Shown: positions 1 to 63,714, numbered from the whole stretch's first letter. The stretch: 63,714 nucleotides of DNA, filler included, from Hyphochytrium catenoides (GCA_900088475.1; 12 parts of 12 records of this genome joined end to end with filler, not necessarily neighbours in it), one strand, 5' to 3'. A program made the numbers and translations. The notes: generated from the letters alone by a model not told the origin.

Positions 1-121
1 CTTCGCTAGGAAGAGGTACCCTTTGGCACCTCCTATTTGACCTCTAAACATATTCTCCAGCTGCATCCCCATGAACCTGCTGCCCGCTCACAAATCTCCT
101 TTGAGGTGTCTCCCAGAGTCA

Positions 122-2069
122 TCGGACGTCCTCTAGGAGAATGGGAGGAGAGAACCTCCAGGGGCACTGGGCACCCGTCCTGGAAGAGGGAACGATGATC
201 CAGCCAAAGAGCCCGACGCAATGGACAATGGGAGACACCTCTAGGGAGACTGTCGAGCGGCAGAGGTGGGAGGAGGTAGAGCTGGAGACTATGTTCAAGA
301 AGCCAGAGGGGAGATCGCTAAGCGTCTCTGTACCTACCAGAATCCCGGAAGAGAGTAGGAGGTAAAGAAAAGAGAGAGAGAGCGGAAAGGACTAGTTTCT
401 CTCCTGTGTCTTACCTTCTTGGATATCATCTCGAGCAGTGTTACCCTCCTCCCAGCAATCTTCTTCATCGTACTCCTCCTCCTCCTCCGGCTCCTCCTCC
501 TCATAGTCATCCCCGTCCTCGAATTCGCCTCGTGAGTCCTCTTCACGGTTGGCGCCCGTCTTCCAGGACCAGCCTGGGATGCAGCCCTCAGCGGCGCTCC
601 CTAGAGCGCAGATAAACAGGTGAGAACTGTAGCGTCTCAGGAGCGCATGAGGCAGAAGGTAAGCAGAGAACAAAGGAAGAGAACGGAGAGAGGAGACAGA
701 GAATCAATGACAGCAACGCAAACACGTACCATTGTGGAGCCCATCTCGACTGTCACTCTCCTCCCAGCACTCTTCTTCACCATACTCCGGCTCCTCCTCC
801 TCATAGTCATCCTCCTCCTCCTCTAACTGCGACTCGTCGCCTCTTGAGTCCTCTTCACGGCTGGCGCCCGTCTTCCAGGACCAGATTGGGATGCCGCTGT
901 CAGCGTCGCTCCCTAGAGCACACATCAGGAATGAGAGAAAAGAAGGAGTCCTAAGGAGCACTGCGCCAGGAGGTAAGCAGAGCAAGGAAGAGATGAAGAA
1001 GGGAGACAGAGATATCCGATCATGACCGCGATGCAAACAGGAAAGGAAAGGGAGAGAGAAGTAAAGAGAGAGAGACTAGACAATGCCTTGGCTCGCCAGC
1101 GCTTACCCTTGAATACTCCTTGGAACCTCTCCTCCTGCTCATCCTCGAGCTCTTCTTCAGAGCCCTGCTCGCTTTGCGTGCCTGAAAACGAGCATTCTAG
1201 ATCTTCCTCGTCCATCTCACTGCTGGCTGCTCCATGTGAGAGAAAGAGAGAGAAAGAGGCAAAAGGAGCCAAAGTAAGAGACAGGTACTAAGAGTCCCAA
1301 AAAATTGGGAATGACCAACTCAGAACAGAGAGGGAGAGAAAGAGAGAGAGGGAATGCTGTCTTGGCATCACGCTCTCATCTCAACAGTTTCTCATTGTGA
1401 CTCCCCGTCCCACCCTTTCTTAGATACAGGGCGATCTTTCCAGAAATAGAAGAAAGAGCTGCGGCGTCATTGAACTGGGGTGACAAAGAAGAGAAGGAGA
1501 GCTAGATGGAGAGAAAGAAAAGAGACAGCGATGTTGCAAAAAGACGGGGCTGAAGTCTCAAGAGTACTCTCGACTAGCTACCTTCGAAAATGTTTTTGAC
1601 TCCGAAGACACCGTGCTGCCGCTCTCCTTCCACGTGTTCGTCGTCGGGTTGCCGCCTTGCTGAGCCCCAGGACCACTTCTCAGGCTGCTTCCCCACATCC
1701 TCCGCTTCGCCTTACGACGGCCAGAGAACGAAAAGAAACAATGAGCCGTACGGGTTCCCCATCGCGAGCAGGGCGAGTCACAAAGTAGCGAGAGAGAAAG
1801 GAAGAAAGAGCTTATGTGGGAAAAGATGAAGCACAGGAGAACATAACAAAGTAACAGAGAGGCGGCACACAGCCTGTTATCCTCTTCCAACCTTCCTTTA
1901 TTCTCACCGGTGAGGGGTTCTTCCAGGTCATCATCGTTTACACCCCACGCTCGACGGAGATCTTCCTCGAAGCTCGTAAAGAAACCACCACCGCCTGTGG
2001 AAGGAGCCTTCCCGTGCAGCTCCCAGAGTTGGTGCTGCAGCTCTGCCTTATCCTTCTTTAGCACCTCAA
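122..2069 (-). CDS. Partial multi-exon acidic low-complexity protein of unknown function with a duplicated exon
   Basis: GT-AG-bounded Glu/Asp-rich exons, including 730-912 and 415-600 (both phase 1). 5' end lost at the linker; the terminal exon is tentative. Confidence 0.5.
415..1010 (-). repeat. Tandem duplication of an intron+exon unit (~315 bp period)
   Basis: Shared tggtcctggaagacgggcgcca..cgtgaagaggactca core and EEEEPE..EE.CWEE peptide. The upstream intron halves are also similar. Confidence 0.85.
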
Positions 2070-2169
2070 NNNNNNNNNNNNNNNNNNNNNNNNNNNNNNN
2101 NNNNNNNNNNNNNTTAATTAATTAANNNNNNNNNNNNNNNNNNNNNNNNNNNNNNNNNNNNNNNNNNNN
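2070..2169. other. Artificial scaffold linker (N44-TTAATTAATTAA-N44, stops in all six frames). Same linker at 3948-4047, 12192-12291, 25788-25887, 43646-43745, 49474-49573, 56439-56538, 57941-58040, 59043-59142, 60511-60610, 62533-62632
   Basis: Eleven identical 100-bp blocks. Several genes are truncated at them. Confidence 0.97.
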
Positions 2170-3158
2170 GGGGGGGGGGGGGTAGTTCAAGAGAGTCCGA
2201 AAGCTAAATGTAACCTCCTGACTCCTTCTTTCCTTCTGGTCCAGGATACCTTGGAATGTTCGCTCTTCTTGGACTCTCGATCGAAGCGGCTGTGCGCCTA
2301 ATGATGGCTTATAAATGAGCAGCTATAATTTCAGTGAAGCATGAGTTGAAACGCCCACGACCATCGAACAAAGAAAAGTTAACTACTTGCAAACGATCTC
2401 TTTTGAGGGCACACAAAGAAAAGGGGTCTTCTGCGCCATGGCGCTTTCTCCTTAACCTACCCATAAGAAGATTGTGCTGCTTACCGATATGTTCAAAAGT
2501 AATAGAGATTATAAAAAGAAGTAACGGCGCTGCTGAGACCATGGCTTTGGCCTTTTGATGGATAGTGTAAGAAGAGTAAGGTTCTTACGAAGCGAGTGCA
2601 CAGAGTAACGTAAGTGAAGGTTCTTGCTAATGAGAGAACGTCTTCTAAGGCAGAAGACCAACAGCAGCACCACCATCATCAGAAGCAACCGGGAGCGGAC
2701 TTTCTTTTCAGCACTCAGTTTTTGGCAAACCTGGGTTTTGATACCCATAAATGTGATTTTTACAGTTTTATGGTTGGTTTACTGCTAAAATGCTTCGAGA
2801 TATGGAGCTACCCAGGTTAACCTCAAATAGAGGTAGGTCAATGGATCTTTTGTACCTTGAGGATCTTTTGTCTCGTCCTCGCTCCCAACAACAGCTTTTG
2901 AGACCAAGCCGACTAGCTAGAAGCCTCCAGGAGGCTGGCGGCACTAGGAAAGAGAGAGGAAAGAGAAGAGGAAGAAGAAAGAGAAGTGCGTGTTGAAAGT
3001 ATTGACTGATTGTTGGGGCACCGGTCAAGATTGAAGAAGCGAGTTGCACTGCTCCTTCATTATCAAACAGTCAATCACCAGAGTACAAGCTTTCCTTTCG
3101 CAGCAAACTGCTTTTCTACAGCCGTTCGTCGTTGCTCGAGCTAAAGAACACCTGAGAC

Positions 3159-3947
3159 ATGTCTTTGAATCTTGTCCTCGTCCCGGCGCACAGCTTCGTG
3201 CTGCTGAACACTGTGGCAACCTTTGGGATCAACCTCTGGGCGGGCTTCGGAGTAGGATCAGCAAGGAAGAAGTATGATGTGCCATATCCCACAGTAAGAA
3301 ACCGCGACACCGGTATTAGTACTTAGCCTCTTGGGCAACGACCTTGCTGAGCACGACAATACATTTGATTACGTTCCATCACAAAAGCGTCTTAGTCTGG
3401 TTTAGTCTCTCGCGCGCGGTCCTATTTTCATTTACCTTGACCGCCGTTTTTCTTGACTTCTAACACCATAGTCCCTCAGATGTACGCTGATGCTACCAAC
3501 AAGAACCACAAGATCTTCAACTGCTATCAGAGAGCGCACCAGAATGTGATTGAGAACATCCCTCTCTACCTTGCCATGCAGCTCACTGGAGCGTAAGTCT
3601 TTATTGTTCTGCATGTCCGCCCCGTAGCCAATCTTGTCTAAAGTATCTGTCGTTTTTGATACGCTCTCCGAATGTTATATTGGCTTGGTGCTGCTCTACC
3701 AAGATGCTCGTTGTGGCCGTATTCACTCTCAGCCTTTGCCTCGTGTTCCTATTGATCTCTTACTTCTCTTCTCCCTTCACCACCAGCATTTTGCGCCCAG
3801 AAATTGCAGCAGTCTGTGGTTTGATCCGCAATCTGGGCTTCATTTTCTATGTGAAAGGATATCAAACAGGAGACCCTAAGAAGAGAGAATGGGGAGTATT
3901 TGGTCACCTTGGCATGTTTGCCCTGGTAGGATTGACGGTTGAGGTTG
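3159..3947 (+). CDS. MGST3: Microsomal glutathione S-transferase 3-like (MAPEG family), 3' truncated
   Basis: Exons 3159-3293, 3480-3592, 3787-3947 give ...VGSARKKYDVPYPT|MYAD...FNCYQRAHQNVIEN...FYVKGYQTGDPKKR, the MGST3 hallmarks. Confidence 0.93.
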
Positions 3948-4302
3948 NNNNNNNNNNNNNNNNNNNNNNNNNNNNNNNNNNNNNNNNNNNNTTAATTAAT
4001 TAANNNNNNNNNNNNNNNNNNNNNNNNNNNNNNNNNNNNNNNNNNNNGGGGTAAAATGTGCGGTACGGGGTTAGTTGTTATTGTTAGGCTAATATCGCCT
4101 GGGCATAATAGTGGCACTACCCTTTACTCACTCAATAATAAGGCAAGGATTCGGATGCCCATCAGATCTTTGTGGTTCCAGGTGTCCTGGGGTAGCTCTG
4201 GAGCCATGAATGCTGGATTCACAAGGCCTTGGTGGCGCCTTTGTAACGGTAGCGGCTGCCCTCTTCTCTCTCCCTTCCTATCTTCGGCTGCTTTGGGTGT
4301 AA

Positions 4303-4316
4303 AGGGAGAGAGAGAA

Positions 4317-4363
<47 letters not shown>

Positions 4364-4505
4364 CAGAAAGAGTGAGCGAGAGAGAGGGAGAGAGAGAGAG
4401 TGGGAGAAACAGAGAGAGAGAGCGACAGAGAGAGCGACAGAGAAAGCGACAGAGAGAGCGACAGAGAGAAAGACTGAGAGATTGAGGGAGAGACAAAGAG
4501 AGCGT

Positions 4506-4542
<37 letters not shown>

Positions 4543-4590
4543 TGAAAGAGAGAGACAAGACTCCAGAAAGAGAGAGGTAAGAGGGAGAGA
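4303..4590. repeat. (GA)n microsatellite tract with embedded agagagcgacag-type 12-mer units
   Basis: Directly visible. Representative of dozens of GA/CT tracts in the window. Confidence 0.9.
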
Positions 4591-5463
4591 GGCGAGCAGA
4601 GGTTTGAACTCATGCGTTGGCGTCTGGCGGTCGAAAAGTGAGAATCGCCCATGTGCCCACCCATCCTCTGGCTGACGCTTTCTGCTACGAGTACCTCTCC
4701 ACCTTCCTCACCACAGTGCCATAGAACTACGACGACAAACAGCTGTGTGTACAGGCAGCGGAGGAGGAAAGCAAGTGGAGGACGAGTTTTGGCTATCCGT
4801 TACGTTACGACCGCCCCCGCCCACCCACCCGCGGCCTTCCAACTAAACGGCCTTCTAAGCAACCTTATATCGTCGCGTTTAGTAAGGTTCTGTCCATTGG
4901 TCCGAATAAAGCTGCATATTCAATACTCATTATGGATAAAGTCAGAGAACTGTGTCAGTTTGTACGGTACCTTCCTAGGATATTCGCTCTGCGCGGTTGG
5001 ATCCTCCCCTGAGCGGCGAGGAGAAGGGACATCAGAAAGATCTTTTCTTCCTTCTCCATGTGAGGCCTGGCCCTCTGCCCTCACCTTCCTCCCTCCTCCC
5101 TCTCTTCTCTTCTCTCTTCTCTCTTTCTCTCCGCTGTTACTGTTCTGTTCTGTTCTGTTCTCTCCGCTCCTCTCTCCCCTCTCTCCATCTTCTGTTTCTG
5201 GCGCTCTCTGTCTTGACAGTCCATCCTCATGTCCCTTCCCTTCCCTGTCTCTCCTAGTACTCTGTCTCGTACTCTGTCTCGACGGTTGGCGCTATCCTGG
5301 GACGGCTGCTTTTGTTCTTCTCTTCTCTGGCAGCGGCGCGCGCTCTTTCCGAGATACTTAGGAAGGCACTTCCACAATTGCCGCCAACCCCGAACGTTCA
5401 GACAGACACAGATTGAGAGACCAGGATCTCTTCCTCGTATATTTTTCTATCACCTCAGAGAGA

Positions 5464-5922
5464 ATGGCCAAGAACAAGGGAAAAGGCAAGGGCAGCACCA
5501 CGCCTCCCAAGCCCACAGACACCGTTCCCCAGCCAGCTGCAGCGGCTCCTCAGCCATCAGGCAAGAACGCTCCCGCAGTAGAAGTAGCACCAAACCCTGC
5601 AGCTAGCGGCCCCAAGGAGGGCACCGTCTCCAAGGCCACCCCAACCAGCAGCAGCAGCAGCGGCCGCAACGCACCAGCAAGCTCTACGAAGGGCGATGTG
5701 ACCGTANNNNNNNNNNNNNNNNNNNNNNNNNNNNNNNNNNNNNNNNNNNNNNNNNNNNNNNNNNNNNNCGTCGGGACTGACTTCCCTAGGACCTTAGAGT
5801 ATAAGTATGTGGTCATGGGCCCGCATGGAGATATGATCTGGTATAGCGGGGAGAATTTGGTGGTAGATACGATCCTTGGTGCCGGAGAGAGAGAGGTGTC
5901 GGTGCTTGACTCATGGAGGTAA
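5464..5922 (+). CDS. Small protein: Pro/Ala/Ser-rich N-terminus plus C-terminal CBM20-like (starch/glycogen-binding) domain; internal N gap
   Basis: LEYKYVVMGPHGDMIWYSGENLVV...VSVLDSWR* matches the CBM20 C-terminal half (EYKYV...WE.G.NR...v.D.W). The N-terminal half of the domain falls in the gap. Confidence 0.65.
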   Translation: MAKNKGKGKGSTTPPKPTDTVPQPAAAAPQPSGKNAPAVEVAPNPAASGPKEGTVSKATPTSSSSSGRNAPASSTKGDVTVXXXXXXXXXXXXXXXXXXXXXVGTDFPRTLEYKYVVMGPHGDMIWYSGENLVVDTILGAGEREVSVLDSWR

Positions 5923-6023
5923 ACCTAGAAGAAGTTGACGGACTGGGAGTTGGGAATGGTAGGCAACTGATTTGAACTGGTTTTTATAGAAGACAAAAGG
6001 TTATAGCAAGGAAGGGACAAAGA

Positions 6024-6062
<39 letters not shown>

Positions 6063-6071
6063 CTGCTCTAA

Positions 6072-9000
6072 CTAAAGGGTAAAATCGAACTGCTGGAACT
6101 TTCTTTTGAACTCCGCTGTAAGCTTCTTTTCTGCTTCCTGAGGAATCACGCAGTACTGCACAGGGGGATGGTTTACCAATGAGAAGAGAGAGAGAGAGAG
6201 AGAGAGAAGAAGGACAGGAAGTAGGGCCGTGGCGATTAGGTAGGGGGATCATTAGAAGTGGAGAGAGAACCAAAGATAAAGGATGTACAAGACGTGGACG
6301 TATAGCGCACGAAAGGAGCGCTAACTAGCAAAAAGATAATCGCTGAAAGCGAAAGTAGAAAGAGAGAGCTATGCAAGACCCAGGAAGTCAAACTCCTCTC
6401 TTTCCTCGAGCTCCTCACCTTCCAGTCGGCTCGTTGTGGCATCTCTACCAGCTCTGCAGCCACATCGCGGCCGAACTGCAGGCGATAGCGGCCCGTCACC
6501 CGATGTAGGAGCCGTCGAGGAGGCGACCCTATATAATGCAGTCGACGAGAGACAGATACTTAAAATAATAGAAAGAGGGACGTGACTGGGTACTTCACCT
6601 TTCAGTGAACGCGGAGGATGTAGATTTAGTATGAGAGAAGGATATGTGGAACAGAGACAAGCTAAAAGAGAAGCATCTTGTAGAGAGGCTCTTGGGAGAT
6701 GCATACAGAGACAAGCGCACACAGCAAAAGCAGAGGAAGAAATAAGAAGACGCACCGACACTCTTGTCCGCTCCAAACACCTCGAAGTAGAAGTAAGAAT
6801 CATCTCGGACTGCCTCAGCAAGATCTATCCCTAAGCAAGGCCAAGCGCAAGAGTTAAACAATGGCAGAAAAGAGGCGGAAAGAGAGAGAGAGAAGAGAAG
6901 GGAGAGTGGAAGGGCCGAGGAGGGAGGGAGTCGAGAGAGAGGGAAGAGCGAGTGAGCGGCGAGGGAAGCGATAGAGAGAACAGCACTGCTGCTGCACTTC
7001 GCTTACCTTCCTTCAGCTCTTCAAACTTCATGTTCGTACTTCTACCCCGAGCTAGGATCACTTTCACCATCTCGTCTAATAGGAGCCGCCGCAATGAAGT
7101 GCATAGAAATAAAAAAGTAGAAGCCAACAAAGAGGGGAGAGAGAAACCAGTAAGATTTCTTCTACTGAACACCATGGACATGTACCGGAGATTGAGCTGA
7201 CTCCGAGGAACATAAACTCGAGGAAATCGACAGCGTAAGGAACCAAGAGTTCACCGAGAGACCATCTCACCATAGGATGGCGAGTGTAAAGGCAAACTCA
7301 GATGACGGTCAGAGTAAGAGAGAGGGGAGGGAGACAGCCAACTATATATCTAGTTATAGCTGATAAAGAAGAAGAAGAGATAGAAACTGCTGAGGAGAAT
7401 GATGGCCCCCTTACCTTCGCTCTTAGGGACAGGAATGGCTTGCAGATGGGCGTGCGCGGTGGAGGTGCCGCTTATAAACCTTTCAAAGACTAACATTCCT
7501 TGGTTGAAGGAGAAGTAGTAGCTGAGCAGCGCAGCTTTGTACCGCTCCACCTCCTGCACCGCCCCCTCGCTCAGCGCTGCGGTGGAGGGCTGGTGGCTGA
7601 TGGGGACGATAAGCTGGTGGTCAGGAAGCAAGGCGCCCTTCGGCTGAGACAGGTAGATTTCCTCGCCTATACTGTGTATTGATGAAGAGAAAAGACCAAT
7701 CGCAGGGGATTAGGAGGTAAACATAGACAGGCAGGAGCGCTCGTTCGGCCCACTCGCCGCACCTTGAGAAAGAAAAAGCTTTTGTTCTCTCACATTCAGT
7801 TGAAACCACTGTAGCTCTTTCTCTTTCTCTCTCTCTCTCCCTTGGCCTACGTACATACTTCTCCATTTTTATGCTGGCTTAAATTCCTCTCTCTTGCTAC
7901 CCACCTTGTGATGAGATGCTTCTCTACATTGGGAGTGGCGAGACAGAACCAGCAATCTGCCCTGGGTCGGACCACGACTCCTGCTTCTGATGTCACCTCC
8001 TGAGGGCGTGGAGGAGGGCCGGAGTTGGGTGCTCTCCCTCTCATGTCTCCTGCGCCTCTTCCCAGTCGTTCCCCTCCTCTTCCGCCTCTCCCTCTCCCTC
8101 TCCCTGTTATGCAGTAGCAAATGAAACACTCAGTAGAGACACAGAGGTGAACGTACGTAGAAGCGAGAAAGAGACACAAAGAGATAGAGAGAGAAGACCA
8201 AATGAACTAGGGACCGAAGAGCGAGCCCGCTTTTATGTGAAGTAGAGGAAATAGGTTGAGAAAGATAACTAGAAACGAAAAGAGCAAGATGACCACGAGG
8301 GAAGTAGAGTGTAGACCGCCAACTAACCTCTTCCATTACTGTCATAGAAGTACTGGTTGCGGGACTGCTGATGCTCCTGTTCCATAGCGGCCACCGCATC
8401 GGCGGACAGACCTAAAAGAGAGACGATGATGAGTATTTTATCTCTGGCCAACTTGAAGATTAGCAGGCCCTTGCTTAGGCAAACGCTTCAAATCTGTGTT
8501 TCCTTCCCCTCTTTCATGCGTCCGGTCTTCCTTCCCTTCGCCACCGCATGGGCGCACACCCTATTGGAAGTTGGTGTCTATAGTTTCCTCTCTCCTTTCA
8601 GCTCTCTTTTTCTCTCGTCCCGTGCTTGTCGCTTTACGAAGCCAGGCTCACCATGTTTGCGCTTCCTGCTGCTCTCAAGGGCCGGCTCCTGGAGAACCTT
8701 GTGGCCCGCGGTGAAAGGATTCTCGGTACTGCCGCCTGGGATACTACTCAGTGCCTCCGAGTCTACCTGTAAGGCGTCGCCAGGAACAGAGGTCAGAAGC
8801 CAAGGCCCACAGTGAAGCCTTCCATCAAGAGCAGGAAGACTGGGAGCTTTAGAAGCGCTCATGCAGAGATGTGTGTCAAAGATGGATAGGCAGAGGTCCT
8901 TCTACACCCTTTCCTGGGACCCGCGAACGATGGGTGACGCCAGCAGCAGTCACAAAGTAGAATGGACAGAGAGAGAAGAGGGAAAGAAGAGAGAAAGGGA

Positions 9001-10985
9001 GAGATGAGAAAGAGCTTGAAGAGAAGAAGCATGCCAGAGAGAGGGTCGCAGAGGAAAAGACACCCTAACTGAGAAGAAGAGACAGGCACAAGAATAGAGA
9101 GAGAGAGAGATAAGGAAGAGAAGTGAATGGCAGCGTGGAGAGCAAATGAAGAAGATCAGATTTAGAGTTCGAAGGTGATCACCTGAGAGAGAGGAACAAG
9201 GTTCAAAGCATGAATAAACTTCTTGGCTTTTCTAACCGCAGGGTCAGTGTGCTCCTCGACTCGACAGAGGCCAACAAACCTAATAACAAGAGAGAGAGAG
9301 AGTCACTTTGTGCATGTGGCACGAAAACTTCTAGGACATAGAAAAAAGTAAAAAGCGGAAACAGAGTCAAGAAGATACGAAGAAAGATAAAGCGCAGCTA
9401 GGGACACTGCCTTAAGACAAAGATGCAAAGAAAGCATTAGCCAGAGATCGAGGCAGAAGGAGACGGAAGTGAAGGGTTACCATAGAAAGATAAGCATGAA
9501 AGGACCTTGCCCCTCATTTTACGGAGCTGAGAGGGCAGCGTTGGGCAAGAGGAAAAGTGGAAAGAAGAAGAGGAAAGCTGTTCTGGAGGCCCACCAAGGT
9601 CTAGAGGAGGAGTAGGGAAAAGGAAGACTTAAAGGAAAGGCCGCACGCAAGAGAGCGCGCTTTCACTTTCTCTTTGCACCTCGTCACATGTCCGCCGGGA
9701 TTCACATAGGGAGGCCGTTGGAAGAAGAGATTCTGAGAGACTGCACAGTGGTACCGCGGCTTCAGGAGAAGAGCAAGGCTAGCTGCGGTCTGCGAGGATC
9801 AGTTGGAGGGCGATTGAGCGAGAGAAAGAGAGAAAAAGAAAGAGACACAGAGAGAGAAACAGGGACAGAGAGCGAAGGGCAAACAAAAGCAAAGAGAGTG
9901 AGAGAGCAACAGGGACACAGAGAAAGAGAAAAGGCAGAGAGAGAGAGAGAGTGCGAGTGAAAATCCGGAGAGAAGTGAACAAAGAAATAAAATCCTGCTA
10001 CGGACCGCGGAGCTTCTTTCCGGACTAAAGCCTTCAGGGAGAAGCTCCTGACTGACGAGGCGCTCGACTCTGGATTGGACGAAACAGAAAGAAAGGAAGA
10101 CCAGGGAAGAAGGAAAATAGTGGGGAGAGGACCGTGAGGAGAAAGAGCAACGATAAGGCAAAGCTTGACCGATGAACGGGAATGTATAGACTAACCTCAT
10201 CCACGGCAGAGATGGAAGCAACATATCAAAAAGAAGCAAAAGAGAGAGTAGACCATGAAGAGAAAAATCTCAGGTAACTTCAGCGCCCTTCAGATGATCT
10301 CGAGGAGCGGGTACTCTCTCACCCTGCTGGCCATGGCCCAGTGAGCAGCAGATCTACGCCTTTGAAGTCCTCCTTTGCCTCTATCAAGGTTGAGAAGAAG
10401 CGGATCTGTGGAAGTAAACGGCCGATGTTAATTAGGAAAGAGAAGAGAGAGAAACAGAGAGAGAGAGAGAGAGAGAAGAAAAGATAGAGAGATGTATAAG
10501 TAACGCGAATACTAAAAAAGGTAAAGAGGAAACAGAAGATCCTTTCTCTCCTGCTCAAGGGCTTACATCCTCGGCTTCCGTCTCTCCTCCTCCTTGCTCT
10601 CTGTCCGACAAAGGCCACCAAAACGCGATATTAAGGCCTTTCACCTGCCAAAACATGGAGAGAAACCTTTTCAGTACTGCTAAGGTCTTCTACAGCCCAA
10701 CAGTAAGATAGAGCGAGGGAGGCAAGAGAGAGAGAAAGAGAGAAGTGGATAATGCAGGCATATGGCAGGCAAGAGAGAGAGACGAGAAAAGAAGCCTTCC
10801 AATGACTCGAGGACGTAGAAGAGAGATAGCGGTAAACAGACAGATGGAGAAAAGGATAGAAAGAACCAGACAGAGAATTTCAGGCAGCGGTGACGGTGGA
10901 CAAGAGATCAATAGAGAGAAAGAGAGAGATGAGAATAGAGAACCTATGCGCCGCAAGTTCCTAGACAGTATAGAAAAGAGGGACT

Positions 10986-11039
<54 letters not shown>

Positions 11040-11368
11040 AAAAGCCAGCCTGAGGAAACAGCCCATCCTCTTTCTACCTCTCTGACACCTCGCCGACCAA
11101 GTGGAAGGGGAGAGAAAGAGGCATCATCTCCTTCTTTCTCCTCCACGTCCTCCTCTTTCTCTCCCTCCTCATAGCAGCTGGCGTAATAAGTAGGGATGGG
11201 TGCCTTCAGCGCCTCCGCTGCCTCCTCCTTGTCCAGCTCGAAGGCTAACGAGCAAAGAAGTAGATCGAAAGGCCCAGCCTTGGACTTGCAGAGCTTCCCC
11301 ACGTGAGAGAAGAGGAAGCGCAGTTCCTCCTTCGAGGCCACCTCCCCCGCCAGGAGAGTCTTGACCAT
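6072..11368 (-). CDS. CWF19L1: CWF19-like protein 1 (Drn1): degenerate metallophosphoesterase N-terminus plus CwfJ C-terminal domains, many introns
   Basis: MVKTLLAGEV...KAGPFDLLLC, GVDLLLTGPWPAG, LKPRYH, FFQRPPYVN, DCWFCLATPNVEKHLI, PKGALLPDHQLIVPISH, HAHLQAIPVP, QFGRDVAAELVEMPQRADWK, ending FQQFDFTL*. Confidence 0.92.
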
Positions 11369-11838
11369 GGTGCCGGAGAGAGAGACTAATAAGGAAGGTT
11401 CTATGTGGAGGACGGAGGAAAGACACAGGCAGGTGGAGGTGGAAGCAGGGGAATGAGAGAAGAGAGAGAGGGAAGAGAAGAGATAAGAGAGAGAGGGAAG
11501 AGAAGAGATAACAGAGAAGGAGAGGACAGAGAAGAGAGAGAGCGCGCGCGAGGGAGACAGATGAAGTGAGAGGACCAATAACGTCGGTGATTCAAAGAAT
11601 CTTCGTCATCCGACTAATGGTGGCTTCGTCTGGGCACTCGATGACTGGTCCGTCGTCCCTTCGCCTGTAGGGAGACCGTTTCTTCTTCTACCTCTTCGGG
11701 GAGACAAAAAGGGAGAAGACATCCTCTCCCCGTTGTCTTTAATAAACAAAAAGCTGTCTCAAAGCAAGCAGCTCGCGTCACCTAGTGCTTCTCTCTCTCT
11801 CTCTTCCCTGTCGCTCTCGCTTTGTGTTCCACTCTATC

Positions 11839-11880
<42 letters not shown>

Positions 11881-13925
11881 CTTGACATCTTGAGCAGATC
11901 CAGCACCAAACATCTTCAGAATCCGCCCAGCTTCACTCCTGGGGAAGCTCTGAAACTTCTTCCTCCTCTTTATAAGTTATCAAGAGTGATAATCGATTAT
12001 ATAATCAATCGTCAACCTAGTGAAAGGTTATTTGGTGGTAGAGAAAGGAAATTTTGGTGACTGGCTCTCCCTTGGATTCTGGCTCTCTCCTGTTCTCCCT
12101 CCCACTTGTGCTCTCCTTCTTCCCTCTCTCCTCTCTCTGTCTCGTATTGACGCTTTCCTTTTGTACATTGATGTTCTCTCTCTCTCTCTCTNNNNNNNNN
12201 NNNNNNNNNNNNNNNNNNNNNNNNNNNNNNNNNNNTTAATTAATTAANNNNNNNNNNNNNNNNNNNNNNNNNNNNNNNNNNNNNNNNNNNNCGGATATTG
12301 TCAAGTGATAATGATCTTATTTGCAATAAGAGGACATCATCAACATTAGAGATCGATCATCAGTGACCGCTAACGCTTTTGCAATGAAAGAATTATCCGA
12401 CAAACATGAACTTCAAGATAAGAAGATGACTATCAAGCGGATGATGATACAGACTCATCGGTGTGTTCCGTGGGTCCTGCCTGCTGTTGTTAACCATTAG
12501 AGAAAGGAGAAAGAAAGGAGAAGAAGGCACCATGGCCACACAGCAGCGGGATCTGAGAAGAGTCTCTATCCTCCTGGCTTCTTCAGGGTGACTGGCAATA
12601 ATATTTCTCTCTGCATGATGATGACTGTGGTCTGGATATCATCAGCTTCTTCCCCTCGTTTTGCTATGATTTACATATCTGAGAAGAAAGAAGTTCAATG
12701 ATGAATCTCATCTCTTTGATATCGGTCATGATAATGAAGAAGAGTTCTTTTCTGGTCACGCTCATAGAGGATGAAGACGTCGTTTCTCCTTCTTCTTCTT
12801 CTCCTCCCCTCTATCACCTTCCGTGTGATCTATAAAGATAATGCATCACTCACCTATCGCCCTCCGCAATCTGCTCCTCCTGCCTCCGACTAGGAGCTCG
12901 TGCATCAGAACACCAATAGCTCTTTATCTGCCTCATAGCGCCGCTATTATCGAGAGTAATAAAATAATGCAATCTTCTTCAAAAATTGCTCAGATCTGTC
13001 TCTATAGAGAATGAAGTCTTACCGGTCTGATGCAAGATGATTACATGTATCATTCTTAAATCCAGGCTGTTTTAGCGTGCTTATCCGTGATCCCTGGTTC
13101 TTGACCACAGATAAAGGTGTTCTGAAGAAAGGAAGACCTTGTTCTGAAGAATCTCCACTTTCCCCGTGGTTCAAGCTTTAGTCTGTCTTCCTCGAAGAAG
13201 GCCATGGGAGGCGCTAGGCCTGGAAGTAGGAGAATAGTTGAGAGCTTTGCTTGGGCTCGGAGTGGCAGCAAGAGCACGCTTGTTGACAATTCTCTCCGTG
13301 GACTGGCCATTGATGAGAAAGGAAGAAGTTGACCTTGGGCTCCCAGTACTGGCAGCATTAGCACGCTGCTGCTGCCTGCTGCTGCTGCTGCTTGACAATT
13401 GAAGTTAAGTTGGCGGCGGGTTCACCCGGAAGAGGCAAGGATGAGTTGCTGAATAATTAGCTTGATTGGGTTGTTGATCAAAATGTGTCGATTGCTGTTG
13501 AGCCGAAGACCCCAGTTGTAGCTTTGTTGCTTGCCATTCAAGGAAAAGATGTCACTCGCTACGCCAGGCCTGAGCAATGGACATGCCGCCTACGGTTCAA
13601 AGTCCGACGGCATCTGGTGAGCGGAAATCATCTGTGTACCTGGCTTCCCTCTCACAAAATAATTGTCCATCTGTATTCCTTTAGAGCATGGCCATCTTCT
13701 AGGCTACCTTTTGCTGGTGTTTGCTGCAGCCCCGCTCCTCCCTCCCTCCTCCTTGGGATTTTCCTTGTCTATTTAGTCGGTTCTACGAGCTCCATATCGA
13801 CGTCATTCGCAATTCACAGTCGGTCTCTGTCTTCTCTGTCATAATTTAGGTCCCAGCGCTATCGCAGCTCTCTAAATAGGCCCCCCGCCGATGCATTGCA
13901 CCTGCGACCGCCTCCTCAGGGAGAT

Positions 13926-15954
13926 ATGGCTTCCTCCTCGTTTGGCCAGAGCAGTATGGAAACGATACAGAACTATGGCGAGAAGAATCCCATATCTTCT
14001 CAGTCTATAGATGCTTTAATGGAGGCGTACGTCTCTCTGGCGTTTCTTTCTGGCACGGGATCGTTCACGTTCTACGCTTTGCTCGCCTCGGTCTCGTTCT
14101 TCGATCTGGCCCGGGAAGAAGATGACTCATCGTTTCTTGCCATTCCCATCCTCTCTGCCACTGCCGTGGTGACTATCGTTTGCTGCTTGGTTCTACACTT
14201 TGTAAGAAGCTATAGGTGCGTCGTACTTGATGACTTCCTTAATCCGCTGATATGGTGATTTGCCTTATGTCCACCGGCTCCCCTTATCCTTGGTCTATGC
14301 AGATCAGTCTCCATCCATTGTGCCTGATATATCGTTGTCCTGCTGCGCGACTCTTGATTTCCATTTACTGCCAGTATTGTCAGTAGCTCAAGTGCCCTGA
14401 ACTCAATGCAGTTATTATGTCTGTGTGTCGCACTCTTCTACTCATTTTTGGGGCTATTTCCTGATGTGAGCCAGTTTGCCTGTTACCTTCTCTACGGACT
14501 TTGTCACCTCTAGTTTGGCGCTGCTGAGGTGGGATCTTACCTTTTCCGCCTTCTGCTCTCTCCCTTGTCCTGCACCTTTGTCATGATCGTCCGTCCTCAA
14601 GCTCCTTTCTGGCTATCGGTTATTGCGTTTCTATCCTCTGCGGCTTAGTCTTTGTGATATATGGGCTGGCGAGCCCAGTGAAGGATGTGATCGACAGAGA
14701 GGTGACCTCGTCCCATTGGAGCCCGTTGATGCTGATAACCCTTCTCTTAGGGGGCATAGCCACGCCCCTGGTGGAACTTTATGTCTACGCGCTTGCTTTT
14801 AAAAGTCAGGACTTCTGGCATCTCTTCGTTGTCAGGCTCGGTAGCTCTGTATCAGGAGGTGAGCATAAGCGCTGACTAACTGTAGTTTGACTTTCGCACT
14901 GTGCCTTGTTTATGCCCTTGTCTACTTCCACGTCGGACCCTAAGCAGATGTTCTCTCACTCTTGCACCGGTTTCGCTCTTTTCTCTCTGTCTTTCTCTCT
15001 TTCAGTCTCGGTTTCAGTGGAAGCACTCCCGCTTCTCACCTATGGTCATATTGTTCCATCAATATCACGATCTACCCTTGACTTTTTGTTCAGATTGACT
15101 TTTTCCCCGTACCGGCCACCTTAAGTCTCTTATCTCTTTTCCTTATCGCCTTGTTCCCTGCAGCCCTCTGCATGGTAGTCCAGTCCGTCATCCGCTTCTC
15201 TTTCTTTGTGACTGGCTCTTCATCCATCTCCGAGAAGCTCAGTCGCAACTGGAAGAGTGGGCCCATCATATTTTTCGTCGTTGTGGCGGTGGTCTCAGCT
15301 GTGGGTCTCTTTGACTACTTTGCGACGATACGCACCTACTCTCTCAGGGAACATGTAGCGGAGATGCACGCTTATCTCTCCTCGTCCTCCCTCTCTGGTA
15401 CAAGAAAGAGGCTCAAGGATATCTTTCAAATACTCAAGGGAATGCTTACCTTGGTTGTGTGTCTCTTCACGAGCTTCTTCGTCACGTTCCTGATCTTCCC
15501 CGGCCTTTCCTGTCATGCAGAGAGCGCGGAGACCACTGTGCCTTTCTCTCTTCATCTTTCAGTCTTCTGTTCTCCCGCAGTTCTCCTATCCTTTTATATA
15601 GGAGACCTTGGAGGCACACTCTTTCTCTCTTCTGCAAGACTAAGGAGTGTGAGCATTCGGGCAGTGGTATCTCTCTCTGTATTGCGCGGTGTGGTCTTTA
15701 TTCCCCTCATTATGTTCCTAAGTAGCTCTGCGGCGAAAGATACCTCTGCCTGGGGGATGATTTTCGTCGTCTTCTTTCTCGGACTCTCACACGGATTCCT
15801 TGTATCGCTCCTGACCTGCAGAATGTCCAGGAAGCTTACCATGGTGGAAAATCCGCACTTTGCATCGTTTCTCTATCTCTTCTGGACCTATTTTGGAGCG
15901 CTGTTAGGCTCTATGATTGGCTACGGCCTGTATGCTCTAATGGTTGCAGCTTAG
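13926..15954 (+). CDS. Equilibrative nucleoside transporter (SLC29/ENT family), spliced
   Basis: Multi-TM protein with ENT motifs FFVTFLIFPG, FYIGDLGG, LRGVVFIPL, FFLGLSHGFLVS, FGALLGS. Internal exon boundaries are approximate. Confidence 0.85.
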
Positions 15955-17923
15955 AAGAGAGGAAATATCGTTTTGTCTCGCCTCACTTGCAGCCCTAAGA
16001 GCATGTCTCCCATAACACCTGGCATGGGCTGATGAGGTATGGTATCCAACGATCCTCTTTCACCTATGCGCTTTGGCAACTGCATTCGCTCTCTTCTCTC
16101 TCTTGCAGGCACTGTGACTGCCCGTCTCTTTGTATTCTTCCCTGTTATTCGTTCGTCCTAATTGTCCTGAATAATGTAGAGGCAGCCCACTATACATCGC
16201 CCTCGTCGTCCGCCTTTACGCATGTCACTATGTTATCTCTAGCGCGGGGCCAAACGCTCCATGCAAGAAAGACTTGGTAAAGCTCTGAGAGAACAAGAGG
16301 CTCAAGAATTTGTCAGCAGAGGAGGAAAGAAAGTACCATTTAGCACAAGAGAAAGTCTGACGTAGAGATAAGTAGAAGTGAGAGAGATGCTGCCATCAAG
16401 AGTACCTATGCCTAGTCCGTCTTGCTGAAAGGCCTACAGTCTAGCGGCTCACTAAGCCACACAGTCAGTGCCAAGACAATCGCTCACTCGAAAACCACGT
16501 TTATTGCCATTAATCTAACGAGTTGAGCTCCTTCTAATCTTATTCCTCGACGCCTCGCTGTCAATAAATATAAGCGGAAGGTTCATCCCCCCCATCAGCC
16601 ACATAGCCGCTGTTCGCATTTGGTCATACGTGTCTTATAGGCGACTACTCAGCTGTAAGAGCGAAGTGCTCTTCCATATCCCAAACCTTTCTGCGTGCCA
16701 CTAAAGGGACACACCGTAGCCTCCTGAAATGTTAGTTACTGCCTGCACATGGTGCTTGTGACTAGTCCTTCGCAAAGGGTACCGTCGGGCAATGACACTC
16801 TTTTAGAGGAACCGCCGCCGACTTCTTCACACTGTAGGTAAACTCCCAATAAACGCTAACAGATATAGAAGTTCTTTGAACAAGGGCTCTCGTAGTCTTT
16901 AACTCATGTTCGTCTGATCGTACTGGTTCAAGGGGCGGTGCCCACAGTGGTCATCATAGTCCCTCATGCTTACATCCCCATTGGCATTTCGGACCAGATA
17001 TCGATAAAATGAACTAGAGCTTCCAAGCTGGTCCGGCCTTCGCCTTTCCAGAACCTGAAGAAGGAGGAACAACTGAGGAGACATTGTCTGTCCATCAGTC
17101 ATAAGGATTTAGCGACAACTGGGAAGAAACGACTATAGGGTTCCTAAAGCATGGCAGGGCGTAGAAGAGGTTTACGAGGATTAAAAATAGAGACTTCCCC
17201 GGGAAGCTCCTCCCACTTCTGCAGATGCTCCACAACCAAGAAAGAAGCTTTCCCGCTGCACTGAAGAATGATAGTTTGATAGGCTAGCTCATTGCCCGGG
17301 CCGCCAAGGAGACTGGTCAAGCTCCGTCTCAGAAAAGCGGATGAGCTTTCTGTCTTCGGATCAACCTAAAGATAACTCGGTCTACTGACTCCTGGGGGAG
17401 CTCTAAGTATTCCCGCCAAGGAAAGCCTGTGAAGTTCAATATAATCAGAAAGGCAAGAAACGGCTGAGGTTGATGTGTGTGAGAGAAAAACATAGACAGA
17501 AGAGCAAGAGAGAGGGAGCAAGAGACAGAGAGAGAGAGCAANNNNNNNNNNNNNNNNNNNNNNNNNNNNNNNNNNNNNNNNNNNNNNNNNNNNNNNNNNN
17601 NNNNNNNNNNNNNNNNNNNGAGAGAGAGAGAGAGAGAAATTGGGATGGAAGGGGAACAACCTGTAGCGGGCAACTACAACCTGTAGTGAAGCAGCAGAAG
17701 GCGAGGTGTGTCTCTGCTACTCTCGCATCGTGTCTCGTCTCGGTTCTATGTATTGGCTTCTCCTGCTCTTGGCCTTCATCTCCCCACTTTATGAGCGGAG
17801 CACTGGGCAGCTCTGCTTTGACCTACGGTGCTTCTAGGAACTAGGAGCGGCGGCCAACACTGCCAACCAATCTTAAGGATGGTCGTTGAAAGCAGCACTT
17901 CTAGGTGACTGGGCCAGAGGTCG

Positions 17924-19521
17924 ATGGCGGGGCAACTGCCTGGAGGAGGAGTCCGCCGCAGTTTGAAACTCAAGAGGACGACCACCTCCGCTTCCTCGTC
18001 CTCCACTCTTTCCTCGAAAAACGGCCTTTTTGAGACCAAGAATAGCTCATTATCGTCTTCTTCTTCGACAACCCAGACGACTGCAACGTCCATCACTGCA
18101 ATCTGCGCATCGTCCACGGTCGATAAAGGTAAGTTCGTAACTCCGAAGGCTCGACCAACAATAGTTTCGACTTAACAGCCCAATGTCCATATTTAGAAAA
18201 TGTGGACAAAGCACAGCAATGTGTTTCTATTGAGAACAAGAAAGAAGGGAATGATGCCCATCGCTCGTTCTTTCAAGCTGTGAAGAAAGGACCAGAGCGA
18301 AAGGGTCCCCTCGGCAATCTAACTGACAGAGAAGAACAAGGATGCTCGCTTCCAAAACCTGCCCCCAAAAGTCCGAAGGACGGTGAGGTGACAAGGTAGC
18401 GGCATGAGTCACTTCTCCCTCTCCCCAACGCTGTCGCTCACTCTCCGAGCAAAAAACCTCACGCTTCGTCACGTCTCTTTCGCTCTTTTACTTCTCTTCA
18501 CCGGTGTACAAGCATCTGACGGGACATGCTCTCTTTGAGTTTTAGATGGCCTCAAGATGCGAAAGTGCAGAGTAGCGAGCCCTGGCAGCAGACTTCCGCT
18601 GGCAAGAAGAGGAAGAGAGAAACCAGTAGTGCCACCACAGGATTCACTGATATGGCTCCATCCTCTTCAGCTGGCGAGGCGGCCACCATAATTTGTCAAC
18701 ATCAGGCTGAGAAGCCCCGCATTAAGGGCCTTCAAGCAGAAGGTGCGAGAGATAACGAGGGAAAGCTGTTCTTTACCCTCTTCCCGGAGCCTCATGACGC
18801 CTTGATCTATCGCACTGATTCTTCCGAGGCGTATTGCCTGCTTCAACACGTTCTGAAATGGGGACGACAGGAAGAGAAGAAAGACGCGACGGACGGAGAC
18901 CACGAGAGAGAAGCTGGAGATTTTGGCTCTCTTTATGATAGCAATCTTCCTACTCTTCCCCTTCCTCCCGAAGGGCTTCTCAAGCTAAAGGAGGGCTTTA
19001 ACAATGGGTACAATGTGCAGCCTGCTGAGAGGAAGGAGGTGACAAAGAAGAGCTTCTGGGCTTGTATCTATGAATGTCCCTACTCCCTCGCAGCACCAAC
19101 GAACAGACAGACAATGGGCGGAGCTGAGACAATTGTAGCGCAGATCAGAAGAGAGCTCAACGAGCAGAAAGATGATAAGGAACAGAGCAGTGACATTTCT
19201 GCTCACCTTGACCATACACCGCTGAACATTGACAAATGGAAAGCGCATAACGGCATATCAAAAGAGGAACGGGCCGTAAGATCGCCTGCAGAAGAGGTGG
19301 CAACTCTAACACAGGAGCAGCACTCAAACCTTCCTTCCTGCATCAATCCCCAGAACAACCATAAAGCGGTAGAAGTATCCCTTGTTGGTGGCATCGACGA
19401 AGACCTCTCTTCGTCCGGTCCTTCTTCCTGTCCTATATGTCTCTCTTCTCTGTCCTCTCTCGGAGAAGTACAAGCTGCCGGACACGTCTCTACTTGTTTG
19501 GCGCTGATGGTCGATTCGTGA
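17924..19521 (+). CDS. Largely disordered, probably nuclear protein with a C-terminal UBZ-type (CCHC) zinc finger
   Basis: Three GT-AG-linked ORF segments, a KKRKR NLS-like motif, and C-terminal CPICLSSLSSLGEVQAAGHVSTCL (C-x2-C...H-x3-C). Confidence 0.6.
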
Positions 19522-19809
19522 TGAAGTTTCCCTACAGCTCAGCTCAAGTAGAGGTCTCTGCTCGGCGATTCTCTTGTTTACCAGGCGCTGCGTCGGTAAC
19601 GTAAGACCGCATTCGTGCTTCATCAACAACCTTTGACCGCTTTATCTGTGCTGTGTCCTGTCGTCTTGAGTTTACTCGCGCGGCTCCAAGTGGAACTCCC
19701 ATTTTTGCCAGTCTCTGCCCCTCTGGTCCGACAGCAGTTGCGACAAGAAGGTCGCAAGGCTGGAGATGCAGGCAGAAACAGGCAGAGAGCAGAGTAGAGA
19801 AGGGACAAC

Positions 19810-19869
19810 GAACTTGACAGATGAAGAAGAGCGACAGATAAGAAGAACTTGACAGATGAAGAAGAGCGA
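19810..19869. repeat. 25-bp direct repeat x2 (gaacttgacagatgaagaagagcga)
   Basis: Copies at 19810-19834 and 19845-19869. Confidence 0.85.
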
Positions 19870-21905
19870 GTTTGAAAGTAGGACTTGTAACACCGTCACA
19901 GTCTTTCTCTCGTTGCGTTACTTTAGCCCCAAAGATCTTAGTTTCCCCAATCTCTCCGCTTTAGTACTAAGACTTGGGTCTTTGCCTTCATTGCTCTGCC
20001 TTGGTCGCCCTGTATTTCTATTTTTATACGTCAGTCCTAGGATCGGCGTAGGTTCTTGGCTGCTGTTGAACACCTGAACCAAGTGCAAAGGCTCGATGGG
20101 CTGACTTATAGCGAACGCCGCCACCCGCACTATAAGTCTGTTCAAGATATCATAGGAAGAGGATGAGTAGAATCTTCTTCCGCGTCAAGTGCGCGAAGGA
20201 GGGGAAGCTACAAAATGGATTGCTTTCCAACTCATAACGTCATCAGCTTCGGTGACGGTCAGCCTTTGTCTTTTGCCACACTCCCGCCCCATCTTCATGG
20301 CATGCTAACGCCCTCCCCCCGCCTTATGTGCTCCATCAGCAGGCCCCCGCTGCCGTCACATCCGTCACGAAACACCATAGCTAGAAACGGAGTAAGATAG
20401 AGATATGGACTCTTATGCAGAACTAGTTTTATTGAGTAACTTCCCTCAGCGCCAACAGACAATCTCTACTCGCTACCGCCTCTCTTTCTCTATACAGAAG
20501 ACGCTGCCAGTCCAGTCATTCCCACATCTTCTTGCCCTTACTCTTTCACTCTTCTTCATCACTTACTTTCTTTCTCCCTCTTCTTGGTTCACCTCTTCTC
20601 TTCACTTTCTATGGCTGGCTGGCTCATTGTTGGCCCCGTCCTAGGAAGCCCTGTTCATTCTGTTTGAGCTGTGTGGCGTGGCGGCTCGCGCCGATTGCGG
20701 GCAGGCAACTGCACTTCTTGACAAATATATTAGGGCGAACTATGGAGCGGTCACTCTGTCTCTTGACTCAACGCTCTGTCTCGCACTATTCTCTTCACAG
20801 TCCCTATCTATCACTCCCCTGTCTCTCGTGGCATTATCTCGATGTGAGTACTTCTCTCTTTCCTAGGATTGATAAGGCTTACAATTAGGCCTAGCTCACT
20901 CTGACTCGATCCGATTACCTCTGTCTACTCCATTTGGTGACATAAAATCGAAAACAATGGGGTCATTTTGTGCTGAATTCAGAAATCCTCCTGGTCTATC
21001 CGAGAATTAGCCATCTGGTTCCAATGTACAGTGTTTATGGGGATCTTTAACACCCAAGTGCCCTGAATTTATTCCGTGTCGGGAGGTAGGTGGAAAAGTC
21101 TCATGTGAGAATCAAGAATGTTGGATGTATTGATTCATAATAAAGCTAAAGTTCCTACCTGATGCTACCTCAAGTCGAAAAAAAATCCAATCATCTGTCT
21201 GTCCTTACTCTGTCTCCCGGCCTTACCACTCTTTCTTTGTCCTCCGGCTCGCACTGTTTCAACCGCTGTATCTTTATCAAACCACGAAAAACCTCTATTC
21301 CTCCATCTCATCTCTCTCTGACCACTCTGTCTCGGTCACTCTGTCTCTGATCTCTCTCTAGCATAGCGGCCAACCCTCTGTTGTTCCTTCCTCGCTCTCG
21401 CTCAGCCGCTGGCCACATCATCCGTCACAAGCTTGGAGACTGGAGACAAGCAGTAGAAGCTTCTCAACAAAGAGCAGCATCGAGGCAGCTCAGCGCTTCT
21501 ATAAAGGTTCCATTGGCCGTCTTCCTAGCGACGATCTCGCTGTTCAACTCGCTGCTGGTAAAGGAGCTAGGCCGGAGAGAAGAGCGCTAAGGGAAGTAGT
21601 AGGACAAGAGGCGAGAGATTGACGATTGTTAGCTGCTTTCAAGGTCACGCGCAGATCCTGGGTTTGATTATTAGGAAGTAGAACTCTTAAGATGCTGCGC
21701 AGGGATGCGTTATGAAGGTGTTCCTGCAGATAGAAAGAGACAGTAGGCAGAAAGGTCTTCTTCCGGAGCTCTGCTAGCCAAAAGAATCCAGCGAAGGAAG
21801 ATTTTGAGGGACCGCCAGCGGACCTTGCACCTTTCTCCTTCAAAAATTTTGCCGGTCGAGGAGGACGGAGACCGAGACTCCGGAAGAAGGGACTTCAAAA
21901 GAAAG

Positions 21906-24900
21906 ATGACATCACCTACGGATCCCGCGAGCGAAAGCAACAAAAAGGAGAACACCAGCATCTTGGTGGTGGATGACTCAAAGACAGACCGCAAGATTAT
22001 TGGGCATATTTTGATGAAGGAAGGCTATAAAATATACCAGGTACCGACGAAACTGGTTTGTCCTCTCTCTTCCCAATGGGAGACTTTCATGTCTTCAACT
22101 TGTTGAGTGTCCCCAACAATCTTCGAAGAACTCGCGAGCTGGTCTCGCACATAGTACGGGCGCTGCTGCGAAAGGCGCTCCAATGAGTCTTTCAAGGAAG
22201 CTCAACCTTATTCCTCCTTGCTCCTTTGCCTGCCATCTACTTAGGGGCGAAGTCAATTTTTTACTATTTGATGCTTCTATCGCTCCCGTCGTATCTCCCT
22301 TCGCCAAGAACCTTGAGCCGTAATCGCTTTCTCGGTCATTCATCTTCCGTTGCGATCTTTCTGTTGCTCTCTCTCCCAGGCATGTGATGGCCCTTCGGCC
22401 CTGGAGCTTCTCAAGCACACCAAGTTTGACCTGTTGCTAGTAGACGTTAACATGCCTGGGATGAACGGCTACGAGCTCATTCAGGCGGCTTCTTCCTCTG
22501 TCCGGTTCTTTAAGAATACGCCTGTAATTATGCTGTCTTCTTACTCGGAAGAGGCATACGTCGTCCAGGGGATAGAGAAAGGTGTCAGTGATTACATTGT
22601 GAAGCCCTTTACGCGCTCGGGCTTGGTCGATAGAGTGCAGATTATTTTGGCTCGCCATAGGGCGGAGGATGAGGCAGAAAGAGAGAAGGACTCATCCTTC
22701 TCTAAGCTTTTGAGAGGCTCTCCATCATACACGGAAGCAGTGTGCAATGTCCTTCTTTTGATTGACAAGAGCCACCCCATGACTCGTTTTATCACCACTG
22801 TTCTTTCTGTCATGGAGTGCAATATCACGGTGGTGGACAGACATGCAGCACCAAAGAAGAATCAAAGGAAGATGGCGTTTGACATAGCGCTGCTGCAGGT
22901 GGATGATCCTTCCACCTCCGTGCTAGGTCAGTTTACTTATTTATCATTTGAGCTGATCCTCGCCATCCTCTTCTCCTACATTTACAATTGCTTTCATCGG
23001 GCCTCTCTCCACTCGCTTGACGCGTCTATGTACCTGTCGCTGACTGCTTTCCCTGGGCATATGCTTAAAACAAATTAGAGGGGGCAGAAAGGGGAGAAGA
23101 CCGCACCGCCGCCCGGACTCTAGCGTCGTATGGATTTTTCCATGACAAGAAGACAGTGGAGTTTTGTCTCTCGTCAACGGAGATGGACCGCTTCAGAGAG
23201 ACCCCAGCTGTTGAAAGGGATGCTGGGGGAGGACGGAAGAGTTTACTGGGGAATCTTGTGGGAGGAGCAATGCATCCAAACAGAGTCCTGAGAATCCCAT
23301 CAGAGATTGAGGAGCTCAGGAAGCTAGTGGTATGACTTCTCTGTCTCTGTCTCTCTCTCTCTGCTCTTTTTTCCTTCCCTATCATTGAAACCCTCTCCCT
23401 CACTGCTTTCAGCTTTTGTTATTTCGCTACCTGGCTTACTTCATACGTCTCTCTTCTGCTTGGGACTATGTGCATTAAGAGGCTTGAGCCCTTTACTATC
23501 TCATTAATAGCCCTGCCTGATGAAAAAAGGCCGTGTCCTTATTTCTCGTCTCTTTCTTTCCTTCTGTAAGCTCGTTAGTATAGCCCTCACGGCCCGTCTC
23601 GTTCCTTCTCTGTGCTCCATGTCTCCCAAAATCTGGGCGGTTCCTTTTGTCATGATTTCGTGACTGACTCTCTCTCTCTTGCTCTCATGTCAACGCTATC
23701 GCACAGGTGGAGGTGGCGAAAAACAAGCAGGGCAGAGCATGGTTACTCTCCCATCTCCGTCAAAGCAGTACAATGACCGGGATCGGTCGTATTAGCGTTG
23801 TCGACAGGAACGTAGATGGATTCCCTCTCGTTTTCGTAGATGGCGCCTTTTTGCGCTTCATGGGATGGACGGAGAGTGACATTCTGGGAAAACCTATGAG
23901 TGTTTTCGAAGGCAAAGACACGGACCCTCAGACCTCCCAACAGATATCCAGTGCGATTGAGAAAGGAACAGAGGTGAGATATAGGAGAGGGACGGGCGCC
24001 GTAGCGATCCTATAGCAGAAAGAGACATGCACATTCAGTCGGAGAGAGAAAGACACAGACTCTTGACACAGTTGTCAGACAGTCAATAGAATAGAGAGAG
24101 GCATCAAGCAGAGAAATAGCTTGAGCAAGTAGCATAGGACGGAGGAAGGTCATCGCCATGGCACTTTCATGGATCAGGCCCTAAATCTTCTTCTGCAGCT
24201 TTCCCGTCGTTGCTAAATTCTATCTTCTTTCTCTTAACATTATCTTCTTGTCCCTGTCCAGCTCTCCGTAGTGGTACTCTACTATAAGAAGGATGGCACC
24301 CCGTTCTGGAACTATCTCCATCTCAAGCCCATCAAGGACAACTCTCAAGGGCTTATCTTCAGAATGGCCGGAGTGCACCGCATCGTAGATGCTGACGGTG
24401 ATATTAGCGATGATTCCTCGACTGGAGGAGATGTACAGAGATATGAAGACGAAGGAAGAGAGGACGGAGGGACGCCTTCGGAAGTCTCGTCACTCGGATC
24501 GCCATCTCCCAGCGGAGGATCATCTCCGGTCGCTCTCAGTGATGCAGGGGATAGGGGAGACAGAGAGAGCCTTATAGAGCCGTCTCTCCTCGCGCAGAAG
24601 GAGAAGATGGTGGCCGAGCTTCAGTACCAGAATCACAGCCTCGCAAAGGAGCTAGAGATGCAGAAGGCACAGTGCCAGAGCTTGATGAACAACATCATCT
24701 CGATCAATCAAGAGAAGGCTCTTCTGCTGCAGAGAAACCAGCAGCTGCACGAGGAAGCCGCAAGGAGAGGTTATATCCCACAGTTCTACTTCCCTAATGC
24801 CAACAGCTTGCACGCTCCGACCACGCTCGCTCCAGGAGATGGGGAAGATAAGGCTAAGGGACTTCCTCTTGATATTAGGCGTTTGTTTTCTATCAGTAGC

Positions 24901-25787
24901 GGGGAAAATATACCATCTCTCCGCCGGATTTCCTCCATTGAAGTGAGTGGCGAAGGAGATCCCCAAGTGCGGCTCCCGCTCTCTTCGAGGGGTAAAGAGG
25001 CTTTCGACAAGTGCATGAGGGAGCACTTCCAGTTTCCTGCTTATTTTGAACAGCTTGTCATCACTCGTCTGAGAGACGGTAGAGACAATGTCATCCGTCT
25101 CTCCTCTGTCCAGAAGTACTGGGACGAAGAGATACAAGGCAGGACGATGGAGCAGCGGTGCTGGGACCTACTTCGCACAGGAATAGGAGCGTCAAAGAGG
25201 GAGAAGGAGAAGGGTGACAGAGGAGGAGAGAAAGCGGTCGAGAGAGGAGGTAGAAGACGAGTCAAGAAAAACTACATCGCTCCTGAAGACCTTGACGGCA
25301 TTTTGAACGGCCTTGTCGCTTCTCACCCAGATCTCCGAGTGATCAGGAGAGACCCGCGCTTAGCGGACATGTACAAGACAGTGACGGTGACCTCAATCTT
25401 CTTCTCGTTCAACCTGAAACGGAACCAGCGTCTCTCTTGGGAAGAGTTCCGCCAGTCAGGCCTAACGGAAATTTTCTTCTCTGCACCACTCTCTTCTATT
25501 GAGTCTCTTTACCCGATTGGCGTCGTTCAGAACAAGTACCTCATTGACGCCTTTACAGAGCTTGACTGGGAGCAGCAGGGATACATTGGAAGCGAGGCCA
25601 TCCGCTCATTGGACCGGAGACTCTTCTCAGAGTACATCCTGAAGAGGATTTTTGACGGTTATCCCCGTCCATTGGCTCGGAAGGGGATGATGAGCTTTGA
25701 GGATTTTGTTTGGTTCACATTGGCGCTGAATGACAGAATGGGAGAGCTTTCTGCAGGGTACTGGCTGCGCTGTTTGGACGAGGATGG
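21906..25787 (+). CDS. Fusion protein: receiver (REC), pseudo-receiver, LOV-like PAS, coiled coil, PP2A B''(PR72)-like EF-hand regulatory domain; 3' truncated
   Basis: In-frame GT-AG exons 21906-22040, 22380-22926, 23079-23329, 23707-23973, 24262-25787. REC: ILVVDDS/LLVDVNMP/MLSS/IVKPF. LOV-like: FPLVFV...ILGKPMSVFEGKDTD...YYKKDGTPFWN...GVH. B''-like: NYIAPEDL...SHPDL...ELD...RIF...MSFEDFVWF...YWLRCLDEDG. Confidence 0.85.
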
Positions 25788-25976
25788 NNNNNNNNNNNNN
25801 NNNNNNNNNNNNNNNNNNNNNNNNNNNNNNNTTAATTAATTAANNNNNNNNNNNNNNNNNNNNNNNNNNNNNNNNNNNNNNNNNNNNAGTTAAGGTACGG
25901 CGCGGGTAAAGAGAGAGAGAAAAAAAGAGGAAGGCAACAAGATAGTGAGCGGCATCTAAGGCTTCCCTGATGACAG

Positions 25977-26647
25977 GCATCTCTATGACCCAACTGTGGA
26001 AGTGTATGAAGTGGTAAAGAAGCTCAATAGCCAGACACTGATCACCTATACACGGTAAGCCGCAGAAATAGTAGAGGACAGATAGAGAGAGAATCGAGAG
26101 AGAGGGGGAGAGAGAGAGAGAGAGAGAGAGAGCATAGCAGAAGAAGACAAGAGCATGGAAGAGCACTGGTACAGATTGATGTGCGAGTCTTCTGTCTTCA
26201 TTCCTCACTCCGCTTTCGACTCTTTTGCTCTCTCTCGATTCTCTCTCTCTCTCTCTCGTTCTTTCTCTCTCTCTCACATCCTACATGCCCTAATGATGGC
26301 CCTATCCCTATAAACTACTCCTCTTTCTGGGTTAATCAGGCACAAAGGAATCCCAGATGAACGTCCTTTGTATGATATCGTGAGCCTTCTGCACTGGAAA
26401 GTGGCGGAGGACGGCACGATTCTTATCATTGAGACAACGCCTAGTACTACTCCGATCGACCATCCTCTTGTGGCAGGAGTAGAGAGAGTCAGTAGGAAAT
26501 ATCAAGGTAAGGAGAGAGAGAAAGAGGAAAGGCAGAGAGAGAGAGAGAGACTGTCCGAAGGCAAGCCAATCGTGTTTAACTGCTCCGACCGCTTGTGTCT
26601 TTCTCTCTTTACCTTGCCGGCTAATCTCAATCAGCTCGCTTCCCTCC

Positions 26648-26697
<50 letters not shown>

Positions 26698-27327
26698 TCA
26701 TTCCTCGTCATGAGCTTTTCACCTCTTGTCTCTTCTTATCTCTCTGATTGCTGACGCTGTCTCTATCTATTAGTCTGGCGCGTCGCCCCGATCGCTGGTT
26801 ATGGTGCTGCGTACATTACCTTCGCCTCCTCCACGGAGTTCGGGGTTAAATTCTCTCCCACACAAGTCTCTTCCATCGTCAGCAGCATACCAGGCCTCTT
26901 AGACAGTAAGTGGGGAGAATAAGAGAAAGGAGAGAGAGAGAGAACAGAAAGAGAGGCGAGAAGAGAGAGGGAGACCTGTGCTGAATTGGGGATTGCGGTG
27001 AGGCTGGTATAATCATTCATCACAGATCTTAGGAGAGAGAGAGAAGAGAGAAAGAGTTAGGATAAGAGGAGGTCCATCGTCTACGAAACGATGCAAACAG
27101 TATCTTCCTTCCATTAGCTAACTCTTTCTCTTCTCTCTCTCTCTCTCTTGTTTCTCTCCCTAATTCTTCTGCGCTTTCTTCTCTGTTTTTGCTTGGCAGG
27201 CGTAGCACGTCTCCTTCAGCAGCAGCCGCTGCGCGATGAGGCGCTGAAGGGTCACTTGACCAACTTTTCAAAGATGACATTCTTCCGGACACAGAGAGAA
27301 AACAAAGAAGAGGAGGACGAAAAGTAG
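25977..27327 (+). CDS. START-like lipid-binding domain protein, C-terminal part (5' truncated)
   Basis: Exons 25977-26054, 26340-26506, 26774-~26905, ~27200-27327 splice to HLYDPTVEVYEVVKKLNSQTLITYTR...YDIVSLLHWKVAEDGTILII...P..AGVERV...VWRVAP...ITFASSTEFG, which follows the START strand pattern. Confidence 0.65.
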
Positions 27328-27436
27328 AGAGAGAGAGAGCATGGACAGAGCGAAAAGGAAAAACGAGAGCGACGCCCTTCCCTGAAGACAGAAAACCAGG
27401 AACAACGCGCCATTGCGGATCTCTTCCAAAATCTCA

Positions 27437-27475
<39 letters not shown>

Positions 27476-27636
27476 CTTCTTCTTCCTCCTTGTCTCCTCT
27501 CTGCAATCAATATGCCTTAATAGAGACACCATCCATGGGAGATAATGTATAAATAGAACCTTTTGCACATTTCCCTTGTAGCGCATTATCTCTCTCTCTC
27601 TCTCTCTCTCGTCTCTATAGGGTTGTCCCTCTGGCT

Positions 27637-28285
27637 CTACATCACCCCTTCAAAGGCCTGCAATCCTCCCTTCTCCATCTGCCGGTTGTCGCCTCTCTGC
27701 TCCCTGAATATCTCTTTGCTTTTCTCGAGGAAGAACTTGTAGTCATCTTTCTTTCTTCTTAGATCCTTGGCGCGGTAGATCTGGGTGATACATAGGCAAA
27801 CCTGGCGCGCGTGAGAGAGAGAGAGAGAGAGGAAGAGAGAGAGGAGGGTGTTGAGAAGAGGAGAGAGTTAGAAGGAGAGAGAGAGGGGCGAAAGCCAAAG
27901 AGAGAGAGAGAGAGAAGATAGAGGGAGAACGAAGGAATGGAAGGTAGACGGACAAATAACAGGAATTCAGAGAAGAAGAGAGGACGGTTTACAAAAACCC
28001 ATAACATCCTCTCTTGTCTCTTTTTCACGTCATCCTCCATCCTATGGACTCTCTCTGTCTCTCTGTCTCTCTGTCTCTCTCTCTCTTTCTCTCTTATCTC
28101 TTTCCATTCTATAACCTTTCTCTCTCTAACGCTCTCTCCCATAAAGAAGAAAGAGGACCAAGTGTATCACGGGAGCAGAAACGAACCTCGAACGTGAAAA
28201 TGAGGAAGACTCCAAGGAGGTAGAGCCCTGACCGCGCATAGTGCTGCTGTGAGCTGCATGCAAAGAAGAAGAGACGGAGATATTA

Positions 28286-28336
<51 letters not shown>

Positions 28337-30240
28337 GAAGAAGAAGAAGAAGGAGAGAGAGGGAGAGGGAGAGATGAAGGTGGGAAAGCGAGGGAGAAGA
28401 GAGAGAGAGAGAGAGAACAAGGAAAAGTGAGGACAGGAGAAAAAGAGGGGAAAGAGGAAGAGAGCAAAAGAGAAAGAGAAAGAGAGAGGGCACAGAAGCT
28501 GCGAACAGAATAACCGGAGAAAAGAGAAGACGAGAGATAGCTTAAACCACAGGTCCGATTGATAGGGGGAGAGGAGAGGATACAGAGGAGAGAGAGGAAA
28601 TGGGAGAGACTGAGAGAGACTGAGAGAGAGAGAGAGAGAAAGAAAGAAATAGAGATTCGTGCATCTTTCTGAGTTCACACGAAGGATGAGAGCTAGAGAC
28701 ACGCCAGAACAAGAAGAGAGGCACACATCCAACGAGAGAGAGAACAAGATGTGAACTAGCGAGCAAGCGAGAGAGAGAGAATACAAAGCGCTCGAAAAAC
28801 ACTTCTCTTTCTTACCACCCATTCTCGGGATCGAGGGTTCCTACACAAGCTCCGGCATTAAGGACAGAGGCAAGAAAGGCATCACTAAATAGAGAGAAAG
28901 AGAGAGAGNNNNNNNNNNNNNNNNNNNNNNNNNNNNNNNNNNNNNNNNNNNNNNNNNNNNNNNNNNNNNNNNNNNNNNNNNNNNNNNNNNNNNNNCATAT
29001 TTTCATGGAGTAAGTTAGTGCATCAGAGCGAAAGTGCAGTCAGAAAGGAAGAGTTGCAGAGGAGAGACGAGAATGAGACAAGTAGAGACAGAGAGAGAGA
29101 CAGAGAGAGACATGGGTGGAGAGGCACAGAGGAAAAGAGAGGAGTTCGGGAAAAGATCAGGCAGCCAAAAAGGAACAGTAAACCAGGTGATAGACAGAGA
29201 GAGAGAGAGACACTGGGGAAGAGTGAGAGTGAGAGAGAGTGAGGGAAAGACAGACAGAGGAGTCGAGAAAGAGAGAGGTACGTACCAGGAATCACAGCAG
29301 CAGGCCCGCTGTAGGAAAGGGAGAGCTCCATATAAGATCGCCCCTGCGGCGAGAGGAAAACCGAAAGCAGAGAGAACCGAGACCTGGAGAGAGAGAGAAA
29401 GTATTGTTGAAGAGTGAGACGGGAGAGGGATAGAAAGACAAAGATGGGAAGAGAAAAGGATGATAAAAAAGAAAGAAGGGAACAGGAATGAGAGGGTTCA
29501 GAGTGAGAAGACGAGACAGAGGCCAAAGAGACGAAGAGGAGAGAGGGCAGACAGTGAGAGAGGTACGAAGAGAAAGAGGAGCGAGAAAGGAGAGGCACGA
29601 TAGAGTTCAATGAAAGAAAAAAAAGAAAAAATAAGAGAGAGAGAGAGAGAGAGAGTGAGCCGAGCCAAAGAGAAGCACGGGAGAGAGAGGCATTGGAGAG
29701 AGAGAAAGAAGCTATGCGAGACTGTTTAAAGCAAAATAGTGAAGAGATCCAGCGCACGGGCAGCGCAAAGAGCGAGAGCAACTTACCACATAACTGAGGA
29801 CGAACCTCCTGCTCATGGAAGAGAGAAAAGAGATGACGAGGAGAAAGACTGCCCAAGCGCAGTTAAGCCATAGAATATAATACTGAGGAGCCTCCGCAGA
29901 GATGAGGTTGGCGCGGATCTCGGGCATGGAGGAGAAGACTTCCCAGGAAGAGAGAAGGAGAGACACCTATGGGAGGCAGAGAGAATGAGAGAGACAGCAA
30001 GGGGAGTAAGTACATGAGGGTGTGTTTTGTGTGTATGGGAGTGCGAAAAGAGAGAAAAGAGAGAAGAGAGAGAGAGCGAAAAAGGAAGAAAGAGCGAGGA
30101 AGAGAGAGAGAAAAGGACACAGAGGGAGTGAGAGAGAGAGAGAGAGAGAAAGANNNNNNNNNNNNNNNNNNNNNNNNNNNNNNNNNNNNNNNNNNNNNNN
30201 NNNNNNNNNNNNNNNNNNAGAAAGAGGGAGAGGGAGAAAA

Positions 30241-30279
<39 letters not shown>

Positions 30280-31147
30280 AAGAAAATGTGGCGTGGGAGG
30301 AAGAGCTAGGTTAGCCAGAGAAAGTGTGAGGCAGAGGGAGGACAAGACTAAGGAGGTGTGAAATCAAAAGTGGGGACATCACTGATAATGCAGACGGAGA
30401 GAGAGAGGGAGAGAGAGAGACAGAGAGACAGAGAGACAGACAGAGAGACAGAGAGAGAGAAAAATCACCAACAACAGACACAGGTGCGCAGTCTAGACGG
30501 TATGGAGGAGAGACTCGAAGTTACATTGGCGAGACAAAGAGAGAGAGGCGAAGGAAAGACGATGTTGAGCGGAAGAGATCCAAATAAAGAGAAACTCGAA
30601 GGGAAAGAGATTTAGAGAAAGAGAAACTTTGCAAGAGAGGGAGAGAGAGAGACCTCGAGGAAGGGAGAGACTCAAAAGAGAGAGACGACTAAAAGAACAT
30701 ACCAGTCCCACGGCCATGCTGATGACGACACCTCTCGCCCACATTCTTCAAATCTCTTTCACCTTCTTTTCTTCTTTCTTCTTTCTTTCCCCTTTTCTCT
30801 TCCCTGGCACTCTCCCCTCTTCTTCTTACACTCGATGCTTGCTCTCTCTTTGATGATCTTCTTTCACTTCTTCATATGAGAGAGAAGCGTCGGGAAAAGA
30901 AGAGAGAAAAGAGAAGAGAACTCCGCGTGTCTCTTTGTGGAGAGCACGTTGAGAGGCAGAGGAATCAGGTCAATCGATAGCCTCTCTGGGAACGTTGATT
31001 CTTCTCCTTCCCTTTGCTGGAAGAGAAGACAGAAAGCGAGGATAGGACGCCACCGCTTGCAATGGCACACAGAGAGAGAGAAAGAGAGAGACAGGTGACA
31101 GGAAAGAGAGACAGAAGAAAGAAGGAAAGAAAGAAAGAAAAGGAGAA

Positions 31148-31181
<34 letters not shown>

Positions 31182-31335
31182 NNNNNNNNNNNNNNNNNNN
31201 NNNNNNNNNNNNNNNNNNNNNNNNNNNNNNNNNNNNNNNNNNNNNAGAGAGAGAGAGAGAGAGAGAGACTCCACAAAGAGGAAAAGAGTATAGCCGGTGC
31301 GAAACTGTATTGGACGAGCAAAGTAAATCTAAGCC
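27637..31335 (-). CDS. Putative multi-pass membrane protein of unknown function; short exons in long microsatellite introns, 5' end undetermined
   Basis: Hydrophobic GT-AG-flanked islands, e.g. QYYILWLNCAWAVFLLVISFLSS (~29790-29965), SGLYLLGVFLIFTFE (~28190-28250), and a terminal VCLCITQIYRAKDLRRKKDDYKFF...*. Confidence 0.4.
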
Positions 31336-33100
31336 TATAAAGGAGAACAAGGGGAGAGAGAGAGGAAGAGAGATGATCGAGAAGCAATTGTAGAAAGGAG
31401 AAAAGGGAGCGGAAGGAGGGAGATGTGAAGGATAAACGGAGTTGGGCAGAGGATGAAGAGAGCGAGAGAGAGAGAGACTCACGGAGAGACAAAAGAGAGG
31501 TGAGGAGAGGAGAGAAAGAAGAAGAAAGAACCGAGGGGAGAGAAGAGTGAAGACGCGGCAAGAAGCGCATATACAGTTCGTAAGGAGAGAACGCTGGTCA
31601 GCAGCAGAGATATGCACAGCAGGACGATCAGAACAGGGAGATTAGTCAGCCGTGGAGGGGATGTCGAGAAAGAGAGGTGGACGGGAGACAGTGTGACTGA
31701 GAAGAAGGCAGAGGCAACAGAAGAGAGAGAGAAAGAGAGAGAGGGAAACAGGAGAAAGAGGAAGAGAGAGAGAGAGAGATGACAGGGAGAGGGAAAGATG
31801 ACCAATGATAGGGAATAAGAAACCCGTGTAACCGACATCTGGTGTGACTATCCGTCATTTTGTAAGTGCTATCTCGAATGTAACAATGATTACCGGCAGC
31901 TATTCAAAACAGTGGGCTTGCTACTTGCTACATCCTGCTTTTCTCTCTCTTCTCTCTCCCTTTCTCCTTTCTTTCCCTGTTCTCCTCTCTCTCTCTTCTC
32001 TCTCTCTATCGCTCTCCCCCACTTGTCTCTTTCTAAAGTACTCGCGCCCTCGATCAATCTTCTCACCATCATATAACTACTAGAAAGGTTCTTACATCTT
32101 CGCCTTCCCTTCTCTCCCTTTCACTAACCAGTTCTGCCATAGCTGACAGGGCGGAAGAAGAAGTGAGAAGAGACGTCTTTCTCTTCATTATAATCAGTCC
32201 ATCATCTCCTAATCTTCTCGACCGCCGCTCGCGGCCTTCTGTGAATTTTCTCCTTGTTAACTATCTGCCTCTGTGTGGTCAGCATCACCTGGCTCATGGC
32301 CTTCACCGCTATGAAGCGCGGCATTGATTACTTGGATGACGGAGTAGCTTCCTGGCTTGAAGTCTCTCTTACGTCACGCCCCGGATAGCTAGCCGTGACC
32401 GTCCACAAGCTTCCTAGGAAATGTCTTGCCCCTGGTTCATTAGATTCCTCTTCTCCTCATCAGCTCCTCTTCTGGTGGTTCTTCTCTCTTTTACTATCGC
32501 TAGTCCCCATCACCTCTCTTCTCTCTAGGTTAGCTTCTCCTCTGTTGCAATGCCTTTGGACTAATTATAAAAGGCAGACAAACCAGCGTCGGGCTTGTTC
32601 CCTTGGGTGTCCTGGAGCTTGACATAGATCTCTGTGTGTTAGCTCCATGCGCAGATTATATCACTACCATCATACAACCACCAAGGCCTTCTCCACCTGT
32701 GTCGAGCTAAGCTTAAACAATAATAAGCGCGTTGTTGGGGCTTTGTCAGCACCACCAATGGCGCCTTTCATTATGGTACTGGCCTGTGGGTCTCTTGCGC
32801 TGGGCTATGACGCTTCAAGCTCTGCTCATCATCGCCTCCAACATGAAAAGCAATGAAGCTTCACTTCGCGATGAAAAATCTCTAAACGATCAAACCTTCG
32901 TCAGCACCGCTGCACCTGGGGTGGCTCTGAGAAGGCGTTCGATATGGAATATGTCTGAGACCCGTTTTTAATGAGAAGGTTTCAAAGAACCTATATTAGG
33001 AATAGAGATGATGTCTGTGTCTCTTTGTGGTTCTGATGTCTCCCTCTCACATCCTCTTCCCCCCTCCAGAGTTTGGATGGTCTTCAACAACTCGACTTTC

Positions 33101-33140
<40 letters not shown>

Positions 33141-33542
33141 NNNNNNNNNNNNNNNNNNNNNNNNNNNNNNNNNNNNNNNNNNNNNNNNNNNCTCATCACT
33201 GTCTCTACCATTTTTTGCTCTTTCGCTCCTCTCCGCCTCTTTCTCTTCTCCCTCCCTCTCTCCGTCCCTCGCTTCTACTTCTCCTTCTAGCTCTCTTTTC
33301 TCGATACCAAGACTGTCTCTGGGTTGTCTCCGTGGTATCGCAAGCTCAGTCCCGCTCCTCTTCCTCCTCGCTGTCTCACTCAATCTGTCTTCCTTCCTCC
33401 CTTATCCAGCTTCTTATCCTCTGTCACTCGCTATCGCTTTACCTCTCTCTCCCGCCGCTTGTGCAGCGTGTTCCTCTCCGAGAAATTAAGAGCGAGAAGA
33501 GAGAGACAGAGAGAGAGAGTAATAAAGAAAGAAGACACAGAA

Positions 33543-36505
33543 ATGATTGGAAGAGGCTGCCTGCGTAGTGTCTCGCGCTTGCCCAGGCGTGTTACCTCAG
33601 TGATAGGGAGAAGCTCTCTTCTGCCGCCTTCTTCTCTCTCGCCTTTCTCTCTTCAACCTCTTCCTTCTTTCTCTCTCGTACGAGGGTTCGCGAAGAAGAA
33701 AGAGAAGAAGCGTCCAGAGGGAGGAAGAGGAGGAGGTGCGGGCGGCGCTCGAGGATCAAATGGAGAAAGAGAGAGAGAAAAAGCGTCTCCTCCCACTGCT
33801 GCTGCTCCTCCGACGTCAAACGAGTACATTTTCTCTTTGAACGAGGTCACAAAGCAAATACCAGGCGGAAGGACGCTCTTTCAAGAGTAGGTTGAACCTA
33901 CAACGAGCCTGTCTCTCTCTCTCTCTCTCTCTCTCTTGTATTTTCTTCCTACTTTTAGGATCCATTCCCTGGCAACTTGTGATGTCTCTTCAGTCTGCAT
34001 GCCGTTCTCTCTCTTTCACGTCTTCTCTCTTTCTCTTTCTCTTTCTTTCTCACTCTCTCTTTTCTCTCTCTGTCTCTCTTCGATTTCCAGTGCTTTTTAT
34101 CATACACCTCGCTTATCATTTCCTTTATTCATCCTCTGTCAAGCCGGCACCTGCCACTTCCCCTCTTGCTTTGCCTTTATTCTCTCTCTGCAATGCCTGA
34201 ATGGTATCTAGTCAAACTGGTCCTCTTTCTCTCTCTCTCCCCTTCTGTCTCACCAAATATCGTGATCGTGACGCAGCTCTCTGTCTTTTCTCCCTGGGTT
34301 GTTCTCTCCATCGGTCATTCTCTTTTCTATCCCCCTCTCCTGTTCCCCTCTCGGCTACTTCTCTCCCTGTCGCACTGTTCTCTTTTCTAATCCCCGTCTC
34401 TCTGTCGCTGTCTCTCTCTCTCTCTCTCTCTTTGCTTCTTCATCCCTCTCCCTGGTCTGTGTGCTTCACAGTGTCAGCTTGCAATTCTTAAAAGGCGCGA
34501 AGATAGGAATTGTGGGAAGCAATGGCGCTGGAAAGTCTTGTCTACTGCGAATCATGGCAGGGGTGGACAAGGTAAGAACGATAGAGAGAGAGAGAGAGAG
34601 ACAATAATTAGGAGAAGAGAGCAGCAACTGGGGGTAGAGATAGAAGGACAAGAAGAGAGAGTCTTGACCATCTCTCTCTCTCTCTTCCTCACTCGTCTGG
34701 TCCCTAACTCCTCTTCTGCTAAGGGCTTTCCTCTTTTTCCTATTATTCTTTCTTCTCTCGACCCTTTTCTTTCGGACTTTTTTTAATGCCCCTCGTTCTG
34801 GCTCTCTNNNNNNNNNNNNNNNNNNNNNNNNNNNNNNNNNNNNNNNNNNNNNNNNNNNNNNNNNNNNNTTTCAGGACTTCGATGGCGCGACTTGGCGGGC
34901 AAATGGTCTGCGAGTGAGCTACTTGGCCCAAGAGCCCGACTTAGATCATAACAAGACGGTGGAAGAGAACATTGCCGACGGGCTGAGAGAGAAGAAAGCA
35001 CTCCTCGAGAGGTTCAATGAGGTCTCAATGGCTATGGGAGAAGAGGGAGCGGACTTTGACAAGCTTTTGGAAGAACAGGTAGGAAGATTTAAGCAGAAGG
35101 GAGAGGAGAAGGAAATAGAGGAAGAGAGAGAGAGAGAGAGTGAAGAGGGCCCACTGTGGTGCATCATTAGAAAGGGAGAGAAATGACGATAAAGAACTTC
35201 GGAAGGTTTCTTTCTCTGTGGTACTTGGTTAGGTTGTAGTCGTCTGTGGCTTCGGAGCCTCTCTCTCTTTTCTGCATATAGTCTGGCACCTGCCTTCTTG
35301 TCTCTTTCTCTCTTCGCTCTCGGTCTCTTTTCGTTCCCTCGCCTTCTCCCCTCTTCTCAATCCTCCCTTCCTTCTCTCTCTCATTCTCCTCCGTCTAGTG
35401 GCCGTTCGTGCTCTCCGAGCCAAGCGGCCTTGACGGAGACTTAAGACGGAAGCAGCAAGCCTCTCTCTCTCTTTCTCTCTCTCTCTCCCTCTCTCTCTCT
35501 TCTTCTTCTTCTCTCTCTTCCACCGAACTTCATCCCCTTCCATCCTCTTCGCGCTTGTTCTAACCGCGGCACCACGTTCTGTCCTCGCTCGCAGGCTGCT
35601 CTGCAGAGCCGCATCGAGGACTTGGACTGCTGGGACATCGATCGCTATGTTGATATTGTTAGCGAGGCGCTTAGAGTTCCTCCAGGAGACTCTACGATCT
35701 CAACTCTTTCCGGAGGAGAGAAGAGAAGGTCAGAGCCTAGAACGCATAAGTCCAGGCAAATCTAAGAGAGAGGATGGGAAAGATAACGAGGGAAGAGGCA
35801 TCAAGAGAGAGAGACCTACAGTGATAAAGGTGGAGAGAGAAGGAGAGACCAACTTGAGAAGAACCGACGGGAGCGTTTCCGCTACTTCTTATCCTTCCTC
35901 TTCCCATCCGTAGAGTCGCCTTGTGTCGCATGCTTTTGGAGGAACCTGACATGTTGCTGCTGGACGAGCCGACGAATCATCTTGATGCGGAGACTGTTGG
36001 TTGGCTCGAGAAGTTTCTTCAGGTTACTCTCTCTTGTTCTGTCTCTATTTTTCTTTCTCTGGGTCTGTCTGTCTTTCTCTTTTTCTCTCTCTCTCTCTCA
36101 TTCTGTCTGGTGTCTGTCGTGTATCTCTCTCTCTGTTTTCCTCTTTCTCTCTCTCTCTTTCTCTCTTCCTTCCTTTTCTCGCCAATAAGTGGTTTTCACC
36201 TTCGTAAAACTAGGGATGTCCGTGTTACCTCTTCTTCTGACCTTCCCTTGCTTGTTCGCTCTCGTTATCTCATGAATCTCACTAGGGATGTCCGTGTTAC
36301 CTCTTCTTCTGACCTTCCCTTGCTTGTTCGCTCTCGTTATCTCATGAATCTCCTTTGCTGTCAGGCTCTCGTAGTGTTTCGGTCTGTTCACTCTCAGCAT
36401 ACTCTTCCTATACTTCTCCTCCCGGGGCCATTCCTTTCGCGCCCTGCAGTCTAATGGCCTTCAGATTATTAGCGGGTTCTCCCTCTTGTATAATTCGCAC
36501 GGCAG

Positions 36506-36539
<34 letters not shown>

Positions 36540-39487
36540 TTCTCTTCTAAGCCCTCTCGAATGTTAACTTTAGTCTCTGTAATCTCTTTATAGAACTACA
36601 AGGGCACTGTTGTCGCGATCACGCACGACCGTTATTTCTTGGACAATGTCGCCAGTTGGATCTTAGAGATAGACAGAGGAATGATGTACCCTTTCCAAGG
36701 TTAGTACACGCATACATAGGAAGAGAAAGCGAGGGACATGTACTCCAAATAGAGAGAGAGAGAGAAAGCGAGAGATTTTCTGTTCGCGCTTTCGCTGGCT
36801 TTAGTCTCTCTTCTTGTGCATTGAGGTTTTCCCGCTTTCCTCATCCATTCTCGTAGGTTTATCCTTCTTCGTATGTCTTACGTTACGTTCTCGCCTACCT
36901 GTGTCTCTTTCTTGCATCTTCCTCCCAGGCAACTACAGCGCCTGGCTACAAATGAAGCAGCAGCGCTTGGCCCTGGAGGCCAAGCAAGATGTAGCCAGAC
37001 AAAAGGTAGAAATGAAGCTTCGCATTTGAAGCAGATCATCTAAGCCTACTACCGGTTTCCACTACTCTCGCTGTCTTTCTCGGCCTCTCTCTTCACTGAT
37101 GGGCGTACCTTACACATAGTCTTCTAAAGGACTGAACGCCATCACCGCTCTTTGCTCTGCCTACCAGCGTTCCTAAGGAGAGAGATTCGTCTTCCTTCTC
37201 CTCCAATGCTGCTCCATATCTGGCCGCAGATCGCCACTTTGCTTCTCTTCTTTAATTACTCTCCTGCCTCACAATCTGCTCTGGGGAGATGCTTCCATCA
37301 ACCAGTACCTTGAAAGGGTGCTCACGATTTGTGGCCTTTGTCTGTCTGCTTCCCTTTCTAGATGTTGGAGAAGGAGCTGGAATGGATAAGCGGGACAGGA
37401 AAGAAGTCTGCAAATAAAGCACGAATCCAGGCCTATGAAAAGCTGTCAGAAGAGGGAGATAAGGCCCAGAGGTTGGAGACTGGAGCCATTGTCATTCCGC
37501 CAGGGCCCAGACTAGGTGTGTGAGACTTTCTACCCTTTCCTTCTCCTCAGCCTGTTCATGCCACGATGCTTTGCGGCAGCTTTTCTCTCCTTTCTAGCGC
37601 TTGATATCAAGTCTCTGAAGCCGTTTCTCCTATCTCTGTCTTTCACTTTCTTCTTTGGCACTCTTTCTCTATATGCGTATCTTCTGAGGCGCAATCTCAT
37701 TCTCTCACTCTCTCATTCGTTGTTTCTCTCTCTCCCCATCACTTCTGTGGGATAGGGAATAACGTGATCCAGGTGTCAAATGTCTCTAAAGCGTTTGACG
37801 GTCGGGTTCTTATAGACAACCTTTCCTTCAACTTGGTAAGGAAGGCCCTGAGTCTCGCAGATATGTCTCTTTTTGCCCGCTGAGTCCCTTGATTCGGCTC
37901 TCCAACGTCGTTTGCAAAGCCACTCTCTTTCTCTTATCTCTGCCGCCTGACCTCACTTCGTACTCTAGGAGAAAGGCGCGATTGTCGGTGTGATTGGCGC
38001 TAATGGCAGTGGAAAGACCACCCTCTTCAATCTTTTGGCTGGACAGGACCAACCAGACAATGGAGAAGTGGTTATCGGGTAAGAAGAGGAATGGAAGAAG
38101 GCCAGAGGCCGGGGTTAGAAAGATCTTACGAGAGGTTGACAGCCCCTCACCACTTGGTGGCCTCCCTGTCCTTCCTCTAAAGTCTAGTTGGCTGCTCGGT
38201 AGTCATAGTTTGTGTCTGTTCTTTCCGCGCTTTACACTGAAGTGGCTGTACCTAGTGGCTGCCTGTCTCTATGGCTGATACTGCCACACATATTGTCCCC
38301 TGTCTCTTCTGTATAGTCCATCAGTGAGGCTCGGGTACGTTTCTCAGAACCGCGCCAGTCTGAATCCCAAGAACTCTGCTTATCAGGAGATTGCCCAGGG
38401 AGTTGACACCATCCTTGTAAGAATAGCCTAGCAAGTGTACAGGAGACACGACAAGGGAGAGGATGTTTTGGGGAGAGGGACAGATAGTACGAGGGAAGGA
38501 GAGAGGCAGTGAGAGCAAACATCAAGAGGAGCAAAAGGCTAATGCTTCTTGAAAAGACAGATTGACGTTGTTAGAGGGAAGCTTGAAACCAGCCTCTAAA
38601 TGTTTTCTCTTCTCCTTGGTAACTTGCCTCTCCCTCTTTGTATATCTGTATGCAGGTGGGAGACCGTGCTGTCAACGTCAGAGCTTATGTAGGTGCTTTC
38701 AACCTAAGAGGCCAAGCCCAGGAGAAGAAAGTTGGAAGCATGAGCGGCGGAGAGAGAAACAGAGTTCATCTTGCCAAAGAGTTGCTTAAAGGTTACAACG
38801 TCCTCCTCCTGGATGAGCCGACCAACGATCTAGGTAAGAGCGCAACGAGGAAGAAAATGTTTTAGAGAGCTTCGCTTTCGACCTCATAATAAGTACTTCT
38901 GCACTTGCACTCTCTCTTCTCTCCACGTCTCACTTAGATAGTGCTAACGTTAGTCTGCTTCAGACGATCTAACTCTCTCTCTCTCTTTCGACTTCCTTCT
39001 CTCTTGCTACCTCTCCCTTTCGCGGCTTTCTTTGTGCACTTTTCTTTGCCGGCATGCAGATGTTGACACGCTGCGATCATTGGAGGCTGCTTTGAATGAG
39101 TTCGTGGGTTGCGTGGTGATCATCTCCCATGACCGCTGGTTCCTAGACAGACTTTGCACGCACATCGTAGCCTTTGAAGGCAACTCTAGGGTAACACAGA
39201 GAGCGTCGTCGTCTCTTTCTCTCTCTTTCGTCTTTCTTTTCCAATTATGCTCTCTTCCTCTCTCCGGTGCTTCCTTCCTTTCCGTTCAAGTCATCTTTAT
39301 CGTCCATCCCGTTAGTGCTTAAAGATCGCCTGAGCTTTCTCTCTTATGACTCCATCCTTCCTTCTCTTTGTCCTACCCCCAGGTTGTCTTCTTCTCAGGA
39401 AACTATGCGGAGTACGAGGCGGACAGAAGGAAAAGGCTTGGAGATGTGCAGCCGCATCGTCTGCAGTACAAGCAAGTAAAGCTATAG
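33543..39487 (+). CDS. ettA: EttA/YjjK-type ABC-F translation factor with N-terminal mitochondrial-type presequence, ~15 exons
   Basis: [124 protein letters not shown]. Confidence 0.93.
36209..36352. repeat. Perfect 72-bp tandem duplication inside an EttA intron
   Basis: 36209-36280 is identical to 36281-36352. Confidence 0.92.
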
Positions 39488-40043
39488 GAAGAGGAATTAG
39501 AGGGAGAGAGAGAGATAGCACGGAGAGAGGCAGAGGTGGAATGCAGATAATATTTATCATCAATGACAGACTCTTCGCTGTCTTCTTCCTACCTTCCTAC
39601 TGCTTCTCTTCGCGCACCCTGTGGTTGCAGGTCATCGTTTGGGTTCAATCTGGCAGTGATTCTTGAGAATGTTCTTCTCTCTCTCTCTCTTTCTCTTTTC
39701 TTCTCTCTCCCCCTCTCTCTCACTCTCTCTCTCTTGCTTCCTCTGTCAGCGACCAAATGTCAGCTTCTGACGCGGTCTCACTTTTGTAGACCTTTTCTGT
39801 CCTCTATCTATTTCTTCAGTCCTGCCTTTCTGTCGGAGTTGTTAGGCTAAAACCTTCAGCTTCTCGTCCGCTGGACTTCTGACCTATAGTTGTCTGATTG
39901 TCTTGGCCCTGGCTCTCGGAGCGATGTTGTGCGATGATGAGGAAGGCAAAAGGGTTACACCGCATCAAACTCTTCTCCTCCAATAGAGTGAGTTTGTGAA
40001 TACTGGGGCTCTTTCTCTCTCTCTCTCTCTCTTGAAGGGCAGA

Positions 40044-42340
40044 TTAGGCTGCCTGTCGCCGCCAAAAGGAGATGGGATGCGCCTTGAAATACCTTCAAGC
40101 GGTGGAACAAGAGATGAACGTGTCAGGAAGAAACGTGAGAGAACGGAGATACGAGCATACACGCATGAACGACTGCTCTCTGTGCCTTCGTCCTTTCTCT
40201 CTTCTATCGCCTTTCCTCTGGAAAAACACTCCTTTTCCGTCTCTTTCACTCTTATTTCTCTCCCACATTCTCTCTCTTCTCTTCTGATCGCTCTTCCGTT
40301 ACAGGCAGGCGAATGCAAAGTATGCACTCTCCTGCCAATCAACCTAAATAAATCGTCCTCTCCGCTTCCCTTGACACCGCATGCGATGCCTCCCCCGTTG
40401 ATATCTCTCTCTCTCTTTAGGATCCCTTTCCATTTGCCGCACCTTCTGCCTTCCTCATCCAAAAGAGTAAGGGTCAGAAGATACTTGACATCGACGCGCT
40501 GGAGGATCCTCTCATACGACGGAGTGAGACGGTGGAAAGGCTTCAGATACATCCGGACGGGGATAATGTCACCTGAAGAGCAAGATATCAAGGGAAGAAA
40601 GCAAGGGAAGATTGCAGAGATGTAAGAACCAGCCATTAAGAGCGGTAAGGAAGGGAAAGAAAAGCAAATAGCAAGAGGGAGAAGATGACAGTTGGCTTAT
40701 CAAAGGTCTAGGAACAAGCTTGCACTATATATAGCAATAACGCAGAGTCCAAGAGGTCTCGAGCATGATGGGAAGGCGTGGAGACGGACAGGATTTTGAG
40801 ATGGCTGGCGTCTCATTGACCCTCCACTTCCTTCGTCTCCGTCCTTCTCCACAATCTTCTCTCTTCCTCACGGGTCCTTCTGCTCTCTCCATACTTATGA
40901 CGCCTGCTCCTCTCGCCTCCTTGTAACCCGCAAGCTAGCTCTCTTATGACGCCAACCTCGCAGAATTTGCCCTTTCTCTTTGCTGCCATAGTCCCCCGGC
41001 GCTGCCTCTTTATCTTGATGGATAGCAATATTACCTTTCGCAGGGCATCCATCCATAACGTCAAAGACGCAGATATCTGTGCTACCGGCTGGCGCAGGGC
41101 TTGAGTCTAACAGACATGACGAAATTGGAAATAAAAGGTTAAAGTTCCAACACCATTGTAGAGATCTCAGTCTCTTCATGAGCGGTTAAAGCCATTAGGT
41201 AAAGCTCGTGTTGACTCTAGCAGTAGGTTAGGCCCAACAAGAGCGAAGGCGGAGAAGAGGATGTGAAAGAGAGAAAGACTGAGACAGGCAGGCAGAGATT
41301 CAGACGGACATAGCGAAAGGAGATATAGATAGAGGAGGGAGATAGATAGATAGATGGATAGAGAGAGAGGAGAGAGAGAAGGATAGAGAGAGAGTCAGAG
41401 GGAGGACTGGATCAAAAGAAGAAAGGAACAGTCGAGAGAGCAAGAAGGAGAAAACGAAGTGATAGGTCGAACCTATAAACTCGGTCCTTGAGATCTTGAG
41501 CTCCATCTTTTGAAGTCTGAGTCGAACTAGACGGAATAGGACTTTGCCAAGTATAACGCCATCTACAGGGTATCTGGACAAGAGAAGTTCGTGAGCTTGA
41601 GCAGAGAAAGGGGATAAGGGGCCGTCGCAGAGCTTGTTTTCAGTATATATGTCCAAGATTAGAGTTGCTGTCGCAGTGTCTCAGAAAGCGAAGGAAAGTA
41701 GATAGGAGAGAGACGGTTTAGCGAAAGAGGGCGAAGACAGGGGAAAAAAGCAGCAGGAGCAGGCAAATGAATCGCAAAGAGGCAAGCACCTTTCGGCAAA
41801 AGGTATGGTCATACATCCAAACAGCGAGAGAGAGTAACATATGTAGAGAGTGAGAAAGAGGCAAACGTGAGGGCTTGTCTTGGACGGAATAGTTGCAGAA
41901 GTATACGGGCTAAGCACAGGCAAAAGAGAGAAGCATTCAGAGGAGAGAGAGGTATGAAGCGGCCCCACTTTGGGATGGTGCTGTTGCTCTGACTTACTGC
42001 TTGTTCGCTATCTCAAACTCAATGTGTAAGCAATCTTCTATCCCGACATGCATTTGAATACCGCCCGAATCAGAACCTTCAAGAGCTGGTTCAGCCTGTG
42101 TAAGAGGAGCGGTTAGATAGGAGAGAGAGACTGAAAGAAATAGACTCAGAAAGAGAAGCGAGAGAGAGAAGGAGACACAGAGCGGTGTGAGGTCCGCTAA
42201 GTTGGGGACTGATTGGCGTGTGGATACGAAACGGGCTTGGCAGACAACGGAACTAAAAGGGAAGCAATAGAAGTCAAGCTCATGAAGACGGCAGCTTAGG
42301 AAGTTCACGTATTAGAAGAGCGGCTCTTCTTCTTTCTTTC

Positions 42341-42423
<83 letters not shown>

Positions 42424-43343
42424 CTGTGTGTGTGTCTCTGTCCCTCTCTTTGCCTCTCTCTCTCTGTGTGTGTGTGTGTGCCTCCCTGTCTCTCTCTCTC
42501 TCTCTCTCTCTTTTTTCTGCAGTTTCCACACCTCTTGGGGCTTTTGTATAATAACTTCTTGATCTTTGATCGTTGTTCCACCGTAGCCACGAGCAACCGT
42601 CACCCGGAGATAGTAACTGAGGTACCAACATCAACAATATCTAAGCGTTAAGAGAGTGCGCTCGAGTAGGAAAAAAAGAAAGAGACAAAGCAAGACAAAC
42701 AAGGAAGGCAAGTGAAACAGGAGCTAGAGAGAGAGAGCTCATGAGAGAAATAGGAGAAAGACGGAGCATGTCTCACCGCACTGTACAAGCGTCTCCAAAG
42801 TATGACTCGTACTGCAAGCTTTGCTGTGAAGACTTATCGAGGGCAAACTCGAATGGAAATGACTGCAGAAGCAGAGAAATAGACAATCAAGTCTGGACAG
42901 CGCGAAAGGGAAAGACGTGGAGCAAGAGAGAGAGAAAGAGAGAGAAGACGAGAGACACAGAGGTCCGAAGAGAGGGACACACAGGAACAAGGAAAATAGA
43001 GACCCGGAGAGAGAGAGAAGGATACCTTTGTCCCCTCCATGACTCCCTGAGGCTCCAGTTCCAAGGCCACAGGTCCGAAGCAGGTCTGTGGTGAGAGTCG
43101 ATCCCCAATAATCTCTACAAAGAAAGAGAGAGAGCAGGCAAAAGAGCCCACGCTAAGCAAGGCAAAAGCATCTCGGCGGCCAGCGAGCAAGCAGAAGAAA
43201 GAGATAAATGATCTCTGCACCTAGATCCCCCATAAGCTCGACTTTTACGCCTTGATGGTCCATTTTCTTCCCTGCAGGGACGGTGATGACGATATCCCCA
43301 GCTATTGCTTCAGAAGTAAGATAGATAGGGACATGTTGTCCTT
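40044..43343 (-). CDS. VPS26: VPS26-family retromer subunit (divergent), 5' truncated
   Basis: GKKMDHQGVKVELMG, SFPFEF, YESYFG..VRYYLRVTV, IQMHVGIEDCLHIEFE, ILGKVLFRLVRLRLQKMEL, DVMDGCPAKGDIIPVRMYL, LTPSY, DEEGRRYFK..ISFWRR. Confidence 0.9.
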
Positions 43344-45149
43344 CTGAATAGAGGAGGAGCAAGTGCAAAGAGAGAGAGAAGAGAGAACCAGAAGAGGACG
43401 GAAGAGAGAGAGAGAGGGCGAGAGAGAGAGAGAAGCGAGAGGAGAAGAAAGAAAAGGGAGAGAGACACAGAAAAAGAGAGGGACAGAGAGACCAAGAGAG
43501 AGTTATTATTTGTGTTAGTAGACGTCAACTTAAGAGAAAAGATAGAACGTTTAGGTCAAGGCAGAGAGAGAGAGAGAGAGAGACAAGTCACAAAAAGACT
43601 TGGCCAGGAGGAAGATTTTGCTTATTGCAGGGGAAAACATGTTCTNNNNNNNNNNNNNNNNNNNNNNNNNNNNNNNNNNNNNNNNNNNNTTAATTAATTA
43701 ANNNNNNNNNNNNNNNNNNNNNNNNNNNNNNNNNNNNNNNNNNNNGAGCGTACAAAACTTTTCTCCGGTATATCCAGACAACCCCAATAATATTAATTCA
43801 AAGTGCTCACCATCAAATAATAAAATCTAACACTTCCTATGCAAGCAAAGGGCCCAACCACAAAAAGCGCCGGTGGCGGTTGAAGGAAGAGAGCACAAGA
43901 CGAAGCGGGTGATGTTGAAGTTTGAGAGGAATAAAAGGCCTTCTCCTCGAGAAGAAGTCATGATCACAAACTATAACTTGTTAATAAGGGACGTCAGTGA
44001 GTTGACTGTAATCATCAGTGAGCTAATATATGCATTCCCCGGTATATCCTATTAAGGCTTGCATGTTTCAGAGCGTCAACTACAGCTGCTAGACCTTCTG
44101 AAGCCGGAGCTGGCCATCTTCTTAGCTGTCTTTCTTTCTCTTTCCTGCTGTTGCTGCTTATCTTTATCATTCCTCAGAAGACGACACGGTTGTCCATTAA
44201 CACTAACCGAACCATAAAACGCCAGAAGAATTGTCGTCTCTCAGCTTCTTCTTGTTATGGTACAGTAGAGGTTCCACGCAGGAAGTTTCTGCGATATTTA
44301 TTTCAACAGGAGGCGCCGATGCAATAGCCGACAGAGCAGCAAGCAGCAGGACGGCGATGGTGCCCGCGGCGGCAAAGAGACAGCTTGATTGAATTGCCTT
44401 TCACCACGTTTGGTGCATTCATCCCATTGAATATGGTGTCACGTTGAGAGTCAATACGGTTTATATTACATTAGCATGCACGGTCATGAATTCCCTTTTC
44501 CACAAGAGATTCCAACACCCCAATTCCCCAAATTTGAAACAATAACTTACATTTGGAGGTTGTTTAACGTCACAAGTGGGCGAACGTTATGTAATTTGCG
44601 GCGGTAGGAGGGGCGTGGAGTAATGGTAGGTCAACATGCAAATAATTGATATTTATGGCATGAAACCTCCACAGGCGGCTACTTCTTATTTATCATCCCT
44701 TTTGCGCTCCCACTACAATAATTCTGAGGAAGAATTTATAGTGAGTAACAATTCTTACTGCAGAAAGGACACCGCGGGCTGTGATACACCGCCACTGAAA
44801 TGAGACACTTTTGTCACAGCCATCATCACTTCTCTACCATTGAGAGGAAGAGGCAGGGTTTGAAGCAGCAGTGGCCCCCGAACTACTATCATCATGGGGC
44901 GGGAGGCGGGGTTCGACGTGTACCATTAATGTTGTTCTTACCGTGAGAACCAATAAGAGGGAGGCCCAAGCAAGCAAGTTTACGACCAGGAAGTAAATTG
45001 TGGATTTTCAGGGTAAATATTTCAAACCACATCATCATCGCTCATCTTGCAGTAACAACTGAGGGGTACGAGCTACCTGCTCCCGACGAGATGATGTCCG
45101 TCAGAACGCCTCATTGTTGCTCGATTTGTGCCTTTTCTTATATTACAGC

Positions 45150-45660
45150 AAGTCCAAATTTACCATTTCTTCTTCCAATTTAGCGCTAGTGTGGGGGTTC
45201 TTGTCGTCGAAAGGCAGGCATCACCATATGTCACCAAAAGCACTCCTCTCGCTTTTTTAGCCGAGGACTTTTCTCCCCGGTCATCATCACTCATCACGGA
45301 GAGTTGCCCTCCGTCACATGGGCCGTCCGAAATACTTACATTTGGGCTTTCTAATCAAGTCCATGCCCTCATCGTCGGTCCATCAACCATTGATACATAT
45401 TGTCTTTTGCTCTGCAGAAACCTGCTGGTACACACAACAACAATCACTACTTCTCCCGCTTGCCATTGTTCCTAGCAGGCCGTCCACATTAGGACGTCCT
45501 TCTTCGTAGAGAGAAAACAACTAGAAACTGTAGCTGTTTTTTTTTTAAAAAGTCGTGGATGATGATCATTGTAGCACTTCGACCCCTCATCAGTTAGTAT
45601 CTTGCTGCACCTATAACGAGGAGTGACAACAGATTGTGAACTCAAGTGCCATCTCATTAC
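45150..45660 (-). mobile_element. Possible heavily decayed hAT-type transposase relic
   Basis: YVSMVDG / WTDDEG in adjacent frames (resembles hAT s.m.DGWTD with a frameshift), followed by KNPHTSAKLEEEM (resembles sHTae.l). Stops and frameshifts throughout. Confidence 0.3.
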
Positions 45661-48509
45661 GTCAAGAGAAGCAATATTTGAACTATACTTCTGTGACCTC
45701 CGAAAACCCTTTGATAATTTGTTGCGGCGTCCTTATTCCATCGTACCACAATGACTACTTGGCTTCCGGTTTTGGGGTGTAGCCTCCATCATTATCTCTT
45801 TCAACCCGAGGCCTCAACGTTATCGTAAAATCTAATAACCTGGAAGCGACGGCTAGCTTGCTTAGAGAATCACTGTCTTCTCCTTTCATTGGTGGTGCTG
45901 TTACTATCTGAGTCTGGTAAAGAGAGCTCTGCCTTGAGGACCTCTTCGCCGCTGTTGGTGGTTTGGGAGAAGGTGATTGCGATTGCTGCATGATGTTGCT
46001 TTACGTCGTGGTGGTAGTACTTCGAAGTCAACGACAGCTAGTAGTAATATAAGATGCCCGTTCCAATAGACCAGTGTCAGAAAAGGTGTATCACTTCTAT
46101 AATGTATCCATTCTCTTGACAAGTCATTAATCTCCGCGAGGTCGGCATATTTTGAGATGGAAAGGAGTATGCATTTTGTTTTTATAATTCTAACATGAAG
46201 ATGACGAAAGGAGCTAAGACAACACAAATAAGGTCAAATAGGATGGAAAAAGTAAGGTGCTGTAGCAGCTGTCCTGTCTTCGTATGCAGCAGCAGGCCGC
46301 TGAAGGAAGTCGTCATGACCGACGTGCTTTGAAGTAGTTTTTACACGAGCACAACAAGGGACAAAGGGTATAGGGATGTGACGGCATTAACAATGCAATG
46401 GAGGAATATGATAATGATAAAGGACGAGCGCATCTTACCGCGCAACATAGCAGCAGCAGGAGCAGAGCAGCAACAACAATGATAGGGAAGGAGGTAGGGT
46501 TTAAAGTACAAACCAAAGCATTCCATCCTTGGCAGCCGATCTGGTTCATTGACATTTTGGTAGTAATCCTAGACTTTTTGGAACGGAAGCTTCCAATTTG
46601 TTGTTATTATTGCCAATCCATCATCTGACTGACGATTGAATGTGGCCTTCTCTTGAAGTATCTACTATCCCCTATTGAGCAGGCTATAACAAAACGACGT
46701 ACGTACCCGACTGAAATCTGTGCTGGCTGACTAGAATGATGATGTATATGGAGATCATGATGATGAGCTACCCTTTTTTTCTATCCAGGCACGAGTTAAC
46801 TACCACCACGCGTCGTTTTTTATAGATAACTCCGCCTACTCAACAACTTGCTGGAACTTGTCGGCGGCAGTATAGTTTCTGGTGGGAGGAAGAACTTCTC
46901 TCTCTACTCACAAAGAGGGAACCCTCGGCAAAATCAATAATAGAACAGTTTGTTTTCTTCTTCTTCCACCACCAGGCAGCAGTTCCTCTTTGCTGCTATT
47001 AAAAAGATGAAGAACTACCTTAGTAGTATTAGCAGCCCAAGACGGCCTTACTTCTACCACTCGCAGCTGGCAATAGAAGAAAGATGGCAGCGGCCGTAAC
47101 CTCATCAACAAACATTATCGAGGACCGTAAGTCGTGCGTGCTGCTGTCAGTTGTTGACCGCGGTCATGTTGAATTGGCGTATGTATATACTATTATCTGA
47201 CCCCGAGTGGAAGAGGGACCATTACCTCAGCCCCACTCCTCAACGAAGCCGCAGAAGACAGAAACGCGACAAGGAACGATAGAAGGACAAGAGCGGAAGG
47301 AACAGGGAGAAGAGCCACACAAGTGATAGGTCGCCAACGTGGCAGACGACAACAACCGCCAGCAGCAACGAGTGGGACACACCACCGCATAACGGATTTC
47401 TTTCTTCAGAGACGAGTCCGACCACAGCAGGAGCAGCAACCAGAGCGTCCTCCTCCTAACCCACTAATTATAACACCTGAAGCACCAATCGGGGGAGATA
47501 ACAACGGTGAATCTCCAATTTCGTCGTTTTGTAACATTAGAGTATAGGTAAGGGGAGCCCTAGAAAGCATCATGCCCTATAATAGGCTCAAAACGACAAG
47601 AAGACGGAGAAGAGCGAGAAGAGCGATAAGTGGAGAGAAGAGAGATCAGACACGGAGGCCAGCAACGAGCCTGGCGCACCACCGAGAGCCTAGCCTACTA
47701 GGGCATCATGATGACCCAACCCCAGCACCACTGCCTCCTTCCTTTAAGCAGGGCCAGTGACCGACAAGGGGCAGGGCTCCCCAAGGGGGCGGTGTCAATG
47801 TAACCTCACTGGTGGCCTCACCACCCATCCAGCCATCAATAAAAAAAATTATTATCTCACACGACCGACGTAGCAGCATAGCATAATAAGCAGCATTCCT
47901 CCTTCCTTCTTTCTTCTAATAATCATCCTTCTTCTGTGTGCCCTTATTAAAGTCTCCTCCTGCTCCACTACCTCGACGTCCCTCTTTCCTCGACTCTATC
48001 TAATCCTTCTTCTTTCCCATGATCCAGGGTAGGTACGGGACAATTATCCCGCTTAAGCATAACGGTATGTTGGATAATAATGGTTGTTCCGGATGGGGAA
48101 AAAGAAGGAACTGCCCACACCTCCCTCATTGCAAACATTCCAAAGATTCACAACACCGCCATAACAGAAGAAGGTTCCGTGTGGCTTTTATTAGTGATAG
48201 TCACGGTGGATCCAACAACGTAGCAGTGATTCAGCCTGAGCAGCAAGTAACTAGCAGGCGTAGTAGTAGTAATAACGTAGAGAAGGGAAGAAGATGGTGA
48301 AGAAGGAGAGGAAGGGCAAAGGCGATGAGCATCACTTCAAGGAACAACGGAGAGAAGACTCAACCTTCCTTCCACCAGCTGTCGAAGGAGAAAGTGAGCA
48401 GGCAGATCGTCACGAGCATCGCAGCAGTTACGGAGATNNNNNNNNNNNNNNNNNNNNNNNNNNNNNNNNNNNNNNNNNNNNNNNNNNNNNNNNNNNNNNN
48501 NNNNNCAGG

Positions 48510-48720
48510 GGACGTCTCCTCAGCACCATCAGGCACAGTACACGTAGTACACAACCATCAAGTAGTAATGGTAGCCTTGCCTCCTTGCCCCAGCAAAGTC
48601 GTCAAAGAGGTCCAGCCTTCTCCACCCTTGGAACTTATATGTTCTCATCCACCTATGGCAATAGAATATATCTCACCCTTCGTCTTCTTAACGGCTTATA
48701 TATTCTTTCACTTCCTAGGT
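48510..48720 (-). mobile_element. Possible decayed LTR-retrotransposon integrase relic
   Basis: WRRLDLFDDFAGARRQGYHYYLMVV resembles the gypsy integrase W.rlhiDFAGP..g..YLvvVD. In-frame stops nearby. Confidence 0.3.
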
Positions 48721-50000
48721 TCTTGTCGTGGGGCCGAACCTTTTCCTTTTTTCTGCAACAAGAAGCGAAGCAGCAGCAATGTCATCATTAATTGTGATCG
48801 TTTATTTCCACCGGTGATTTTCATTATTGAGGATGAGATTCTTTGCGGAAGTTTTTTCTTCTTTCTTATCCGTATGTGACATTTTATTTCTAACAAGGTT
48901 CACAATGGCCCACCGCTCCTAAAGGTAACGGTTAGGTCACCCACAGACTGCTTTCCGTTCGCGTTGTGGTTGAAGATATTCATCATCAAACAATCATGCA
49001 AGTCATGGATCAGCTGCCCTAGCCAGTAACCGCTCCATGAAGGAAAGTGAAAGGACACTGTGGTGAATAATAACAAACAGCGCTATCTTCCGATGGATGA
49101 TAGACATAAAAGACATTGCTTTACCCGTCGCTCTCCCTTCGTTCCTCCTCTTGCCCTCCTTAATATAAGAGTACGGGCACTGAGTGAGGAGGACAGACTC
49201 CCCGCTTCTCACAATTCGATGCCTCCTCCTCCTTGTCCTCTTCTCCCGAAGGAATAGCTCTCGTTCTCTCCTCCTCTGCCTCGTTCTTCCCATCGTGCTC
49301 TACAGCACTCACTTGAGGTTGCGCTTCGAGCGACCACCTGAATGGAGATCCTGCCATTCCTTCCACATAAAGTCGTGCGTCGCCCTGGCACTTAGGAACT
49401 AGTCCCTTCAATAGCTTGGTTGTTGCACTCTTCTTATCACTCTTTCACGCTTCCTACCCGAGCTCCTTGTACTNNNNNNNNNNNNNNNNNNNNNNNNNNN
49501 NNNNNNNNNNNNNNNNNTTAATTAATTAANNNNNNNNNNNNNNNNNNNNNNNNNNNNNNNNNNNNNNNNNNNNGAGAGAGAGAGAAAGAGAGGAAAAAGA
49601 GGAGAGAGGAGAGAGGGAAGAGGTGGAGGGTTCGCATCATCAATTTCCTACTTATCCAGAAGTGCAACCCCGGGTACCCATGGGTTCTCTGCCAAAAGCC
49701 GTGCACGTAGCTGGCCCTATATTTGCTTCCATTAGGGTCATCCGGATAGTACGGCAACGTTACCCATTTGGGTGCCCAAATCTTTGTCTTGTCCCGCTCT
49801 TTGGTCAGAACCCATCCTAGGAAACATTCGAGTTGCAAGGATTCAACTACTCCCTTATAGAAGCTATGTCAAAGGCGTTAGTTTCATATACTTCAGATGT
49901 GGAAATGGATAGATTTCCTGACCCGCGTGACGGTTCGTTTCGTGCTTCCAGAGAGACAGACATCAAAGTGAAGAGACAACCTTTTTCTCATCAACTCATG

Positions 50001-50048
<48 letters not shown>

Positions 50049-50223
50049 ATCTTTATCTTTCCATTCCAATCTCAACCTCCCTCTTTCTTTTGTTCGGGCT
50101 GCTCTTCCTCCTGTCTTGAACCATTCACGACTGCACAAAGAGAGCAAGAGACCCATCAAAGAGGCTATACCGATGGCAGATGGAGGCGTCTTGAAAGAGA
50201 GACGGAGAGAGAAGCCTTTATAG

Positions 50224-53200
50224 AGAGAGCAGAAGAAGAGAGGACGTGGAGCTCGCTGTAAGGTATCATGATTCCCTTGCGATCTGCTCAAGAAGATGCT
50301 CTGGGCGAGCATCTCTTCCAGATCTGGCTTCAGAGAAAGGAGAGGAATGACAGGGCGGTAAAGCTCCTCTCTCTTCTTCGAAAAGAGAGAGCGCTTGACC
50401 TCAAGGACTGGGTGGAGGTAGGCCGTGCCCTTCATGCCATAGACAACAAGAGACTCCTTGAGTCCTGGAAACAGTGGACTGGGAAATACAATGGAAGACA
50501 GAAAGCAAGATGTGGCGCAGTCTGGAAGAGTTTCCAGCCAAAAGTCTCTTTCTCGTCCGGTCTTTCTGCTGCTGATGCGACTGGAGAAGCATTCCAGCGC
50601 TTTACCACGGGACTCTCCTTCTTAGCAAGGCAAGTTCTCTTTCATCTGACATGGATGCCACGATCTTGCTCTCTCCATCCGTCTTGGTGCTATAGTAGTA
50701 CTGCTATCTGTTCGGGGCTCTTCCCATAGATCTAGATATACATCTTTGCTCGACCCTTGCATTAAACCGTCGTTGCCTGCTTCGAATGGCTTTATTTCTT
50801 CATTAACGGCGACGCACTCTTAGGGATGGAGGAGTTCTCCTCTTGGATGACCTCCGAAGAGAAACCCCTATGGAAGAGGCGAAGAGACGACGCCAGAGCA
50901 ACAGCAAGGATCTCGATTTAAACAAAGAGATAGAAGTAGAAAGAGAGGCAGAGAACAAAGTTCCGGCTGTGCTTAGAGTGGGAGATGAGCTGGTGAAGCT
51001 TCCATCAGGAGACTGTGTGAAGGTTATGATCATTGATCGTTTTGGTCATCGCGTCGGCGTCCGGCCTTCTCAAGCTAAAACCCCCGAGCTCCATTCCTCT
51101 TCCTCTGTCGGTTTACCTGCTTCTGCTTCCAGAGAGAAGATGTGGAAGAGAGGAACTCATGGTAAGAGCCTTACCGCACTGTTAGCCTGGAGCAAGATAG
51201 AAGTGCTTGGCTGTCCTTGTCCTATTATAGGCGCTAACGCACTCTCTTTCTGTCGCTCGCCTCTATGAATTGTCTTCTGGGAGGTCAGGAGGACCCTGTG
51301 CTCTATATTTCTCTTCGATCAATGTGTGTATGTGTCGTGTCTCTCTCTCTTTCTCTGTTTCTCTCCCTCTCGTTGTCTCTCCTCTCCCATCCTGCTGCTC
51401 TTACTAACGTCTCCACTTCCGTATCATTTTCTCCTCCCCCCTTGCCTCCTCTCCCTACGGACCTTTTTGTCTGTTCGTTTCGTGCTTGCGTGGGCACTCC
51501 CAGCCATGGAGTCCAACAATCGATGCTGCCAATGTTGCGGGAGGAAGTTAGGGGCAGCTCGAGAGGCGCCTGACAGAGAGGAAGCAACTGCCGCAAGAGC
51601 TAACACGGGGACCAGGAAGACTCAGCAAAGAACGTGCCTTTCCTGCGTTACACTATGTAGAGAGAGCCATCCCTGTAATGCTAAGGAGCAGAGATGGTTA
51701 GAGATCGCGGACATTGGTGGGCTTTTTGTACGCAGAGATGGAGAGCTAGTCTACCGGCTCCCCTTAGAAGATGCGGACTGGGGTCAGTTATCTCTCTAAT
51801 AACGCTCCCTCTCGGTCTGGAGTCTGCCGTTTTCTTTCTCTGTGGCTCATTTTCTCTGGGTTTTCTTGTTCCTCTCTATTCCTTGCGATGCCCCGCTGCG
51901 TCGTTCCTCTCTCTCTTCCTTGCGATGCCCCGCTGCGTCGGTCTTGAAATCTCTGTGTTCATCGGTGGCTCCTCTCTTCTCGCTGTGTCCCCTTCGTTCA
52001 TCACCTCGCCGTTCCTCCGTTCACCATTGAGAAAGAAGAAAAGCACGTCACAGGTGTCTACCCTATGAATAGGCCTGCGCTTGCTGGAGGAGAAGTGTGA
52101 GCGTGATGCCATGATGAAGACCTTGGACGACTGCACAAGAGCAGCAGGTTTTCCTTTATCTTCCTCAATACATCTCCCTAGCATCTATCGTAGTCTCCCC
52201 CTTTCGTGCTGCTGATCTGTCACTTCCTCCTACCATCGTTCCTCTTTTCCTTCGCTGCTCGCGTTGTCTCCCACTCTATTTTGACTCTGATCAACATAAT
52301 ATAGACGAGCAGCAGCTGCAGGCAAGAAAGCGTGAGCAGTTGATGAACTGGCGAGAGAAAAAGAGCCAGTTAGAGACCGTTAGGAGACTATTAAGCCGTA
52401 TTCGCGTCGAACATACATCAGACCGAGTATTCAGAGAGGTGGCAGCTCTTGATCTTTGTCTTATTAGCATGTCTCTCTCCAACATGCAATTCTCCGTACT
52501 ACCTCTTCTCAATTAGAGCATCCTCAGCGGCTGTTCTTCCAATTGACATCAAATGTCCTCTTAATGACACCCCTTAATCTTCTATGCGCGGCCTTCTCCC
52601 TCTCACCTGTTAATTGGTTCTTGAGGTCCCCCGTTCTGAAGAGCCGATGATGGCCTTCATCCCGTTGACTGGACGATAGAACCTTTCTGAGGAATCTTTG
52701 TCCTAGCAGATTGGAAGGGCTTGTCACTCTGTGTCTCCTTCCTTACGAGACGATTGGATTCAGTGGTGCAGAAGAAAAAGAGGTAACCCTAGTGCTCTAC
52801 ATGCTTCATTTCCTTGCCTATCACCCTCCGCTGCTTTGGCTCTCTCTTCTTTTAGGGCCTTCTTCCTCGTAGTACGGGTGCTGCTCCATGCTGAAATTTA
52901 TCTCTCTTTTCCTTACATTGTGATAATACGTAGCCATGCTGCTCCAACTACCATTTTCTTCAAAGGTCATCCGCTATCAACCGGACTAACGCTCTTAATG
53001 ATTGGCCCGTGCATTGGTGAAGGCTCTTCGCAACGGTCCAAAGACGATTGGCAGAGCATGTGGGATTCATTTCGGCCGCACACCTCTGCAGATTGTAAGA
53101 TGTTTGCAAAAGGTACAGTCTTGACCAAATGGTGAAAGGGCCTTGAAAGGGAGAAGGAGAGATGTAGAGACCTAGACAAGGCGAAGGTTTTCGAGCATAC

Positions 53201-56058
53201 CTGTGAATGCCGAAGTAGAGGAAGAGAGGGCGGAGCCCAAGAGGGCCAAGAGCAACCAAATGCTCTGGCAGCGAGAACCGGAAAAAGGATTTCGGCAAAA
53301 ATATCGGTGCAGCCAATTCCCAGAATGTACACAATGAAGCTATACTCCTCTCTCTCCGTCTCTGTCTCTGCCTGTCTCTCTCTCTCTCTTCTCTTCTTTT
53401 ATCTTCAGTCTAAGCGGGCTGCCCCCTTTCTTCTCACTAGCAAGAGCCTTCATCAGAGATGCAGAGAAGCATATGGCCAACACCACGAAGTCCTCAAAGG
53501 GTAACAACCCTAGCGGGGAAGAGGAGAAGGTGAAGATGCTGAAACAGGCAGTTGAAAATGTCAGAAAGAGACTTCAGAACGAGAAGCATCTCTATTTCAC
53601 GACGAGGTAGTTCTGATATTCTTTCTCGCCTTCATGATGGGTTCATTTCCTCGCTTCTCACGCTTTAGGTCTTCACAAGCTATCATTGCTAACTCCTACC
53701 TCTATGTCATTCTCTCTTCTCTTCATCAATGAACTCTTAATCTACCTAGCGACGGGAAGCCTCTAAGGGTAAGCCCCTTGAAGGTGGTAGACGGTACACT
53801 TCAGGTTGAAGACGGAGAGGAGACTGAGGCGGAAGTGTCTGTCGGCGACTCTATATTAGGTTAGTCACCTAACTCGTAAGAAGACTTCTCAGCGCTTGGA
53901 AGCCGGCTCGATGCGTCGTGGTACTGCCTGTGTTCTCATTTCTTTCTCAAGTATTTGCAGCGCTTTTGACCACCTTGCCAGACCGCTGGTCAAACTTGTT
54001 CCTTCTCGACCCCTCTAGGGACTGGACTAGGGTCCCCAGTCTCTGCTGCTCTCTTACCTAACTTGTCTCCTTCTCTGTGCGCTCTCTTCTCTCTTTCCCT
54101 CTCTCTCCTTCCTGTCCTTTTTCTCGACCTTACATCCTCATCTCTAATTCACCCTGGTTATCGTCCTGATCTCTCTCTCTCCTCAGATACAGTGGAGAAG
54201 GAATGGCGAATGGTGCTTGCCATTGACCTTCACCGTCTCCGTGTATTCTTACAACGACCACGTCCGCAGCCCCTATCTTCTGCCCCTTTCAGCCATGACA
54301 GTCCCCCACCGAGTTCCTTGCGGGAACCCTCATTTAACGGAGAGTCCTGGACTTTCAGCAAACTTGCCGGTGCTCTGATAAGAAAATCGGACAAGGCTCA
54401 GCGATTCCTAGTCCTGCCCCAAGAAAGTACGGCGTGGGGCTTACATATTCTTCAGGAGTATGCCAGTAAGGGCGGCAGACACGCTGGGGATGTAGCTGAC
54501 CCCGCCAAGAAAGAGTTACAAGATGCCCGCTGGTTCGCCGGGAGAAACGCAGCTCGTATGAAAGAAGAGCTAGATGGCCAGCTGCTAAGAACAGGTAGAA
54601 CCATCAGCCTTTTGGAGAGAGGAGAGACTTGTCTAGTTCTTTCTTGGGCCTTAAAGGAAGAAGTGGCTACAAATGGCAGGCCAGAAGAGTCAGAGAGCGT
54701 GCTAATATGGAGGCTGGAGCTGCAGGACGTCGTCAAGACTGGAGGTGACTTGAGGAACCGATACAAATGTGTCTATGAAGGAGAGGTAAACCGGTCACTC
54801 TTTGGAATTAGCATTTTTTCTCTCTGTCTCTATTCCACTCTTTCCCGCTCTCCTCTATCCAGCGTGGTCTTGGTTTCCTTTCTCCCTGGCTCCGCTACGA
54901 TGCACTGACTCGTAGCCCTGACGTTGGCCTAGGCCCTAGGGTGTGAAGTGCACCACCTGCTTCCAGGCCGAGCATACACCTTTAGACTTTCCTCTCGTTT
55001 ATCATCTTCTGTGGGCAGAGTTAAGGCCTTCTTCACAACCTGCACCAGACCCCAAGCCCCATCTCCTCCGCGCTGCATTCGTCATGTACAGACTCCCCAG
55101 CAGAGATTGATGACAATCAGGCTCAGGTAGGCAAAAACAGCATGTGATACGGAGTAGGAACGTGCTTAAAAAGTAACACAGAGAGATGGAGGAAGGTCAT
55201 GGGTCCGTCTGTGAATAAGAGAAGTTCCTCTCTCAAAGATATGCTCAGTCCCTCTCCGCGAAAAGTACTTTTCTTATTCTCTCTCTGGAGTTTTTAACTA
55301 TGAGCCTGTCTTTTTCTATCTTTCTCTGCTCTAATTGAACGGTCTCTAACTTGGTGTCCACGCTTTAATCGTTCTCATCTAGCGACCCGAAGGCGCAGAC
55401 GGGCTCTATGAGATTCCTTCTGCAGATAGCACCTATAAATGCACTAGCGCAAGCTAGCCCTCCACGTCCTCTGAGACTAATAGACCAGCCTCTACTCTCC
55501 TCCCTTCGAGACCTTGAGTTGACCTCTGAAGAGCGAGAAGAGAGAGGTAGCGTCTCCGGAAGTACCGGAGCTCCTCCTCTTACCTGGATTCTAGTTCATG
55601 CCGGGCGCTGTAAGGAGGGAGAGGTGACTGTCCAAGGGCTTGTATCAGGAGGGTTATATCTTCTTCGTTCTTCTCTTTCTCGTACTGTTTCTCCTCAGGA
55701 AAGGGAGGAGGTCCTAAGTGACTGGAGCTCAGTGACGCTTGTCAGGGTTCCGGAGCGGGTGGAGAAGAAGAAAGAACATTGGCACTTCAGTGCCCCGTTG
55801 TTGAGGGCTCGGGGACCCTACAAACAGCAACCAAGAATCAAGAAAGAAGATACAGAAAGGAGGAAGCAAGAGGTAACCTCCTCGCCGATCTCAATCTCTC
55901 TGGCTGAGAGGCTCAGCTGTCTAGAGCTCTCCCGTATAAGTGAGGGGTCCTCTGGAGAAGACTGGACCCTGAAGGAAGAGCTCAGCAACTTATCTCTGTC
56001 GAAGATAAAGTTAGGCCGCGGGCTGGAGCTTCCCGAGCAGCGTCCGGCGGCGTTTTAG
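50224..56058 (+). CDS. Large spliced protein with two PriCT-2-like repeat units and two C-terminal FN3-like domains; 5' exons uncertain, may begin nearer 49660 or beyond the linker
   Basis: Unit 1: AVKLLSLLRKERALDLKDWVEVGRALHAIDNKRLLESWKQWT...CGAVWKSF. Unit 2: VRRLLSRIRVEHTSDRVFREQIGRACHSVSPSLRDDWIQWC...WQSMWDSF. FN3-like: LVLSW...YKCVYEGE...CEVHHLLPGRAYTFRL and W..VH.G...VTVQGLVSGGLYLLR...SDWS. Confidence 0.75.
51879..51940. repeat. 25-bp direct repeat x2 (ttccttgcgatgccccgctgcgtcg), intronic
   Basis: Copies at 51879-51903 and 51916-51940. Confidence 0.85.
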
Positions 56059-56127
56059 GGTCAAGCAGGGCGAGAGCGCGACAGGATGCCTGCGAGGTTC
56101 CTTTCGGCCAGCTCTCGTCTCTTTTGG

Positions 56128-56385
56128 CTAGTGCGTCTGATCCTCCTCCCTAGGTGACTCCGTTTTCGTTTCCTTCATGCTTGCTAAATCCCTCTTCGCT
56201 TCTTCTGCTTCCTCTTTTGCTTCTTCTGTTAGCTCTATGGGTCCAGGCTTTTTAGTAATCTCTACTCCATTTCCTTGGTCGGAATATGAAGGCAAAGAAG
56301 CCTTGTTAAGTTGAAAGTGTCTTTCTACGATCACTGTGCGGCCATGCCAGTCCCAACGCTCCTGAGTCTTTTTCTTGCCAGTTCC
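56128..56385 (-). CDS. Probable terminal exon of an unknown gene
   Basis: Open frame ...QERWDWHGRTVIVERHFQL...EEAKEEAEEAKR...DQTH* downstream of a pyrimidine tract and AG. Confidence 0.45.
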   Translation of the reverse strand, partial: GTGKKKTQERWDWHGRTVIVERHFQLNKASLPSYSDQGNGVEITKKPGPIELTEEAKEEAEEAKRDLASMKETKTESPREEDQTH

Positions 56386-56806
56386 TTGTAGGATATGCAG
56401 ATGGAGAGAGAGAGAGACACAAAAATGGCGAGGAGACTNNNNNNNNNNNNNNNNNNNNNNNNNNNNNNNNNNNNNNNNNNNNTTAATTAATTAANNNNNN
56501 NNNNNNNNNNNNNNNNNNNNNNNNNNNNNNNNNNNNNNCTCTTCTTATGGTTAGCGCTTAGCTAACGACGAACGGGAGACGTAGGAGGGAGAGAGAGAGA
56601 GAGAGAGAGAAAAGAGGGAGAGAGCTGGACGTGCAAGGGATAGGGGAATTAAGGCGGCATAGGGTTCAGAGCTACGCTGGAACTTACTCAGAGGATATGA
56701 CAAGGATGGAGATAGAAAGGAGGAACACTTGGCTCCCACTGGTTATTAAGGAGAAATATTTATTGGTATCCTTAGTCTCTCTCTCCTTTCTCTCTCTCCC
56801 TCATTC

Positions 56807-56824
<18 letters not shown>

Positions 56825-56837
<13 letters not shown>

Positions 56838-56909
56838 TAAAGTGTCTCTCTCTCTCTTAAAGTGTCTCTCTCTCTCTTAAAGTGTCTCTCTCTCTCTTAA
56901 GGTGTCTCT
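56825..56909. repeat. 20-bp minisatellite x4 (tctctctctctcttaaagtg)
   Basis: Directly visible. The last copy has one substitution. Confidence 0.9.
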
Positions 56910-57735
56910 TTCTTCGTCGTTGTACCAGTCCTGCCGGTGCCAACCAAATAAGGAGGAGATGAAGAGACTGCTGTCATGGAAGACTAAGGGACAGATTGAG
57001 AAGGTTCACTTCTGAGTGATGAGATCCAAGTGATAGGGAAAGAGACGAGAGACGATGGTCGCTGCAAAGCAGAAAGGAAAATTGACAAGTGGGAAGAGAG
57101 AAGGCTCAAGAGGAAGGTACTCGTAGAAATATCAGTGAACAGACAAGCAGAAGAAGCAACAAGAGAGAGAGAGAGAGAGAAAGAGTGAAAAGGAGAGAGA
57201 TACACGTTAGCGGCCACTGAGGTACAACATCGTTGATTTAGAATCAGACTGTCTTTGAGCTTTCCTACTACTACCACCTGAAAGGCCTTACTGCGGTATA
57301 GGTATCATCCTTACCATTCTGAGAGAGAAGTCATATTCACGATCCGTGACATCCTTTAACAAGATCGGGCAAAGGATTCGAGGAAAGAGAGAGGAAAGAG
57401 AGAGAGAAAACGCGAAGAAGAGAGAGTGAGACAGAGTGAGACTAAGAAAGGGAAAGAGAGAGAGAGAGAGAAGAGGAAGAGAGAGAGAGAGAGAGAGAGC
57501 AAGCGAGGGAAGCAAACAGAAGTCCCTCTTCCCAGTTTTTCTCCCACATCTTCATCTCCTTATCCTTGGGACGTCTTCACATGCTTCGGCCCGCCTCTCC
57601 TTATAGCAATCGAGAGAGCAGCTTGCCATTGTCTCTTTGATCTCTCGCTCAAAAGAAGAGAGAGAGACGCAATCTTCAGGAAAGAGAGAGACCAAAAAGA
57701 GAAAGGGAAAGAGACAGAAAAAGAGAGAGAGAAGA

Positions 57736-57874
57736 ATGGATAGACTCCAGCGACTTTTCGGCAGTTTGCCCGGCCTGCAGGGCCAAGGAGGAGCGGCGCT
57801 CGATGGTCCGATGGTCGACACTGCAGAGAAGATTCACATCTCCTCTCTGGCACTGTTGAAGATGTTAAAGCATG
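57736..57874 (+). CDS. RPN11: 26S proteasome deubiquitinase Rpn11/PSMD14, exon 1 only
   Basis: MDRLQRLF...[21 protein letters not shown] followed by a gtgag donor. Confidence 0.95.
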
Positions 57875-58568
57875 GTGAGATGCCGTTACTCTCTCTCTCT
57901 CTCTCTCTCTCTCCCTCTCTCTCGTTTTCTCTCTCTCTCTNNNNNNNNNNNNNNNNNNNNNNNNNNNNNNNNNNNNNNNNNNNNTTAATTAATTAANNNN
58001 NNNNNNNNNNNNNNNNNNNNNNNNNNNNNNNNNNNNNNNNCACACCTAGCTCTCAGGGACATAGACGTTACGGGTACACCTGTGTTATGGGATGTGAGAA
58101 GAATTTCCAGAAGAACACAGGAGCAGCAGAGGAGAGAGAAATGATGAGGGAAGCTGGGCCCAACAAAAAGATCTCGAGCCCAGACCAGGCTGTCAGGACT
58201 GAGTGATCATTCAAAGAAATCTCCATCACACATCAATACCAAGTCCCTTTGTTATCGTTTCATCTAGATTGTGCTCATACAGAAGCTTCAGGCATTGCCA
58301 CCTAGCTCTGTAAAGTTCATCATTTATCAGGTCAGCTGTCCAAGTTACAGTCCCAAACTCCAAGTAGAAGCAGAGATGTGGAAGAGGAAGATGAGCTCTA
58401 ATATTAACCATGGAATATGACTATAGGAGAGCCACCTCTCCCTATTCCGAATAGAATCAGATAGATTCTTGACCCTTCAACTTCCACAAGCTAGAGAGTA
58501 CTCAGTTTAGCTTTTAAGGGGACACGCAAGCTCTAATAAGATTGTCTCCGAATCCCATAGGTTCTACA

Positions 58569-58900
58569 AAAGTCATACATCGCGGCTGAAGAGAGGATAC
58601 ATTGGACGGAGTCGTAGCTGACAACTGGCGCAAACCTTCTTGTAATCCATCCCCTGTTTTGATTGTAGCATTGAGCCACAAGTCGTGCCTTATAGCGATC
58701 GATGTTGCCATCACTTCCATATTTCACGCGGATAGCCCATTTACACCCAATGACGTTTGCGCCTGGACGATGATCGACGATTTCCCATAGGTCGTGTTGG
58801 TCCATAACAGACGCCATTTCACAGAGGATAGCGGTGTACCATTCCGAAGCATCCGTCCCACAAAAGAGCCTCCTGTATCATTTTGGGTTCAGTCGGTGAT
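58569..58900 (-). mobile_element. Ty1/copia reverse transcriptase fragment, degenerate
   Basis: EPK..QEAL (frameshift) ASEWYTAI..EM...WEIVDHRPGANVIGCKWAIRVKYGSDGNIDRYKARLVAQ...FAPVV. Similarity ends before the YVDD motif. Confidence 0.9.
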
Positions 58901-59142
58901 GAGGAGTTGCCACTGTGACCATCCAGAAATAGAGTCTTCTTGAAGGCGGCGTTTAAAGAGTTCGGGAAGGAGGTACTTGTTGCTGAATACCGCCGGATGG
59001 TGGAGCTGGGTTTTGAACAAGCGGATGTTGTAGACTGTCTGGNNNNNNNNNNNNNNNNNNNNNNNNNNNNNNNNNNNNNNNNNNNNTTAATTAATTAANN
59101 NNNNNNNNNNNNNNNNNNNNNNNNNNNNNNNNNNNNNNNNNN

Positions 59143-60510
<1,368 letters not shown>

Positions 60511-63500
60511 NNNNNNNNNNNNNNNNNNNNNNNNNNNNNNNNNNNNNNNNNNNNTTAATTAATTAANNNNNNNNNNNNNNNNNNNNNNNNNNNNNNNNNN
60601 NNNNNNNNNNTTATACCAATAACCCAATCATAAGACTCTTATCTTTAAAGTGCTACCCTGGGAGGAATTGTTGATGTTTTATGAAGTTTGATGAAGATGA
60701 TGATGCTATTTACTTCCTTCCTATGGGTCTCCACCATGTGGTGGGGCTGGCTTATATAAGGTGGGTGACCTTTCCTGAGAGCGCATCGTACTGCCTGTAC
60801 CGCTTCTTTTCCTCTTCTTCTCTTCGAGTTCTATTCTGCACGACTTTTGTTTTCTTCATTATATGAGGTATATGTTCCTTCTGCCGCGTGGCGTATCTGA
60901 AGAAGAAGAAGAGATGATGAAGAACCCGTGATGATGATGATGTTTACCAGTTACATTATAAATAAGGCTAGTACGTAGTTGTATTGTAATAAGGTGGACG
61001 AAGGGATGGCGATGAGAATGTGTGGTGCTGTCTTCAACTTGCATGGCCAGGCCCAGTTCCGACGAGTCACGTAAGCAGCAAAGGAGGAAAACTTCCAGCA
61101 CGAGAGCGCGCTCGACAACACTTCTACTTTTGCTTTAAAAATGGGTTACTGCTAGATGCATACACAGAAGAATAAAGGAGAGCCCATCACCAGGAGAAGG
61201 GCAATCTACCTGAGAATGCGGAGATGATATAGATTGAACATGCAAGAGATTAGATTTCCGAGAAGAGGATGATGGAGAGAGGGGGGAGGGTAGTATACTT
61301 CCTGAGAGCCACTCGTTGGCTCGACTAGTCAAGGAGGAGTACTACCTGTCCTGAGGATGGTCCCTAAGGCAGGAGACTTTACTCGAGTGCGGGGGAGGAG
61401 CGAGGTCAGTAGTAGAGGGGACACAACAAAAAACCATAATATGACAGTAGTACTTGAATGAGGCTATTCTTCATCCTTCTTCTCTCACTCTTCTTGATGC
61501 TTCACTTCATGGTCTAACAACACTTCTAATCTGAGCGACCGCAGTACCTGCTGGATGTAACGTGACATTGCGCTTGCTATGAAGCTAACTCAACGACGAG
61601 TTAATCAATTTTGTTTGATGTTGCCGCCCGGTCGGGTCAGACGACGATTTTTACTCTTTCCTTTATGTCTTCTATCCTCAAGTCCAAACGATGTCAGAGG
61701 CGAGCAAAGCCATCTAAGTGTAATGCAAGAAGCCAGCGGACGATAGAGAAGAAGCAAAGGAAACGAAAAAAGAAGAAGGAGGCGGTGACGATGAGATGTA
61801 TGATAGACACCACTCCGCGAATGTCCACTCTGTAGTGTAGCACTACGAACGCTCCAAAAGAGAGGTTCCGGATGTTGTCTAGCGTTTGTTGGGAATACAG
61901 AGGAATTAGCACCATTTGGCCTTGCTAATGCGTACATATCAGGAACCGATATCCTCAATAAACCCTGTAAGAGCATCTGGATCCTTCACTAGCACTCAAC
62001 CGTACTGGTTATTAGGAAGTTGTTCTTGTGACCACTTCGTAGTGTCCGCACCACAGGGACTAGTGAGGACCCCTTGCTAAGGTAACCTAAGAGTGCATTG
62101 GGTAGTTACCTCCATAGACACCAGGAGAAGGACTACATGTTATCCTAAACATTTGCCCTGGGGTGAGGACCGTAATGTCAAAGCTTAGAGTATCTTGTCT
62201 CTTTCCTTCTTCTCTCTTTTCGGGCAAAAACTTGTTGTCTTCGGGCCGAATGACCCTAGCTATGAAGTGGTTGCCACAAAGCCTTTGTATTGACTATTAG
62301 AGAACATTATAAACGCTTTTTGAAATAATAATGTTTGTCCCTATGTTCTTGTTGACCAACTGGGCTTTTTTTCTCTTGCTTGCCTTGCGGCGGTCCAGCG
62401 TGATGACGATGACATTGTTGTTGGTGGTGGTTCCTTCACCTCCCCGTCGTTCATCATTTACTGGTGAGCGTGAAGGCGCAGGCAGAGCTGAGGGCGAGAA
62501 CAAGGCTTTATTTTCGTTTTGTCCCTTCTTTCNNNNNNNNNNNNNNNNNNNNNNNNNNNNNNNNNNNNNNNNNNNNTTAATTAATTAANNNNNNNNNNNN
62601 NNNNNNNNNNNNNNNNNNNNNNNNNNNNNNNNTCAGATGTTCAATGGCTTTGAAGGCGGCGGCCCGCCGGGCCCCCGGGCCTGCTTCCCGGCTCGCCTTA
62701 GGTGGAAGTCCCTGACCCCCTCCACCACGCCGCTCGTCCTTGGCTTCCCTTCTTGGCTGGCGTGGTATGGCGCGCCTCCAAATCCTCCTCCGGTGCTGAC
62801 GGCAGCAGCCGCCACAGCTAACGCCCCGATGGCCGGGCCGACTGCATATGGAGCAGGGCGCCTGCCCTGGCCAGGGCAAGCTCGTTGCAGAAAGCCTGAG
62901 CCTGACGTTCTATCGTGTCAAAGAAATGCTTTGAGGCACCAGCAGGCAGCAGGGGCCTGCTAACTGACTGCCCTGAGCGCACGTACATGCGCNNNNNNNN
63001 NNNNNNNNNNNNNNNNNNNNNNNNNNNNNNNNNNNNNNNTAGTCTCTTTCTTTAAACCGCTTTCGGAGGAACAAGGTGACGTGTTCTAGACACCTCTCCC
63101 TCCTTATATTTCTGCTTGCTTAATATTGCTCGTATACTTATAGAGTGCCCTGCTTCTCATGCTATGCCTCAAGACTGTGTCCTTTCTGTTCTACCGCAAC
63201 ATAGACTGGAGCTTACTAGCTTCGTTCTTAGGTAAAAGCCCTCACATCCGAGGACGGTGGGGGGCAACAGGAGGAAAGCACGAGCAGAGACATCCTCGGC
63301 AGAAATTCCTGCAAGCAGTTAATAATCAGGACGGCGGAAGGAAGTCTGTCCTCTCGAAAGCGGACAAGGGAGAGTGAATAGATAGCAAGTCTACCCTGTC
63401 CATCTTGCTTTTGCCATGAACCCCACCTTCTCTCCCTCGGGCGATGGGAAGAAGTTCCAATCGTAAGCTAATGACAGCAAAACCCAGAAAGAGCGAGAGA

Positions 63501-63714
63501 GGGAAATAAAAAGAGGATGAGAGACCGAAAAGAGACGAGTGCAGTGGATAAGGAACCAGGGGAGAAACTATAAATAAAGGGAGTAGAATAGGAGAGGATA
63601 AGTATGGAATGCAAGGCAGTCAAGCAAAGAGCCACGGCTATATCCCTCCTTTAGAAAGAGAGAAGAGGAGGGAGATCTGGATGCTCAGCTTGCAATACTG
63701 AGATGGAGAAAGTT

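What the first reader, a model, noticed from the sequence alone, without database searches (positions are those of the whole stretch)
21906..25787. Receiver + LOV-like PAS domain fused to a PP2A B''-like regulatory subunit: candidate sensor-controlled phosphatase-targeting system
Seen: five exons join in frame through canonical GT-AG sites into more than 900 aa ordered REC, pseudo-REC, LOV-like PAS, Ser-rich linker, coiled coil (LLAQKEKMVAELQYQN...LHEEAARR), B''-like domain. The second half of the PAS domain and the B'' region share one uninterrupted exon (24262-25787), so that join does not depend on my splice model. REC1 keeps the acidic pair (DD), phosphoacceptor Asp (LLVDVNMP), Ser and KP. 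Known: B''/PR72 subunits target PP2A to substrates and are regulated by Ca2+ through EF hands. Eukaryotic receivers usually output to transcription factors, MAPK cascades or phosphodiesterases, and stramenopile LOV proteins are typically bZIP-LOV (aureochrome) or RGS-LOV (helmchrome). I know of no described REC-PAS-B'' protein. Inference: His-Asp phosphorelay and a PAS ligand could directly gate Ser/Thr dephosphorylation.
Basis: partly seen in the sequence, partly recalled or inferred. Interest (0 to 1): 0.88.

Follow-up and report, generated by a model that had tools for sequence, protein, structure and literature searches.

The report
Response regulator fused to PP2A B'' subunit
This intron-containing eukaryotic gene fuses a bacterial-type phospho-receiver domain and a degenerate light-sensor-like PAS domain to a regulatory subunit of protein phosphatase 2A, and four uncultured relatives share the receiver-PP2A fusion, which suggests an undescribed route from His-Asp signalling to Ser/Thr dephosphorylation.

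Summary
Five exons (21906-22040, 22380-22926, 23079-23329, 23707-23973, 24262-25787) join through GT-AG sites into 908 stop-free codons, cut at the 3' end by the contig edge.

What the domains are:
- REC1 is complete, spans the exon 1/2 junction, and keeps D23, D24, D67, S98 and K120.
- A second REC-like domain is supported only weakly, and only for its N-terminal half. The exon-3 part resembles nothing known.
- The PAS domain is LOV-derived (best solved matches are aureochrome and phototropin). It has Met in place of the adduct Cys and keeps 1 of 8 flavin contacts, so it is probably not a photoreceptor.
- The C-terminus is a B''/PR72-type PP2A subunit (PR72/PR70 E 1e-15; predicted fold TM 0.6). 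It has the IPQFY scaffold-latching motif and a degenerate EF1. The contig ends inside EF2.

The B'' core sits in a well-supported subclade. All four relatives with enough upstream sequence also carry N-terminal REC domains (two as single ORFs). None has a PAS domain. No paper describing such a fusion was found.

No RNA data were obtainable, so the exon 2-3-4 junctions rest on codon usage and frame only. PP2A binding and control by REC phosphorylation are inferred. Verdict: a real new domain architecture and an uncharacterised family. The mechanism is plausible but untested.

The parts
21906..22040 (+). Exon 1. Start codon, and REC1 beta1-alpha1-beta2 with the acidic pair D23-D24.
   Evidence: First ATG after the in-frame stop at 21744, followed by a GT donor. 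Pfam Response_reg positions 1-25. Codon log-odds 0.23.
22041..22379 (+). Intron 1 (339 nt, GT-AG, pyrimidine-rich 3' end).
   Evidence: Stops in all frames. 80% pyrimidines in the last 40 nt. Negative codon log-odds.
22380..22926 (+). Exon 2. Holds the rest of REC1 up to nt 22667 (D67 at 22443-22445, S98, K120), a linker, and the N-terminal half of a degenerate second REC-like domain (nt 22746-22916, aa 168-224: D174-K175, with Q218 at the acceptor position).
   Evidence: Response_reg 1.2e-22, profile positions 29-111. The custom REC HMM gives 150 bits over aa 16-141 and 2.6-6.2 bits over aa 168-224. The PleD alignment runs on into PleD's second receiver. Atlas features are REC-like, a lead only.
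22927..23078 (+). Intron 2 (152 nt, GT-AG). This is the weakest intron: poor pyrimidine tract, and open in exon 2's frame up to TAG 23076.
   Evidence: Codon log-odds are negative in all frames. Retention would end the protein after REC1 and half of the second REC-like domain.
23079..23329 (+). Exon 3 (aa 228-311). Coding-like but without recognisable homology. It may be the C-terminal half of the degenerate REC.
   Evidence: The open frame 23069-23332 hugs the splice sites. Codon log-odds of 0.22 exceed every noncoding window. No Pfam, PDB, Atlas or REC-HMM match.
23330..23706 (+). Intron 3 (377 nt, GT-AG).
23707..23973 (+). Exon 4. Linker and the N-terminal half of the LOV-derived PAS domain (from about nt 23776). 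GKPMSVFEG replaces the LOV signature GRNCRFLQG, with Met375 (23896-23898) at the cysteine position.
   Evidence: The best PDB matches are aureochrome and phototropin LOV domains, 9e-6. PAS_9 positions 8-57. Ungapped alignment to algal LOV domains.
23974..24261 (+). Intron 4 (288 nt, GT-AG), splitting the PAS domain.
   Evidence: The PAS_9 profile continues across it, from position 57 to 65.
24262..24387 (+). Exon 5, first part: C-terminal half of the PAS domain (YYKKDGTPFWNYLHLKPIKD...GVH).
   Evidence: Phototropin LOV 3e-5. PAS_9 positions 65-93. Alignment.
24388..24576 (+). Acidic, Ser/Gly-rich linker, probably disordered (aa 443-505).
   Evidence: Composition S13, D11, G11 of 63 residues.
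24577..24768 (+). Predicted coiled coil (aa 506-569), ending 2 residues before the scaffold-latching motif.
   Evidence: Heptad register with 10 of 19 hydrophobic a/d positions, no Gly, one Pro at its N-terminal edge. Aligns with the coiled-coil segments of P0004 (607-687) and P0008 (15-82).
24775..24789 (+). [quoted passage not shown]
   Evidence: PMC3698643. IP[RQK]FY is common upstream of the B'' core in the hits, and [ILVM]PxF[YFW] occurs in 80 of 123 hits. G-Y-[IVL]-P-x-F-Y is invariant in the subclade.
24775..25787 (+). B''/PR72-type regulatory-subunit core: helical domain, EF-hand_13, degenerate EF1 loop at 25564-25599, and the first three residues of the EF2 loop at 25777-25785. Cut off by the contig edge.
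   Evidence: PR72/PR70 chains 1.4e-15 to 2.7e-14. EF-hand_13 at 41 bits. AlphaFold2 pLDDT 83.7 and pTM 0.80. The top six Foldseek matches are all PR70/PR72, E 1e-10, TM 0.60-0.63. Column statistics.

Best explanation
One eukaryotic gene encodes an atypical response regulator whose output module is a PP2A B''-type regulatory subunit.

Domain order: REC1 (phosphorylatable), a degenerate second REC-like domain, a LOV-derived PAS domain that is probably flavin-less, a disordered acidic/Ser-rich linker, a coiled coil, the IPQFY scaffold-latching motif, and the B'' core.

The protein belongs to an unnamed subfamily of divergent B'' subunits. That subfamily is REC-REC-coiled coil-B'', with EF1 lost and EF2 kept, and is found in uncultured eukaryotes. 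The window's copy has additionally acquired the PAS domain.

Proposed mechanism (inferred): a histidine kinase/HPt phosphorelay phosphorylates Asp67 of REC1. The resulting change in REC packing or dimerisation, helped by the coiled coil that abuts the IPQFY latch, alters how the B'' module engages the PP2A A-C core or its substrates. A two-component signal would then be converted directly into Ser/Thr dephosphorylation. The PAS domain most likely acts as a dimerisation or docking module, or binds an unknown non-flavin ligand.

Shown: the sequence architecture, the domain identities, the residue states, the B'' fold and the family context. Inferred: splicing at junctions 2/3 and 3/4, PP2A binding, and control by phosphorylation.
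For: - Gene model: in frame, GT-AG, coding-like exons and noncoding-like introns.
- REC1 is seamless across exon 1/2 at 150 bits, with D23, D24, D67, S98 and K120.
- The PAS profile is continuous across exon 4/5, and LOV domains are the best solved matches for both halves.
- B'' identity by sequence and by fold.
- The IPQFY motif matches the PR70 A-subunit latch. The residues equivalent to PR70 R398 and D403 are kept.
- The tree places the window's B'' core in a 12-row clade with SH-like support 100, together with P0004, P0014, P0151 and P0007.
- P0014 (1212 aa) and P0004 (1338 aa) are single ORFs with Response_reg and EF-hand_13.
- L007 becomes REC1-REC2-coiled coil-B'' once a 252-nt GT-AG intron and a 10-N gap are accounted for.
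- L008 has two Response_reg calls directly upstream of its B'' gene on the same strand.
Against: - No RNA evidence: no run was listed.
- Intron 2 has a weak acceptor and is open in frame until its last codon. Exon 3 has no homology support.
- The B'' module is divergent. The EF1 loop is D-W-E-Q-Q-G-Y-I-G-S-E-A, against a near-invariant D-x-D-H-D...D in 128 canonical B'' sequences. The PR70 W277 position is Arg and the R288 position is Gln.
- EF2, which is essential for holoenzyme assembly in PR70, and the catalytic-subunit helix lie beyond the contig edge.
- A disordered linker of about 60 residues separates the sensor domains from the coiled coil, so rigid helical signal transmission from the PAS domain is unlikely.
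- No HK or HPt gene lies in the 13.5-kb piece, and the organism is unknown.
Confidence: 0.6

Rival explanations
1. These are two adjacent genes, not one. The first is a REC-only response regulator: exons 1-2 read through intron 2 to the TAG at 23076. The second is a separate PAS-coiled coil-B'' gene starting at an internal Met (M263, M292 or M334 of the model).
For: Intron 2 stays open in exon 2's frame up to its last codon and has a poor pyrimidine tract. Exon 3 has no homologue. In-frame Met codons exist. There are no transcript data.
Against: Intron 2 scores as noncoding and exon 3 as coding in the model frame. Two relatives carry REC and B'' in a single ORF, and two further loci carry them as adjacent same-strand gene calls. 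The intergenic space would be under 200 nt. Read-through would cut the second REC-like domain in half.
Confidence: 0.1
2. The fused protein is real, but its B''-like module no longer works through PP2A. It would serve as a Ca2+-binding or scaffolding output domain for other partners.
For: EF1 is degenerate. The W277 and R288 equivalents are not conserved in the window or its clade. In full-length clade members the catalytic-subunit helix reads SSLLDFINP instead of CQMLDMIKP.
Against: The A-subunit latch motif is kept (I-P-x-F-Y in the window; its first residue is I, V or L across the clade). The R398 and D403 equivalents, the EF2 loop (DxDDDGYLSxxD in relatives) and the overall PR70 fold are also kept. 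W277 itself is only W in 44 of 128 canonical sequences.
Confidence: 0.2
3. The LOV-like domain is a working blue-light sensor, which would make this a light-gated PP2A regulatory subunit.
For: The best solved matches are genuine LOV photoreceptors, and the alignment to algal LOV domains is ungapped. From my own knowledge, cysteine-less LOV domains can still signal through flavin photoreduction.
Against: GRNCRFLQG reads GKPMSVFEG (Asn to Pro, Cys to Met, Arg to Ser, Gln to Glu). The second phosphate-binding Arg is Ser, the first ring-contact Asn is Tyr, and the terminal Gln is His. Only 1 of 8 canonical flavin contacts survives.
Confidence: 0.04
4. The locus is a decaying pseudogene or an assembly chimera, and the open frame is fortuitous.
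For: The contig has N gaps and ends inside the gene. No identical or near-identical protein was found in 1.84 billion representatives.
Against: 908 codons without a stop across five exons. Codon usage matches the neighbouring genes. The functional residues of REC1 are intact. Domain profiles continue across two junctions.
Confidence: 0.03

Closest known systems
Human PP2A B''/PR72-PR70 regulatory subunits (PPP2R3A/B; PDB 4I5L, 4I5N, 4I5J, 4MEW)
   Same: The C-terminal 340 residues share sequence (E 1e-15) and predicted fold (TM 0.6) with them. The IPxFY hydrophobic latch, the EF-hand_13 region, the Arg of YW(F/L)RC (PR70 R398) and the start of the EF2 loop (D403) are present.
   Different: The window's protein has N-terminal REC, REC-like and PAS sensor domains plus a coiled coil instead of the unrelated N-termini of PR72 and PR70. 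Its EF1 loop is degenerate, so regulation is probably not by Ca2+ at EF1. The W277 and R288 equivalents are changed. EF2 and the C-subunit helix are not visible because of the contig edge.
Unnamed REC-REC-coiled coil-B'' proteins of uncultured eukaryotes (P0014, P0004, locus L007/P0151, locus L008/P0152)
   Same: Same B'' subclade (support 100). All share N-terminal receiver domain(s), a coiled coil ending in G-Y-[IV]-P-x-F-Y, a degenerate EF1, and the F-x-D-F-V-W...D-R-M motif.
   Different: They have no PAS domain. Their second REC keeps its acidic residues. They are GC-rich with long low-complexity inserts and are about 30-36% identical to the window's protein. None has been characterised.
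Aureochrome and phototropin LOV domains
   Same: They are the closest solved relatives of the PAS domain. The alignment over the LOV core is ungapped, including YKKDGTPFWN.
   Different: Met replaces the photoactive Cys, and 7 of 8 flavin-contact residues are substituted. The domain is not followed directly by a J-alpha-type helix into the effector. A disordered linker of about 60 residues intervenes.
PleD-type tandem receivers (REC plus adaptor REC)
   Same: A phosphorylatable REC is followed by a second, degenerate receiver-like domain. The exon-2 product aligns with PleD residues 31-174, into its second receiver.
   Different: The output is a PP2A B'' module, not a GGDEF domain. Only the first half of the second domain is recognisable here.
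Bacterial response regulators with PP2C/SpoIIE phosphatase outputs, and eukaryotic response regulators such as Dictyostelium RegA or fungal Ssk1 and Skn7 (from my own knowledge, not tested here)
   Same: They follow the same logic: a receiver domain gates an enzymatic or signalling output, in some cases Ser/Thr dephosphorylation.
   Different: Here the receiver is fused to a non-catalytic targeting subunit of the eukaryotic PP2A holoenzyme. That is an unrelated protein family and a different level of control.

Membership tests
Response regulator receiver (CheY-like, PF00072) | Profile match above the curated cut-off over the whole domain. | tested here: met
   The exon-2 part alone scores 80.6 bits against a cut-off of 30.2, and exon 1 supplies profile positions 1-25. 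A custom REC HMM aligns aa 16-141 at 150.7 bits.
Response regulator receiver (CheY-like, PF00072) | Active-site quintet: acidic pair, phosphoacceptor Asp, Thr/Ser, Lys. | tested here: met
   D23-D24, D67 (LLLVDVNMP), S98 and K120 (IVKPF), by alignment to the REC HMM and to PleD and CheY chains.
Response regulator receiver (CheY-like, PF00072) | Phosphotransfer from a histidine kinase or HPt protein. | not testable with these tools
   No HK or HPt gene lies in the 13.5-kb piece, and the rest of the genome is not available.
LOV photosensor (flavin-binding PAS) | PAS/LOV core sequence similarity. | tested here: met
   Both halves hit LOV structures best (9e-6 and 3e-5). The alignment to algal LOV domains is ungapped.
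LOV photosensor (flavin-binding PAS) | Adduct-forming Cys in the GXNCRFLQ motif. | tested here: not met
   The motif reads GKPMSVFEG, with Met375 at the Cys position.
LOV photosensor (flavin-binding PAS) | Conserved flavin-contacting Asn, Arg and Gln residues. | tested here: not met
   Only the Asn of FWN is kept. Asn to Pro, Arg to Ser, Gln to Glu, Arg to Ser, Asn to Tyr and Gln to His at the other positions. The list of contact residues comes from my own knowledge of LOV2.
PP2A B''/PR72 regulatory subunit | B''-specific EF-hand_13 profile and similarity to solved B'' chains. | tested here: met
   PF17958 at 41 bits against a cut-off of 22.6. PR72 and PR70 at 1.4e-15 to 2.7e-14 over exon-5 residues 337-508.
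PP2A B''/PR72 regulatory subunit | B'' fold (helical domain plus EF-hand core). | tested here: met
   AlphaFold2 pLDDT 83.7 and pTM 0.80. The six best PDB matches are all PR70/PR72, TM 0.60-0.63 over 315-351 columns (0.46 by query for the shorter 4i5j), with the next hits at E above 4e-3.
PP2A B''/PR72 regulatory subunit | N-terminal hydrophobic motif that latches onto HEAT repeat 1 of the A subunit (PR70 I125 and F128). | tested here: met
   IPQFY at aa 572-576. The same motif class occurs upstream of the core in 80 of 123 hits.
PP2A B''/PR72 regulatory subunit | Two Ca2+-binding EF hands: EF1. | tested here: not met
   The loop is D-W-E-Q-Q-G-Y-I-G-S-E-A, with Ala at position 12. Canonical B'' sequences have D at positions 1, 3, 5 and 12 in 111-127 of 128 cases.
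PP2A B''/PR72 regulatory subunit | Two Ca2+-binding EF hands: EF2, which contacts the A subunit. | tested here: inconclusive
   The piece ends after YWLRCLDED, that is, the R398 equivalent and loop positions 1-3. Relatives continue with DxDDDGYLSxxD.
PP2A B''/PR72 regulatory subunit | AB-2 scaffold contacts (PR70 W277, R288, R362, R398, D403). | tested here: inconclusive
   R398 and D403 are kept. W277 is Arg and R288 is Gln, with an adjacent Arg kept. R362 falls in an alignment gap.
PP2A B''/PR72 regulatory subunit | Catalytic-subunit-binding helix (PR70 439-446) and physical binding to the PP2A core. | not testable with these tools
   The region lies beyond the contig edge. In clade relatives the helix is present but reads SSLLDFINP against CQMLDMIKP.
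REC-REC-coiled coil-B'' subfamily (unnamed) | B'' core groups with the subfamily. | tested here: met
   A 12-row clade with SH-like support 100. The nearest rows are P0001, P0008, P0004 and P0014. This is a FastTree tree, and the window's branch is long.
REC-REC-coiled coil-B'' subfamily (unnamed) | N-terminal receiver(s), then a coiled coil ending in G-Y-[IV]-P-x-F-Y. | tested here: met
   The window has REC1 plus half of a REC-like domain, and a coiled coil at aa 506-569 followed by GYIPQFY. The same layout is seen in P0014, P0004, L007 and L008.

The most novel reading that the evidence does not exclude
A previously unrecognised class of eukaryotic response regulators uses a PP2A B'' regulatory subunit as its output, so that His-Asp phosphorelay directly re-targets or gates the PP2A holoenzyme. 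It is conserved in several uncultured protist lineages. In this genome it is further elaborated with a domesticated, flavin-less LOV domain as an extra regulatory module.
Probability: 0.45. Interest if true: 0.75.

Novelty: new variant of a known kind. Interest (0 to 1): 0.62.

Why it matters
PP2A specificity is set by its B subunits. Known B'' subunits are tuned by Ca2+ at two EF hands. In this subfamily EF1 is lost and receiver domains are added. That suggests a swap of regulatory input, from calcium to two-component phosphorelay.

If this is confirmed, it would be the first direct link between His-Asp signalling and the main eukaryotic Ser/Thr phosphatase. It would also add a new output class for eukaryotic response regulators, and provide a natural example of a LOV domain re-used after losing its chromophore site. 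The family is small and well delimited enough to test by expression, pull-down and phosphomimetic (BeF3-) assays.

Tried and rejected
- RNA evidence: the look-up of sequencing runs listed no RNA run, so read laying could not be used.
- Organism identification failed. The neighbouring nucleoside-transporter ORF found no relatives by word search. There were no Rfam hits in the piece. The TSA prefix of two clade members (GECG01) was not found in the paper library.
- Word-based protein searches were weak for this family. The P0014 B'' region found only P0151. Exon 2 found only bacterial OmpR-type regulators.
- The metagenome scan with the family alignment returned only P0014's own contig.
- Exon 3 as the C-terminal half of a REC domain was not supported. 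A REC HMM gave no hit. An HMM of the relatives' REC2 C-half scored -0.8 bits, and 250 of 1000 shuffles did as well. PDB gave only spurious leucine-rich-repeat matches. Atlas recognition was low. The visual resemblance (VEFCLSS; GAM...LRIP) therefore stays a lead.
- Atlas search with exon 5 returned only generic PAS fragments.
- A PAS domain in the relatives was looked for with phmmer and Pfam, and none was found.
- The spliced protein could not be given to Pfam, AlphaFold or the big searches as one sequence, because it has no single reference. Whole-protein and whole-PAS folds were therefore not made.


Full report
**1. The observation**

- 21906-22040
- 22380-22926
- 23079-23329
- 23707-23973
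- 24262-25787

Every intron is GT-AG and the phases fit. The joined frame is 908 codons without a stop. The last exon runs into the N block, so the protein is cut at its C-terminus by the contig edge.

The open frame of each exon closes within a few to 63 nucleotides outside the proposed splice sites. The exception is exon 2, whose frame stays open through the 152-nt intron 2 up to TAG 23076.

I trained a codon-usage log-odds score on exon 5 and two neighbouring ORFs:
- Exons 1-4 score 0.16-0.23 bits per codon in the model frame.
- All four introns are negative in all frames.
- 528 noncoding 250-nt windows have a mean of -0.19 and a maximum of 0.18.

Exon 3 therefore looks coding and intron 2 noncoding, but this is statistical evidence only. 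No RNA run was listed for the locus, so no junction has transcript support.

**2. The domains**

*REC1.* Pfam on the separate exon products puts Response_reg positions 1-25 in exon 1 and 29-111 in exon 2 (1.2e-22). I built a REC HMM from the window's own REC1, P0014's REC1 and 15 bacterial regulators. It aligns aa 16-141 end to end across the junction at 150.7 bits; because the window's REC1 is part of that model, this score measures colinearity across the junction rather than independent homology, which rests on the Pfam match. The active-site set is complete: D23, D24, D67, S98 and K120.

*Second REC-like domain.* Downstream, aa 168-224 resemble the first half of a receiver. Three weak lines agree:
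- the alignment to PleD runs on into PleD's second receiver;
- the REC HMM gives 2.6-6.2 bits;
- language-model features point to Response_reg clusters (a lead only).

In that alignment the acidic pair is D174-K175 and the acceptor position is Q218. If this is a receiver, it is a pseudo-receiver. The exon-3 product matches nothing.

*PAS domain.* It is split by intron 4, with PAS_9 positions 8-57 in exon 4 and 65-93 in exon 5. Both halves find LOV photoreceptors as their best solved relatives (aureochrome 1a at 9e-6, phototropin at 3e-5). The alignment to algal LOV domains is ungapped. However:
- the signature GRNCRFLQG reads GKPMSVFEG, with Met375 at the cysteine position;
- the second Arg is Ser, the first ring-contact Asn is Tyr, and the terminal Gln is His.

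One of eight canonical flavin contacts remains. This is a LOV-derived PAS domain that has most probably lost its chromophore.

*Linker and coiled coil.* A Ser/Asp/Gly-rich linker (aa 443-505) follows. After it comes a Gly-free heptad segment with one Pro at its N-terminal edge (aa 506-569). That segment aligns with the coiled-coil segments of relatives.

**3. The B'' module**

Sequence and fold evidence:
- Exon-5 residues 337-508 match solved PR72 and PR70 chains at 1.4e-15 to 2.7e-14, right up to the contig edge.
- EF-hand_13 scores 41 bits against a cut-off of 22.6.
- An AlphaFold2 model of window:24742-25785 with a 75-row alignment reaches pLDDT 83.7 and pTM 0.80.
- Its six best PDB matches are all PR70 or PR72 (E 1e-10, TM 0.60-0.63). 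The next hits are generic EF-hand proteins at E above 4e-3.

I used the PR70 holoenzyme paper (PMC3698643) as the list of defining contacts.

| PR70 feature | State in the window |
|---|---|
| N-terminal hydrophobic motif (I125, F128) | Present as IPQFY, aa 572-576; a motif class common across the hits |
| R398 | Kept (R903) |
| D403 (EF2 loop) | Kept (D908) |
| W277 | Changed to Arg |
| R288 | Changed to Gln |
| R362 | Falls in an alignment gap |

The EF1 loop is near-invariant in 128 canonical B'' sequences (D at positions 1, 3, 5 and 12 in 111-127 of them). Here it is degenerate: D-W-E-Q-Q-G-Y-I-G-S-E-A. The piece ends three residues into the EF2 loop. EF2 and the catalytic-subunit helix cannot be judged.

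**4. Relatives**

An exhaustive HMMER search with the exon-5 product found 413 B''-like representatives but none closer than E 4.6e-19. The window's own protein and close orthologues are not in the library.

A tree of 140 B'' cores places the window's sequence in a 12-row clade with SH-like support 100. This is a FastTree tree, and the window's branch is long.

Within its inner group, every member with enough upstream sequence carries receiver domains:
- P0014 (1212 aa, one ORF): REC1, REC2 and B''.
- P0004 (1338 aa, one ORF): REC and B''.
- Locus L007 (P0151): a 252-nt GT-AG intron restores REC1, REC2 follows, and a 10-N gap explains the split gene call before the coiled coil and B''.
- Locus L008 (P0152): two Response_reg calls lie directly upstream on the same strand.

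P0001 and P0008 start at contig ends inside the coiled coil.

All members share three features:
- the coiled coil ends in G-Y-[IVL]-P-x-F-Y;
- EF1 is degenerate;
- EF2 is intact in the full-length members.

None has a PAS domain. REC-to-B'' fusion is therefore a conserved family trait. This is the strongest argument that the window's REC exons and B'' exon belong to one gene. The LOV-derived PAS is an addition seen only here so far.

**5. Mechanism**

Shown:
- an intact, phosphorylatable receiver;
- a B'' fold with the scaffold latch;
- a coiled coil ending two residues before that latch;
- loss of EF1 across the subfamily.

Inferred: phosphorylation of D67 by a phosphorelay changes receiver packing or dimerisation. 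Through the coiled coil, this changes the availability or geometry of the IPQFY latch and the B'' core for the PP2A A-C dimer or for substrates. In effect, Ca2+ control at EF1 is replaced by two-component control.

The PAS domain lacks flavin contacts and is separated from the coil by a disordered linker. It more likely acts as a docking or dimerisation module, or binds another ligand.

I put about 0.85 on the architecture being one gene. I put about 0.45 on the PP2A-gating mechanism.

**6. Rivals**

- Two genes, through intron-2 read-through: about 0.1.
- A B''-like module that no longer uses PP2A: about 0.2.
- An active photoreceptor: about 0.04.
- A pseudogene or assembly chimera: about 0.03.

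**7. Novelty**

Nine full-text searches were run: seven for descriptions of receiver-PP2A/B'' or cysteine-less LOV architectures, of which none found a description, and two for the GECG01 accession prefix. The relatives are unnamed environmental predictions, and one is mislabelled 'OmpR family regulator'.

Only the best 150 of 413 hits could be inspected. Named species with this architecture therefore cannot be excluded.

All the domains are known kinds. The combination, and the apparent swap of regulatory input, is a new variant.

Noticed in passing
window 13485-15954 (+), clearest at 15151-15954: This is an equilibrative nucleoside transporter (ENT) gene. The 267-aa ORF matches Pfam Nucleoside_tran positions 125-305 (4e-10). 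It is probably multi-exon, with further exons upstream. A word-based search found no relatives at all.
   Followed up: partly
window 18526-19521 (+): A 331-aa ATG-started ORF with coding-like composition and no Pfam match. It was used as training data for codon usage. Its function is unknown.
   Followed up: no
window 17542-17619: A 78-N assembly gap. A short imperfect AG-rich tandem repeat (17494-17532, period 14) lies just upstream of it, and another imperfect tandem repeat lies at 19816-19869.
   Followed up: no
window 22927-23078: Intron 2 is open in exon 2's frame until its last codon (TAG 23076). Retaining it would give a truncated protein with REC1 and half of the second REC-like domain. 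This could be a regulated isoform or simply chance.
   Followed up: partly
L005 671-13625: A 151-kb metagenome contig (ERZ27265937) carries four B''-like genes in tandem on one strand (562, 557, 470 and 518 aa, all with EF-hand_13 hits). They belong to the same broad clade as the window's B''.
   Followed up: no
L007 889-1986 and L008 11988-12476: Both REC-REC-B'' relatives have a GPR137_N-domain gene within a few kb, on the opposite strand. This suggests conserved synteny between two related uncultured eukaryotes.
   Followed up: no
P0004 (JGI 3300035703): The source annotates this 1338-aa REC-B'' protein as 'DNA-binding response OmpR family regulator'. That is a mislabel, and it hides the architecture from keyword searches.
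   Followed up: yes
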